Source of the DNA: Heterodontus francisci
Lineage: Eukaryota
DNA: 64,000 nucleotides
Direction: 5' to 3'
Assembly: GCF_036365525.1 (NCBI RefSeq)
Contig: NC_090413.1
Location: 23,570,299 to 23,634,298 of the forward strand
Positions within the stretch are counted from its first letter, which is position 1; each line of letters starts with the position of its first letter. The translations under genes and the position numbers were made by a program. The notes under the pieces are model-generated. The model did not search any database, was not told the DNA's origin, and worked only from the letters and a program-made list of their open reading frames with translations. Positions 1 to 64,000 of this stretch are shown here, piece by piece.

Positions 1-504
1 TGCAGATTTCTGCAGAAGTGTGAGCCAGCTGGGTCAAATGACCTCCGTCAGCGCTGCTTATTTTAGAGATGTGTCAGCCTAGGCACTAGAATGTTGGCAA
101 GCGATAGGACTGTGAAGGGCATGGGGGTTGAGCTCAGCACCACACGTTCAAGGAACTGGGTTACCACCTGGATTTTCTAATCACTGATATTTTAACAGGA
201 TAAACCTGCCAGGGTTATGAGCAGGCCGATCAGAAAAAAAAAATCTGGACTACTGGAAACAGGTCAGGCTCAGGAATCTTGGCTGTTTTACTCACTCTCT
301 AGTCCAAAGGCATGAAAGCCGAGGTATAGGTTGTTTGTAACCCCACCCATTACCTGAAGTCTATTTTTTTGTAGCATCCACCCTGCTTATATTATTCCTC
401 CAGCCTCGCCCTGTTATACCACCCAACACATTCTTTTAGCTTAGGGAAAGTAATGTCCTGGTTGATAGTTATACCTCAAACCAACGGCGCTTACAATAGA
501 CGTT

Positions 505-670
505 CTTGTCATTCCGCATTGCTCATTGTGGGATCTTGCTGTGCGCAAAGTGACTGCTGCGTCTCCTACCTTACAACAGTGACTACACTTCAAAAGGAAA
601 GTGCATCACGGGCTGCAAATTGCTTTGGCAGGTGGTGAAAATCGCTATATAAATGCAAATCTTTCTTTTA
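505..670 (+). mobile_element. 3' fragment of Deu-domain tRNA-SINE (SacSINE1-like)
   Basis: Matches the central and tail part of the SINE repeated many times in this window (tgtgggatcttgctgtgcgcaaa...acaacagtgactacacttcaaa...gctatataaatgcaa). Confidence 0.65.
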
Positions 671-906
671 ATGTGAATGGGACTTGATTCTGTATTTCTA
701 TACAGATTTCTATCTTAAAACATTCCCCCCCCCCCCCCAAAAAAAATGCTGCGCCCGAAAACATGAAGTGCACGTTTCGATAGCAAATATAAGCCCGTAT
801 GAAGAGGGTTAAAGTATTTCGGAAGCCCTCTAGTGGCATCTACAGTCAGGAGCGAGGAAAAAACACACACACATAAAAAAACACACACAGACACGCACAC
901 ATAAAA

Positions 907-950
907 CCAATCAGTGGGCAGGAACAGTGACATCACCCCGGCTATTTAAG
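907..950 (+). promoter_or_regulatory. junb core promoter: CCAAT (907-911), TGACATCA ATF/AP-1 site (928-935), TATTTAA TATA-like box (943-949)
   Basis: Motifs read directly and in promoter order about 415 bp upstream of the junb ATG; TSS inferred near 975. Confidence 0.7.
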
Positions 951-1362
951 AAGTCATGGCAACCCAAGCAACTGCATTAGACTGGAGGATGTTACTGTAG
1001 AGGAACAGAGAGAAAGAGACTCCAGAAACAGACAGCATCATCACCAGTTAACATTCACAAGCAGAGAGAGAGAAAAATAAAAGGACACTTTGTGTTTACA
1101 AAGCAAGCTTGCGGGATTCTTGCTGCTGTGAAGACGCCAAAGGGGAATCTGCCTGAAAGAACATTGCTGGTGTGGACAGTTTATTGGGTGTTTGTGTGTG
1201 TTGGGGAGGAAAGAAGCGACTATAGTAACCGAGACGTGTTCTGGCTCTTGGGGAAAGCACTTTGCACTTGTACGCCCTGCCCGAGAGGGAAGTGAAGCCT
1301 TGGACTCTTCGCAAGCGTCTCTCCCTCCCCCCCTCCCCACTACTACAGATTTTGCTTTTTCT

Positions 1363-2307
1363 ATGTCTACAAAGATGGAACAGCCATTCTACCACGATGA
1401 CACCTTCCTCTCGGGCTACGCCAGTTCAGAGAGCGGTCTCCATGACTACAGTTCCAAATATTTAAAGCAGAACATGAGCCTCAACCTGGTTGACCCGTCC
1501 AGGTCCCTCAAGCCTCACCTGCGGAACCCAGAGGACAACCTGCTCAACGCGCCCGACGTGGGGCTCCTGAAGCTGGCATCTCCCGAGCTGGAGCGGCTCA
1601 TCATCCAATCCAGCAATGGGGTGATCACCACCACGCCCACCCCCGGCCAGTATTTCTGTGCCAGGAACATCACAGACGAGCAGGAAGGCTTCGCCGACGG
1701 CTTCGTGAAGGCGCTGGAGGAGCTGCACAAGATCAATCATGTTGCGCCCAACGTGTCCATCTCCAACCCGGGCATGAGCTGCAGCGCCGCCCCCAACAAT
1801 GCCTACGGCTCCTCGGTGCCCTCCGAGGTGCCCCCCGTCTACACCAACCTCACCGCCTACAACTCCAACACTATCTCGGCCGGCGGCAGCTACCCCACCG
1901 CCACCATCAGCTACCTGCCCCAGCCTCACGCCTACAGCCTCCCCGCCGTGCCCGTGGGCCACCCGAGGCTGCAGACCCTCAAGGAGGAGCCTCAGATCGT
2001 GCCGGACGTTCAGAGCCGAGGGGAGACCCCTCCACTCTCCCCCATTGACATGGAGAACCAGGAGCGCATCAAGGCGGAGAGGAAGCGCATGAGGAACCGA
2101 GTGGCCGCCTCTAAGTGCAGGAAGAGGAAGCTGGAAAGGATCGCCAGGTTGGAGGACAAGGTGAAGACTTTGAAATCCGACAACGCCGGCTTAGCTTCCA
2201 CCGCGACCGTCCTGAGGGACCAGGTTTCTCAGCTGAAACAGAAAGTCATGACTCACATCAGCAGTGGCTGTCAGATAGTATTAACTCAAAAACTACAGGG
2301 CTTCTGA
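1363..2307 (+). CDS. junb: Transcription factor JunB (AP-1 bZIP), intronless, 314 aa
   Basis: ATG at 1363 within ORF 1192-2307: [45 protein letters not shown], basic region [17 protein letters not shown], leucine zipper, KQKVMTH. The N-terminus and KVMTH are JunB-type, and the gene is syntenic with prdx2 and rnaseh2a. Confidence 0.96.
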
Positions 2308-3189
2308 GAATGAGCGGACAAAGCAAAACGAAAAGATAAGACTGATAAGTTTGTTTAAAAAAAGAGGAGGAAAAAAACCTTTCTGATCGCACTGAAACTC
2401 CGAGAAAGTTGCATGTGGTCTGGTCTGAAGCTGTGAGACTATCCTTACAGAAAAAAAAAGACACTGAAGTCTGTACACCAGGTAACGGAGATGTAGAGAA
2501 CTGTTCAGTGTCCAGCCTTGCACAGGAGAAAGCAAAGTCTTTTTTTGGGACTTGATATACTAAGAGGGTCACGGAAATTTCTCTCGAAGCTGCAGACAAG
2601 AGTTAATTTGTAAATTATTATTTCTCTTGTTTTCTGAATTTGTTTTCTGGTTTAGTTTGTAACAAACTGAGTTGAATTTGTGTTTTCTTTTTGGACAAGT
2701 TCATGTTTTTAAGTATTTAAGTAAATGTTTTAAACTGTGAACTTTCTGTGCGCTGTTGGTCTCTTCTTTCAATTGCATGGAATAAGAGTCTGGTTTCCTG
2801 AGATACCATCTGATTTCCAGAACTTGTGTTGTTGCTACAAGCGAGACATCCCAGACTTCCTGGGAACAAATTAGGGGGTGTTATCAAGAGGGGAACTATC
2901 AGCATTAGATTGGCAAGTCCACTGCTTCCTCCTAGTCTAAGTATACCCTCAACCCCCAACCGCCCAGTCCTATTCAATCCTTAACTTCTTGGTGATCCAA
3001 ACCGTCTTCTAAACTTTGATTACTTTTTTTAAAAAAGTGGGTTTCACATTTTAAAACGTTTCATGATTGAGTCAAGTTTGTACAAACACTGGTCCCCAAG
3101 TCTGAAATTATGGTGCACAGATTAAAAGGTTTATTTTCTTTAAAAAAAAACATGGAGAAGGAAGGTGACTGTGGCATATTAGGACTATG

Positions 3190-3540
3190 GGGACCAGATG
3201 TGTCTCAGGTTCCATTCTTAGTCTATAGTCTATGCTGAGTTCAGTGAGCAGCTAGGGGTGCTACAGTTGGCCTACCGGGTTATGGAGAGGAACACTGCCA
3301 TGGGTTCCTACTCATGATTGCCAACCAGCAAGCTCTCCTACAGGCAATGTGGACATTGGGTGAAGGTGGGATTGGGCTTGGTTGTGATACCTCCCTCAGT
3401 CAACTAGCCAGCTCACATTTGCAATCTAAACTTGTATGAAGAGCGACCAGTTAGTTTGAGGTACCAAAGGTTGACTTAACACCCTGTCAACCCATACCTG
3501 AACAAGGAATCAAAACCTTCAGGAGAGGAGATGGAGCAAT
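3190..3540 (+). mobile_element. Old unclassified interspersed repeat (SINE-like), degenerate copy
   Basis: Shares motifs (tgctgagtt...ctacagttggcct...gggttcctactcatgattg...gggtgaaggtgggattgggcttgg...ccttcaggagagga) with copies near 5150-5500, 10080-10310, 11770-12180, 20560-21060, 24410-24610, 26280-26700 and 40000-40260. Confidence 0.5.
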
Positions 3541-4252
3541 AAGAAAATTGGTGAAGGAAAATAGAGAGAATAAGACATTCAGGCATTGAAGAGTCAAAGG
3601 GATGGGCTGTATGGGAAAATAGGAGACACTCAAGCTGTACTGCCTAGGGACAAGTTGAGAGGGGACCTCATCGAAGTGTATAAAATATTAAATGATGTAG
3701 CGAAGGTAAACCTAAAATATTAATTCGGGTATGAAGACCACAGGATCGAAATGGACAAGTATTGCATTTGAAATGGTAAATTGAGAGAGTTAAGGTATTA
3801 CAGGGATGAGCTTTAATGGGAAAAATGGCCTTTTCCTATCCTTAACTGATCTCATGTTTTCAAAAAAAAAGCCTGTGGCTTCTTGAAGTCCAGTTATGAT
3901 GTGGCCACCATCTGTGGATGCAGTGATGAACATATTTAAACAAAGGATTAGTCAAAGTCCTTTGAATCGTGGCCTGTTTGGCTACTGACATTCATTAGCT
4001 GCAACAGAATGCTGTTGTCTTGACATGCCACAGGTGTCCACATTGGAGACCGTGCCCTCATACTCACAAGAGGTGCCAGACCACAATTTATTTTATCTAT
4101 AGCGACCTTTAAATAAGTCCAGTTAAGATTTCTTTGAACCTCTGCCTCACTGGGCTGGGAAGGGGGGAGGGGAAGGTGGTATTTCAGCCATAATTCCTGC
4201 TCCTGATCCCTATCGAGTGATCCCTTCTGGAAAGAGAGAAGGAAAGAAACAG

Positions 4253-4620
4253 CCATTTATATAGGATATTTCATGAACTTGGGACATTCACAGCCAATTA
4301 ATTACTCGTGAAGCGTAGTCACTGTTGTAATGTAGGGAGTCACTGCAGCCAATTTTACCACAGCAAAGTCTCACAAACATTTATAAGGAAGAGTAACCAA
4401 AAAATATTTTTAGTGATGAGGGATAAATATTGACCAAGACACCATGGGAACTCCTGCTCTTCTTCAAATAGTGCTTCTATATCCACCTGAGATTGCAGCC
4501 CAGGCTTCAGTCCAATGTCTCATCTGACAGTGCAGCAGCAGATTTTGTGCTCAAGTCTCTGGAGTTGGGCCTGAACTCACAGTCTTCTGACTCCAAAGTA
4601 AGAACGAGCCAAGGTGACCA
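4253..4620 (-). mobile_element. Deu-domain tRNA-SINE (SacSINE1-like)
   Basis: Aligns by eye with the more intact copy at 16108-16544. Confidence 0.7.
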
Positions 4621-5674
4621 TGGGTTAAGCACAGGATTAGGCTTAGCTGTGATATTTATGTGCTTGACTGACTAGTGAATGCTTATTGTCCAGGTTTTCA
4701 CATTAAAATAGCCTGGAGAACTGGACACTAGATTGAGTCACCATCTTGGGGGAGAGGAGGGAAGAAACACATACACACAAAAACATCTCAAGCCCATATG
4801 GCTTATCCATTTTTAGTGCACCCTGAAAGAGTTAACCAATTAACCGACACTGGAATCATAATGAGCCTAAATAAAAATGTAAACTAGTCTACTGAATAAT
4901 TATAAGGCTTTCTCTCATGAAACATTAGAAGTTCTGTTTACAAGGAACTCCTTTGTAAAAAGACATAACTAAGTTTGCAAGAAAATGAAAGTCCTGAACA
5001 TATAATTTGTTCATAATCTGAGGGTTCAGAAATGTAGATAACATAATCTTTAATCCAGTAAAGAAATGAAAGCCAAGTGTTAGCTTTCAGTTCTCATACA
5101 GTATATTGAATGGATAAACCTTGTTGAATCACGAGGTAAAAGGAAGATTCACATTTGGCCCAGCAAGGTTTATTCCCCATCTCACCTGAAGGCACTTGCT
5201 TATGCTGGGTTACAATCCCAGTGGCTCCAGAAGCCCTTCTTGCCCAACTGGCATGAGTGAGCATGGACAATGAGTGTCAACAGGCTAAACTGTGGAAAAC
5301 ATCACAACCTCACCCAATCCTGTTCTCGCCCAATAGGCCCAGACACCCACTTCTTGGCAGGCATCACTGGATGGTGATCGGGAGCAGACAACCCAGGTTG
5401 ATTCTTCCACCCAGTAACCAAGGGCCAGTTAGGCTAATTAAAGCACTTCAACTGACATCCCATTGGAGATCAGCAACACAGCACAGTCTGTGAATCAATC
5501 TAAAACCATATTTTTACATTACTGAAGTTAAGCTCATCAATCATCCTGAGCTAAGTAAGCAGCTGTTATCTTCAGCAAATAATTGATCCAGTAATTTGAC
5601 TCTAACATCAACAAAGGAACATATTCTAAGCAAGAACTTACATTAATGAATGCATGAATTAATTAATTAATTCA

Positions 5675-6035
5675 GAATCTTTCACAATTTTAGGACATCT
5701 CAGTGCACGTTACAGCCAATGAAGTACTTTTTGAAGGGTAGTCACTCATGTAGGAAACACGGCAGCTAATTTATGCACAGCAAGCTCCCACAAACAACAA
5801 TGTGATAATGACCAGATAACCTGTTTTAGTGGTGTTTGTTGAGGGATTAACATTGGCCAGGATACCAGGGAGAACTGCCCTGCTCTTCTTCAAAATATTG
5901 TCATGGGAACTTTTACATCCACCGGAGAAGGCAGATGGGCCTCAGTTTAACTTCTCATCTGGCAGTCACCTCTGACAGTGCAGCAGTCCCTCAGTAGTGC
6001 ACTGAAGTGTCGGCTGACATTTTGTGCTGAAGTAC
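5675..6035 (-). mobile_element. Deu-domain tRNA-SINE (SacSINE1-like)
   Basis: tacagccaatgaagtactttttgaag...cacagcaagctcccacaaac...gacagtgcagcagtccctcagtagtgcactg. Confidence 0.75.
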
Positions 6036-6484
6036 ATTAAGAACCTCTTGCTAAGATATCATGAATGAAGTATATTTTATATTTGTCAAATTTACATTTT
6101 GTTCCAACAAATGGTTTTGTGTTTGTGTCACCAGAGGGCCATGCTCTGTCAAGAACGGAGGGAAAAACACTGAACAAGGAGGAATTTGAGTTGAAATTTT
6201 TAGGGTGGGAGAGGAGTCTATCAAATGACCTGGAGGATACATTTGACTTTAATCAATTAAAATGCCAGTGAATTGAGGGTGTGGAAGAATGAGATTGACT
6301 TTATCTATCTCAGCGCATAGATTGCTGCCTGATCGAACATTGTCTTTAGTTAGGGTGTGTTGTTTTCATTTTATACAGTGTGATTACAGATCTTCATCAA
6401 CAACTCTATTATCATTGTATCATGTGACTACCAGGGTGGTGGAAAGCAAACTAGATAGACCTTGGCATTTTTGTCATCTGACAA

Positions 6485-6576
6485 TTCTCATATGAAAATA
6501 AGGACATAGTCTGCCTAGTGAGGCAGTAGGGGAGAATAGTTTTAGCAGAGGAAATGTGGGATGGGTATGAGTCTAA
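6485..6576 (+). repeat. 92-bp perfect direct repeat, copy 1
   Basis: Base-for-base identical to 7570-7661. Confidence 0.95.
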
Positions 6577-7180
6577 TATGTTTTCAGTATATTTTGGCAA
6601 AAAGGAATCTTGTCCACTGCCAATGTGTACCAGAAGATAATGGGTAATGATGGTTCTACAAATCCCTAACAATGCTGATGGAATTGTTGCTGGTAAATAA
6701 TTAGAGGGAAAAAGATCCTTCTGTAGTCAATGATAGATGCCAACACTGGAATTGACCACAGACATAACAAAACGGTTTCTTGCCATTTTATACATTCCTA
6801 AGTCCCATGACATGACTTTGTCCTTGTTAGCTTCCTGCAGAACACACAGAGGTTCAGATTAAAATATATGTCAGTATATTTAAATAAAATCAATCTTTTT
6901 CTTCATTCTTTCTATTTAACAGCAGTATTTTAATATCTCATTTAATAGAGCATGATATAGCTTTAAAATTCAGTTATTTAATTCAAAGCTTTTGAATATT
7001 TAAGTTTTTAGAGTTGGATTTAAATTTATGTGAACATACATCTAAACGCATAGATTGCTTCTGGTAGGTAATTGCGAAATCTGCTGACGATACAAGGACT
7101 GACAGAGTGAAATATAATCGTTTCCTGCCCTACCCTGAAGTTGTGTAAAAACTTTAGAAAGTTGCAACAGCGTTGGCAGC

Positions 7181-7341
7181 GTGACGTGCAACGTCGAACG
7201 GGTGACCGGGGCTTTCCGCTCTGACGTGCGGAAACCAAGTCCAAATATGGGCAAAAGCGGAAACTGCGAATGATGTCAGAGCGGCTCGCTTTCCGGGAAC
7301 CCCCTCGTTGGTGTGCTGATCCAGAGCAGCTGGGAGTTTCC
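7181..7341. promoter_or_regulatory. Putative junb downstream immediate-early enhancer (CArG/Ets/CRE/kappaB/STAT cluster)
   Basis: TGACGTG 7182 and 7222; GGGGCTTTCC 7208-7217; GCGGAAAC 7228 and 7257; CCAAATATGG 7241-7250; TGATGTCA 7271-7278; TTCCGGGAA 7291-7299; GGGAACCCCC 7295-7304; GGGAGTTTCC 7332-7341. About 16 CpGs in 140 bp within CpG-depleted surroundings. Confidence 0.8.
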
Positions 7342-7569
7342 AGTTTGGCATTTCAAATGCGTACAATCCTCAAAAGAAAAAGACAAACAAAAAAAATCCA
7401 ATTTGCAAATAGATCTATTTTTACAAAGTGACGCTTTAAAACAAATGTGAAGTGGGGCTGAAAACATATTTTTAAAAAGCCTTACAGCAAAACCATCCCT
7501 CTTCCCAGCAGCACTGTTTAATGTTTTACAAGCCAGCACTGACAGATGATCCCCTGTGTTTGTTCCAGC

Positions 7570-7661
7570 TTCTCATATGAAAATAAGGACATAGTCTGCC
7601 TAGTGAGGCAGTAGGGGAGAATAGTTTTAGCAGAGGAAATGTGGGATGGGTATGAGTCTAA
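7570..7661 (+). repeat. 92-bp perfect direct repeat, copy 2
   Basis: Base-for-base identical to 6485-6576. Confidence 0.95.
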
Positions 7662-8659
7662 AATGACACCAGGTTGGATGAAAAATTTAAAGGCCTTACT
7701 TTGGCTGGCACTGAACAGCTGCCACGTTTTTGCTGATGGAACAGTAGTCGCCTCAGTCCAAAAGTAATTCATCCAGTGAAAAAAGCATTTTGAGATGATG
7801 TGATAAGGTATAAAATAAAATATATAAAAATAAAATACCAGTACCTTTATTGTCCGTATATAAAAGGAGTTTAACATCATTTTAGTGATACAGTAAATGT
7901 CAGAAATACACAATTGGTCAGATTGAAATCTGTGAAGAGAAAGTTTAATGTTTTGGGTGAAGCTTTAATGTGTATTTTCAGTTTTGACTATTTGGTTAAG
8001 CAAGGTTTTTTGTTTGGGGATGACTTAAAGAAATGACTTAATTTCTGTCATGATGATGTCAGGGGCAAGTGAAACAACTGTGAAATTTGATGTGATTCAT
8101 GTCATGATATTATCTGTTTGTAAACACATGAAAAAAGTCCCAAATATTCCTTTGTGAACAAGAACTCTGTTCTTATAATTCTGGCCTTTTGTGTATCCTG
8201 ATTTCCTTCGCCCCACAATTGGCAGCCATTCCTGTCCAGGCTCTTAGCTCTGGAATTTCCTCCCGAAACCTCTCCACTTCCCTGTCTTACTTTAAGACAT
8301 TTCTTAAAACCTAGGTCTTTCTCCAAGCTTTTGGTTACCTGACTTAATGCCCCCCTTCTTTTGCTTGGTGGCAATTTTTGTCTAATAATGTTCTCTTGAA
8401 GCATCTTGGTTTGTTTTACTACCTTAAAGGTGCTATGTAAATGCAAGTTTTTGTTGTGTGAGCCTAGACTGAAATTTGGGGAAACACCACAGGCAGGTCT
8501 GTTAGGCACATGCTCACACACACATCTTTCAATAGCTGTCATTGGATAACAACCATGTACAAGTTGTCCAACTTTTCTCCTCCTGAGCCCAAAAATATTG
8601 TAAGCAATTGTAGTACTGTATCAGGAAAGACTGAACAAATTGGGACACTTTTCTGTCAA

Positions 8660-8975
8660 AAAGAGAAAACCAAGGGGAGATCTGATACAGGTCTTTAAAT
8701 TAAAAGTGTTTGCTCGGAGAGATGATGTTTCCACTTGTCATAGAGAACAGAACCAGAGGCCATAAACACAAGATAGTCACTAATAAATCCAATAGTGAAT
8801 TCAGGAGAAACTTCTTTGCCCAGAGATTGGTGAGAATATGGAACTCGGTACCACAAGGATTAGTTGAGGCAAATAGTATAGATGCATTTATGGGAAAACA
8901 CATGAGTGAGAAAGGAATAGAAGGATATGCTGATAGGGTGAGATGAAGAGGGGTGGGAGGAGTTTTGTGTGGAGT
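8660..8975 (+). mobile_element. CR1 LINE 3' fragment
   Basis: ORF remnant FPLV..RTRGHKHKI...FRRNFFAQRLVRIWNSVP, the CR1 ORF2 C-terminus. Confidence 0.8.
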
Positions 8976-9307
8976 ATGGAGTAAATCAAAGAAACAATAC
9001 TATTTTGATAATAGCCAGTTTCTCTTAATATTTCTTTAAGGTTATAGCATAATAGTGTGAAGAAGACCCTATTTAATATTAGCAAAGGGGTAAATTCACA
9101 TTGGAATCATAGCTGGCTTAATACTTCATTGCCTGCTGCAAAAATATTATGATACTTACTGACATGTCCCCTTGGCAGCTCACAATCATCTCAAATGCAC
9201 ATTCCAATTCTTACTTAAATCAACATGTGAAGTGACAGAGAAAATAGATCTTTCAGAAAATGAGTGGATGTTATTTGAGATTAGCACAGCTTTATGTATA
9301 TGTATAG

Positions 9308-9886
9308 AACTTGCATTTATATAATGCCTTTCATGACCTCAGAATGTCCCAAAGTGCTTTACAGCCAATGACATACTTTGGAAGTATAGTGACTGTTGTA
9401 ATGTAGGAAACGTGGCAGCCTATGTGCACACAGCAAGGTCCCATAAACAGCAATGTGATATGACCAGATAATCTGGGTTATTGCATTTTTGTAGGGCTTT
9501 CCATGAACCCAAGACATTCCAAAATGTTTTACAGCCAATTAAGTATATTCCAAGTGTATTTACTGTTGAACTTGGCAAGCTCCTACAAAGGCCAATGAAA
9601 TCAATAATCTATGGTGATGGTTGAGGTTTAACTATTGATCAGGACACTGGGGAGAAAACCTGTGTTCTTTTTCAAATAATGCCATGGAATCTTTTACGCC
9701 CACCTGAGAGGGCAGCGGAGGCCTTGGTGTAACGATCATTCAAAATACTAAATTTCTGACAGTACAGCACTCCCTCAGTACTGCACTGAGGTGTCAGCCT
9801 GGATTTTTGTGCTCAAGTCTTTGAAGTGGGTCCTAAACCCACAACCTTCTGACTCAGAGGCAAAAGTGCTACCCACTAAGCCAAGG
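9308..9886 (-). mobile_element. Deu-domain tRNA-SINE with partly duplicated tail
   Basis: aacttgcatttatataatgcctttcatgac tail through the tRNA-like head (cccacaaccttctgactcagaggc); a second tail segment starts near 9485. Confidence 0.75.
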
Positions 9887-10434
9887 TGGAGAGCAGGAGT
9901 TGGACAGAACTGCTAACAGTGTGAAAAAAAGGAGACATGATGAGAGAAATAAAAGGTTATGTGAGACTCAGAGGCTGTGCGAATGGTTAAAGCAAAGTAG
10001 CAGAGGGGGAAGGAAGCAGAGAAGGTTCCAGTGGCCCTCAGGTGTGATGGAAGGAAAAGGCAGGTGGACCTCAGGGGTGCACACCACCTGCCAGCCAGGT
10101 ATCATAGGGATCCCCATCCCAAGCACCAACTCAAAATCTCCCTCATCCCTAGAAGTGCTGGTACACCATCAGGATCTGGAGCCCTGTCTGATTTGCTCTA
10201 GCCCAGGGTTGCACCGATCATCATCCCACCTCCGCCTGAGGCCAGCTAGCTCATTGCAGACCGGGAATCGAATCTGAGACCTTGTAGTCCCTCTAGCTTA
10301 GTGCTACACCAGGAAGATGATCATTACAAGGCTGGTAGGGGTTGAAGTCAATATTTACTTCTATTTACTCAGAAGAAAAATGAGGCACTCCCTAGTCTCA
10401 AAATCCATGTCATATTTAACTGCATAGAGGCAGA

Positions 10435-11703
10435 ATCTTCACACCCTGCTTCTTGTAAGGACTCCATCCCATTCTCCCAGTTGCTCCATCTCAGAAGCAT
10501 CTGTTCTGATGAGGCAACCTTCCACAACAGCACTTCTGGCATGTCTTCCTTTGTCCTCAACCGAAGAATCCCGCCCACTGTGGTTGACAGGGCCCTCAAC
10601 CGTGTCTGACCTATTTCCTGTACTTCTGCCCTCACCCTTTCCCCTCCCTCCTAGAACCACGACAGGGTTTTCCTTGTCCTCACTTTCCACTCCACCAGCC
10701 TCCACATCCAAAGGATCATCCTCCACCATTTCCACCACCTCCAGCATGATGCCACTACCAAACACATCTTCCCCTCCCTTCCCTTCCCCTATTAGCATTC
10801 CAAAGGGATCATTCCCTCTGCAACACCCTGGTCCACTCCTCCACCACCCCCGACACCTCGTCCCCTTCCTACAGCACCTACCCTAATCACAGGAAGTGCA
10901 ATACCTGCCCCTTTACCTCCTCTCTCCTCACCATCCAAAGCCCCAAACACTCCTTCCAGGTGAAGCAGCGATTTACTTGTACTTCCTTCAATTTAGTGTA
11001 CTGTATTCGCTGCTCACAATGTGGTCCCCTCTACATTGGGGAGACCAAACATAGGTTGGGTGATCACTTTGCGGAACACCTCCGCTCAGTCTGAAAGCAT
11101 GACCCCGACCTTCCAGTTGCTTGCCATTTCAACACACACCCCTGCACTCCTGCCCACATTTCTGTCCTTAGTCTGGTGCAGTGTACCAGTGAAGATCAAA
11201 ACAAGCTCAAGGAGCTGCACCTCATCTTTCGATTAGGCACTCTACAGCCTTGCAGACTCAAAATTAAGTTCAACAATTTCAGAGCATGACTGGCCCTTTT
11301 TAAATATTTTTCTATATTTTTAGTATCTTATTTTATTTTTTTAACCATGTGCCTGTTTTTTCATGTGGACAGAGCTGCTCATTGTTCTGCCATTAACACT
11401 CTCTCTAGACTAATGCGTTGTCTTTCACCACAAGCATTAACACACACTTTGCCTTTGTCCCATGACAATTACTCAATTTCTTCTGCCCTCTACCCTATCA
11501 CACACCTTCCCTTTTGTTCCCTTCCCCACAAAACCCACATCACAGCAGCACCCCCCACCCACCTTCACTTGCTTAAAGCTTAATTATTTTCTAACCTTTG
11601 CCAGTTCTGATGAAAGGTCACAGACCTGAAACATTAGCTCTGCTTCTCTCTCCACAGATGCTGTCTGACCTGCTGAATATTTCCAGCACTTTCTGCTTTT
11701 ATT
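10435..11703 (+). mobile_element. Penelope-like retroelement (Neptune-type) 3' part: RT C-terminus, GIY-YIG endonuclease remnant and pseudo-LTR
   Basis: Translates HPASCKDSIPFSQLLHLRSICSD and CTSFNLVYCIRCSQCGPLYIGETKHRLGDHFAEHL with frameshifts; ends in a pLTR carrying a hammerhead core. Confidence 0.85.
11603..11640 (+). ncRNA. Minimal type I hammerhead ribozyme remnant in the Penelope pLTR
   Basis: CTGATGA 11607-11613, stem II AGGTC/GACCT, GAAA 11628-11631, then CATTA (probably CpG-decayed CGTTA). Confidence 0.65.
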
Positions 11704-12809
11704 AGAGGCAGACTCCTCCTGCCCTAGAATAATTTTGGGAATCTCTTCAATTGGATCTACAGGCAAGCAAAGTTAGCACATCTCACAGTTGGCCTCACTG
11801 TTTCTGGCCTAGAGAGGGGAACAATCCACTAGGGCTCCTCATTCCTGATTCAGTGGGCCCTGCTGGAAACTATGAAGCCTGATTTCTGTGTAAGTGAATG
11901 GGTTTTGAGTGAGTTACGTTTGGGCCCTATAATTGTGCGGACTTCTGACAATGATAGAAACATCCTTACCCATGACGCCATCTACAGCCAAATAGCCTGC
12001 CAATCCTTGAGCCAAGGCTTTCTGCCTCTACAGTCACCAGCCTGCAATCAGTCATTTTAATCTATCCTGAACTGGGGAGCACCAGAGAGAAATAGGAATC
12101 TCTGGCCTTAATGTTTAGGCTCAATCCTGAGAATGGTCACTTGGGTGAGATACCAAAGGAGCAATCTGCACCCATGGGCCCAAGAATTAGTAGCTTCAGA
12201 AGGAGGGAGAAAATGGTGAGCTGTGTAATTTCACTGTACACAAAGCCATTTTGACCAATGTAAATACTAATGTGTTATTTGTTGGTCTGTGTGTGTGGAG
12301 TCTAACTGATGTGAATATTATCTGAAGCTCTTTAAGTAACAGCAGCATAAATGGGATGGGAAAAAACCCCAGCATCTCTGCATTACTGGAGCATACCCTG
12401 AAATGAGAATGTGTAGGCGCTGCAAGCTTGTTGTGTTTGTTTCCCAGCAGTGTAACACAATACATGGAATGCAGAATGGGTCACAATAAGCCTTTTCGAA
12501 GAAACACTAATTATGTGATCATAAAATAACTTCAACTCTTCTAAAATGATTTATTTGTACCATGAAGGAATTATCGTTTGTTTAACATGATTAAAATATG
12601 GTCCCACATTCCTTCCTGAAAAGACAAGATCCCTTACATTTTGCAAAGGGATTTTTTTCCAAAGTCTCTTTCCCTCCCTTTTTCTCCCCTCGCCCCCTGA
12701 CTGTTCTGACGGTTTCTCAGTATTGTTCTTTGTAGATCAGCTACTGTCAGTCACCTTTTATTTATGAACTTACACCATAGGTTACCATAGTCTAAAGTCC
12801 TTAGATCCT

Positions 12810-13135
12810 AGAAGACCCACCAAGATCCATAGGATCATTCAGACCCGTTCAGCACCATGGGATCATTGAGACTCCACCAGGATCCATAGGATTCTTGTGA
12901 CCATTCCGCATCCATAAGATCACACAAGTCCACCAGGACCTATAGGAACATTCAGACCACTTCAGGATCTGTAGGATTATTGAGACTCCTCCAGGATCAC
13001 TGAGAACCCTCCAGGATCAATAAGATTATTGAGACCACACCAAAATCCATAGGAGCACAGCAAGTCCACCAGGAACAATAGGATCTTCGAGGACCCCACC
13101 AGGATCTATTTGATCAATGAGATCCCTCCAAGTTC
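12810..13135 (+). repeat. Degenerate ~29-bp minisatellite, about 11-12 units
   Basis: Consensus roughly ccaccaggatccataggatcattgagac(t). Confidence 0.8.
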
Positions 13136-13528
13136 GGAGATCTCATGGTTTCGGCGGGATGGACAGTGTATATCTATGGGTCAGGCTGCATGGACCAAAG
13201 GGTCTTTTCCTGTCTGTCATTGATTATATTACAGATTTACACCTTGGGCTATATAGAAATGAAAGTCAGTGCTTTATGTCCTTTGAACTTTAATGATCAT
13301 TTCCTTGACTCTATCCAGATAAGATCAGCAATAGTTAACCTTAGCTTTTGTGGTAATTCATGCACGGACGTGTCAGACAACAAATCTGATCAAATGGTAT
13401 TTAGGGCTTCCTGAAGGCGAGTCCTCTTACAGTAAAATGACAATGGGTATGAGAGAAGATCTAAAGGCGGCTGTAGCATGACCCGTGAAGTCCTGGAGTA
13501 GGTTGTTGCAAGACTGTTGATGCTGAGC

Positions 13529-13546
13529 AGTTTCAGTTTCCCGGCA
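13529..13546. promoter_or_regulatory. Consensus ISRE overlapping a near-GAS site
   Basis: AGTTTCAGTTTCC 13529-13541; TTCCCGGCA 13538-13546. Confidence 0.4.
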
Positions 13547-14067
13547 GTTTTTGTTTGTAAGGTCAACACTGACGCCGAGATGTTTCTGTGAAAAAGATGC
13601 GTGGTCGTAAAAATTCCCTGCACTTTTACCCTGAGAGCTTTTTTTTTTGCTTGTTGTGTGCCTCTATATTAAGCACTTTTTGCCCAGGTTGCAAAATAAT
13701 TTTGCACCATCATTGTCAGCATTTTTAAACCTACTGTATTCTGCATCTGAGAATTGCCCACGTGGATTGGTATGAATTAATAAAAATGTACTGGTAATTT
13801 TCTGTGATGCCCTTCTGGAGTCTGAATGATTGCTTCACTTACAAGCGACTGCCAGCTATATTATAACTGTGTCTGGTGTAAAAACCAAGCTTAAAAATTT
13901 GGGCTGGGAACTTGTAAATTTAATATTAATTTTTTTTGACACTAAAAGAGACACACCTTCCTAAATACTATTGCTTAATATTGTTCAGATGCTCATAAGC
14001 AGGAAGTTCTGGTTTTTCCAGCTACAGAATGCAAACTTGCTGGGTATTCATTTTTTTCCCAACAAGT

Positions 14068-14420
14068 ATAACTTGCATTTATATAGTGCCTTTAACATTT
14101 TAAAACATCCCAAGGTGCTTCACAGGAGTGTTAGCAAACAAAAAAATTAACACATAAGGAAATATTAGAGTAGGTGCCTAAAGGTTTGGTCAAAGAGGTC
14201 AATTTTAAGGAGCGTCTTTTGAGGTACAGATGCAGAGAGGTTTGGGAAGGTAATTCCACAACTTTGGGCCTAGGCCGCTGAAAGAACACCCGCCAATGGC
14301 GGGGTGATGGAAATCAGGGATGCGCAAGAGGCCAGAATTTAAGAAGCGCAGAGATCTCAGAGAGTTGAAGGGCTGGAGGAGGTTACAGATTTAGGGAGGA
14401 GAGAAGCCTTGGAGGGACTA
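14068..14420 (-). mobile_element. L2-type LINE 3' fragment
   Basis: aacttgcatttatatagtgcctttaac...cccaaggtgcttcacagg...ttggtcaaagagg...ggaggaggttacag; similar copies at 27750, 40590, 43021 and 53741. Confidence 0.7.
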
Positions 14421-14581
14421 ATGCTTACAAGTTGTGTTCCTTTTCTCCTCCTCCCAACACCGCCCCCAACCCGGATAGTTTATGAGGTTGTACTTTAAAG
14501 TGATGCCTCATAATGTACATCTGTGTAATCTGTAAGATTACTAATATCAGCTTTGCAATAATGCAAAATATGCAGTGTAAC

Positions 14582-15367
14582 CTGCCCACCTCCTCCTGGA
14601 ATGTGTCTTCGCAAAGCAGGTGTGGAAAGAGATGCAGTGGTTTTTGTCGAGGTTCATCCCAAGCAGCTCTGTAACACAGGAGTCTGTGCTCTACGGGCTG
14701 TTCCCAGGGACGCACACCGAGACAAACATCAACTGCTGCTGGAGGACTATCAATTCGGTGAAAGACGCCCTTTGGTCTGCCCAAAACTTGCTGGTCTTCC
14801 ATTTGTCGAGGTTCATCCCAAGCAGCTCTGTAACACAGGAGTCTGTGCTCTACGGGCTGTTCCCAGGGACGCACACCGAGACAAACATCAACTGCTGCTG
14901 GAGGACTATCAATTCGGTGAAAGACGCCCTTTGGTCTGCCCAAAACTTGCTGGTCTTCCAGCGCAAAGTGTTGTCCACCACCGATTGTTGCAGACTGGCA
15001 CATTCCAAGGTCCAGGACTACGTGCTGAGGGACGCACTAAAGCTTGGGGCAGCCGCAGCAAAGGCTCAATCGGGAAAGACCACAGTGTAAGGTCCCCCCC
15101 CCCCCCCAAGCTGAACTGAGGGACTGGATCCATGGGTACCCCTCAAACCGTATCGGGAAAATTTCTGTCTCCTGTATAATGTAAAAATGTATCTGGCAGG
15201 ACAAATGTGAAATGGAAGGGTTGTGAGGCAACTCATAATTGTATAGAAGGAAACTGATCACCTTTGCACTGTTTGTATTTTTTGACTTGATGCTGTTTTA
15301 AACTGTTTGGGAATGTAATTTTTACAGATTTTTATGAATAAAGTATATTTTGGAAATTTAAAAAAAA
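14582..15367 (+). mobile_element. L1/Tx1-clade LINE 3' end with an internal 159-bp tandem duplication
   Basis: ORF2 C-terminus HLLLECVFAKQVWKEMQWFLSRFIP...KTTV*, then 3' UTR, AATAAA and A-tail; same family as 49358-50044. Confidence 0.8.
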
Positions 15368-16107
15368 CCTGTGTATTACATACATAATGGTACTTAAAAA
15401 TCTTATAATCCTATGTATATAAAACCCTTGCATTGAGAAGGATCCATCAATTAGAGGCTGCACTTCATATGTCCCATTGCAGATGTCACACGTCAGACGT
15501 CATACTTTAGATGTCACACTTCAGACATCACATTTCCAATGACATGATGTGCAACAAATGGAAAGCAATCTTTTTTTAAAATGTGTAAACCAGAAAGCCA
15601 GTCATTTCCTGCTTTTTTTTGACCTTGTAGAGGAGCCAGGGATTTGCAGAGAGCTGCCAAGCTACAAAGAAACAATTATGCTCTAACTGACGTCAGGGTC
15701 TATCTGCTTGTAGCAATTAAACTTTGTGACATTAAATAAACAGTTTAGATTCTGACAGATCCACATTAGCAGCATAGTAATACATTGTGGGCTATATAGC
15801 ATCATGCTCTACCAGTGAAACCAATAAATCCGGAATGTAAAGTTAGTGTCAGTAATGGTGACCGTGAACTACCAGATTGTTGTTAAAAAAATCCATCTAG
15901 TTCACTAACGTCTTTTCATCCTTAGCTTGCCTGGTCAGATTTCTTAGACCGTGTTTAAAAGAGCACACAAAAGGACATTTAAGTTTGGAGAGTAATATAT
16001 TTGGTCTGGTTTGAGCCTCATTTGATTCCTACCTTGGGATTCTTCAGCTTTTGATTACACAGGTTGCCATTTCATTCTAATTATCTATGTATTCTCGTAA
16101 TCTGTAA

Positions 16108-16544
16108 GAACTTGGATTTATATAGCGCCTTTCACGACCACAGCATGTCTCAAAGCACTTTGCAGCCAATGAAGTACATTTGAAGTGCAGTCACTGTTGC
16201 AATGTAGGAAATGCGGGAGCCCATTTGCACACAGCAAGCTCCCACAAACAGCAATGTGATAATGACCAGGTAGTCTGTTTTGGAGATGTGGATTGAGGGG
16301 TAGATATTGGCCAGGACACCGGGGAGAGCTCCCCTGCTCTTCTTCAAAATAGTGCCATGGGATCTTTTACATCCACCTGAAAAAGCAGACAGAGCCTCAG
16401 TTTAACATCTCATCCAAAAGACAACACCTCTGACAGTGCAGCACTCCAGCCTGAGTTATGTGCTCAAGTCTCTGCAGTAGGACTTGAACCTATAAGCTAT
16501 CTGACTCAGAGGCAAGAGTACCACCCACTAAGCCATGGCTGACA
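16108..16544 (-). mobile_element. Deu-domain tRNA-SINE (SacSINE1-like), near full length
   Basis: tRNA-like head on the minus strand (gtcagccatggcttagtgggtggtac...ggttcaagtcc), conserved central domain and L2-like tail. Confidence 0.8.
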
Positions 16545-16567
16545 CTTTTAATTTTTTTTTGTGTACT

Positions 16568-17130
16568 GGGTTGATATTTACAATTAAATGGTGGCAGAGT
16601 GGGAAGCATAAGTAAACACTTACTTCAAAGCTTAAAGGTTCCCATTAATGGGCGTGATAAAAAAATTAATGCGAGGATTTTCAGTTGTGTGTCAAAATTT
16701 GCCATCTTCAGTGACGGGGGTAATGGGGGCTGGGGGTGGGACCTCTGGGTCTTTTCCCCTCTTCCAAGGACCTGTACATGCCCCGGGTGACCTTGGAGCA
16801 GGACTTTGCAGTGCCAGCTGGGGTCAGCACAAATGATGGGCATTGCCAGGCATACCCGCTTTGCTTCAACTGCAAAGTAGAATCGTTCTAAACCTGCTTG
16901 TCGTGTCCATGATCATTTTAGACCTGCCATCCTTTGAAAGAGGGGGCACTTGTCAGGAGACTGAGGCTGACTTCCTGGCAAAATGCCCACTCTATTGGGT
17001 CAAACAACATGGAGCAAACGTGCCCCTGTTAGATGCACATCTGGGAAGGCAGTAAAGTATAAAGGGGTCCATTTCTTCCGCTGAAAATACAGACTGAAAA
17101 GAGCCTGACAGCCCTCCAAAATAAAACCCC
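16568..17130. mobile_element. Possible non-autonomous DNA transposon (Harbinger-like ends)
   Basis: Begins gggttgatattt and ends aaataaaacccc (imperfect inverted ends); no clear TSD. Confidence 0.3.
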
Positions 17131-17974
17131 TAAAGGCTCCATTATTTTCCCGCAAATTTTGCATAAATATTGCCTTTACTGTAGAGGCACCGTCTGCAAT
17201 TCCCTCGGCTATTATTATTATGCTTGGCAGTATCAGGGAAATTTATGATGAGTTGAAGGACATGGGGGAGGGGAGCTGATGGATGAACGGATCGAACATT
17301 ACGCTTTCCAACCCACCGAGTCCCCCGGTCCTATTACGTTGTAAATTAGTCACCGTTAACAAAGGCAATTTTAACAGCAGTTGGCGTGCGGGGTGGACTG
17401 TGCGTCCATGCTCCCCCACTCTCTCCTTCACACGGTCTTCACACCAGCTCCCTCCAGCTCTTATCCTCCCACAAAGCTTTACCCATGTTGGCGTTTGTAA
17501 TGACGTGAGTGCCTCTTCCCAGCGCGTCTGATCTGAAGGTTGCGCTGTTCGCAGCCTGAACGTGTCCCAATGTGCGTCAAAGTGATTGTGGAGGAGGCGT
17601 AAATGAGTTAATCGATTCCATTCCCCCACCCCAACTCCTATGCACTAAATACTGGTAGAAGCTCTGACATTAACAAGGACACACCCAATTCATTAATATT
17701 AATATTAACCTCAGAATCAGTACAAAATATTCACAGATGTCCAAAAAGGCTGCATTCTACCATACAATTCTGGTGTATAGATCTTTATTTTAACTCTGTC
17801 CTGTCTCTAAAATTCCTGTAGGATTCCACCCCCCACCCTCCCCCCGCCCCAACCTTGGAACAGTTGTTGTAACCACAAAAATGGGGATGTGCAAATCTAA
17901 CTGGATTGTTCTTAAAAGAGCCAGTGCAGGCTTGATGGACCGAATGGCCCCCCTTCTGTGCTGTACTATTCCAC

Positions 17975-18510
17975 GGTCAGAATTTTACAGGGGTGGCTGA
18001 AGTCCGTCTGCTGAAGCCGAAAGCGGGAGACGACTCGCTGTCCCAATTAAGGATGGCGACCCTCCCGCAAGAGCTGCCCGTCCAATCAGAGGGCTGGCAG
18101 CTCAACAGTTTCAGCAGTGCCACCTCCAGTGCTGAGACCGAAGCTGTGAGGAGAGGGTGCTTCAATGGCCCAGGCTCCCTGTATGTAGGGGGTAGCAGGC
18201 CCTGGTGATCAGGGTGGGGGTGGGGGGGGGGGGGGGGTTTGTCGCTGAGGGCAAGCGACGCTTGGGGGTGGCCATTGCCAAAAGATGGCCCCTTTGGGGG
18301 CAATGAAATGCCCCTCGAGGAGGGCCTCCCCCTGGAGGCCGCCAGGATTTACAGGGTGGTCTCCTCACCCGGCGGCAGGCTGCCCATCACGGGCAAAATG
18401 CCTGCAGAGGCAAGAACTGGGCCTTATTTGGCCATTAAGTGGCTCAATTGGACTCCCAATGGTTGGCCTATGATTCTATCCTCACTCGCCAGTCGGTGCT
18501 GAGCAAGCTG
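17975..18510. mobile_element. GC-rich non-autonomous DNA transposon fragment (Harbinger-like)
   Basis: Starts ggtcagaatttt; internal motifs (cccaattaagg, ggccattaagtggctcaattg) resemble the element at 39103-39726. Confidence 0.45.
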
Positions 18511-18834
18511 ACCTTGGGCTAGGATGGCAGCAGCCATACTACAGTCGCCCTCTGTGCTGCGCCAAGGGAGTGCTCCACCCTCGGAGTCTTTTGGATGAGG
18601 CATTAAACCGGGTGTCCTGTCTGCTCTCTCAAATAAAAGATTTCACGGTACTATTTCGAAGACGAGCAGGGTAATTCTCCCAGGCGCCCTGGCCAATATT
18701 TAGGAATGAATTCACATGCTAGTGTGGGTGAGTGGATAGTGTACAAATATATGATGAACAGGAACTTAAAGGATGAGATTGATTCCACTATACATATAAT
18801 AATTTAAGGTGTTGCTTGTCGATCTAGGGTCACA

Positions 18835-19175
18835 TAACATTATAGGGTCATAGTCATTGTGGCACAGAAGGAGGCCATTTGGCCCATTGAGTCCATGCCA
18901 GCTCTCTGTAGAGCAATCCAGTCAGTCCCATTCCCTCGCTCTATCCCTGTAGCCCTGCTAGTTTATTTTCCTCAAGTGCCCATCCAATTTCCTTTTGAAA
19001 TCATTAATCATCTCCACTTCCGCCATCCTCATAGGCAGCAAGTTCCAGGTCATTACCACTCGCAGCGTAAAAAAAGTTCTTCCTCACAACCCCCTGTGCA
19101 TCTCTTGCCCAAAATCTTAAATCTGTGTCTCCCTAGTCATTGCACCATCAGATAATGGGAACAGCTTTTCTTTGT
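18835..19175 (-). mobile_element. CR1 LINE 3' fragment
   Basis: ggcacagaaggaggccatttggcccattgagtc tail plus the reverse complement of the ORF2 C-terminus. Confidence 0.75.
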
Positions 19176-19329
19176 TTAATAAGCTGGATCTTTCTGTGTA
19201 TTCTCTGACACCTGCATGGAATACCTTTCAATCAGACCCAGCTACCCTCTGGTACCTTACGCACATGCCCATGAGCCAAGAGAGGAAGTGAAATCCAAAC
19301 CCATCCTCACGTTCCAGCTGAAGTCATTA

Positions 19330-19780
19330 AAGTCATAGAAGTGTAGAATAATACTGCACAGAAGGAGACTATTCCTGCTAACCAATTAGTCTAACTCCCT
19401 TGCTCTTTCCCCATTGCCCAACACAAGTTTCATTTTTAGGTATTTATCCAATTGTCTTTTGTAAGTCATTATTGAATCTACTTCGATCACCCGTTCAGGC
19501 GGTGCATTTTAGATCATAATAACTCACTGTGTAAAAAAAAACTGTATTTTTTTGCCAATTCCATTAAATCTGTGTCCTCTGCTTACACACCCTACTACCA
19601 CTGAAAACAATTATTTACTCTATGAAAACCTTTCAAGATTTTGAATAAATCTATCAAATTTCCCCTTAACCCTCTCTGCTCTAAGGGGAACTCCTCAGTT
19701 TCTCCAGTCTCTCCACCTAATTGAATTCTTTCATCCCAGGTACCATTCTAGTAAATCTCCTCTTCACTCACTATAAGGCT
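19330..19780 (-). mobile_element. CR1 LINE 3' fragment
   Basis: Reverse-strand CR1 ORF2 3' end (aatctgtgtcctct, atcaaatttccccttaac, tttctccagtctctc). Confidence 0.7.
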
Positions 19781-21394
19781 TTACGGTGGGCAGGAGTGTG
19801 GAGCCCAGGTTTGCGCAGCTCAGTGTAGCTCACCAACTGCTGCCCCCGTGGTGAAGCTCAGGTAACTCAGCACGGTCCAAGGATGGAGTCTGTTGCCGTT
19901 CTGGTCTCAGTGTACTATACCAGGCATTGAACACAGCTGTGGAATTCAAGGTGAAAGTTCCCCCAGGATGGCAAAGTGGAGCAAGAGTAGGAAATTTGGT
20001 CAGCCACTGCCCTCCATAACATGGAGATACTGAGCCCAATCGCAGCTCTCTGACAGCTGCCATAGCAAAACTCAAAGCCAACTCAGCTCATTCACCAGCT
20101 AACTAACCAGTGTAACAGATACTACTTGTCGGAACATAGAAATAGGAGGAAGCCTTTCAGCATGTTCTGCCATTCAAATAAATCATTGCATCTCAACTCC
20201 ATCTATCTGCCTAGGTTCATAAACCTTAATACCCTTGCCTAACAAAAATCTATCAATCTCAGTCTTGAATTTTTCAATTGAGCCCCAGACTCAACAGTGT
20301 TTTATGGGAGACATTTCCAGATTTCCATTAACCTTTGTAGATAAGCAACACTAATGAAATCTTCTTTACAGGACACGAAAGCAGTATAACTGAAGGCATG
20401 ACCACAACAAGAAATGTCATGTGGTCCATGAACGTAGACCTCACTCTGAATTTGTTGGAGCCTTTATAAGTTAGTGTGATATTGTACAGCTAAGCAACCG
20501 CACTGTGGGGAAGTGGATTGGCCTACATGGCTCCAAGCCATACACACCCAGGGCGATGGTAGGTCAGGCCCCCAGTTTCTGCTGAGTTAACTGGTCTTAG
20601 CCAGATCAGCAACATCTTATCGCTGCATGCAGGATCTTGCTATGCTTAAATCAGCTGTCATATCTACCTTCAACTCAAATGTAATTATGCCCATGAGGCA
20701 CTTTGAGATGTTCTGAGGGTGTGGATAGTACTATTATTGATTCATATCCTTCCTAGCAGCGTTACTATTCAACCTCAATTGCTGTGGACTAAGGAGAAAG
20801 CAAATGAGCCAGATTCCCATTCCTGATTGGGAATCCAGTGATTCCCTCCCCTGCTGGAAAATGTACGGCTGAGGGGAGAATTGTTCTTGGCCATGTTGCC
20901 AACCATGGGTGAATAGCTTTCCAATGCTACTGAATAGGCTCATACATAAAGACAGACCCTGGAGGTACAAAAGGGCTGTCGTCATCCATGGAACCATAAC
21001 CAACACCTTCAGGGGAGCAGCGGTGAAAGATTGAGAATAAAGAAGAGACTTAGCAGTTGGCAGGAAAAAAGACAGAGGCGCAAGGGGAGAGCCAACTGTG
21101 TAACAGCCCCGACAATCAGATCTTTCTGCAGCGCCTGTGGAAGAGCCTGTCACTCTAGAATTGGCCTTTATAGCCACTCCAGGCGCTGCTCCACAAACCA
21201 CTGACCACCTCCAGGCGCTTACCCATTGTCTCCCGAGACAAGGAGGCCAAAGAAGAAGGTATATTGTATGCTAACAATGGATGAAAAAGGTAGGGTCTGT
21301 TGGAGCTGAAAACCTCTCAGGTTTTACTATTTTCTGATTATGATTAATATCAGACCTCCTAAATTCATCTAATGTCTCGTATCTCACTGGTGAC

Positions 21395-21540
21395 TAGAGA
21401 GAGAATCAGAGTTAACAGGTTTAAGGTTGGCAACCTTTCATCAGAACTGGTTACAAAAGGTCATCGACCTGAAATATTTACTCTGTTTCTCTCTCCACAG
21501 ATGCTGCCCTACCTGCTGACTGTTTCCAGCATTTTCAGCA
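21395..21540. mobile_element. Penelope pLTR remnant in inverted arrangement
   Basis: ctttcatcagaact (hammerhead core on the minus strand) followed by aaggtcatcgacctgaaa...ccacagatgctgcc...ttccagcattttc. Confidence 0.65.
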
Positions 21541-22067
21541 TCCATGGGAACATAGGAACACAGGAAGAGGTGCAGACCCTTCATGGGTCTATTGCATTAA
21601 CTTTTTATTGGGTGTCACAACCCCTCAAAGCTCTATTGCACCGAGTCACAAATGGATGGGTGTGAGTATCCACCCAATAAATGAGAACTTGCCAGAATGG
21701 GCAGTTTGCCAGGCCTTCATTCCACTTCAGCTGTCAAGCCCTAAGCTCTGGAATTCCCTCCCTAAACCCTTCCTCTTCTCTACCTCTCTCCTCCTTTAAG
21801 ATGCTTGTTAAAACCAACCCCTTTCCTGTCCTGCAGCATCAAATTCTGTTTGAAAACCCTCCTGTGAAGCGCCTTGGGGCGTTTTACTACATTAATGATG
21901 CTATGCGAATGCAAGTTGTTGTTATGGAGGTTAGGCACTTCATCGCCCCAAATCCCCCATAATCAAAAGGGAAAGAGTAAAGACCCCATAACAAATAGAT
22001 CCATTAAAAGTCTCTATTCATTAGTTATGTTGGAACTTTTAACCTGTTCTAAAGATAGTAGGAGAGC

Positions 22068-22850
22068 CCTGAAGTTTAGAAGAATGAGAGGTGATCTAAT
22101 TGACACATATAAAATTTGAGTATTGCTGAAAACAGAGACATTTTGTCAAAGCTTTTTGTCTTGCACTCATCAGGACAATTCGCAAGAATACCAATGCAAG
22201 GGAAAGCAAAAATTTATATTGTATTTATACGGCCATAACAAATCCTGGTAGTTAACTGTCAGACACCATAAATTGTTGCATTCTCCATGGCAATGCCTCT
22301 GCCAATCAGAGTCCACTTGCCAAACAATCAGCACTCTCTTCTTATACAGTATAAATTTGTTGTTTTCCCTTGCATTGGTATTCTTGCGAGTTGTCTTGAT
22401 GAGTGCAAGATGAAAAGCTTCAACAAAATGTCTGTTTTCAGCAATGCTCAAGTTCTGTACTACCAAACGATTATTTATATACATATAAAATTCTTAAGGG
22501 GCTTAATAGAGTAGATGCTGAGAAAACCGGCTGGGGAATCTAGAAAACGGGGTCACAGTCTCAGAATAAAGGGTCAGCCATTTAGGACTGAGATCAGGAG
22601 AAATTTCTTTACTCAAAGGCTTGTGAATCTTTGGAAGTCTCTACCTCAAAGAGCTGTGGATGTTCAGCTGTTGAGTATATTCAAGACAGGGGTCGATAGA
22701 CTTTTAGGTACTAAAGGAATTAAGGGATACGGGAATCGTGCGGGAAGGTGGAGTTCAGGTAGAAGATCAGCCTTGATCTTGGTGAATGGTAGACCAGGCT
22801 CAAAGGGCTAAATTGCCTCCTCCAGCTCCTATTTTTTTATGTACTTATGA
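22068..22850 (+). mobile_element. CR1 LINE 3' fragment interrupted by a Penelope-derived insertion
   Basis: KFRRMRGDLIDTYKI lies upstream of the insertion and LKGLNRVD...RGHSLRIKGQPFRTEIRRNFFTQRLVNLW downstream. Confidence 0.8.
22117..22480. mobile_element. Foldback Penelope-derived element with a hammerhead remnant in each arm and a 12-bp TSD
   Basis: ~105-bp inverted arms at 22117-22224 and 22345-22450; TSD acatataaaatt at 22105-22116 and 22481-22492. Confidence 0.75.
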
Positions 22851-24029
22851 AGAGAGCTGCCAGCTCTGATAACACCACCTTCATGAGTAAAGGCCCAAAG
22901 GCATATGGATTAGCAAGTCTGCCAATGCAAAGGGGAGATGGGGCGCATGTGATTTCTGGGCCTTAGCCCAAGCTATGTAGGGGCCAGTTATTTTCCAGTT
23001 CATCAACATGCATGATTCACCTGTGAGTTGCGTGATTTGTGTCTCTTACTCTGGCAGTTCGTGTGAGACATTAAAACTTGCACAGAGCTGTAATTAGTCA
23101 GGTTGCAGTGATTGTGGAATCTTCCAGTGTGAACGTTGGGACATCTCAATTAGACAAAGTACGCTGGCTGCTGGTTCCTGTGGTGACAAAACAAACACAA
23201 TCCCAAACATCCTCTGTGAAATCCACAACGCATGTTCTAAGGTTTACCAGGAGTGATTTGAAACAGTTCAACAGATTTTTTTTTAACTGTGACTTTCAGT
23301 TAAGGAAAATTAATTTTTAAAATATTTTATACTTGATATACATTTTAAATACAATCATTGTAGCACACATAGGAGTACCATCGACCTCATAATATTGCTC
23401 TTGCTTGAAGTTTCCAAGACAAATTTGTAGAAAAATACCTGAGGGGTGTTTAGCATTTTAAACTACCTATATCTGCTATATCTACCCCCTGTGTGTTCCC
23501 TTCTCCGTCCTTGCTCCCCCTACTCCACAGTTGGAACCTATGGTGACTATACCTGTGGGACACCCTCCCTCACCGATCTCTGCCTTGACACCTCTCTCCC
23601 CACTTTCAGAAGGAACCCTTAAGCTTTCTCCCTTTGATGTTGTGTTTATCCCCAGCCAGATCCTGTTTCTGCCTCCTGCTCAATGCTCACTTATCATCCA
23701 GGAGTTTGTAAACTGCTGTGAGATCTCGAAACATAAAGAGCATTTGTTAAAGGTGATGATCCTTCCTGAACTGATTTTAGGTGATGATTAGAAACTGTCG
23801 GTGTGATCGATCAGTCTCCGCTATCCCTCATTCTGTACTTGTCTTACACTTTGATAGCAAGTGATGGGTTGCTTTGAGTCTGTTGTAAAATGGATATGTT
23901 GCCTCAGTGCCCTCTGGTGGGAAAGAGGGGCATCTTTGAGAATTAATGTTTTAAATATGACAGCAGTTTCCACTGTGCAATAGCACCTCTTGCAGGTTAA
24001 ATCAAAGAATAACAATATTGCATCTGTTT

Positions 24030-24356
24030 GGACGGCACAGTGGCGCACAGTGCACAGCTCCAGTGACCTGGGTTCGGTTCTGGGTACTGCTTGTGCGGAG
24101 TTTGCAAGTTCTCCCTGTGACTGTGTGGGTTTCTGCTGGGTGCTCCAGTTTCCTCCCACAGCCAAAGACTTGCAGGTTGATAGGTAAATTGGTCATTGTA
24201 AATTGCTCTTAGTAGGTAGGTGGTAGGAGAATTGAGAGAAGGTGGGGATGTGGTAGGGAATATGGGATTAATGTAGGATTAGTATAAATGGGTGGTTGAT
24301 GGTCAGCACAGACTTGGTGGGCCGAAGGGCCTGTTTCAGTGCTGTATCTTTCTATG
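24030..24356 (+). mobile_element. HE1-like V-SINE
   Basis: tRNA head ggcacagtggcgca...gggttcggttc; V-domain tgtgcggagtttgca...tccagtttcctcccac..ccaaagac; CR1-type tail gggccgaagggcctgtttcagtgctgta. Confidence 0.8.
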
Positions 24357-24647
24357 TTGCAATCTGTATTCCCCAGGATTTTGCTACTTAAAAAACAATG
24401 GATGACAGTAAACCTGCTGTCCATTGTGGTACAGGCTAGCAAAGTCCCAGGTTGCATACCAATCTATGCTACTTTATAATCACTTTCATCATCCCAGGGC
24501 TAGGAAAATAAGGAAATCAACCAAGCATTTATACTTGCTAACCAGTGCCCATTGCTGGGACATATGCACCTATGGCCATTAGGTGAGGATAGGAATAGGC
24601 CTGCTGTGGTCCCCATATTCATTGGATTCATTCACTCTCTAAAGAAA

Positions 24648-25084
24648 GAGCTTGCCTTTATATAGCTTATTTCACTACCTCGGAACGTCCCAAGGCACTT
24701 TATAGCCAATGAAGTACTTTTGTAGTCAGTCTTGGAATGTAAGAAGCATTGCAGCCAATTTATGCACAGCAAGGTCCCACAAGAGTTTACTATATATAGG
24801 ACTAGGTCATCTGTTTTAGTAATGTTGTTTGAGGAATAAATATTGGTCAGGACACCAAGGAGAATAGTGCCATAGGATCCTTTATGTTCTGAGAGGGCAG
24901 ACGAGCCTTGGTTTAACATATCATCCAAAAGGCATCACCCCTCAGTAGAGCATTGGAATGTCAGCCAGGATTGCAGGTTCAAATCTCACAGGATAGGACT
25001 TGAACCCACAACCTAAACTAAACTAAACTAAACTAAACCTCCTGGCTTAGAGGTGAGAATAGTGCCCACTGAACCACAGCTGAT
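24648..25084 (-). mobile_element. Deu-domain tRNA-SINE with a (CTAAA)5 microsatellite in its head
   Basis: Same family as 16108-16544. Confidence 0.75.
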
Positions 25085-25921
25085 ACAAATATCTTTCACT
25101 GAAACTGATAATCTTTGTCAAGTTTCAAACAGGAACAATGCGTATCTATGAAACCATATCCACCAAGAGTCAGTGCCCATAGCACCTTAAAAAAAGCCTA
25201 GCACCATAGTTAACAGTCATGTGATGCTGCATGTTTTTAAGTTCTATATTACCATTAATTGGACTATTTATGTCCCCCCATCCTCCTTTATTTTGTTGAT
25301 TTTGTTTTAGATTTATTGTCCAGATGTAGGGATAGTAAGGGACCACCTTCTCAGTTTCAGTTAAAGGAATCTACACCGAATCTTGTCTTTTCCCTTTTCA
25401 AATGTTTCCAGAACCTGACGTGTATCTCCTGTGTTTTCCATCTCAGTTACAATTTATTGACTATCTAATGGCCTGTGTCCTTGACAAACTTCAACCCTCA
25501 TTGCCTGATGAACAACATTATTAAAAAAAAACCCCCAGTGGAATGCGATTGGTACAACTCAAACAAGGTCCAGTGTCGAACATCAGTGCTGAGAACATCT
25601 CATAATGCACCTCTTTTGGCTACATTAGTTAAGGTGAAAGAGATTTGCCATCTCTTGATTGCTGCATTGAAGAGATCCTTGAAGCTGTTGCTGGTTGAGG
25701 CTCACAATCCCTCCGTGACTGAAGGCAGGGCGCACATTTTGATCAGCTTGCAATTTGTTTTCCCCAGTTTTAACACCAATAAGGTTGAACTCTGCCATCA
25801 TTTTTGCAGAACAAAAAGTACAGCTTTGTAGAAAATGGGGAGGAGGGGCATGAATGGGACATGCATGAATGGAGGTCTCAACAAAAAGGTTTGGGGACCT
25901 CTATTCACACCTGACAGTCCG

Positions 25922-26275
25922 GTGTTGTACTGAGGGAGTGCTGCACTGTAAGAGGTGTCATCTTCTAGATGAGATGTTAAACCAAGGCCCCACCTGTTCT
26001 CTCAGATGGATGTAAAAGATCTGGCACAACTATTTGAAAGAAGACCAGTGGCGTTCTCCTCTGGTGCTCTGGCCAATACTTGACCCACAGCCAACACAAC
26101 ACCACTAATAAAAAAAACTACTCCACCATCAATCTCATTGATGTTTGTAAACTGGCTGCTGCCTTTGAGTACTAAACAGTGGCTGCATGTCCCAACATAG
26201 CTTATTGGCTTGAAGCACTTTGGCAGGTGCTGGTAACATGAAAGGTGATTTTATAAATGCAATTCCTTTCTTTCT
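25922..26275 (+). mobile_element. Deu-domain tRNA-SINE
   Basis: gtactgagggagtgctgcactg...tataaatgcaa tail. Confidence 0.7.
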
Positions 26276-27749
26276 TCACCATCAAGACTCAGACATGAAG
26301 AATGGCTAGTGTCGCGAGGATGACCATCCCTGGCGTGAGTAAGTGCTTTCAGGAAGAGAAGGGGAAGAATTAACTTAATTGATCTCTCCTCTTCAAGTCC
26401 TTTCATCTGTTATGTTGCTGAGAAAGCGAATTACAATTTTAATTAATCGTTACCGGGCGAGTGTCAACAGAAGGAGGAGGGAGAGCTCCAGCCGAACCTG
26501 ATCTTATCCTCACCTGATATCCACGTCATCCAAATCGCTGGATTACAATTAGCAGAGACCCTGGTAATTTGACTTCTGCTTAGCCCACTTAGGCCGCTCT
26601 TTGTATCCCCACCACCCTCGTGAGCTGGGATTAATTAACCCAACACAAACCAGAATTTGGGACCTTCTTGTTTCATATGGCTCAGACACAGTACTGTTAC
26701 CCACTGATCCATTGTAAGGTGATATCTTCCTTAGGCATGGTCAGCTTCCATCTGTATGCTGGTGGCACCACCTAGCTCAACCTGACCATCCTCTCTGTCG
26801 ACCCCATAATCACCTCCATGCTGTCAGACAGTCATGGTTAAGTCACAACTTCTGAGGCCCTGTCTGTCCTTTCGTGTGGATGTAAACTATCTCATGGTAC
26901 TATTTTGTAGAAGAGCAGGAGAGTTCTCCCCGATGTCCTGGCCAATTCTTATCCCTCAACGAAGATCACAATCTGGTCATCATCTGTTTGTGGGAGCTTG
27001 CTGTGCACAAATTGGCTGCCACATTTCATGCAAGTGACTGCACTTCAAATGTACTACATTGGCTGTAAAGCGCTTTGGGACAACCCTGGGATGTGAACAA
27101 TGCTATATAAATGCAAGATGCTGTTGTTGACTATTTTTCCAATGTCCACCTCATTGGTGTCCTGTCCTGTAACCTACATAGTCCAGTTGGTCCAAAATGC
27201 AGCAGCTGACATCCTGTCCCACAGTACGTCATCCTCATCCATCAACCCCCTTCCCCCCCACCCCCCATCCTCACTAACCTACACTGGTTTCCACTCCCCA
27301 GTGTATTAACTGACCTTCAGATCCTTCTATGCCTTATCTTTGCACCCTTATATCTCCTTCCAAAACCTTGGGACTCTGGTATTTTAAGCCCCTTCTACCC
27401 CACCATTGGTGGCAAAGCCTTTAGCTGCCTTGAAACTACCTTCCTAAATCCCAACTGCATCGCCGATTCTCTTTACCTTTAAAGAAACGTCTTTTAGGTC
27501 GCGTTTTAGCTTAACCCTCCCAATCTATCCCTCTGTGGCTCATTCTTTTTATCAATTTCTGCAATTTTTGACACTGCAAAAAAAAAAACTGGCACCATCC
27601 TGGATACATTTGAATTAATTTCTATAAGATAGCATCAGCTATTAAAAGAATAATTGCATTATCAAGGTAGAACATGTCTTATCAGTTTAGGATCAGAAAT
27701 AATCTGTTATTTAACCAATACAGAAAAATGTGAAAATCCGTCATGGGCA

Positions 27750-28265
27750 ACAACTTGCATTTATCCAGCACCTTCTCAAGGGCAATAAATGCTGGCCTTA
27801 CCAGTGATGCTCACATCCAGAGAATGAATAAAAAAGTCAACTATAAGATGCATCACAGGAGCGTTAAGAAAATTTGACATGAAACATAAGGAGATATTCA
27901 GATGATTGATCAAAAACTTGGTCAAAGGAACATCTTAGAGGCTCAGGGAGGGAATTCCAGAGCTTAGGGCCTGCGCAGCTGAAAACACAGTCACCAGTGG
28001 TGGAGCAATACAAACCAGGGACGTGCAAGAGCCAGAGATCTAAGGAATGTGGGTTACAGAGATAGGGAGAGTCTAGGCCATAGAGGGATTTTAAAACATG
28101 AGAATTTTTTTGAGGCATTGCCAAACTGGCAGGCAATGTAGGTCAGCAAGCATGAAGGTGATGGATAAATAGGACTTTGTGCAAATTAGGATTAAAGGTT
28201 TTGGTGAATAAAAGGCGAGAGGCTGGCCAAGATAGCATTGGAATAGTTAAGCCTGGAGATAACAA
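27750..28265 (-). mobile_element. L2-type LINE 3' fragment
   Basis: Minus-strand ORF remnant LKSLYGLDSPYL..VFSCAGPKLWNSLP. Confidence 0.7.
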
Positions 28266-29841
28266 AGTTGATCTTTGCCCCTACCCCAGTTTCAAAATTT
28301 ACTCTTAATAAAATCTGCAAACAGATTGGTTACCATCGCAACAGCAATTATTTGCATATTGTATATATAGCATCTGAGATTCAGCACAGCTGTTATACTG
28401 GCACTTATAATCTGAAGACAAAATACCTAACCTTGACCTCAAATAAACCTGGATCTCTGGTATTAATTATCTAGTCCGAATCATGGCACAGATATTTGGG
28501 CTTCCTAATGAGTTTTTTTTTTTTCACCCTTCTAACCAAATTGCCCTACTGCTTAACATGAGGGAGAAAATCATGACATGGCAGCTCAGGGAGAAGTCAA
28601 TGATGCCTTACTCATTAGTAGGGTTCTATTAGCTCAGCAGGTAACTACCTACTCCAATTGAGTGATGGTACACGTGACTTTGCTCTAGTTTTCCAGCGAA
28701 ATTAGCTTAATGTCATCTGCACCTTGGAAAAAAAAACCCCAATGGCACTGAGCGGTTAGGCCCAGTTACTAGTTTAGTTCCTGCGACACTTTTATGCCTC
28801 GACTTTAGGTTGGTTTTGTACTCAGTTGCATGTGTGATAATGTTCAACATAAGTAAGCAAAAAAAAAAAATGTTATGACAATCACTTGCCACTTCAATCC
28901 AGATTTTAGAAGTTGACAACCTGTGCTTGACATAGCAAATCCACAAGTCAATTCAAACTGACACAAACTTGAAGGCATCAAATCTACATCTGTAGAATTT
29001 TTATCTGCACTTAATGACACTTCACTTAAAAGTGCAGAGTTTTAATTCTCATGGGTTGTGGGGAGCACTGGCAAGGCTGGCATTTGCTGCCCATCCCCAA
29101 TTTCCTTTGGCAAAGGATTTTGCTAGGTGATTTCAAAGGGCAGTTAAGAGTTAACCACAGTGCTGGGGGTAAGGGCAGATTTCCTTCCTGAAATTAGTGA
29201 AGCAGATTTTTTTTTTTGTAAAAACAGATTATAGCTTCATGAATTGAAAGCCAGTCTCAGTGTTAAGATTTTTTTTTTATTGAATTTAATTTCTACTAGC
29301 TGCCAGTGGATTTGAACCCATGTCTTCAGGATATTGGCCTAGGCTTCTGGTTGTGACAACACCAGTACATCACTAATTGTGATCAGATGTATGCAAAGTA
29401 TATGGCTGCAGCTTAGCAATCTTGCAGCAACAGGAATCATTGCATTAGCTCACAGGTCTACATGCTCTACAATAGGAGCAGAAGTGCATCCTTACAGGCT
29501 TCATTAGGGAACCAGTTGATCTCTGGTTTCTTGGACAATATTAGGAAAGGTCAGGACTAAGATAGCTCTTAACTGTGCTAGACTGGTAGCTATGCCCTTT
29601 CAGATAAGGCTGTGCCTATTATTATTATTATCCAAGAAAGTCTCAAATCTACAATTGTAGATGACTTGGTAGCTTGTGTGCAGTATATATTACAATAATT
29701 GTACTTATGGTAAAGTGATCCAACAATGGCAGGGTCAAAGTAACCATTTTACTGCATTCACTTAGATTTGTGTTGCCTGTAGACTAGGCTTCAATTGGAG
29801 CAAGCATCAGATGCAATGACAGTTCTGCTTTCAATTCAAGT

Positions 29842-29847
29842 TTTATT
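29842..29847 (-). terminator. Putative prdx2 poly(A) signal AATAAA
   Basis: tttatt on the plus strand about 200 nt downstream of the prdx2 stop. Confidence 0.55.
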
Positions 29848-30046
29848 CTGGTACAGTAAAAAAAAAAAAGCTTACAGGAGCACAACTGGACCTGGTTACT
29901 TGGAGCACAGATGAACAAATACTGACAATTCAACATCCTAGTGTACAGAAATCTCAGCTAGGTCTTCACAAGTGCCTGCTGCATAACAAAAATACAACTT
30001 CAGTTTAGTATATTTTAGCCTTCAGTACTCAGGTTGGACTAAACCT

Positions 30047-30132
30047 CTAGGACTGTTTCTCAAAGAACTTTTTGCTGTCATTCACATCAGGCTTGATAGT
30101 ATCATGGCCAGGCTTCCAGCCAGCAGGGCAGA
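30047..30132 (-). CDS. prdx2: Peroxiredoxin-2, last coding exon (resolving Cys)
   Basis: (V)[27 protein letters not shown]; acceptor tttctag; 86 nt. Confidence 0.93.
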
Positions 30133-30608
30133 CTAGAAACAAAAAAAAAAAAGGGGACATGTTAGTTTAGTACATTGAAAAAAAAAAGTGACCCTTGCAA
30201 TACACAAATCCTGCTAATGTAGTACAGTGCAGCTGGCTATTGACATGGACCACTGACCAAGATCCAGTGTCTGAACCAATACAAAGAACCTTGCTGTTTA
30301 CTTCCAGCAGGTCCTAGATGCCAAGGGAATATGACAAGGACATGGGATTAAGACAGTCTTAGGTAAGAATCCAACTCAGAACAAAGACTTGTACTGTACA
30401 GGAAGGACACTAAAATGTAGCTGGCTAGTGATTGTTGTAATGGAACAATATTTTGAAGTTCACTATTGTAGAATGACTGCTAGCTGCTGCTTGGCCCATC
30501 ATTTTTTTTTAAATAAAAAGTGCAAGACTAGTACTCTTCATTGCATTGTTAATCCTAGAGCATTGCAACATTACATGAAATAAACTGCACAAGTAAGAGA
30601 TAAATCAC

Positions 30609-30739
30609 CTTCTCCATGTTTGTCAGTGAATTGAAAGGCCTGCACCAGCCTTAGAGTCTCATCTACTGAACGGCCAACTGGAAGGTCATTGATTGTAATC
30701 TGACGCAGGATTCCCTTCTCATCAATAATAAAGAGACCT
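30609..30739 (-). CDS. prdx2: Peroxiredoxin-2, coding exon 4
   Basis: (R)[43 protein letters not shown]; AG/GT boundaries; 131 nt. Confidence 0.95.
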
Positions 30740-31222
30740 CTAAAAATGGGAGAAAATTACAAGTTACTAGGAAAGTCATTTACCCCAAAGCCCATTTTTA
30801 AACTCAACCTAAAATCCAGTTCAATTTTAAACAGCCCTCAGTTCAATTTATAGCTTGTCAACTTGTAATAAAGCTTTTCTTTAACTTGAAGGCTCACTGA
30901 CGCACAAGGTCAATAACTAGAAGTTTCCCCCTTTACTTCAAGTTCGTAAAAAGTAGTGAACATTTGGAACCCAACTTCACACCAGCACCTCAAATGCTAC
31001 TTGGAGAACCAGAAGTTCTCATTTGGATGTCCCACATGGGAAGTGGATAATTTAATGCCCATTACACTTAACTAAACTAAAATACCAACACTAATTAATC
31101 CTCAGCTCAAGACTAAGACTGATTACAAAGCAGATAGCAGCCCAAGGAACAGAGATAAATCAGAAGTAATTGGGGGAAAGTGTCAAGACTCCAGATACCA
31201 AATGTTCTAAACATATACTGAC

Positions 31223-31345
31223 CTGTAAGCAATCCCTTCATCCTCCTTCAGAACACCATAGTCTTTGGAGATGGACTGAGTCAAGTCAGCAACCAGTGGG
31301 ATTTTCATGTGGCCAATACCACCCTGTTTACGAGGAGTGTTGATC
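31223..31345 (-). CDS. prdx2: Peroxiredoxin-2, coding exon 3
   Basis: (W)[40 protein letters not shown](R); 123 nt. Confidence 0.95.
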
Positions 31346-32201
31346 CTGAAAAGTGTATTAGTTGATGTCTTAAGTTTATAAACGGAAGAGAAAATAGCTT
31401 GGCAAGTTTAAAGGAAGCGAATACATTCTCCATATACTTCACTTCCCTAAAGAAGCTCAAATGCAAGGGCATGAGACATTCACAAGTGAACATTCAACAT
31501 GCACCCCACCCCAACTTTTAAAATGAAAGTAAGTTGATTTATGCTCAACTAGAAATCAAAACTAGAATGAGCAGATTACAAAACTAGTTAATCTTATAGC
31601 TGTTGGAAGTATTTGGACAGATTAGTATCAGATGGGCAATGTTTAGTTACAGCTGTGGTTTTTATACACATTTTTCCTCCATTTATTGACAGAAGGCAAT
31701 TAGTTTCACCTCCCAACATTTAATAGTCAATCTTCAGGGATAAGCTTCTGATCAAGACTCAAGAACTGATCTCCATAGAAGAGTCCATTAAATTGTTCTA
31801 AAGGAGCACATCTATCTTCCTGCCCTTCCCAACTACCAGGGAGGTAGTCTGAAGGATTAGAGGCTCCACTGCTAAATCAGTTAATAATTCAGCTCCATTA
31901 TAATTAGAGATCCTGTCAGTGCAAGGAATACTATGAAACAGTACTAAGTAGCCAATCTATTTGATTAGACAAAGCAGTATTGGCCACTAATTAACCCAGA
32001 ATCCAGCTGTACAAGGACAGAACTATGGGACAAACAGTCATTCACCATGTTTCATAATTTGAATACCTTGAAATACCAAGCAGCAACATTTCATATAGCC
32101 AATATCTAACTAGCAAGCCAAAAAGAGAGTTCAGAGTATCTTTAAGACCCAACTTTTTTCTTAATTAGAAGTGGACTTGCTGAAAGTATAGTGATTCTTA
32201 C

Positions 32202-32355
32202 CAGGCCAAGTGGCTGAAGTGAGAATCTGTGGAGGCACCAATTACTTCACAGTTGATCTTGCGAAACTCATCAGCTCGGTCACTGTATGCGATGATCTCC
32301 GTTGGACAGACAAAGGTGAAATCCAGGGGGTAGAAGAAGAATACAACATACTTTC
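32202..32355 (-). CDS. prdx2: Peroxiredoxin-2, coding exon 2 (peroxidatic Cys)
   Basis: (G)[50 protein letters not shown](W); 154 nt; HFSH rather than the PRDX1 HFCH. Confidence 0.95.
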
Positions 32356-32499
32356 CTAGAGTAGGGAAAGATGGCAAGACATTGATATTTACTCAATGCA
32401 CTCAGCTAGTTGAGCCTTGGTCATCAACTGCTGAATGGATAAATGGATGCCAACACAAGGTGGTAGCTTGTCAAGTAGTAAGAACTGTAGAAAACTGGT

Positions 32500-33140
32500 A
32501 GGTTAATAGAGCAGGAATGTGTGTGGCAAATGAACTTAATGTGGAAGAGAATACATCTTTGGGTATTGTGGAAAAACTGAATATGAACAGAGGGATCAAG
32601 GGTCTCAAATCAGCACAAGTAGATAAAGCCATTAAGATAAATTGCAATTTGGGTTTTATAAATCAGGGACAGTACAAGAGTAAAAAAAAAGGAAAAATGA
32701 TTGAAGCCTAACTGATTCAGATACTGTATGCAGTTTTGGGCACTGAAAAAAGAACATTAAAACAAGGGAGAATGAAGAACATCAGCTCCACAGATTATTT
32801 CCATTGGAGTACAGGAAGTCTGAGGTTTAATTTGTTTTGTTTTTTTTTTAAAAACTGTTCAAAACAGAAAAAAAAAACTTTCCATGTTCACTTCTCATGG
32901 AGAATTTAAAACTTCCAGCAAAAAAAGTATGGGAATTTCATCTCACATTAGGTTGTTGGAACCATGGTATGCTTTACTATAGCATTGTGACTGAAAGGAC
33001 CATTAACCATTGCTTTATTTAAATCTTGACAAATTTTCTTCAAAAGATTTAGGACTGCAGGGCAAAATGCAGGTTTAAGTGGATTAGTTTTGACTTCAAA
33101 TTTACTAGTACATGATTGACAGAATGGCTTTCATGTGTCT
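32500..33140 (+). mobile_element. Highly decayed CR1 fragment in a prdx2 intron
   Basis: Recognisable remnants (gtggcaaatgaacttaatgtg, gtagataaagccatt, tgtatgcagttttgggcact). Confidence 0.5.
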
Positions 33141-34020
33141 GAACAGGCTAGGATTCAGATTCCAGCCAACTCTGCTGTGCAAAAGAACCTGGTCATACTC
33201 AACACTTGAATCTTTCCACCAAGCTACTGGAAGTCCTGTGGAGGACTTAGTTTAGTTTTTTTCTTATGAAAAAAAAAGTCATGATATAGAATGTGCTACC
33301 TGAAAAGCAGGCAATGGATTTACTCAAATTGCAAAAAAGTGTTTGTAAGGGGAGAAAACACAGACCTATGGAATCAAGAGCCAGGGAGCAGTCTAATTGG
33401 ATTGTTCTTCAAGTGTTAGCACAGGCACATTGAAAACAGCATCCTTCCATGATGAGATTAACAGAATCTGTTGCTACTGAACTGAAGTTGCATATCAGAC
33501 CAGTCAGATAAGGGTTCTGCCCAAAATATTAATGCCATCACTTGCTTTCAAGGTGAAATGACCATTCTGTATTGTAATTGGGTCACTGTCCCCACCCTCT
33601 TCCATCTAGGAAGAAGCAGTTTTACAACTGTCCGTTATTGCACATGTTAGTACTTCTGCAATTTTAAACAGAAGCACTGGGAACACAAGTTATTCAAGTT
33701 TAAAGTAATTTAAAAACTAGGCCACTTTATTCTGGATTTCCCCACCTTACCCCTGCCCTCTCCAGAAAATTATGTAAAACAAATCCTTTATTCTTATACC
33801 TCAATTGATACTCAAGGGAATACAAAATATATACAACCTTCCAGACTAAAGCAGACTTTGTACTCAAATTGTTTGGCTAGAATCCAACATTGGACAAAGT
33901 CCTGTTCAACAGCACCAAAGATTGCTTCACTCTTTGCACTCATGGCTGTATTGATTGAGGAAAGCAAACAGTGGATTGTCTGAAAAGGGCTTTAAGATCA
34001 GCATTTGGATAGCTTTTTAC

Positions 34021-34126
34021 CTTTGTAACTGGACAGAGTCAGGTCCTTGAATTCTCCATTAGGCATCACAGCCTTGGCGGTGAAATCAGGTGCCGGTTGA
34101 CCAATTTTAGCATTTCCAGCTGACAT
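34021..34126 (-). CDS. prdx2: Peroxiredoxin-2, first coding exon
   Basis: [35 protein letters not shown](G); donor gtaaaa; acceptor cacag at 34139-34140. The five exons sum to 600 nt = 199 aa plus stop. Confidence 0.95.
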
Positions 34127-36669
34127 CTTGAACAGTTACTGTGCAGGAAGACTACAAGGCAAACAAAGTCAAGTCAGCATTTTGAAAATGGATAGTAGTT
34201 CAATTACATAATGCACTCCTGGATTTAATCTTGTGGTTTGTGCTCCAGTTTGCATTGTGCCCAATTTTAAAAAAGTCTAGAGTTTGTGGTAATTTAGGGA
34301 GGAACTTAGCTTTACTACCAAGCCCTACTTTGCAAGAGCCAAGCACTGAAATATTAGGAAATAAAAATGCCACATGCAAGATACTGAAATTGAAAAAATT
34401 TTCCTTACACTTGTTCCAAGACATCCCACTGCCAGGTGCATCAAGGCACAAAGTTTAATTCCCAGTGTATAGAATAGAGAGTGTTCAGAAATACAAATAG
34501 CATTGACTTTAAGCTATGCAGGGGACAGTCAGGCTAATAGTGCCCTTGCAGCAGGGGTCATTGACCCAATTCTGGCATCCACTGCAACAACTTCCAACAC
34601 CTTCTGCAATTGGTGGGCACCACAGGGAATGGAGTGCATAGTCAACACTGAGAATGGAATTTTAGCTTTATTGGATTTTAATAAAGTTATTTAAATCATG
34701 TATATAAAGAGGGGGCCCAAGGAATAAAGGCCCCCTTGACAATATAAATCGGGCCTGGGGTATAAAGGCCACCTTAAAAAAAAACACAACTTCCAACTAC
34801 AAACTGGGCTCGCAAACTTGCACAAGGCACTACAGGGCTGTAGCATTTAAATTTACCCAGGGAGTCAGTATATACATTGGCAGAGGTTGGAAACATAAAA
34901 TGAACCCATTTGGAGCTTGGTTTGTACAGTAGAATGTTGCCAAGCTGACTGCAGAACACAATTGTGCATTTTCTGCCACCATGGTTAACATACTAGTAGT
35001 TAGAACAGTCAAGACATGAAGGTTAGCAAAAATTGCTTTTTTTAAACCTTCATATGGTTTTAAAAAGCAATTATATTAGCAATTTTTATGGTAACAATGA
35101 CCTGACCAACATAAATTGTACTTTTACAGATCATTGTCTTCAATGAGTCAATAAGCTTTGTTGAACAATTTTCCTTATGACCTACAGGGTCCCTCAAGTT
35201 GTTAGTTGGCCTAACCCTTGTACTTCATTCAATACAAACAAGGTGGACAGCAATTGGGATACCATTCTTTAACAGACAACTGCCATCTAGTTCACCCACT
35301 AAAAAAAAACAAAGGGCATCAGCAAACCCAACACAGAAGGAAAAAGGAAACAGGAACAGTCCTCCAAGTTAAAGTTCCAATTTGGCAAGTTCAATTTTCA
35401 CTTAACCAGAAGTACTGGAACATTAAAAAAAAAGTCTTGTTCAACTTCCACTGGGCAAGGTGCAGCCAGATTTAAAAAACAAAAGCTAAAGTTATTCACC
35501 AAGGTCAAACATGGACAATACCTGGAGTTAGTCTGTGTGGGGAACAAACAATTGCTTTGAAATATGACAAGAGCAAGACTCCCTCAAGCTTAGACAGCTA
35601 GAGGTAGAGTTAGAATTCTCCTTACAACTGCTAAAAAGTTTTCCTTTTGCCCTGAATATGGGTGCTGACAGTAATATTAGCCTTTACCTTACTTCAGCAT
35701 TTCAAAGTTACTACAGAGCTTCGATTCTTTTCCCCCAAATCTATATAGTGAGCATAGATGAGGGCCATACTAGTTCAATGAAACATTTAGTATTTCGAAC
35801 CAAATCATTCGGATGAGTTTAGTTACTGTAACAGTCTAACGAACAAGTGTCATGTCTCAATTCTTAAAAACTCCCAGAACAGTGTTGCAACAGTGAAAGC
35901 ACACAAGGCCCAACATAGGCTCAAGAACACTTCGAGAGCAAAAGGAGATTTAAGTCAAAGGAAATTCCTGGGCCTGATTATATCTCAAGAGCTCCTCCCC
36001 TATTTGCAATAGTGGCCTTTTCTGATCAGAAACCCAACGGTTTGGTAATTTAAAGTCGTGTTGCTAGATGCTAGCTTTGGATCCATCTAGTCCTGCAAGT
36101 ATACCGTGGATAGATACATTAAATAGGTTGATACATTGTGCGCCAATAGTTACTTAACTAACTGGAGAATATGCCTAGATCAGCAAGGTTGCAAAACCCA
36201 TTTGTATTCTTTTTTATATAAAGAGGGTTACTTTCAAAAAAGTTACGAATCGCCCATACATTTAGTAACAGATTAAAAGGTCAAAAGTAATTTAAGTATC
36301 GATCTTAGTTTTACACAACCCTCCTTTCTTCACAAGTTGGAAAAAAACTTCGACTTTTTCTTTGAACAAAGAGAATTTGCGTCACACTGCGCCTTTTGTG
36401 TTTTACTGCAGGTCTAGCTAGTCGAGCCCATTCGACTCATCAAAACTCATCCAATCCACCTTCAACTAAAAAGATTCAAGAACAGTCCTTAAAAAGAAAC
36501 CTTTCCTGGACTTTACAGATATGTTTTTACCAAAAAAAAAACCAAATGCACTGAATTTCTAACAAAGATTTTTTTAAATTAAGCAATCATTCAAATGCAA
36601 CTACACGCAAGCAGGAAACGACAACCATTTTTTTTTTAAATACACTACTCCAACCTTTATATAACTTAC

Positions 36670-36700
36670 ATCAATCCACACTGTACTCCTGCCACTGATA
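36670..36700 (-). other. prdx2: Putative non-coding exon 1 of prdx2
   Basis: GTAAGT donor at 36669-36664; Inr-like TCAGT about 33 nt downstream of the TATA box. Confidence 0.6.
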
Positions 36701-36720
36701 TTCACGTTGCCTCGTCTCCT

Positions 36721-36791
36721 CTTTTTTATAGTGACCTAGAACTCGCGAGGTTTAAACATCGCAGGCAGCCTGGTTCCAGAGTGACTCAGCA
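36721..36791 (-). promoter_or_regulatory. prdx2 promoter: TATAAAA (36730-36724), CTCGCGAG palindrome and perfect ARE GTGACTCAGCA (36781-36791)
   Basis: Motifs read directly; orientation and spacing fit the exon-1 donor. Confidence 0.7.
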
Positions 36792-36904
36792 AAAAAAATA
36801 CAGCTCCAGCAATTAAAGGGGCAGGCACTGTGAATGTCAGCATGACTTTGGAGTTTCAAGATCAATTCATCATGGTGCAATTTTAATAATTAGTCACTTC
36901 CAGA

Positions 36905-37110
36905 AAAGGATAGTTGGGAGAGAGAGAGGGTGGTGGTGGGGAGAGAGAGGGAGAGGTGGAGAGATAGAGAGGGAGCGTAGGTGATAGAAAACAAGAGAAA
37001 AGGTGGGTGCTGGAGAGAGAGTGGCTGGGAGGGGTTAAGGAGGGAGAGGGTGAGTAGAGCGAGAGGGTGTTGGGGGGGAGGGAGGGAGTGGAGAGAGAGA
37101 GAGAGAGAGA
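36905..37110 (+). repeat. GA/G-rich polypurine low-complexity tract
   Basis: About 200 bp dominated by G and A, with (GA)n runs. Confidence 0.8.
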
Positions 37111-37409
37111 CCAGTGTGTTTTTTTCTGGGCCAGTTTGATTCCAAGTTGAAATGATAACAATGAACAGATTGGAATTGAGATCTTCCTCTCGTAGACTAG
37201 GCAATATTCCATAGTGCTGTTGATTGATCAGCAACCAACCATGTTCATTAATGGAACCTGAAGAGATAGACTTGTCATTGAGGATGGGGTAGTGGGGATG
37301 TTTCTCCTAATGGGTCATGTTATCCTAACTGAGTGAGCAACACTTGTAAATAAACTGATTTTAAATGATTAAACTCTGATAGTACTCTTACACATACTTG
37401 GAGTCACAG

Positions 37410-38755
37410 GAACATAGGAGCAGGAGTAAGGCCATTCAGCCTGTCGAGCCTACTCAATTAGATTCAATTAGATCATGGCTGATCATCTACCTCAACACAA
37501 ATTTCCCACGCTATCCCCATATCCCTTGATGTCATTTGTCTCCAGATATCCATCGATTTCTGTCTTGAACATGCTCAATGATCGAGCTTCCACAGCCCTC
37601 TAGGGGAGTAGAGAATTCCAAAGATTCACCACCCTCTGAATGAAGAAATTCCTCCTCTTCTCAGTCTTAAATGGCCTGCCCTTTATTCTGAGACTGTGTC
37701 CCCTGGTTTTAGCCAGGGGGAAAACCTATCTACATCTTGTCACGCCCTGTAAGAATTTTGTAAGTTTCAATGAGATCACCTCTCATTCTTCGAAACTCTA
37801 GAGAATACAGGCCCAGTTTCTGCAATCTCTCCTCGGACAATCCCGCCATCCCAGGGATTAGTCTGATGAACCTCCATTGCACTCCCTCTATGGCAAGCAT
37901 ATCCTTCCTTGGATGAGGAGACCAAAATTGCAGACAATACTCCAGGTATGGTCTCACCAAGGCACCAAAGGCCTGCTACCTGACCCGAACCCGACAGGAC
38001 CCGACGACATGTTTCGGGTTCAGGTCAGGTCGGGTCGCTCTTCCGGGTCCGACTTTTGGGCTTGGGTCGGGTCGGGCCGGGTCCGGGTCAGACACAAACA
38101 GTATTAACGTTTGCTCTGCTGGGAGGAAAAGGGAAGTTGAGTTTATTAAGTGTCATAAGTTGAAAAACCTACCTGAGCTGGGTGTCCGGGATGTCAAGGA
38201 AGGAAACTCTGAATCTGCGCAGTGAGCGAGTGAGCGTCTCTGTGATGTCATCGCGCTCATTCTGCAGCTTCCTTCCAAAAGTGGTAAGTACAGTGAGTGC
38301 ACTATGGTCAGGCCGGGCTTGGGTTGGGTCGAGGTCGGGTCAGGTACGGGACAAAATGGAAGGACTCGGGCCGGGTCGGGCTCGGGTCAGATGTGGTTCT
38401 GTCGGGTTCAGGTCGGGTTTTTTTTCCTGACCATGAGCAGGACTTTACGAGGCACTATACAATTGCAGCAAGACTTCTTTTCTCCTGTACTCAAAACCCC
38501 TTGCGATGAAGGCCAACATACCATTTGCCTTCCTAATTGCTTACTGTACTTGCATACTAGCTTTTAGTGACTCATGAACAAGGACACCCAGGTCCATTTG
38601 GACATCAACACTTCCCAACCTCTCACCATTTAAGAAATACTCTGACTTTCTGGTTTTTTCTACCAAAGTGGAGAACTTCACACTTATTTGCATTATATTC
38701 CATCTGCCATGTTTTTGACCACTCACTTAGCCTATCCAAGTCCCCTTGAAGCCTT
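37410..38755 (-). mobile_element. CR1 LINE 3' part interrupted by a hAT MITE
   Basis: Minus-strand ORFs VRPYLEYCLQFWSP...RRMRGDLIETYKIL and YFLNGERLGSVDVQMDLGVLVHESLK. Confidence 0.85.
37966..38447. mobile_element. hAT-type MITE, 482 bp
   Basis: Ends caaaggcctgct / agcaggacttta; 8-bp TSD caaggcac (37958-37965) / cgaggcac (38448-38455); many CCCGA/TCGGG subterminal repeats. Confidence 0.8.
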
Positions 38756-39102
38756 CTCAACAAACCTGAAGCTAGCAAGCTGGCACTGAGAAATTTCCAC
38801 TGACCTGCCCTTGGATAAGTAGGCTATATATAAATATAATGTAATCATTTGCTGCATTATATCTTTCCTTCCCTTGAAACATAGGTAAAATCAGACTAGG
38901 CTATGTTGTATAAGGATGCAGACAAACAGTATGATATTTCCCAACTGTTATGACCATATTTTTTTTTTTAAGTGAGCTTGTATTACGTATCGTATCTTAG
39001 TAGTTTGCAGATTCTCAAACATAAGTTTCACATCAGACATTTAGTTAAAAAAAAGTATTTTTTAATATTGAATATTAAATTACGTAAACTAGAAAACTCT
39101 GA

Positions 39103-39726
39103 GGGCTGTACTTTCATGTTGGGAGTGGTAATAGACTTTTTCCGGGGCCTGAACCTGCCCCCTGGGGGGAAGCAGTCACTCTTTTGGATTTTGACCAGGG
39201 CACCCCCTTAATTGGCATGGAGACAGGTTCCCCTCCAATTAATTATGGTGGGCAGGCTTTCGAAGTTGGATGACCGATCACAGGTAAGTAATTGAGAGAG
39301 TTCTTCAATATGGAGATGCCTTCTGACCAACTTTTTAAAATCTTTAATTAAAAAATAGATTCAGCAGCCATGCCACCACTGTTGGGGGAAATCCACCTAC
39401 AGGGTGCCTTTTGACTGCACCCACACCCAAGCAGGTGGGGAGAGCCTCTGGGTGCCCATTTCCAGGCAGTTAAACTGCTCCCCCTAGCAGGAACTGGAGG
39501 ATCTCCAGTCGGCTTCCTTTGGGTGCCCTTAACAAGGCTCTTAATGAGCCTAATTGCCTGCCCGCCCCTTGTAGGTGGTGTGGGGGGTGTGGTTGTAGCC
39601 CTGCTGGCCTCAAACCCACCTTGGCAAAAGTAGCTGGTGCCGGAAATGGGGTTGGTAAACCAGCACACTGGCCGGGCCTGGAATATTGGGCCCTGTCGGC
39701 TTCTGCGAGGCCCAAAAATTCAGTCC
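39103..39726. mobile_element. PIF/Harbinger-type MITE, 624 bp
   Basis: Imperfect TIRs gggctgtactttc / aaaaattcagtcc; 3-bp TSD TGA at 39100-39102 and 39727-39729. Confidence 0.6.
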
Positions 39727-39746
39727 TGAGACTTAATTATTGGAAT

Positions 39747-39974
39747 AAAAGCTAAATACTGCGGATGCTGGAAATCTGAAATAAAAACAAGAAATGCTGG
39801 AACCACTCAGCTGGTCTGGCAGCATCTGAGAAAAGAGAAGCAGAGTTAACGTTTCGGGTCAGTGACCCTTCCGAAGAGTTCCGAAGAAGGGTCACTGACC
39901 CAAAACATTAACTCTGCTTCTCTTTTCACAGATGCTGCCAGACCTGCTGAGTGGTTCCAGCATTTCTTGTTTTT
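39747..39974. mobile_element. Palindromic Penelope-pLTR-derived insertion with a 16-bp TSD
   Basis: 90-bp inverted arms at 39782-39871 and 39886-39975 (about 4 mismatches, 14-nt loop); TSD acttaattattggaat at 39731-39746 and 39975-39990. Confidence 0.85.
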
Positions 39975-40589
39975 ACTTAATTATTGGAATGTGCTAAATT
40001 AGCAGATTTTAGCTGGAGTGGTGTTGGCCTCTGTTAGGAAGTGGAAATAATCTGCCAGGGTTCATGTTCATGATTATCGCACTATTGCATGGGTGGTATG
40101 GTGTTTGTCTGTTGGATCAAGATACAGTCATATCTGGCTGAGAGTCACAACCTCCCCCACCATGGGCATAGCATTCGAACATGTTGCATCAATAAAATAC
40201 AAACATCAAAAAGGCCTTGAGCAATGTATCAGAGGGCTGCTGTTGCCTCTGGAACTGGACCCTTGCATAGCTCACTGCTGGAAATGTAGACGTAATGTGT
40301 ACTCTACTCTCCTCCTTCAAGACCCTTCTTAAGCCCAACTCTTTGAGCTTTTGGTGACACCCCACCACCCCTCCCCCTCATTGAACCTTTAGCTCAGTGC
40401 CTGCTCTTTTCCTTATGGCTCTGTGAAGTGCCTTGGGGCTTTTTGCTTTGGTAAAGGTGCTATGTAAACACAAATTATTGGACATAGGGAACTTGACAGA
40501 ATCAACTAAACAGAGGAAATACACTGCCAACAATTTAGATATTTTCACTACTATGTTTATTTGTTGCTTGCTGGCACTGTTTTTGCTCC

Positions 40590-40860
40590 AACAACAACCT
40601 GTATTTATATAGAACCTTTAATGTAATAAATGATCCCAAGGCATTTCACAGGAATGTTATTAGCAAAATTTGACACCGAACCACATGAGGCATGTTAGGG
40701 CAGATGATCAAAAGCTTGGTTAAAGAGGTAGGTGTTAAGGAGCGTCTTAAAGGGAGGAAAGAGAGCCAGAGAGGTGACAAGATTTAAGGAGGGAAATCCA
40801 GAGCTTGGGCCTGGGCAATTGAAGGCACGACTGCCAATGGTGAAGCAATTAAATTCCAAA
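40590..40860 (-). mobile_element. L2-type LINE 3' fragment
   Basis: caacaacctgtatttatatag...aaaagcttggttaaagaggtagg. Confidence 0.7.
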
Positions 40861-43020
40861 TAAAAATTGGCGCTATGAAATGTGGAATTTTGCCAGTAAC
40901 GGTCAAAAGAGGGTGCTCAAATTGTTAATTATAACCAAATTCCACTGCATGGCTATGGGCCCGTACTCACTAAGTACAGGATTGAGACAGTCTCACATGC
41001 ATTTCACTTGGGGTCTGTACATCCACCAGGCCAGAGTCTGGGCTGAACCTGAATCAGATCCAAACAGGTGGAAGGCTAGCACCTAATGCACTTCACTGCC
41101 CGATCTCTTTAATCCAACACCCCTCCCCACAGGGTCTTAGGCAAATTTTGGTGGTTTTTGTCAACACTTTGGGTGATTGCATCATGTCATTTGAAATGAA
41201 ATGAAGTAACACACCACATGAGCAGCTGTGATGTTAACTGCATTATGGAGGTGCATAGGATGCCTTGAATATATCACAGGACCAGTAAAATACCTGCAAA
41301 AATCTCCAGTCGCTCCTGTAAAGTCCCTTTACAGGTCAGATGCACTGTATTATAGAGACGTCTTATTTGAGTATGCTGTTTCAATTAAACCTGACTTACG
41401 TTCCTCTTACAGTGTCCCATAGATAAGAGCAATGGTGCAATCTTGGCATGTTATGATAAGGAACCACAGTTAGTTACTGACCATCCCAGAAGAACGCCCT
41501 AGGGTGTATTTGTGTATCTGTCACAAGATACCATAGTTAATACATTGTATCTGTCTTAAGTCTTTAAAATTTAACCAAGAATGCCTCTTTCAAAAGTAAA
41601 TAATCAGAAAACTATTATTCTTTCCCTGTCTATTGACTTAATTTGCATTCAAAGGGCCACAAACTTCATGAGAAGTAGTACTGGGCAAACTGGTTTCAGG
41701 GAGGAGAAAAGTCACTGTGTGTACAACTTGTGTTCCACATCGGTGATGGGATTAGGCTCTTTAACTGCGACCTGACCACAGTAACCAGACAATGATGGGC
41801 TGAATGGCCTCTGTCTGTGTCGTAATTTTTCTATGGTTCTGTCACATCTTTCTGTGCCTGTCAAAAGTTTGTATAATGGGATTGCCAACCCAGAAAGACA
41901 ATGGGGTGCCTTGGGATGTTTTCCTACGCTAAGGGTGTGATATCAATGCAAGTTGTTATTTGTAGAAATTTGTCTTGGCAGTAGCACGAACTGAGTGGTA
42001 ACACTTTGACTGCCTGATAATATGCCCTATCCAATATTCAGGTCCATTTGACTTGACTGGAGCTGAACCTCATGTGGTGAGTATAACATGCAGTCAAAGT
42101 GATACCACTCATTATGCGCTAATGCCCGAATGCAATTTCTATCACATCATTCTTCAAACAGTGCTGAGGGCAGGGAAGGTACTACAGTGAATAAAGACTC
42201 ATTCTGATCATGACTTAGATCTATTTTGAGTTGGGCTATTTAAGTGGCACTGTGGTTCGCCCAATGCCAACAGGGCATAATAACAGTACAAATTTTGGGG
42301 AGAGCACCATTAATACAAACGGCCCAATTAAACTAGAGTATTTTCAATTAACTTGTGATCTGGTTTTGTACATGAATGATGTAGGCCACCATCAATCACA
42401 AAAGGCTTCTCTTTTCCCTGTCACTGGGTGTGCACAAAGGCCTCGAAGGAGTGGCCGGCAGTAGCAGAAACCCTCCCTATGGATCCTATGCATCCTGGAG
42501 CTTTGGATGGCTGTTTAGGCTCTACCCTCTGCACATTGGATGACTGAAGATGGGGAGTGAAGGGCATGAAAGGAAAAACTTGCAGGGCGATGGGGAAAGA
42601 GCAGGGGAAGTGGGATGAATTGAATAGCTCTTTCAAAGAATCAGTACAGGCGCAGTGGGCCGAATAGCCACCTCCTGTGCTATATTCTATGATTCTATGA
42701 AATGTAGCCACAAATTGAGGCATCGTGACATAGCCAATAATGTAACAGGTTTATTAAAAGTAACAGAGAAGCATTAGCAATAACCAATCATTAAAATAAC
42801 ATCAAACTACAGTAGTTTATGGAACTTAAAGGACAGTGCCTCATTACTTGTATAAATATTAAGTTTATTCATGTTGATGATTACACTTTCATTGTATTCT
42901 ACTTTTTGTAAACATGGTGCTAATTTTCAATTTCTTTTAATGAAAATTCAAAACTTTTCTTCAGTGTTTATTCTTATCCTCATTTTCATTGCTCAGAAAG
43001 TAGAAAAGTTGGAAATAGTA

Positions 43021-43955
43021 AAACAACAACTTGCATTTATATAGAACCTTTATGTAGAAAAATGTTCCAAGGCACATCACCAAAGGTGTAATGAAACAAA
43101 AATGGATGCCATGCCAGCGAAGAAGATAGCAGGAATGGTAACCAAAGCTTTGTCAAAGAGGTGGGTTTTAAAGATGGTATTAAAGGGGAATTGGAGAGGC
43201 AGAGAGCTATAGGGACGGAACCAGCACAAAGGGCCTTGACAGCAGATGACACAGCTGCCAATGAAAAACTCAGAGGAATATTGAGTTTTGGAGGAGGGGC
43301 ATAGGGCTGGAGGATGTTACAAAGGAAGGGGGAGGGGAGGCCATGAAGGGATTTAAACATGAGGATGAGATTTTTAAATTAGAGACATTAGGGGACTGGT
43401 AGCCAATGCAGATCAGCATGAGTGATTGGGTTTGGTGAAAGATAGTTGTATGGATAGCAGGGTTTTGGATAAACTGAAGTTTAGAGAGGGTGGAGGATTG
43501 GAAGTCAGTCAGGAGCACATAGAAATCGTCGAAGTGACAAAGGCATGCAAATGGGCTGACATAGGTGCCAAGGCAGGCAGTCTTTGTGATGGAGAACGCG
43601 TGGGATCGGAAGTTCAGTACTGGGTTGAATACGACACCAAGATTGTGAACAGTCTGAAGTGGTCGCTGGGGAATGGGATGGAATTGGTGGCTAGGGTGCA
43701 GAGTTTGTTGTGGGGGGGGGGGGTTGCAAAGGCAATGGCTTTATTCTTCCCAATGTTTAACTGGGGAAAACTCATCCAGGATACATATCGGACAGCAGTC
43801 TGATAACTCAAAAGCAATGGAAGTATTGAGACAGGTTGTGGAAAGGTAGAGTTGAGCGCCATCAGCTGACCCTATGTCTTTAGATGATGTCGCAAAGGGC
43901 ATTATGTAGATGAAGAAAAGAAGGGAGCAAGGAAAGATCGTTGAAAGACTCCAGA
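43021..43955 (-). mobile_element. L2-type LINE 3' part
   Basis: Minus-strand remnants SWMS..QLNIGK.KAIAF, KLQFIQN, FKSLHGLPSPFL. Confidence 0.75.
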
Positions 43956-44889
43956 GGTATGATCAAGAAAGAAAGGTTGGGGGCAACATGTGAGGGGAGG
44001 ATTGTCCATTAAGTTATAGCCTTTTCGTCTATATCCTCTCCAGGAGAATGTGAAATGTTAATGAGAATGTGAAAAGAGTCTCCCTTTGCATTGGAGGGTT
44101 TTCAAATCTTAAATGTACTTTAGTTTTATAGATTTAAGAGTCATCTTTGGGCATGTAACATATGCAAGATCACTAGCAGTGGAGTAGCCATAGGGAAAAC
44201 CATGCTACAAATGGATCAGGCCAGAACATTCAAGGCTGTTGAACAAGCTGAGAGTTAGTAGCCCCTTCCATGACTTTAGAAAGTACAAACCTAAGAGAAC
44301 ATGGCAATAGTTACTTGTGGTAGGATAGTGTAGAGCTTATGTTACTGGACTAGCAACGCAGAGGAACTCACTATCGCAATTATGGAATTGAATTCAATAA
44401 ATCTGGTAACTTGTGGGCTAGTACCAGAAACAAATGACCAAGGAAGCTTCTGGATTGTCTTAAAAACTCAACAGGTTCACTGTTGTCCTTCAGGGAGGGG
44501 GATGTACCATCCTTACCCAGTCACCCCCTTGAAGTGGCCTACTGAGTCACTCAGGTGAAGGGCCACTAACTTCCTGGGGCAACTGGGGATGGGAATTAAA
44601 TGCAAGGTTCGCCATACTGCCCACAAACTGAGATCAAATGTTTTAAAAGGTGGAAGGGTAAAAGGGATCTCCTTTTAGGACAGAACACAAGCAAATTTCC
44701 AAGGAGAAGGTAAAGTGAATGAGATTAAGAGGGACTAAAGGGCCAGGATTACATCCTTGTGAGGCACCTTGGGATGTTTCTCTATGTCACAGTTGCTATA
44801 TAAATGCAAGTTGCTTTTGTAAGTTCGGAGGTGCACAGCTTGAGGATGATAGGAGGATATAGCATAAGTGCCAGGTGTCTTGATGGCAT

Positions 44890-45335
44890 TTAGCTGTGGC
44901 TCAGTGGGCAGCATTCTCTTATCTGACACAGGAGGTTGTAGGTTCAAATCCCACTCCAGAGTCTTGAGAACAAAAATCTAGGTTAATACTCCAGTGTAGT
45001 TGTACTGAGGGAGTGCTGCACTGTTGGATGAGACATTGAACTGAAGTCCTGTTTTCTCTCTCAGGTGAATGTAAAGGATCCCATGGCACTATTTTGAAGA
45101 AGAGCAGGGTAGTTTTCCCTGGTGTCCTGAGACAATATTTATCACTCAACCAACATCACAAAAACAGATTATCTGGTCACTATCACATTGTCCTTTGTGG
45201 GGGCTTGCTGTGCTCAAATTGGCTACCTCGTTTCATACATTATAGCAGTGATTACACTTCCAAAGTACTTAATGGGCTGTAAAGCGTCCCAAGATCATGA
45301 AAGGCCCTATATAAATGCAATTCTTTCTTTTTTCT
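44890..45335 (+). mobile_element. Deu-domain tRNA-SINE, full length
   Basis: A box tggctcagtgg, B box ggttcaaatcc, central domain, tail tataaatgcaattctttc. Confidence 0.8.
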
Positions 45336-45699
45336 TCACTTTTCGAGAGCCAACAACCTGCCAGGTGTAATACTACACATTGATCATGCTGGCAAAATAG
45401 AATGGTACAAAGGGAGGGATGTTTGTTTTGCCAAGGCCATCATATTCAGAGTTGGAGGAAGCAAAGAAGGTTGGCATTCTTTTTATGAGAGCTAATAAAT
45501 AAATCAGCAGGATGGAATGGGGTGGGAAATGGTTTCACCAAATTGTTGAGCACTACTTCTGGTAAAAGGAAGGAAGGTGTGCCTGCTGGAGTGTAACAGG
45601 CGTGCAAAGTTCCAAGGGCAGTGAAAGTTGATGTAGGATGCTTAGAGCTTTAGGCAAAAATCTAGTAGGGTGGCAGAATAACAAGCATAGTTATAAAGA

Positions 45700-46080
45700 A
45701 TTACATAGAAGGTACAGCACAGAAGCAGCCCAACAGGTCCATGCAGGTGTTTATGCTGCACACGAACCTCCTCCGATCCATTTTTATCTAACCCTATAAT
45801 CACGTCCTTCTATTACTTTCTCCCTCAGGTGTTTATCTAGTTTCCATTTACTGCAACCGTGCTAGTCGACTTACTATGTGCATTCTGCATTCTCACCACT
45901 CTCTCGGTAAACAAGTTCCTCCTGAATTCCCTACTGAATATATTGTTGACTATATTGTATGTATGGCCTCTAGTTTTGGTCTCAGGTTTGAGTGGAAACA
46001 TCTTCTCTCTGTCTACCCTATCAAACCCTGTCATAGTCTTAAAGAGCTCTATCAGGCCACCCCTTCTTTTTTCTAGAGGA
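45700..46080 (-). mobile_element. CR1 LINE 3' fragment
   Basis: LEKRRGGLIELFKTMTGFDRVDREKMFPL..TRGH on the minus strand. Confidence 0.8.
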
Positions 46081-46451
46081 AATAGACATAAATATGAAAC
46101 ATTACGCAATGCCATATCGAATAGAAGAAAGGTATGAAAACTTCCATTGCCGGCTATAAAATCAGTTACTCTATTGGCATGGTTACAAGGAACAGAAGAG
46201 TAAAAGCAGCAGGTGGATTAAGAAACAGCAGCAAAGAATGTTTTGAAGACCATCCCGTTTCAACAAAACAGGTCATTAAAAGGTGAACAGAGGTCCCTTG
46301 GCACTTTTCCAAAGCACTACAGGCCAGGTCTCTGATGTCTCTTTATTCTTAAGGAATGCAGATAAACAAGGGTGGATCAATATAATATAACGAACAAGGC
46401 TTTTAAGTGTCTTTCACTTGGCATCTCTGATAGTCCTTTTAGAGAGAGAAT

Positions 46452-46806
46452 GTAACCCAGAGACCCAGGCTACTGCTCTGGGGGCATGGGTTCAAATCCC
46501 ACCATGGCAGAGGGTGACATTTGAATTCAATTAATCTGGGAATTAAAAAGCTAGTCTAATGGTGACCATCAAACCATTATCAATTGTTGTAAAAACACAT
46601 CTGGTTCACGAATGTCCTTTAGGGAAGGAAATCTGCTGTCCTTACCTTGTCTGGCCTACATGTGACTCCAGACCCACAGCAATGTGGTTGACTCTTAAAA
46701 TGCCCCTCTGAAATGGCCTAGCAAGCCACTCAGTTCAAGGGCAATTAGGGATGGGCAACAAATACTGGCCGAGCCAGCGACGCCCACATCCCACAAATAA
46801 AAAAAA
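46452..46806 (+). mobile_element. Second tRNA-derived SINE family
   Basis: B box gggttcaaatccc; tail gggatgggcaacaaatactggcc...gcccacatccc and A-run; other copies at 44320-44640 (+), 29050-29360 (-) and 15830-15935. Confidence 0.7.
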
Positions 46807-46869
46807 TTTGAAGCCAGGGCATGATTTGAAAGTGCAATGGAACTCACTGCAATTCCAAGCTTTCATATT

Positions 46870-47280
46870 GTGAGTCAACAATCCCAGATAAAGATTTTGG
46901 GTTGAAGTCCCACTCCAGAGGCTTGAGCACATAAGCTAGACCAACAATTCAGCACAGTTCTCAGGGAATGCTGCACTGCCGGTAGTGACGTCTTTGAGTT
47001 GAGACATTCAACTCAGGTTCCACATGCTCTCTCGGGTGGACATAAATATCCCATTGTGCTTTCTTTACCCTTCATCCATTACCCATTAAAACAGATTATA
47101 TGGTCATTTATCTCACAGCTGTTTTTGGACATTGCTGGGTGCATATTGACTGCTGTTTCCCGACAACAATACCCAACAGTCAGCAGTGTCTGCACTTCAA
47201 AAGTACCTCATTGGCTGTGAAGTAACTTGGGATGTCCTAAAATCATGAATGGCGCTATATAAATGCGTCTTTCTTCTTTC
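46870..47280 (+). mobile_element. Deu-domain tRNA-SINE
   Basis: Same family as 44890-45335. Confidence 0.7.
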
Positions 47281-47459
47281 ATATTCACCATAGCTTTCTA
47301 GAACAGGAGTGAGTGGGAGAACAGAAACAAACCCATCCAGTCTCTGCAGAGTTTGGCATCAAGTAGGCAGGCCCCCTCCCCCAATGAAAATACCAGTTTT
47401 TAACTTGTGGAGGCGGGGAACAATCTTTTATTTTTGTCCATGTCCATGGAATGGAGACA

Positions 47460-49160
47460 TGCATCAGTATTCACCAAAGAGAAGGACTTGGTGGATGATG
47501 AGCCTAGGGAAGGGAGTGTAGATAGTTTCAGTCATCTCATTATCAAAAAGGAGGTGGTGTTGGGTGTCTTGCAAAGCATTAAGGTAGATACGTCCCCAGG
47601 GCCTGATGGGATCTATCCTAGAATACTGAGGGAGGCAAGGGAGGAAATTGCTGGGGCCTTGACAGAAATCTTTGCATCTTCATTGGCTACAGGTGAGGTC
47701 CCAGAGGACTGGAGAATAGCCAATGTTGTTCCTTTGTTTAAGAAGGGTGGCAAGGATAATCCAGGAAATTATAGGCCGGTGAGCCTTACGTCAGTGGTAG
47801 GGAAATTATTAGAGAGGATTATTCGGGACAGGATTTACTCCCATTTGGAAACAAACGAACTTATTAGCGAGAGACAGCATGGTTTTGTGAAGAGGAGGTC
47901 ATGTCTTACTAATTTGATTGAGTTTTTTGAGGAAGTGACGAAGATGATTGATGAAGGAAGGGCAGTGGATGTTATCTATATGGACTTCAGTAAAGCCTTT
48001 GACAAGGTCCCGCATGGCAGACTGGTACAAAAGGTGAAGTCACACGGGATCAGAGGTGAGCTGGCAAGATGGATACAGAACTGGCTCAGTCATAGAAGAC
48101 AGAGGGTATCAGTGGATGGGTGTTTTTCTGAATGGAGGGATGTGACTAGTGGTGTTCCGCAGGGATCAGTGCTGGGACCTTTGCTGTTTGTAGTATATAT
48201 AAATGATTTGGAGGAAAATCTAGCTGGTCTGATTCGTAAGTTTGGGACGACACAAAGGTTGGTGGAGTTGCGGATAATGATGAGGATTGTCAGAGGATAC
48301 AGCAGGATATAGATCGGTTGGAGACTTGGGCGGAGAAATGGCAGATGGAGTTTAATCCGGACAAATGTGAGGTAATGCATTTTGGAAGGTCTAATGCAGG
48401 TGGGAGGTATACAGTAAATGGCAGAACCCTTAGGAGTATTGACAGGCAGAGAGAGCTGGGCGTACAGGTCCACAGGTCACTGAAAGTGGCAACGCAGGTG
48501 GATAAGGTAGTCAAGAAGGCATACGACATGCTTGCCTTCATCGGTCGGGGCATAGAGTATAAAAATTTGCAAGTCATGTTGCAGCTGTACAGAACCTTAG
48601 TTAGGCCACACTTAGACTATTGCGTGCAATTCTGGTCGCCACACTACCAGAAGGACATGGAGGCTTTGGAGAGGGTACAGAGGAGGTTTACCAGGATGTT
48701 GCCTGGTCTGGAGGGCATTAGCTATGAGGAGAGGTTGGAAAAACTCGGATTGTTTTCACTGGAAAGACGGAGGTGGAGGGGCGACATGATAGAGGTTTAC
48801 AAAGTTATGAGCGGCATGGACAGAGTGGATAGTCAGAAACTTTTTCCCAGGGTGGAAGAGTCAGTTACCAGGGGACATAGGTTTAAGGTGCAAGGGGCAA
48901 AGTTTGGAGGGGATGTGCGAGGCAAGTTCTTTACACAGAGGGTGGTGAGTGCCTGGAACTTGCTGCCGGGGGAGGTGGTGGAAGCAGATACGATAGCGAC
49001 GTTTAAGAGACATCTTGACAAAGACAAGAATAGGATGGGAATAGAGGGATATGGGCCCCGGAAGTGCAGAAGGTGTTAGTTTAGGCAGGCATCAAGATCG
49101 GCGCAGGCTTGGAGGGCCGAATGGCCTGTTCCTGTGCTGTACTGTTCTTTGTTCTTTGTT
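47460..49160 (+). mobile_element. CR1 LINE, 5'-truncated, with a near-intact reverse transcriptase domain (one frameshift near 48245)
   Basis: [49 protein letters not shown]; FADD disrupted by a 1-nt loss; C-terminal ORF 48318-49079; tail ggccgaatggcctgttcctgtgctgta. Confidence 0.92.
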
Positions 49161-49357
49161 GTTGAGAGTGTGCAACTATAAACCTGAAGACATAAGCCTG
49201 AAACAACTCAGCCCTTTGTAATGAACTCAGCTGGATATTGTCAGCGGACTATTTCACCATGAAGTGGGTAAGGCAACATAACAGTTGAGACTGATCCTGT
49301 CCTCACCCAATGTATCAAATTGTATTTTCCAACAGGAGTAGGCCAGAAAGAGGTGCT

Positions 49358-50044
49358 ACGTCCTTCCTGCACGCCCGAAGTCTCACCCCCTCCGCACAAT
49401 GTCCTCGAGGTGGCTGTGGTGGGGAAGAGATGGTTGCCCACCTCCTTCTGGAATGTGTCTTCGCAAATCAGGTGTGGAAAGAGATGCAGTGGTTTTTAAT
49501 CGAGGTTCATCCCAAGTAGCTCTGTAACACAGGAGTCTGTGCTCTACGGGCTGTTCCCAGGGACGCACACCGAGATAAACATCAACTGCTGCTGGAGGAC
49601 TATGAATTCGATGAAAGACGCCCTTTGGTCTGCCCGAAACTTGCTGGTCTTCCAGCGCAAAGAGTTGTCCACGACCGAATGTTGCAGACTGGCACATTCC
49701 AACATGCTGAGGGATGCACTAAAGCCTGGGGCAGCCGCAGCAAAGGCTCAATGGGGAAAGACCACTGTGTAAGGTCCCCACACCAAGCTGAACGGAGGGG
49801 CTGGATCCATGGAAAACCCTTTGAACTGTATCGGGAAAATTTTCGTTGCTGTAAAATGTAAAAATGTATATGGCATGACAAATGAAATGGAAGGGTTGTG
49901 AATCAACTCATGATTGTATTGAAGGAAACTGATCACCTTTGCACTGTTTGTATTTTTTGACTTGGTGCTGTTTGAAACTGTTTGGTAATGTATTTCTTTT
50001 ACAGATTTTTATGAATAAAGTGTATTTTGGAAATTTAAAAAAAG
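49358..50044 (+). mobile_element. L1/Tx1-clade LINE 3' end
   Basis: Zinc knuckle CPRGGCGGEEMVAHLLLEC, C-terminus ..AQWGKTTV*, AATAAA and A-tail. Confidence 0.8.
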
Positions 50045-50049
50045 TACAA

Positions 50050-51705
50050 CATGTGGAAAGAGATGCAGTGGTTTTTGTCGAGGTTCATCCCAAGCAGCTC
50101 TGTAACACAGGAGTCTGTGCTCTACGGGCTGTTCCCAGGGACGCACACTGAGATAAACATAAACTGCTGCTGAAGAACCATCAACTCGGTGAAAGACACT
50201 CTTTGGTCTGCCCGAAACTTGCTGGTGTTCTAGTGCAAAGAGTTGTCCACGAGCGAGTGCTGCAGACTGGCACATTCCAAGGACCAGGACTCTGTGCTGA
50301 GTGACGCATTAAAGTTTGGGGCAGTCACTGCAAAGACTCAGTGGGGAAAGGCCACTGTGTAAGGCCCTCCCACCATAGTGAACTGAGGGGCTGGAACCTG
50401 TATAAAACCCCTCAGTCTGTATGCACCAAACATGTTTTTGCTGTTGTTATGACCAAGGCAGGAGTAATGCACTGTTAATTCAGTCCCACTACTCCACAGA
50501 TCACAACATATTAGTAAAGTTTCCCACCTACTGGAAAATAGCCAAATTAAACACTCGATTTGTCCGCCAGAATAAAGCACACCAAACCAGGGTTCTTTAA
50601 ACAACAACAAAATTAAATATTTATTGATAAACTAAGTTTTAAACAATAAAGAGATAATTCTATATGTGAAAAAGATTCTTTTAAAACTTCTTATTCTTCC
50701 GAACCCTAATGCATACATTTTTAAAAAACAGTTAACCGGGGAAAAAGGCGTTTTCGGTTTACAACTGTTTCTTAGGAATAATAAAATAATTGGGTTGTCA
50801 CGGTCTGGTAGGATATTTCCGGGTCGGTGAGGTATCCAAGAGTTGAATAGTTGGATGCCACGTGAAGCCTGTCCAGGCGAGGTTGATGAACAGTCTGTGA
50901 TGGGTAGGCATTCAAGGCAATTCTTCTGCAAAAGGCGTCACACAGATCTTTCAGTAAAGGGTCTAACAACAGGTCTGCCCGGGTTTTGAAGTAGCAGTCT
51001 AGCAGTAGAAGCTTTCTTGAGATCTCAGGATCTCCCAAAACACAAGAGGCAACAGGAATCACTCTTGAGGCAGGGATTCTTCAGAGACTGGAGGCAACAG
51101 GAAACTGCTGCCTTTCAAATGCAGTGCTTCCTCTCTGCAACGCAGTTTTCCTCCACAGAGAGCAGCAACTCCTCTTTTCCTGGGTCTTTTCCTCTCCAGG
51201 GGTCTTTTCCTCTCTCCAGGCAGACCATAGCCACCACCTCAAATGTAGGATTTCTTTTTCCAAGAGAGGCACGTCTTCTTTTACAGAGAGTAGGTCTTTT
51301 CTGTAGTCTGCCAAACAGGTCCAGCCCACACTTCTTTCACAATGCAAAGTGAAACTAAAACCCACCATCAAGTCATGTGACAGTCATAAATCTTCCTGTA
51401 ATTGCCTTGTTGAGCTGCTTGGAAACAGGTGCCTTGCAGTCTGTGCACACTTCACTCAGTCCACAATTCAAATATCAGCTCTTAAAGCACTTTTTGCAAA
51501 GAAAAGTAGAAACACTCACATAACACTGTGTAATGCAAATATACATTGCATATAAAACAAAATGGTAAGAGTTGTGAGGCATCTCATGTTCTGCATCGAA
51601 GGAATCTGATGTCTGTTGTACTTTCCGAAATGTGAAATTTGAAACTGTTTTGTTATGTATTTTTTTGCAATTTTTTATCACGAAAGTATAACTTTGAAAA
51701 AAAAA
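50050..51705 (+). mobile_element. Third L1/Tx1-clade 3' end, split by a solo LTR
   Basis: ORF remnant 50050-50361; the 3' UTR resumes at 51530 and ends in an A-run near 51705. Confidence 0.7.
50445..51525 (-). mobile_element. Solo LTR (Gypsy-like), 1081 bp
   Basis: TGTTATG...CATAACA termini; 4-bp TSD CTGT at 50441-50444 and 51526-51529; strand tentative. Confidence 0.8.
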
Positions 51706-52799
51706 TCCTGTTTTGCCATGGCTGATCAGAGGGCATGGATAGGGATTGGGAGCAGGAGGCTTGGCTGATTTTCTCTTTTCTCCTTCCCCAGTAAAGTGGT
51801 ACTGAGACCAACTGGAATGTCCCAGCGAACTCAGAACAAGCTAGACATCGAATCAATGTCCTTTCTGGCCTGTCTGTCTGAGTATCACGCAAAGTGGTGC
51901 ACATGGCTGCAAAGTATAAGATGTTAAAAATCCCGTAGCACGATCCAAAGGAGGGCAGAGAATTCTCCAAAGACCTGGCCAACGGATACAAAGTGACAAC
52001 AACTGCCGCACTTCAAAACAACTCGCTCTGCGTAAGGTGCTGTGGGATATTACTGAGAAATGCAATAAGCCATTAGATAAAAAATGCAAGTTCTTTCTGT
52101 TTTCCGAGGACGTAAAAGCGGATCTGAAGATGCAAATTATACACCAGGTTTTATAGCGCCCTGAAAGCTGTGGAAGGCATTCAGTCCTCTGAAGGTTAAC
52201 AGTGTCAGGCAGCTGGTTCTGACAGTCCAAGGCATGGAGAGCAACTCACATTTGTAAAGACAGGTGCGGCTGAGGGGAAGAGCATTATCAGCAGTGTGCA
52301 CAGTCGCCCAATGCTGCACACTTGCCAGTGTTGCTGAGGACAGTGACTCACCATCCAGGCAGGACCCCAAATTACAAATGGCAAGGTTGGGTTTCAAACC
52401 TCAGGTTCCCCATCAGTTAAAACTTATGCTGTTTTGTTGGTGGCATTGCTGAAGGAGATAGTGTCAGCTGGTGCTCTACAAGAACTATGGGCACAATCCT
52501 CATTGGAGAATGTCAGTTGTGGCAAACTCTTAAGAGACAATGGGTACTAAAAATCTAGGAGAATCTGGACAAATAGGGTAAAGGTTCTTTTTGCAAAGAG
52601 ACCTGCTGGCACTGTGAAGGAGTACTAATGTAAAGAGAAAGTAAAAGCTTGAAACATTGGGTCTTTTTTGGTTAGAACGTTGCCTGGATTATGTGTTTAT
52701 CGCTCTGGAGTGGGTCTTCAACCCATAACCCTCTGACGCAGGGGTGAGAGTGCTACCCACCATTCAAGGCTGGAACTTTAGTTATAATTATTTCTTAAA

Positions 52800-53220
52800 G
52801 AAACAAATTACATTTATATAGAGTACTTTGCATGACTTCAGGATGTCATAAAGCACTTTACAGCCACACGTTTTGAAGAGTAGTCACTGTTGTAATGTGA
52901 TGGCAGCCAACTTGTGCACAGTAAGCTGTCAAAACCAGCAATGAGATAATCTGTTTGTGGCGATTTTCATTGAGGGATAAATATTGACTAGGACACTGGA
53001 GAGAACTTCCAGTTCCTCTCCAAGATAGCGCCATGGAATCTTTTATGGCCACCTGATAAGGCAGGCAGAGCCTTGTTTTAACTTTTCATCTGAAAGAAGC
53101 ACCTTCAACATTGTAGCTCTGTTGGAGCGTCAGCCTGGATTATGGACTCAAATCTCTGGAATGGGGTTGAACCCATGACATTCTGACCCAGAGGCAAGTG
53201 TGTTGCCCACTAAACCACAG
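52800..53220 (-). mobile_element. Deu-domain tRNA-SINE
   Basis: Same family as 16108-16544. Confidence 0.7.
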
Positions 53221-53740
53221 AGGTAACACTAGAGGATCAGATATATACCGGACTGGGAATTCCTCCCAAAACCACATTGTATATTTCTGCAGGTTTATCT
53301 TTCAAGTGTCTTATCTTGACAGACAGATTATTAGATAATGTCCCCTTTCAGAGTGTTCAGGGATGTCATAAGAAAGGAAAACAAATAGTTGTACTCTCAT
53401 CTATCATTGTGTCATGTGTTGATAAACATGGCTGGAAGACTGAGGAGCTCCCCAAACTAACATTGCTCTTTCTGGTCAAATTAGAGAGAGGTTTGTTGAT
53501 GAATCCCCAGTTGATGGCACACAAATCTTTAAAAGTAATAGAGCCTCTGAATTTCCTCAGACCAGTTGCCACCTGCTACTTTGTTGGAAGGCCAGTGAAA
53601 ACCCCATTTACTCCATTAAAGGGGGTTTTGAACATACTTTCATTGTAGTTACTGTGGCTCAGTGGTAGAAAGTATGAGGCAATTGAAGTTAGGCCAGGAA
53701 CACTTTGCGTAATTAATTATGTGGCAGCCATTTTATCCTA

Positions 53741-54080
53741 AAACAACAACTTGCATTCATGTAGAACCTTTAATGTAGTAAAATATCCCAAGGTGCTTCA
53801 CAGGAATGCAATCAGACAAAATATTGACATCATGCCTCATAAGGAGACATTAGGCCAGGCGATCAAAAGCTTGGTCAATGGACTTGGTTTTAAGCAGTGT
53901 CTTAAAGGAGGAGAGAGGTAAAGTGGAGGAGAGGTTTAGAGAGGGAATTCCTGAGCGTAGGGGCTAGGTATCAATGGTGGACCGACGGGAAGAGTCAGTG
54001 GAATGGAGGGATTGAGCAGGAAGGGAGCAGAGGCTGGTTTTAGTAGGTTTAGAAAAGGTTACAGAGAAACAGAGGAGTGA
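53741..54080 (-). mobile_element. L2-type LINE 3' fragment
   Basis: aacaacaacttgcattcatgtag...aaaagcttggtcaa. Confidence 0.7.
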
Positions 54081-54084
54081 GTTT

Positions 54085-54400
54085 CAGGGAATCTAGAAAA
54101 CAGGGACACAGTCTCAGGATAAGGGGTCAATCATTCAGGACTGAGATGAGGAGAAATTACTACACTCAAAGGGTTGTGAATCGTTGGAATTCTCTACCCC
54201 AGGGGGTTATGGATGCTCCATCATTGAATACAGTTAAGGCTGGGATAGATAGATTTCTGGTCTCGCAGGGAATCGAGGGATATGGGGAGCGGGCAGGAAA
54301 GTGGAATTGAAGTCCAAGATCAGCCATGATCGTATTGAATGGCGGAGCAGACTCAATGGGCCATATGGTTTACTTCTGCTCCTATTTCTTGTGTTCTTGT
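54085..54400 (+). mobile_element. CR1 LINE 3' fragment
   Basis: GHSLRIRGQSFRTEMRRNYYTQRVVNRWNSLP plus tail. Confidence 0.8.
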
Positions 54401-55068
54401 GAGGTGAACTCAAGGATGAGAATTTTAATACCCAGATCCTCAGGGAGTAAGTGAAACTTGATGTGGATTAGAATATGAGCAGCAGAGTAACCTAACTTTA
54501 TGGAGTGTAACAGATAGGAAACCACCCAGGAGAGCATTGGAATAGTTAAGTCTTTATTACAGCAATTATATAAATACACAGTTTTTTGGTGGTACTGGTT
54601 CAGGAAAAATGTTGGCTGGATCACTCGGAGTCTCATTTCCTGCTCTCCTTTGATCAGCATCAGTAAGCTTTATTAAAATAATCTGACTAAGTGTTGCTCC
54701 CATGGTAACTTGAGGTAGCATATCTCATTGCAGAGATAAAAAAATAAAGCAAATGCTGGAAATCTGAAATGAAAGCGGAAATGCAAAGGGGGCTCATCAG
54801 CATTTGAAAGAGAAATCTGGGCTAATATTTCAGGTGGAATTATTCATAAGAACTCTTGAGGCTGAGAGAGAACTCAGTGCTATGCTAATATTGGTGAGCT
54901 AATACTTTATAATGAGATTAAGGGCAATTACTGCATATAAAAAGATCATATGGTTTCATACATATATATGTTGAATTCATAATTGTGTAAGACCTATGAG
55001 CTCTTTTACTGTTGAAATACTGCTTCTAAACCTCATATTTAACACAAAATGTGGCTCTGTGGCTTGGA

Positions 55069-55310
55069 GACTACATCACCCAAAAGACATCGCGCACCAC
55101 CGCACATGCGCAGGAATGCGCACTGGGTCCCAGATGCTGACGAACATTAATTTTAAATTATATTCCAATCTAAATAAAATCCGGCTGTAAAGTTTCAGTG
55201 TTGTGCTTGTTTTAACAGTGCAGACCATGAATTAAAAAAAAATTGAGAGATATGGTCGTCAGGATCCGGTCAAAGGTCAGAGGGTAGGTCATCGCTGAGC
55301 GCGGGAAAGA
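55069..55310 (+). promoter_or_regulatory. rnaseh2a CpG-rich promoter: ZNF143-like GACTACATCACCCA (55069), NRF1-like GCACATGCGCA (~55102), E2F GCGCGGGAAA (55299-55308)
   Basis: Motifs read directly upstream of the ATG; no TATA box seen; locally CpG-rich. Confidence 0.55.
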
Positions 55311-55424
55311 TTTTCTGGCGGTTGGTCTCGAGCTTCGCTGATTGTAACATTTAAAAGCTCAAGGGTCATTTTTTAAAAACCTGAGTTATTTTTTATTTAT
55401 TTTAATAGATATATGAGGTAAACT

Positions 55425-55551
55425 ATGGATCTGAGTGAGTTTGAGCGGGACAGCAGCAGCAGTTGCCGGCTGGTGTCGGCCGTTCCCACCGCCTGCCGGA
55501 CTGAGGATTGCTGCCTGGGCATCGACGAGGCGGGTCGGGGGCCGGTGCTGG
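55425..55551 (+). CDS. rnaseh2a: Ribonuclease H2 subunit A, coding exon 1
   Basis: [42 protein letters not shown](G) with the catalytic DEAGRGP motif; GTGAGT donor; 127 nt. Confidence 0.95.
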
Positions 55552-55624
55552 GTGAGTAACTGAAGGCCCCAGATCCCGCACACTAACGGCAGCAATGGTA
55601 GGGGCAGAGGCATTGCAGACAAGC

Positions 55625-56840
55625 ATGTGGTCATAACCCCGCCCCTCTCCAAACTCCTCCCCTCTTCTCAAGGTGATACTCATAACCCCGCCCCTCTCTC
55701 GCCAAACCCCGCCCCTCTCCAGGCTCTGCCCCCACCACCTTATCAAGTTGATACTCATAATCCCGCCTCCTCTCCCCAAACCCCACCCCTTGCACCTGAG
55801 CAAGGCGGTACTCAAACCCGCCTTCTCCCCAAATCACGCCCCTTATCCCAAATCCTGCCCTCCATGCTGCGCCCTGCTCACCTTGTGGTACTCATAATCC
55901 CGCCCCCTCTCCCCAAACCCCGCCCCTTGCACCTGAGCAAGGCGGTACTCAAACCCGCCTTCTCTCCCAAACCCCGCCCCTTCCCACCTGAGCAAGGGAG
56001 TGCTCATATCCAGCCCCTTCTCTCCAAACCCAGACCCTCTCCCTCAAAACCCACCAAGGTGTGCTCATAGCTCTGCCCCTTCTCGCCGAACCCTGTCACT
56101 GTCCCGCCTGAGCAAGGCAGTGCTCATCGTCAGCCCCTCTCCACAGACCCCACCCCACACTTGAGCAGGATGATGCTCATTGCTCTGCCCTTCTCTCCCA
56201 AACCCCACTCACTTCCCCACAACTCCCACCCCCACCTGAGCAAGTCAGTGGTCATAGCTCTGCCCCCTCTCCATACCTCGGCCACTCCCCACCTGCCACA
56301 GGAGTGAGATGCTCTCCAAGGGTGCTCATAGCACCAACCTTCCCCAAACCCAACCCCTCCCATTGCCACCCAAGCAAGGTGGGCTCATAGCCCCTCCCTG
56401 AAACCCCAGCCCGACCACTCTCCCTAAACCACACCCACTCCCACCTGCCAACTTGGTCCCCATAGAGTGCTCACAGCTCCTCCCCTCCCCAAATTGCGCC
56501 TCCATTAACCCCACCCACTTTTCCCAACCTGCTGCCAAACCACACCACCACTTCGCCTCAGCACCGCCCCCTCTCCAAATCCCAGCCCTTCCTTCCCTCT
56601 CTCCATTGACCCCGCACCTCCCTCCTCCTCCCACCTTCCCAACTCACCTTTGCTTCTGCTCAAACCAGTTGCCTCCACCCCTCCCTGTACTCCCAACACT
56701 GCCCCTCCATTCCTCCTCCCCTGACACTGCCCCCTTCCAACACTTCCCCCTCTTTCTTCCAGTCCCACCCCTCCTTCCACCTCCAACCCTCCCCTTCTCC
56801 TCAACACTGCCTCTCCCTCCTCCCAACTCCATTCCCTCTA
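55625..56840 (+). repeat. C-rich degenerate minisatellite (~55-bp unit) grading into a C/T low-complexity tract, rnaseh2a intron 1
   Basis: Recurring ctcata..cccgcccctctccccaaaccccgcccc...cacctgagcaagg units. Confidence 0.8.
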
Positions 56841-57759
56841 AATGAAAATGGAAGAGGTTCTTAATAGAAGAGTGTGGTATTTAGTAAAACAGCTTTGTAA
56901 TATTTAGAACCAATGATTGATGAATACATTATTTAAAAATACGCTGGAAAGTTATCAAACTAGTTTTTAACCTGCACATAGAATGTCAATTCATCCAGTA
57001 AATACAGCATTCAAAATGTGTCTAGGAAACCTCTCCAAATCTACCAGCTACAGGCCAAAAATAGGAAGCTAATTTGGCAGCATAGTTCAGGCCGTAAGAA
57101 CAACTGATTTCTGGAGTGATGGAACATTCTCTTCTGATGGTTGCTAACAACATTGAAAAGATAGTTCCAGTTTTGCACTCTGCTGATGAAGTGGAAATGT
57201 TTGCCTGTTATTTTGCAGCGAGTAGTTTTTTCACTGCCAAATGAAAATGCACAGACAAGAGGCTAGTGGTAATTTATAATATCAATAACACCATTGGGCT
57301 CTTTTTGAATCACTTGTTTTTATGATGGAAGTTCTGTAGTCATTGTTGACTGGTGTGATTGCTGAGTTACACAGTGCAACGGATGCACTCTGGAGTTAAT
57401 TATCTTACTGCTGGTGTTCAGCTTCCCTCACCACTCAGGTACACTAACTGTTCCTGGTCAACGCTGCAGCTGATGCACCAAAAATATTCAAAATATCAAT
57501 AAGAAAAAGATTGTTAACAAAGGAGGGAAGATCTAAGCAGAGCCCTTTTTGTGCTCACCCTTTTTATAGAAGAAAAAGAAAGTTGCACCCTAAATTTTAA
57601 AAACTCGTCAACATTGTTAGAAACTGAGCTCCTCTGTCTTGTCATTGTAGGGCAGCATCTCACAGTCTTTCATTGGTGGTGTTATAATGCCTGGGCCAAC
57701 TAATCTATTTTAAATGGAATAAGGCTGGTTGCAAAATCTAAAATAGTGTCGTATGTGAG

Positions 57760-58085
57760 GTCTTGACTGAGTAAATAAGACTAACCTGTTTCCACTGGCA
57801 GGTGGATTAGTAACCAGAGGACACAGATTTAAGATAATTGGTAAAAGAATCAGAGTGGAGATGAGGAGAAATGTTTTTACGCAGTGAGTTGTTATGATCC
57901 GGAATGCGCTGCCTGATAGGGTGGTGGAAGCAGATTCAGCAGAGATGTTCAAAAGGGAATGGGATAAATACTTGAAAAAGCAATATTTTTAGGGTAACAG
58001 GAATAGAGCAGGGAAGTGGGATGAATTAGATGGATTGCCGGCACAGGCATGATGGGGCAAATGGCCTGTTGTGTTCTATGATTCA
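57760..58085 (+). mobile_element. CR1 LINE 3' fragment
   Basis: aaccagaggacacagatttaag...gatgaggagaaatgtttttacgcag plus tail. Confidence 0.75.
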
Positions 58086-58229
58086 TACCGGTAGGGAGGA
58101 AAGGAAGGAAAACCATTCCCACATCTAGCAGTCACTTTCCGAGCAAGACAGCAAAGGCCTAGCAACAGGTGGCACACCACTTTGTAATGTTCAATATTGT
58201 GGGGAGACATGGTTATACAAAAATTGGAT

Positions 58230-59490
58230 TTAAGTGAAGATCTTGTCTGACGAACTTGATCAAATATTTTGAAGAAGTAACAGGAAGATAGATGAGGGTA
58301 GTGCAGTTGATGTGGTCTACATGGATTTTAGCAAGGCTTTTGACAAGGTCTCACTTGGCATACTGGTTAAAAAAAATAAAATCCCATGGGATCCAGGGAA
58401 ATGCAGCAAGGTGGGTACAAAATTGACTTAGTGGCAGGAAACAAAGGGTAATTGTTAATGGGTGTTTTTGCGACTGGAGGGCTGTTTCCAGTGGCATTCC
58501 GTAGGACTCAGTACTGCGTCCCTGCTTTTTGTGGTGTATATTAACGATTTGGATGTAAACATAGGGGGAATGATCAAGAAGTTTGCAGACGACACAAAAA
58601 TTGGTCGTGTGGGTGACAGAGAGGAGGATAGCTGTAGGCTGCAGGAAGATAGCGATGGACTGGTCAGGTGGGCAGAAAAGTGGCAAATAGAATTCAACCT
58701 GGAGATGTGTAAGGTGATGCATTTGGGGAGGTCATACAAGGCAAAGGAATACACAATAAATGGGAAAATACTGAGAGGTGTAGAGGAAGTGAGGAATCTT
58801 GGAGTGAATGACCACAGACCCCTGAAGGTAGCAGGACAGGTTGATAAGGTGATTAAAAAGGCATATGGAATCCTTTGTTTTATTAGCCGAGCTATAACAT
58901 AGCAGAGAGGTTAAGCTGGAACTGTATAAATCATTGGGTAGGCCACAACTTGAGTATGTGTGCAGTTCTGGTCACCTCATTACAGAAGGGATGTAATTGC
59001 ACAAGAGAGGCTACACAGGAGATTTACGAGGATGTTGCCAGGACTGGAAAAATGCAGCTATGAGGAAAGATTGGATAAGCTTGGGTTGTTCTCCTTGGAA
59101 CAGAGAAGGCTGAGGGGAGATCTGATTGAAATGTACAAAATTGTGAGGGACCTGAATGGAGTGGAGGTGAAGGGCCTATTTACATTAGTGGAGAGGTCAG
59201 TGACTAGGGGGCATAGATTTCAAGTGATTGGTAGAAAGATTAAAGGGGAGAGGAGGAAAAACTTTTTCACCCAGAGGGTTGTGGGGGTCTGGAGCTCACT
59301 GCCTGAAAGGACAATAGGGACAGAAACTCTCAACTCATTTAAAAGATGTCTGGATATGCACCTCAAGTGCCGTAACCTGCAGGGCTATGGACCAAATGCT
59401 GGAAGGTGATATTAAAGTGGGTGGCTCGTTTTTCAGCCGGCGCAGACACAATGGGCCAAGTGGCCTCTTTTTGTGCTGTAAACTTTCTTG
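58230..59490 (+). mobile_element. CR1 LINE RT/3' part, frameshifted
   Basis: [38 protein letters not shown]...RGHRF..RKNFFTQRVV. Confidence 0.9.
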
Positions 59491-60230
59491 AAAAAGGAGG
59501 AAATTACTTTAAAAGAGTGAGCTTTAGCATTGCTCCACTCAAAAACATTAATTGACAGATTACTATTGGTAGAAATCCCACGTCTGCAATTCTGTGACGG
59601 CTCCACCTCCGTTCCTTTGAAACTTGTGGCAATCCAAAGGGTTTAGAGTAATTTAACAGTCCTTATACTGCCTGTGGTTTGTAATACAAATGTACCTGAG
59701 ACACAGATGAGTACAAGGCAATCTCTGAGTTGAACTGGAGTCAAAGTAGACACTGGTCTTCCAGAACAAGATGAAGCACCTGTTTAAAGCCGTCCGTTGT
59801 ATTCCAGAAATGGTGGTCACTTACTATGCTGTGCTGTGTTTTGATCTGTGGGAATCTTCTTGGTAGAAGACTTGTATCAAACTGCTTTCCCAAGTGACTG
59901 TGTATGTAAAACTGATTAAGAGTTTTAAATAACTTTACTAAAAGTATTTGTTGTGTGTTTTTTTTAAAAAACAGCAGACAAGCAGGAACCAGTTCTGTCC
60001 AGTGTTTCTAAAATCTTAAATCGTGAATCTTGGTTCAGTGATGCACAGAAGCCACTTGAGCTATGCTCTCCCAAATGACTATTGTCATTTGAATCTCTCA
60101 GTGCCATGTAATGCACTCCAACTTAGTAATTTATATGTTCCTACATGTCCTGAATCACACACTGACTTCTTCACCTGTGTTAAGTGTCCGGGATTGTTGT
60201 GCTAACGCTTATTATTTTACATGTTCTCAG

Positions 60231-60302
60231 GGCCAATGGTGTACGGAATTTGTTATTGCCTGCTTTCTAAACAACAGCAGCTTGAGGAGCTCAAGGTTGC
60301 AG
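60231..60302 (+). CDS. rnaseh2a: Ribonuclease H2 subunit A, coding exon 2
   Basis: (G)PMVYGICYCLLSKQQQLEELKVA(D); branch point gctaac at 60201; ctcag acceptor; gtatgg donor; 72 nt. Confidence 0.93.
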
Positions 60303-61039
60303 GTATGGAAGTCAAAACTTTTTTTTAAAAAGTCAAAATGCTCCTGATAATACAATCAAACTACTGAATGGCGCCAAAACCCAAATACAGAAATGACAAA
60401 CAAGTATTCAGTGATATGAGCTTTGCTCTTTATCATGGTATTAATATGAGAGACTTCGCTGCTCACGCCTGGCTGCAGGACACTGCAGCTTTTTGTAATG
60501 GTGCTTCTGATTATTCAGCAAAGTTCTGATGATGGCGGAAACTAATCTATCGTCTCTGTTGTGAATTTTACATCAAATGTATGTTATTTGGTATCGGTGG
60601 CAAATTGCTGTTTACAAAAGTTCTATAGAAGCAGCACCAGAAGTTTAACAACGTTAAACATGTGCCAGGGATGGAAAAATGTAAGAGTCAATAACTATTT
60701 TTAAAATTTTTCCCCTCTAAGTTATCGTTGTCTTCAGGTCCACGTGACCTTCATGCTTTTCTTACCAAGAAGTGATGTTTGTGCTGTTTCCAAAAAGCTC
60801 CTGTGTCAAACTGGCAGGAAGTGCTGGTTTTATGATTCTGATTTTCTTTCTCTTCCCCAGAACAATACCATGATCTTGGCTGCTTGCTCGGTGTGGTTTA
60901 GATTGGGAATGGAGCTGAGATCAAACTCGTGGGGCTTTTTAACTTCCCCAAAATTAAGTTTTTTGGTCCTGAACTGGACCTCTGAGATAAAGTGAAATAT
61001 CTGTTGAGGCTGTTGTATCTCTTAGGATGCATATATCTG

Positions 61040-61240
61040 CCTCGCTGTGTTGAAGGTTGTGGATGCTCCATTTAAGGCTGGGCTAGACAGATTTTTGATC
61101 TGTCAGGGAATCCAGGAATATGTCGAGCAGGCGGGAAAGTGGAGTTGAAGCCTAAGATCAGCCATGATCGTACTGAATGGCGGAACAGGCTGGATGGCCC
61201 ATATGGTCTACTCCTGCTTTTATTTCTTGTGTTCTTGTGA
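61040..61240 (+). mobile_element. CR1 3' tail fragment
   Basis: Closely similar to the tail at 54200-54400. Confidence 0.7.
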
Positions 61241-61680
61241 AATCAAGATTCTTCACACCATCTTTTACTCTAATTGATTCTGTCCCAGAATATCACTGTT
61301 CCATTCCTTTTATAATCTCCAGGCTTTTAAAACCCAGGTAAGGAGCCACCTGATTGCCATTTTCTGATTAACCCCTTCTTGTCTTTTCAACCTTTTGTGG
61401 TGTCCTGTACTCTATGCCCTTTACCTTGGTTTCACTGTTACCCTCTGGGCAATGCCACACACAAGTGACCCAGCCAACAACGGAACATAACTGTGCAAGC
61501 ATGCCCTGTGTTTGCCCAGCGTTTAGTGGGCTGATGGTCTACTGTGCCGCAAGTCTACGTTGCATTTGGTTTCAATTTTTTTTTTGTTGCCCATATCGCA
61601 TGATGGGTATATTCTAGCTGTCAGATTAAATGCAAATGCCATTAGGTTAATTTAATTTCCCTTTCTGTTCTTTCTTTCAG

Positions 61681-61807
61681 ATTCCAAGACACTGACGGAA
61701 AAAGAGAGAGAGAAACTGTTTGCTAAACTAAATGAAGCAGAAGATTTTATTGGTTGGGCCCTGCAAGTCCTTTCACCCAATGTAATCTCAAACACTATGC
61801 AACAAAG
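61681..61807 (+). CDS. rnaseh2a: Ribonuclease H2 subunit A, coding exon 3 (gene continues beyond the window)
   Basis: (D)[41 protein letters not shown](R) with the DSK motif; tttcag acceptor; gtattt donor; 127 nt. Confidence 0.93.
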
Positions 61808-62869
61808 GTATTTCTCAGCATATTAACTTAGTGGAGGGGATGCATTGAGGTACATCACACCAGGAATAAGATGAAGGCAACTGACCTTGTGCAGATGTTG
61901 TAAGGGGCTGATGATGCCAGTTTGCCATGTAGACTGGTACTGAGGGTATTGTAGGAAAGTTATAATTTGTAGAACTTGTCACTGAAGGTGTTGAACCTCT
62001 CTCTTCCCACTCTCCCCCTCCAAAACCACCTCCAGTAGATGAAATTAAATGTCACATCCTGTTCTCGTTAACAGTCCAGATTTATTAATGATTAATTGAG
62101 ATTCAACCTTAATTCATATTTGCAACCACGTGACAATTCTGCCGTTAGGATTTGCCTCCCTCCTTGGAGTTGTTGGCTTTTAGCTGGGATTCAGATGGCC
62201 ATTTAATAATTTTTCCTTGGTGTGCTTTAATGATCAGGTTTCAGTTGCTAATGCATATTCTTAAATTGTCATCACAATACAGAGCCTTTCATGCCCAGCA
62301 GGAGACTAATAAAATAATCATCTGAATCTGGCAGTCTTACTGCAAATCATTAGGAACTTTATGGTGTATCAATACTTCTGCTGCTACCATGATGGCAATC
62401 ACATTTTTTTGGAACAGTGCAAGTGGACAGCCCAAACAAGGAGTGCAATGTTTCACATCAGATCTAAGCTGGGGTGAACCACACTGTAGGTATGTCTCAA
62501 CTTGGATTAGTAAGATGCACAAATCACTTCATTCTGGAGTGCATACACCCTCTTATTTTCTTATCCTCCTTTCTTCTCTTTAGTGTTTTAACAGCTTCCC
62601 ACAGGCCTGTGCATTGTTGCTGTATAGACGTCTGTGGGTGCGATTTCATGTCCTAAGTGGCATAATGCTTTGGTGCTACATGCATATCTTTTCATATACC
62701 TAGTTATAATTGATGTAGTGGAAATCTGGGCACTATTCTTGTGAAGAAAAATCTTCCTTTGTATCAATATCAGTAGTAAATGTGGGAAAGAAATGAAATG
62801 GCAGTTTATTCACTTTGAAATCTAAAAGAATAGAGAGTGCACTTTCCAGTTTCAGCACAAAAACCTCAG

Positions 62870-64000
62870 ACAGCATTTTTAGGTCCCGCTGAGGACTGGA
62901 ACGGAGGCAGGCAAGCGCCATTGCCATTCCTGCCACCGGCGAGTTTCATTGGGATGGGGAGGCGGACCCTGATGACCTGCCCGACTCTGCAGTGAGACCA
63001 TTAAAATGGTTAACGAGCTCATTGAGGGCCAGTTTGGGATTTAGGTGGGGGTTCACGGGTTGCACACTAGGTCGGGGCAGACCAGGTGCATGGAGGCAGC
63101 AACACAGTGAGAAGCCAGTCATGACTTCACCATCACTTAGGTGGGCCCATAAAAGAGAGTCATGGCTGAGAGGGGCACGCAGCCATTGACACAAAGGTGC
63201 CATCAGGTGTGCACAGGTTGAGGGGAGAGTGGTCTGTACGCACTTGGGCAGTGCAGGGTTCGTCACCTTCCTGGTATCGCAGGGGTATAAAGAAGGGGGC
63301 AAGGCTTCTGAATATTATAGAGAGCCCAGCTGAGCGCACGAAAGGCAATAGCTGGCATTGGGAGCGCAACTCAGATTTTGGGTCTAGTGGCGATGAGGAG
63401 CAACATCCTCAGCAAGAGAGGCAGAGCCCCAGGTATGAGGAGGGAGGAGGGGCAGGCAGGTAATGGAGGCCGTACCCTCAGTATAGGATCTATCGCCAAA
63501 GATGGAGCTATCTGGACATGTTGGAGAACCAGTGCCGCAGGAGACTGCGTATCCAGGCAGCTGGTCACTGAGATTTGTGCCCTTGTTGTGGAAGACGTCA
63601 CACCTTGCAGCACTGCTTGCCATGCCCTGTCAATAGCTGTTAAAGTCACTATCATTGAACTTCTACACCTCTGGCTCCTTCCAAGGGTCGCAGTGGACCT
63701 TGGTTGTGTTTCGCAAATGGCTGCACACCGTTGCATCTCACAAGTCAATGATGCCCTATTTGCAAGAGCTGGACAGTAGGTTCAATTCCAGACCGATGGG
63801 CCTTGCAGGCACAAAGGGCAATAGTTTTCTCCACCATCGCTGGAATCCCCCCTGGTGCAGGACATCATTGAGTGCACCCATGTGGTCATCAAGGTATCGA
63901 CTGACTGCCCAGTGAGATTCATCAACAGGAAGGGCTTCCACACCCTCCATGTTCAAATGGTCTGCGACGACAGCAATTCCACCCTCAAACTAAGTGGATG
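62870..64000 (+). mobile_element. PIF/Harbinger transposon with a broken DDE transposase (HARBI1-like), rnaseh2a intron 3
   Basis: Frameshifted pieces RIYRQRWSYLDM..CRRRLR, ALSIAVKVT, YTSGSFQ, SQMAAHRCISQV, VQDIIECTHVVIK and FINRKGFHTLHVQMVCD. Confidence 0.85.

Follow-up and report, generated by a model that had tools for sequence, protein, structure and literature searches.

Serum response elements in the promoters of fos and egr pair a CArG box with a neighbouring Ets site, with a CRE/ATF site close by. Immediate-early promoters are likewise characterised by CArG, Ets and CRE sites in sequence that keeps its CpGs. Duplicated conserved non-coding elements sit beside paralogous genes, mostly developmental ones, and align at the nucleotide level. 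Mouse junB carries a STAT/NF-kB composite site in which the two motifs overlap by 5 nt. The closest described system is the 3' enhancer E of mouse junB (+2022/+2237), which is about 200 bp long and lies 200 bp beyond the poly(A) site (PMC3799436). As described there, enhancer E has four kB sites, three of them functional, and is joined to the paused junB promoter by a pre-formed loop; the account in PMC2833204 agrees. The serum response of mouse junB is mediated by a downstream CArG box (PMC516031). An SRF summit at +2138 of mouse Junb has co-bound Elk-1, is DNase-positive and has a Hi-C link, and an upstream SRF peak lies at -1429 (PMC5179500). For mouse Jun, the same source places the nearest SRF peak 3' of the gene, with its summit at +16,495 from the start site; this peak is DNase-positive and is one of the 251 among 2,577 SRF peaks with co-bound Elk-1 (PMC5179500). 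An earlier note on the DNA studied here had described a mammalian junB 3' enhancer with SRE, CRE, NF-kB and STAT elements, and the mouse literature fits that description (PMC3799436, PMC516031, PMC5179500). A search of titles and the starts of abstracts found no shark or conserved junb enhancer.

The window analysed here is a 64-kb stretch of shark DNA. It contains junb and, 3' of it, a block of motifs that is a real feature and probably the shark member of this known element. The features are as follows (motif sites were called from the sequence).

820..949, plus strand: likely junb proximal promoter, as predicted (Ets core 820, CCAAT 907, CRE-like 928, TATA-like 943)
1363..2307, plus strand: junb coding sequence, one exon, 314 aa, likely target gene (Jun protein, placed by tree)
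7171..7341, no strand assigned: CpG-retaining motif module, candidate 3' enhancer (single genome match)
7182..7189, plus strand: half-CRE 1, TGACGTGC, 59 bp 5' of the CArG box
7208-7217, plus strand: kB site 1; a 12-mer of a mouse primer extends to 7219
7222..7229, plus strand: half-CRE 2, TGACGTGC, overlapping Ets-type site 1
7228..7235, plus strand: Ets-type site 1, GCGGAAAC
7241..7250, no strand assigned: perfect CArG box (predicted SRF site)
7257..7264, plus strand: Ets-type site 2, GCGGAAAC
7271..7278, no strand assigned: CRE/ATF-like octamer, TGATGTCA, one mismatch from the full CRE
7291..7304, no strand assigned: composite of GAS (7291-7299) and kB site 2 (7295-7304), 5 nt in common
7332..7341, plus strand: kB site 3
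30116..32380, minus strand: 2-Cys peroxiredoxin exons, synteny marker (homology)
55425..55550, plus strand: first coding exon of RNase H2 subunit A, synteny marker (E-value: 1e-13)

The product of the 1363-2307 open reading frame is a Jun protein with 96% identity to one from white shark. A tree of 32 proteins, which contains no JunD references, places it among chondrichthyan JunB-like proteins and chimaera junba (96/92); the whole JunB group that includes it has values of 86/94, under the starred threshold. The same-genome locus L003 falls in the c-Jun group of this tree, whereas the window junb does not. Past junb, a 2-Cys peroxiredoxin gene (minus strand) is followed by RNASEH2A (plus strand), the same as the human order, JUNB-PRDX2-RNASEH2A. 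The peroxiredoxin exon tested scores higher against PRDX1 (103.8 bits) than against PRDX2 (90.1 bits). The JunB-clade placement and these neighbours uphold the earlier claim that the module is downstream of junb, and its start, 4,864 bp after the stop codon, agrees with the ~4.9 kb given there. A scan of the 11 kb 5' of junb gave no strict CArG box. At c-jun, a strict CArG box does occur 5' of the gene, at L003 556-565 and about 950 bp before the start codon. Among shark junb orthologues, several carry no annotation beyond "AP-1-like" or "Jun-like". UniRef entry P0005 bears the name of a bacterium, Kangiella spongicola, but its sequence is JunB of a cartilaginous fish and pairs in the tree with a protein from an electric ray (100/100); contamination or mislabelling is likely.

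Every motif listed in the earlier note was found at its position, and all of them lie within 160 bp (7182-7341). The perfect CArG box (7241-7250) is located between two GCGGAAAC Ets-type sites (7228 and 7257). Two copies of TGACGTGC start 40 bp apart (7182 and 7222), with TGATGTCA at 7271. Of the three kB sites (7208-7217, 7295-7304 and 7332-7341), the second shares 5 nt with a perfect GAS (7291-7299). TGACGTGC is a half-CRE only, not a full CRE, and could also suit HIF or XBP1/CREB3-type factors; the Ets sites are without the ideal 3' flank of the consensus. A 10-bp inverted repeat (7216-7225 / 7275-7284) puts kB and CRE sites on either side of the CArG box, which gives the module some inner symmetry.

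The 171-bp module contains 11 sites of five consensus classes (CArG, CRE half-site, kB, GAS and Ets core), a count in which two of the four Ets-core matches overlap kB1 and the GAS. Dinucleotide shuffles have a mean of 0.56 sites and a maximum of 5, with 0 of 20,000 reaching 11, and none of 6,348 other windows in the 64-kb stretch exceeds 2; the classes are those named in the earlier note and were thus picked post hoc, but the margin is still wide. The module has 16 CpGs (about 16 had been claimed), with an observed/expected ratio of 1.09 as against 0.29 for the 64-kb window. This is the top count for 171 bp in the window, above that of the junb coding sequence (15). Such retention suggests that the module is unmethylated in the germ line. 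The module has one match in the 6.0-Gb genome and is thus single-copy. The GAS/kB composite is not rare on its own, since the genome has 25 occurrences of its 14-mer type, compared with 43 for the control. That the module is a chance cluster or a functionless transposon remnant is extremely improbable: single motifs are common, and 10 of 13 background matches to a CArG-Ets-CRE pattern (see below) belong to two families of similar sequences, but no shuffle reaches the site count, the module is single-copy and its CpGs are kept in a depleted genome.

Repeat matches cover just 735 of the 4,863 bases between the junb stop codon and the module (about 300 kb searched). A 96-bp direct repeat (99% identical; 6485-6580 and 7570-7665) flanks a 989-bp segment containing the module. 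It has no genome copies beyond these two and may be a recent local templated duplication; recombination between the pair could delete the enhancer. The idea of a LINE tail ahead of this repeat was unsupported on search. At 15490-15700 of the window, a full CRE (15688) and two half-CREs (15490-15502) lie in CpG-poor sequence.

No Rfam match was found for the module or within 2300-12000 of the window. This result bears on the proposal that the module serves as the promoter for a non-coding transcript missing from the annotation, or that it mainly enhances peroxiredoxin or RNASEH2A. Immediate-early promoters do have the same mix of sites and CpGs, which would suit a promoter. However, nearby open reading frames of at least 100 aa are on the minus strand only, junb is the nearest gene found and the mouse element acts on junb. 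We regard a promoter or another main target as very unlikely.

Direct comparison of the mouse and shark sequences was made with three published primers. The distal primer, which lies over a functional kB site mutated in PMC3799436, has 12 nt identical to shark kB1 (7208..7219), the sole such match in the 64-kb window. The remaining two have no match of at least 7 nt in the module. One of these two has a 13-mer match at 11095, inside a retroelement-like stretch. As the 12-mer is just 2 nt longer than the common kB decamer, and given this 13-mer, chance yields such matches. The 12-mer is antisense in mouse E and sense in shark, which would imply an inversion. The spacing instead fits mouse in the same orientation, within the limited precision of the summit: the mouse CRE-like site is ~14 bp from the SRF summit and the summit ~90 bp from the distal kB site, and the shark CRE2-CArG-kB3 spacing is 20 and 91 bp. 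Since the mouse parts described (kB sites, STAT/kB composite, CRE-like site and a CArG box with SRF and Elk-1) all have a sequence counterpart, the shark block holds the full parts list. The earlier proposal that the module is the cartilaginous-fish orthologue of the mammalian enhancer is supported as regards gene identity, position and motif content. As regards alignment, the comparison was with primers only, of which one of three matches the module, over 12 nt and in the opposite orientation. From these features, orthology with the mammalian junB 3' enhancer is likely.

Other species were also searched. A word search of sequencing runs gave 20 matching runs among the 24 rows listed, with no RNA run among those listed. 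Organisms C-F have just 0.08-0.13 of the 38 words. Organism B (run X9) is near-identical to the shark in module and flanks alike and is thus uninformative. Runs X13, X17 and X19 have no contig that covers the module, but contigs are filtered and this result therefore carries no weight. Prokaryote genome contigs have no Jun relative and no match to the motif pattern. Six jun loci were found in metagenomes, four of them distant. A metagenome fish junb contig is transcript-length and too short to reach an enhancer, and a fish non-junb paralogue has no module in 7.5 kb of 3' flank.

The flanks of three other jun-family loci of the same genome were scanned as a control. The paralogue that we presume to be junD has no module in 30 kb of 3' flank, and its CpG peak is repeat-like. 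A fourth jun has a weak cluster without a CArG box in 30 kb of 3' flank. This locus (G000:C1:268975865-268976443; L005) is divergent and matches residues 114-308 only. Its N-terminal half was not found in the adjoining 10 kb, and it is possibly a decayed or spliced ohnologue. At c-jun, there is a single-copy, CpG-rich block (G000:C8:61220259-61220411; L014 2260-2412) with a CArG box 2,932 bp past the stop codon. This block is new here and more surprising than the junb module. Its CArG 10-mer is identical to that of junb and on the same strand. Relative to the CArG box, the c-jun block has half-CREs at -59 and -52, an Ets site at +40, a full CRE at +48 and a GAS-like 9-mer at +85; the junb module has half-CREs at -59 and -19, an Ets site at +17, a CRE-like site at +30 and a GAS at +50. 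The order CRE-half, CArG, Ets, CRE, GAS-like is thus common to both, but the spacings differ. The c-jun block has no kB sites. As a paralogous pair, the c-jun block is on the same (3') side as the junb module, and such a block occurs at one of the three paralogues examined.

A tight pattern matches these two blocks only in the genome (control 0), a circular result because the pattern was fitted to both. A looser CArG-Ets-CRE pattern has 17 genome matches (control 18), of which 15 were examined and two on C28 left out. Only junb and c-jun among the 15 combine at least 14 CpGs with a half-CRE upstream and a GAS-like site downstream. The other 13 have 3-10 CpGs, and the two families mentioned above, whose members are mutually similar, account for 10 of them. 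From the 16 non-junb matches in 6.0 Gb, ~0.0002 matches are expected by chance in the 80 kb of 3' flank covered, a figure that errs on the optimistic side, as both the gap limits and the GAS-like variant had been fixed after viewing the c-jun site. A site on contig C51 with 13 nt around the CArG box in common was rejected as a relative of the module; it is CpG-poor and, with no recognisable gene in ~20 kb on either side, was classed as background.

From the arrangement of these sites, we lean slightly towards a common origin, in which a single 3' signal-integrating enhancer (CRE-half, CArG, Ets, CRE, GAS) older than the jun/junb duplication would have passed to both genes. The kB sites, and with them the NF-kB input behind the role of junb in inflammation, would then be a junb gain or a c-jun loss, and the mammalian Jun SRF/Elk-1 site an unrecognised twin. 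The jun/junb duplication is older than the shark/bony-fish split. Because a similar block 3' of c-jun would place the core before that duplication, the jawed-vertebrate-ancestor date of the earlier note may underestimate the age of the core, not overestimate it. Alignment of the junb and c-jun blocks is no better than that of shuffles (296, 192 and 815 of 1,000 score as high under three scoring schemes). This result and the two paralogues without a block mean that the blocks may have converged; sites of this kind may also arise separately at different immediate-early genes.

A similar argument can be applied to junb itself. A signal-responsive junb enhancer could have arisen independently in sharks, using the same factors through the same selection on immediate-early genes. 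This would fit the lack of cross-species alignment, the different distance, the conflicting orientation signs and the junb/c-jun alignment scores. It fits poorly with the same gene side, size and unusual STAT/kB overlap as the mouse element as reported, and with a CArG-Ets-CRE order that is uncommon in this genome (just 17 matches in 6.0 Gb). An independent origin is thus unlikely. The 170-bp CpG-rich block is likely orthologous to the junB 3' enhancer of mammals, and several signals would each turn on junb through it in a matter of minutes. Clustering, a CpG ratio of 1.09, single copy, JunB placement, neighbours, the kB1 12-mer and the order and strand of the c-jun block all argue for orthology; the lack of an aligned mammalian, bony-fish or diverged shark sequence, the primer matches that chance can yield, the orientation conflict between 12-mer and spacing and a far larger distance than in mouse, little of it matched by repeats, argue against it.

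A model for orthologous function, drawn from mouse and general knowledge, can be proposed. The module would be a constitutively open, unmethylated 3' enhancer. SRF on the CArG box, with an adjoining ERK-controlled Ets factor of the Elk-1 type, would provide ERK/serum input. CREB/ATF dimers on the CRE-like sites would provide cAMP and stress kinase input, NF-kB on the three kB sites TLR/TNF input and STAT3 on the GAS IL-6-type cytokine input, with STAT3 competing or cooperating with NF-kB at the overlap. The module would loop to the junb promoter ~6.3 kb away and free paused polymerase as in mouse. We infer all of these binding and looping steps from mouse. A second and less certain part of the model is that the CRE-CArG-Ets-CRE-GAS core came from the jun/junb ancestor gene, with kB sites gained at junb or lost at c-jun. 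If orthology holds, this is an inducible, non-developmental enhancer with wiring kept in every jawed-vertebrate lineage. Should the c-jun twin prove real, the pair is a compact natural experiment in input splitting between duplicated immediate-early genes, with a serum/cAMP/STAT core common to both and NF-kB at junb only. The twin also points to a specific mammalian Jun element, at mouse chr4:94,701,699-94,703,065 in the coordinates of the PMC5179500 table.

Like duplicated conserved non-coding elements, the junb and c-jun blocks flank two genes of an ancient duplication on the same side; unlike them, they have a motif order in common and no alignment. The mouse Jun SRF/Elk-1 site is downstream and Elk-1 co-bound, as the shark c-jun block would predict, but is 13.3 kb past the gene end rather than 2.9 kb past the stop codon. 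The table in PMC5179500 gives it no Hi-C link to a start site, and the two are likened by position and predicted binding, not sequence. The reported mouse enhancer E and the shark module are both 3' of junb and of similar size (~200 bp and 160-171 bp), and both have several kB sites, a STAT/kB composite, a CRE-like site and a CArG box with Ets. Mouse E is ~200 bp past the poly(A) site and has four kB sites, whereas the shark module is 4.9 kb past the stop codon and has three by consensus. Function and SRF/Elk-1 binding are known from mouse, and the shark element is known from sequence alone. The CArG box, adjoining Ets site and nearby CRE/ATF site are also those of the fos/egr serum response elements; these are 5' and proximal, whereas the shark block lies 3' at a distance and has kB and GAS sites in addition.
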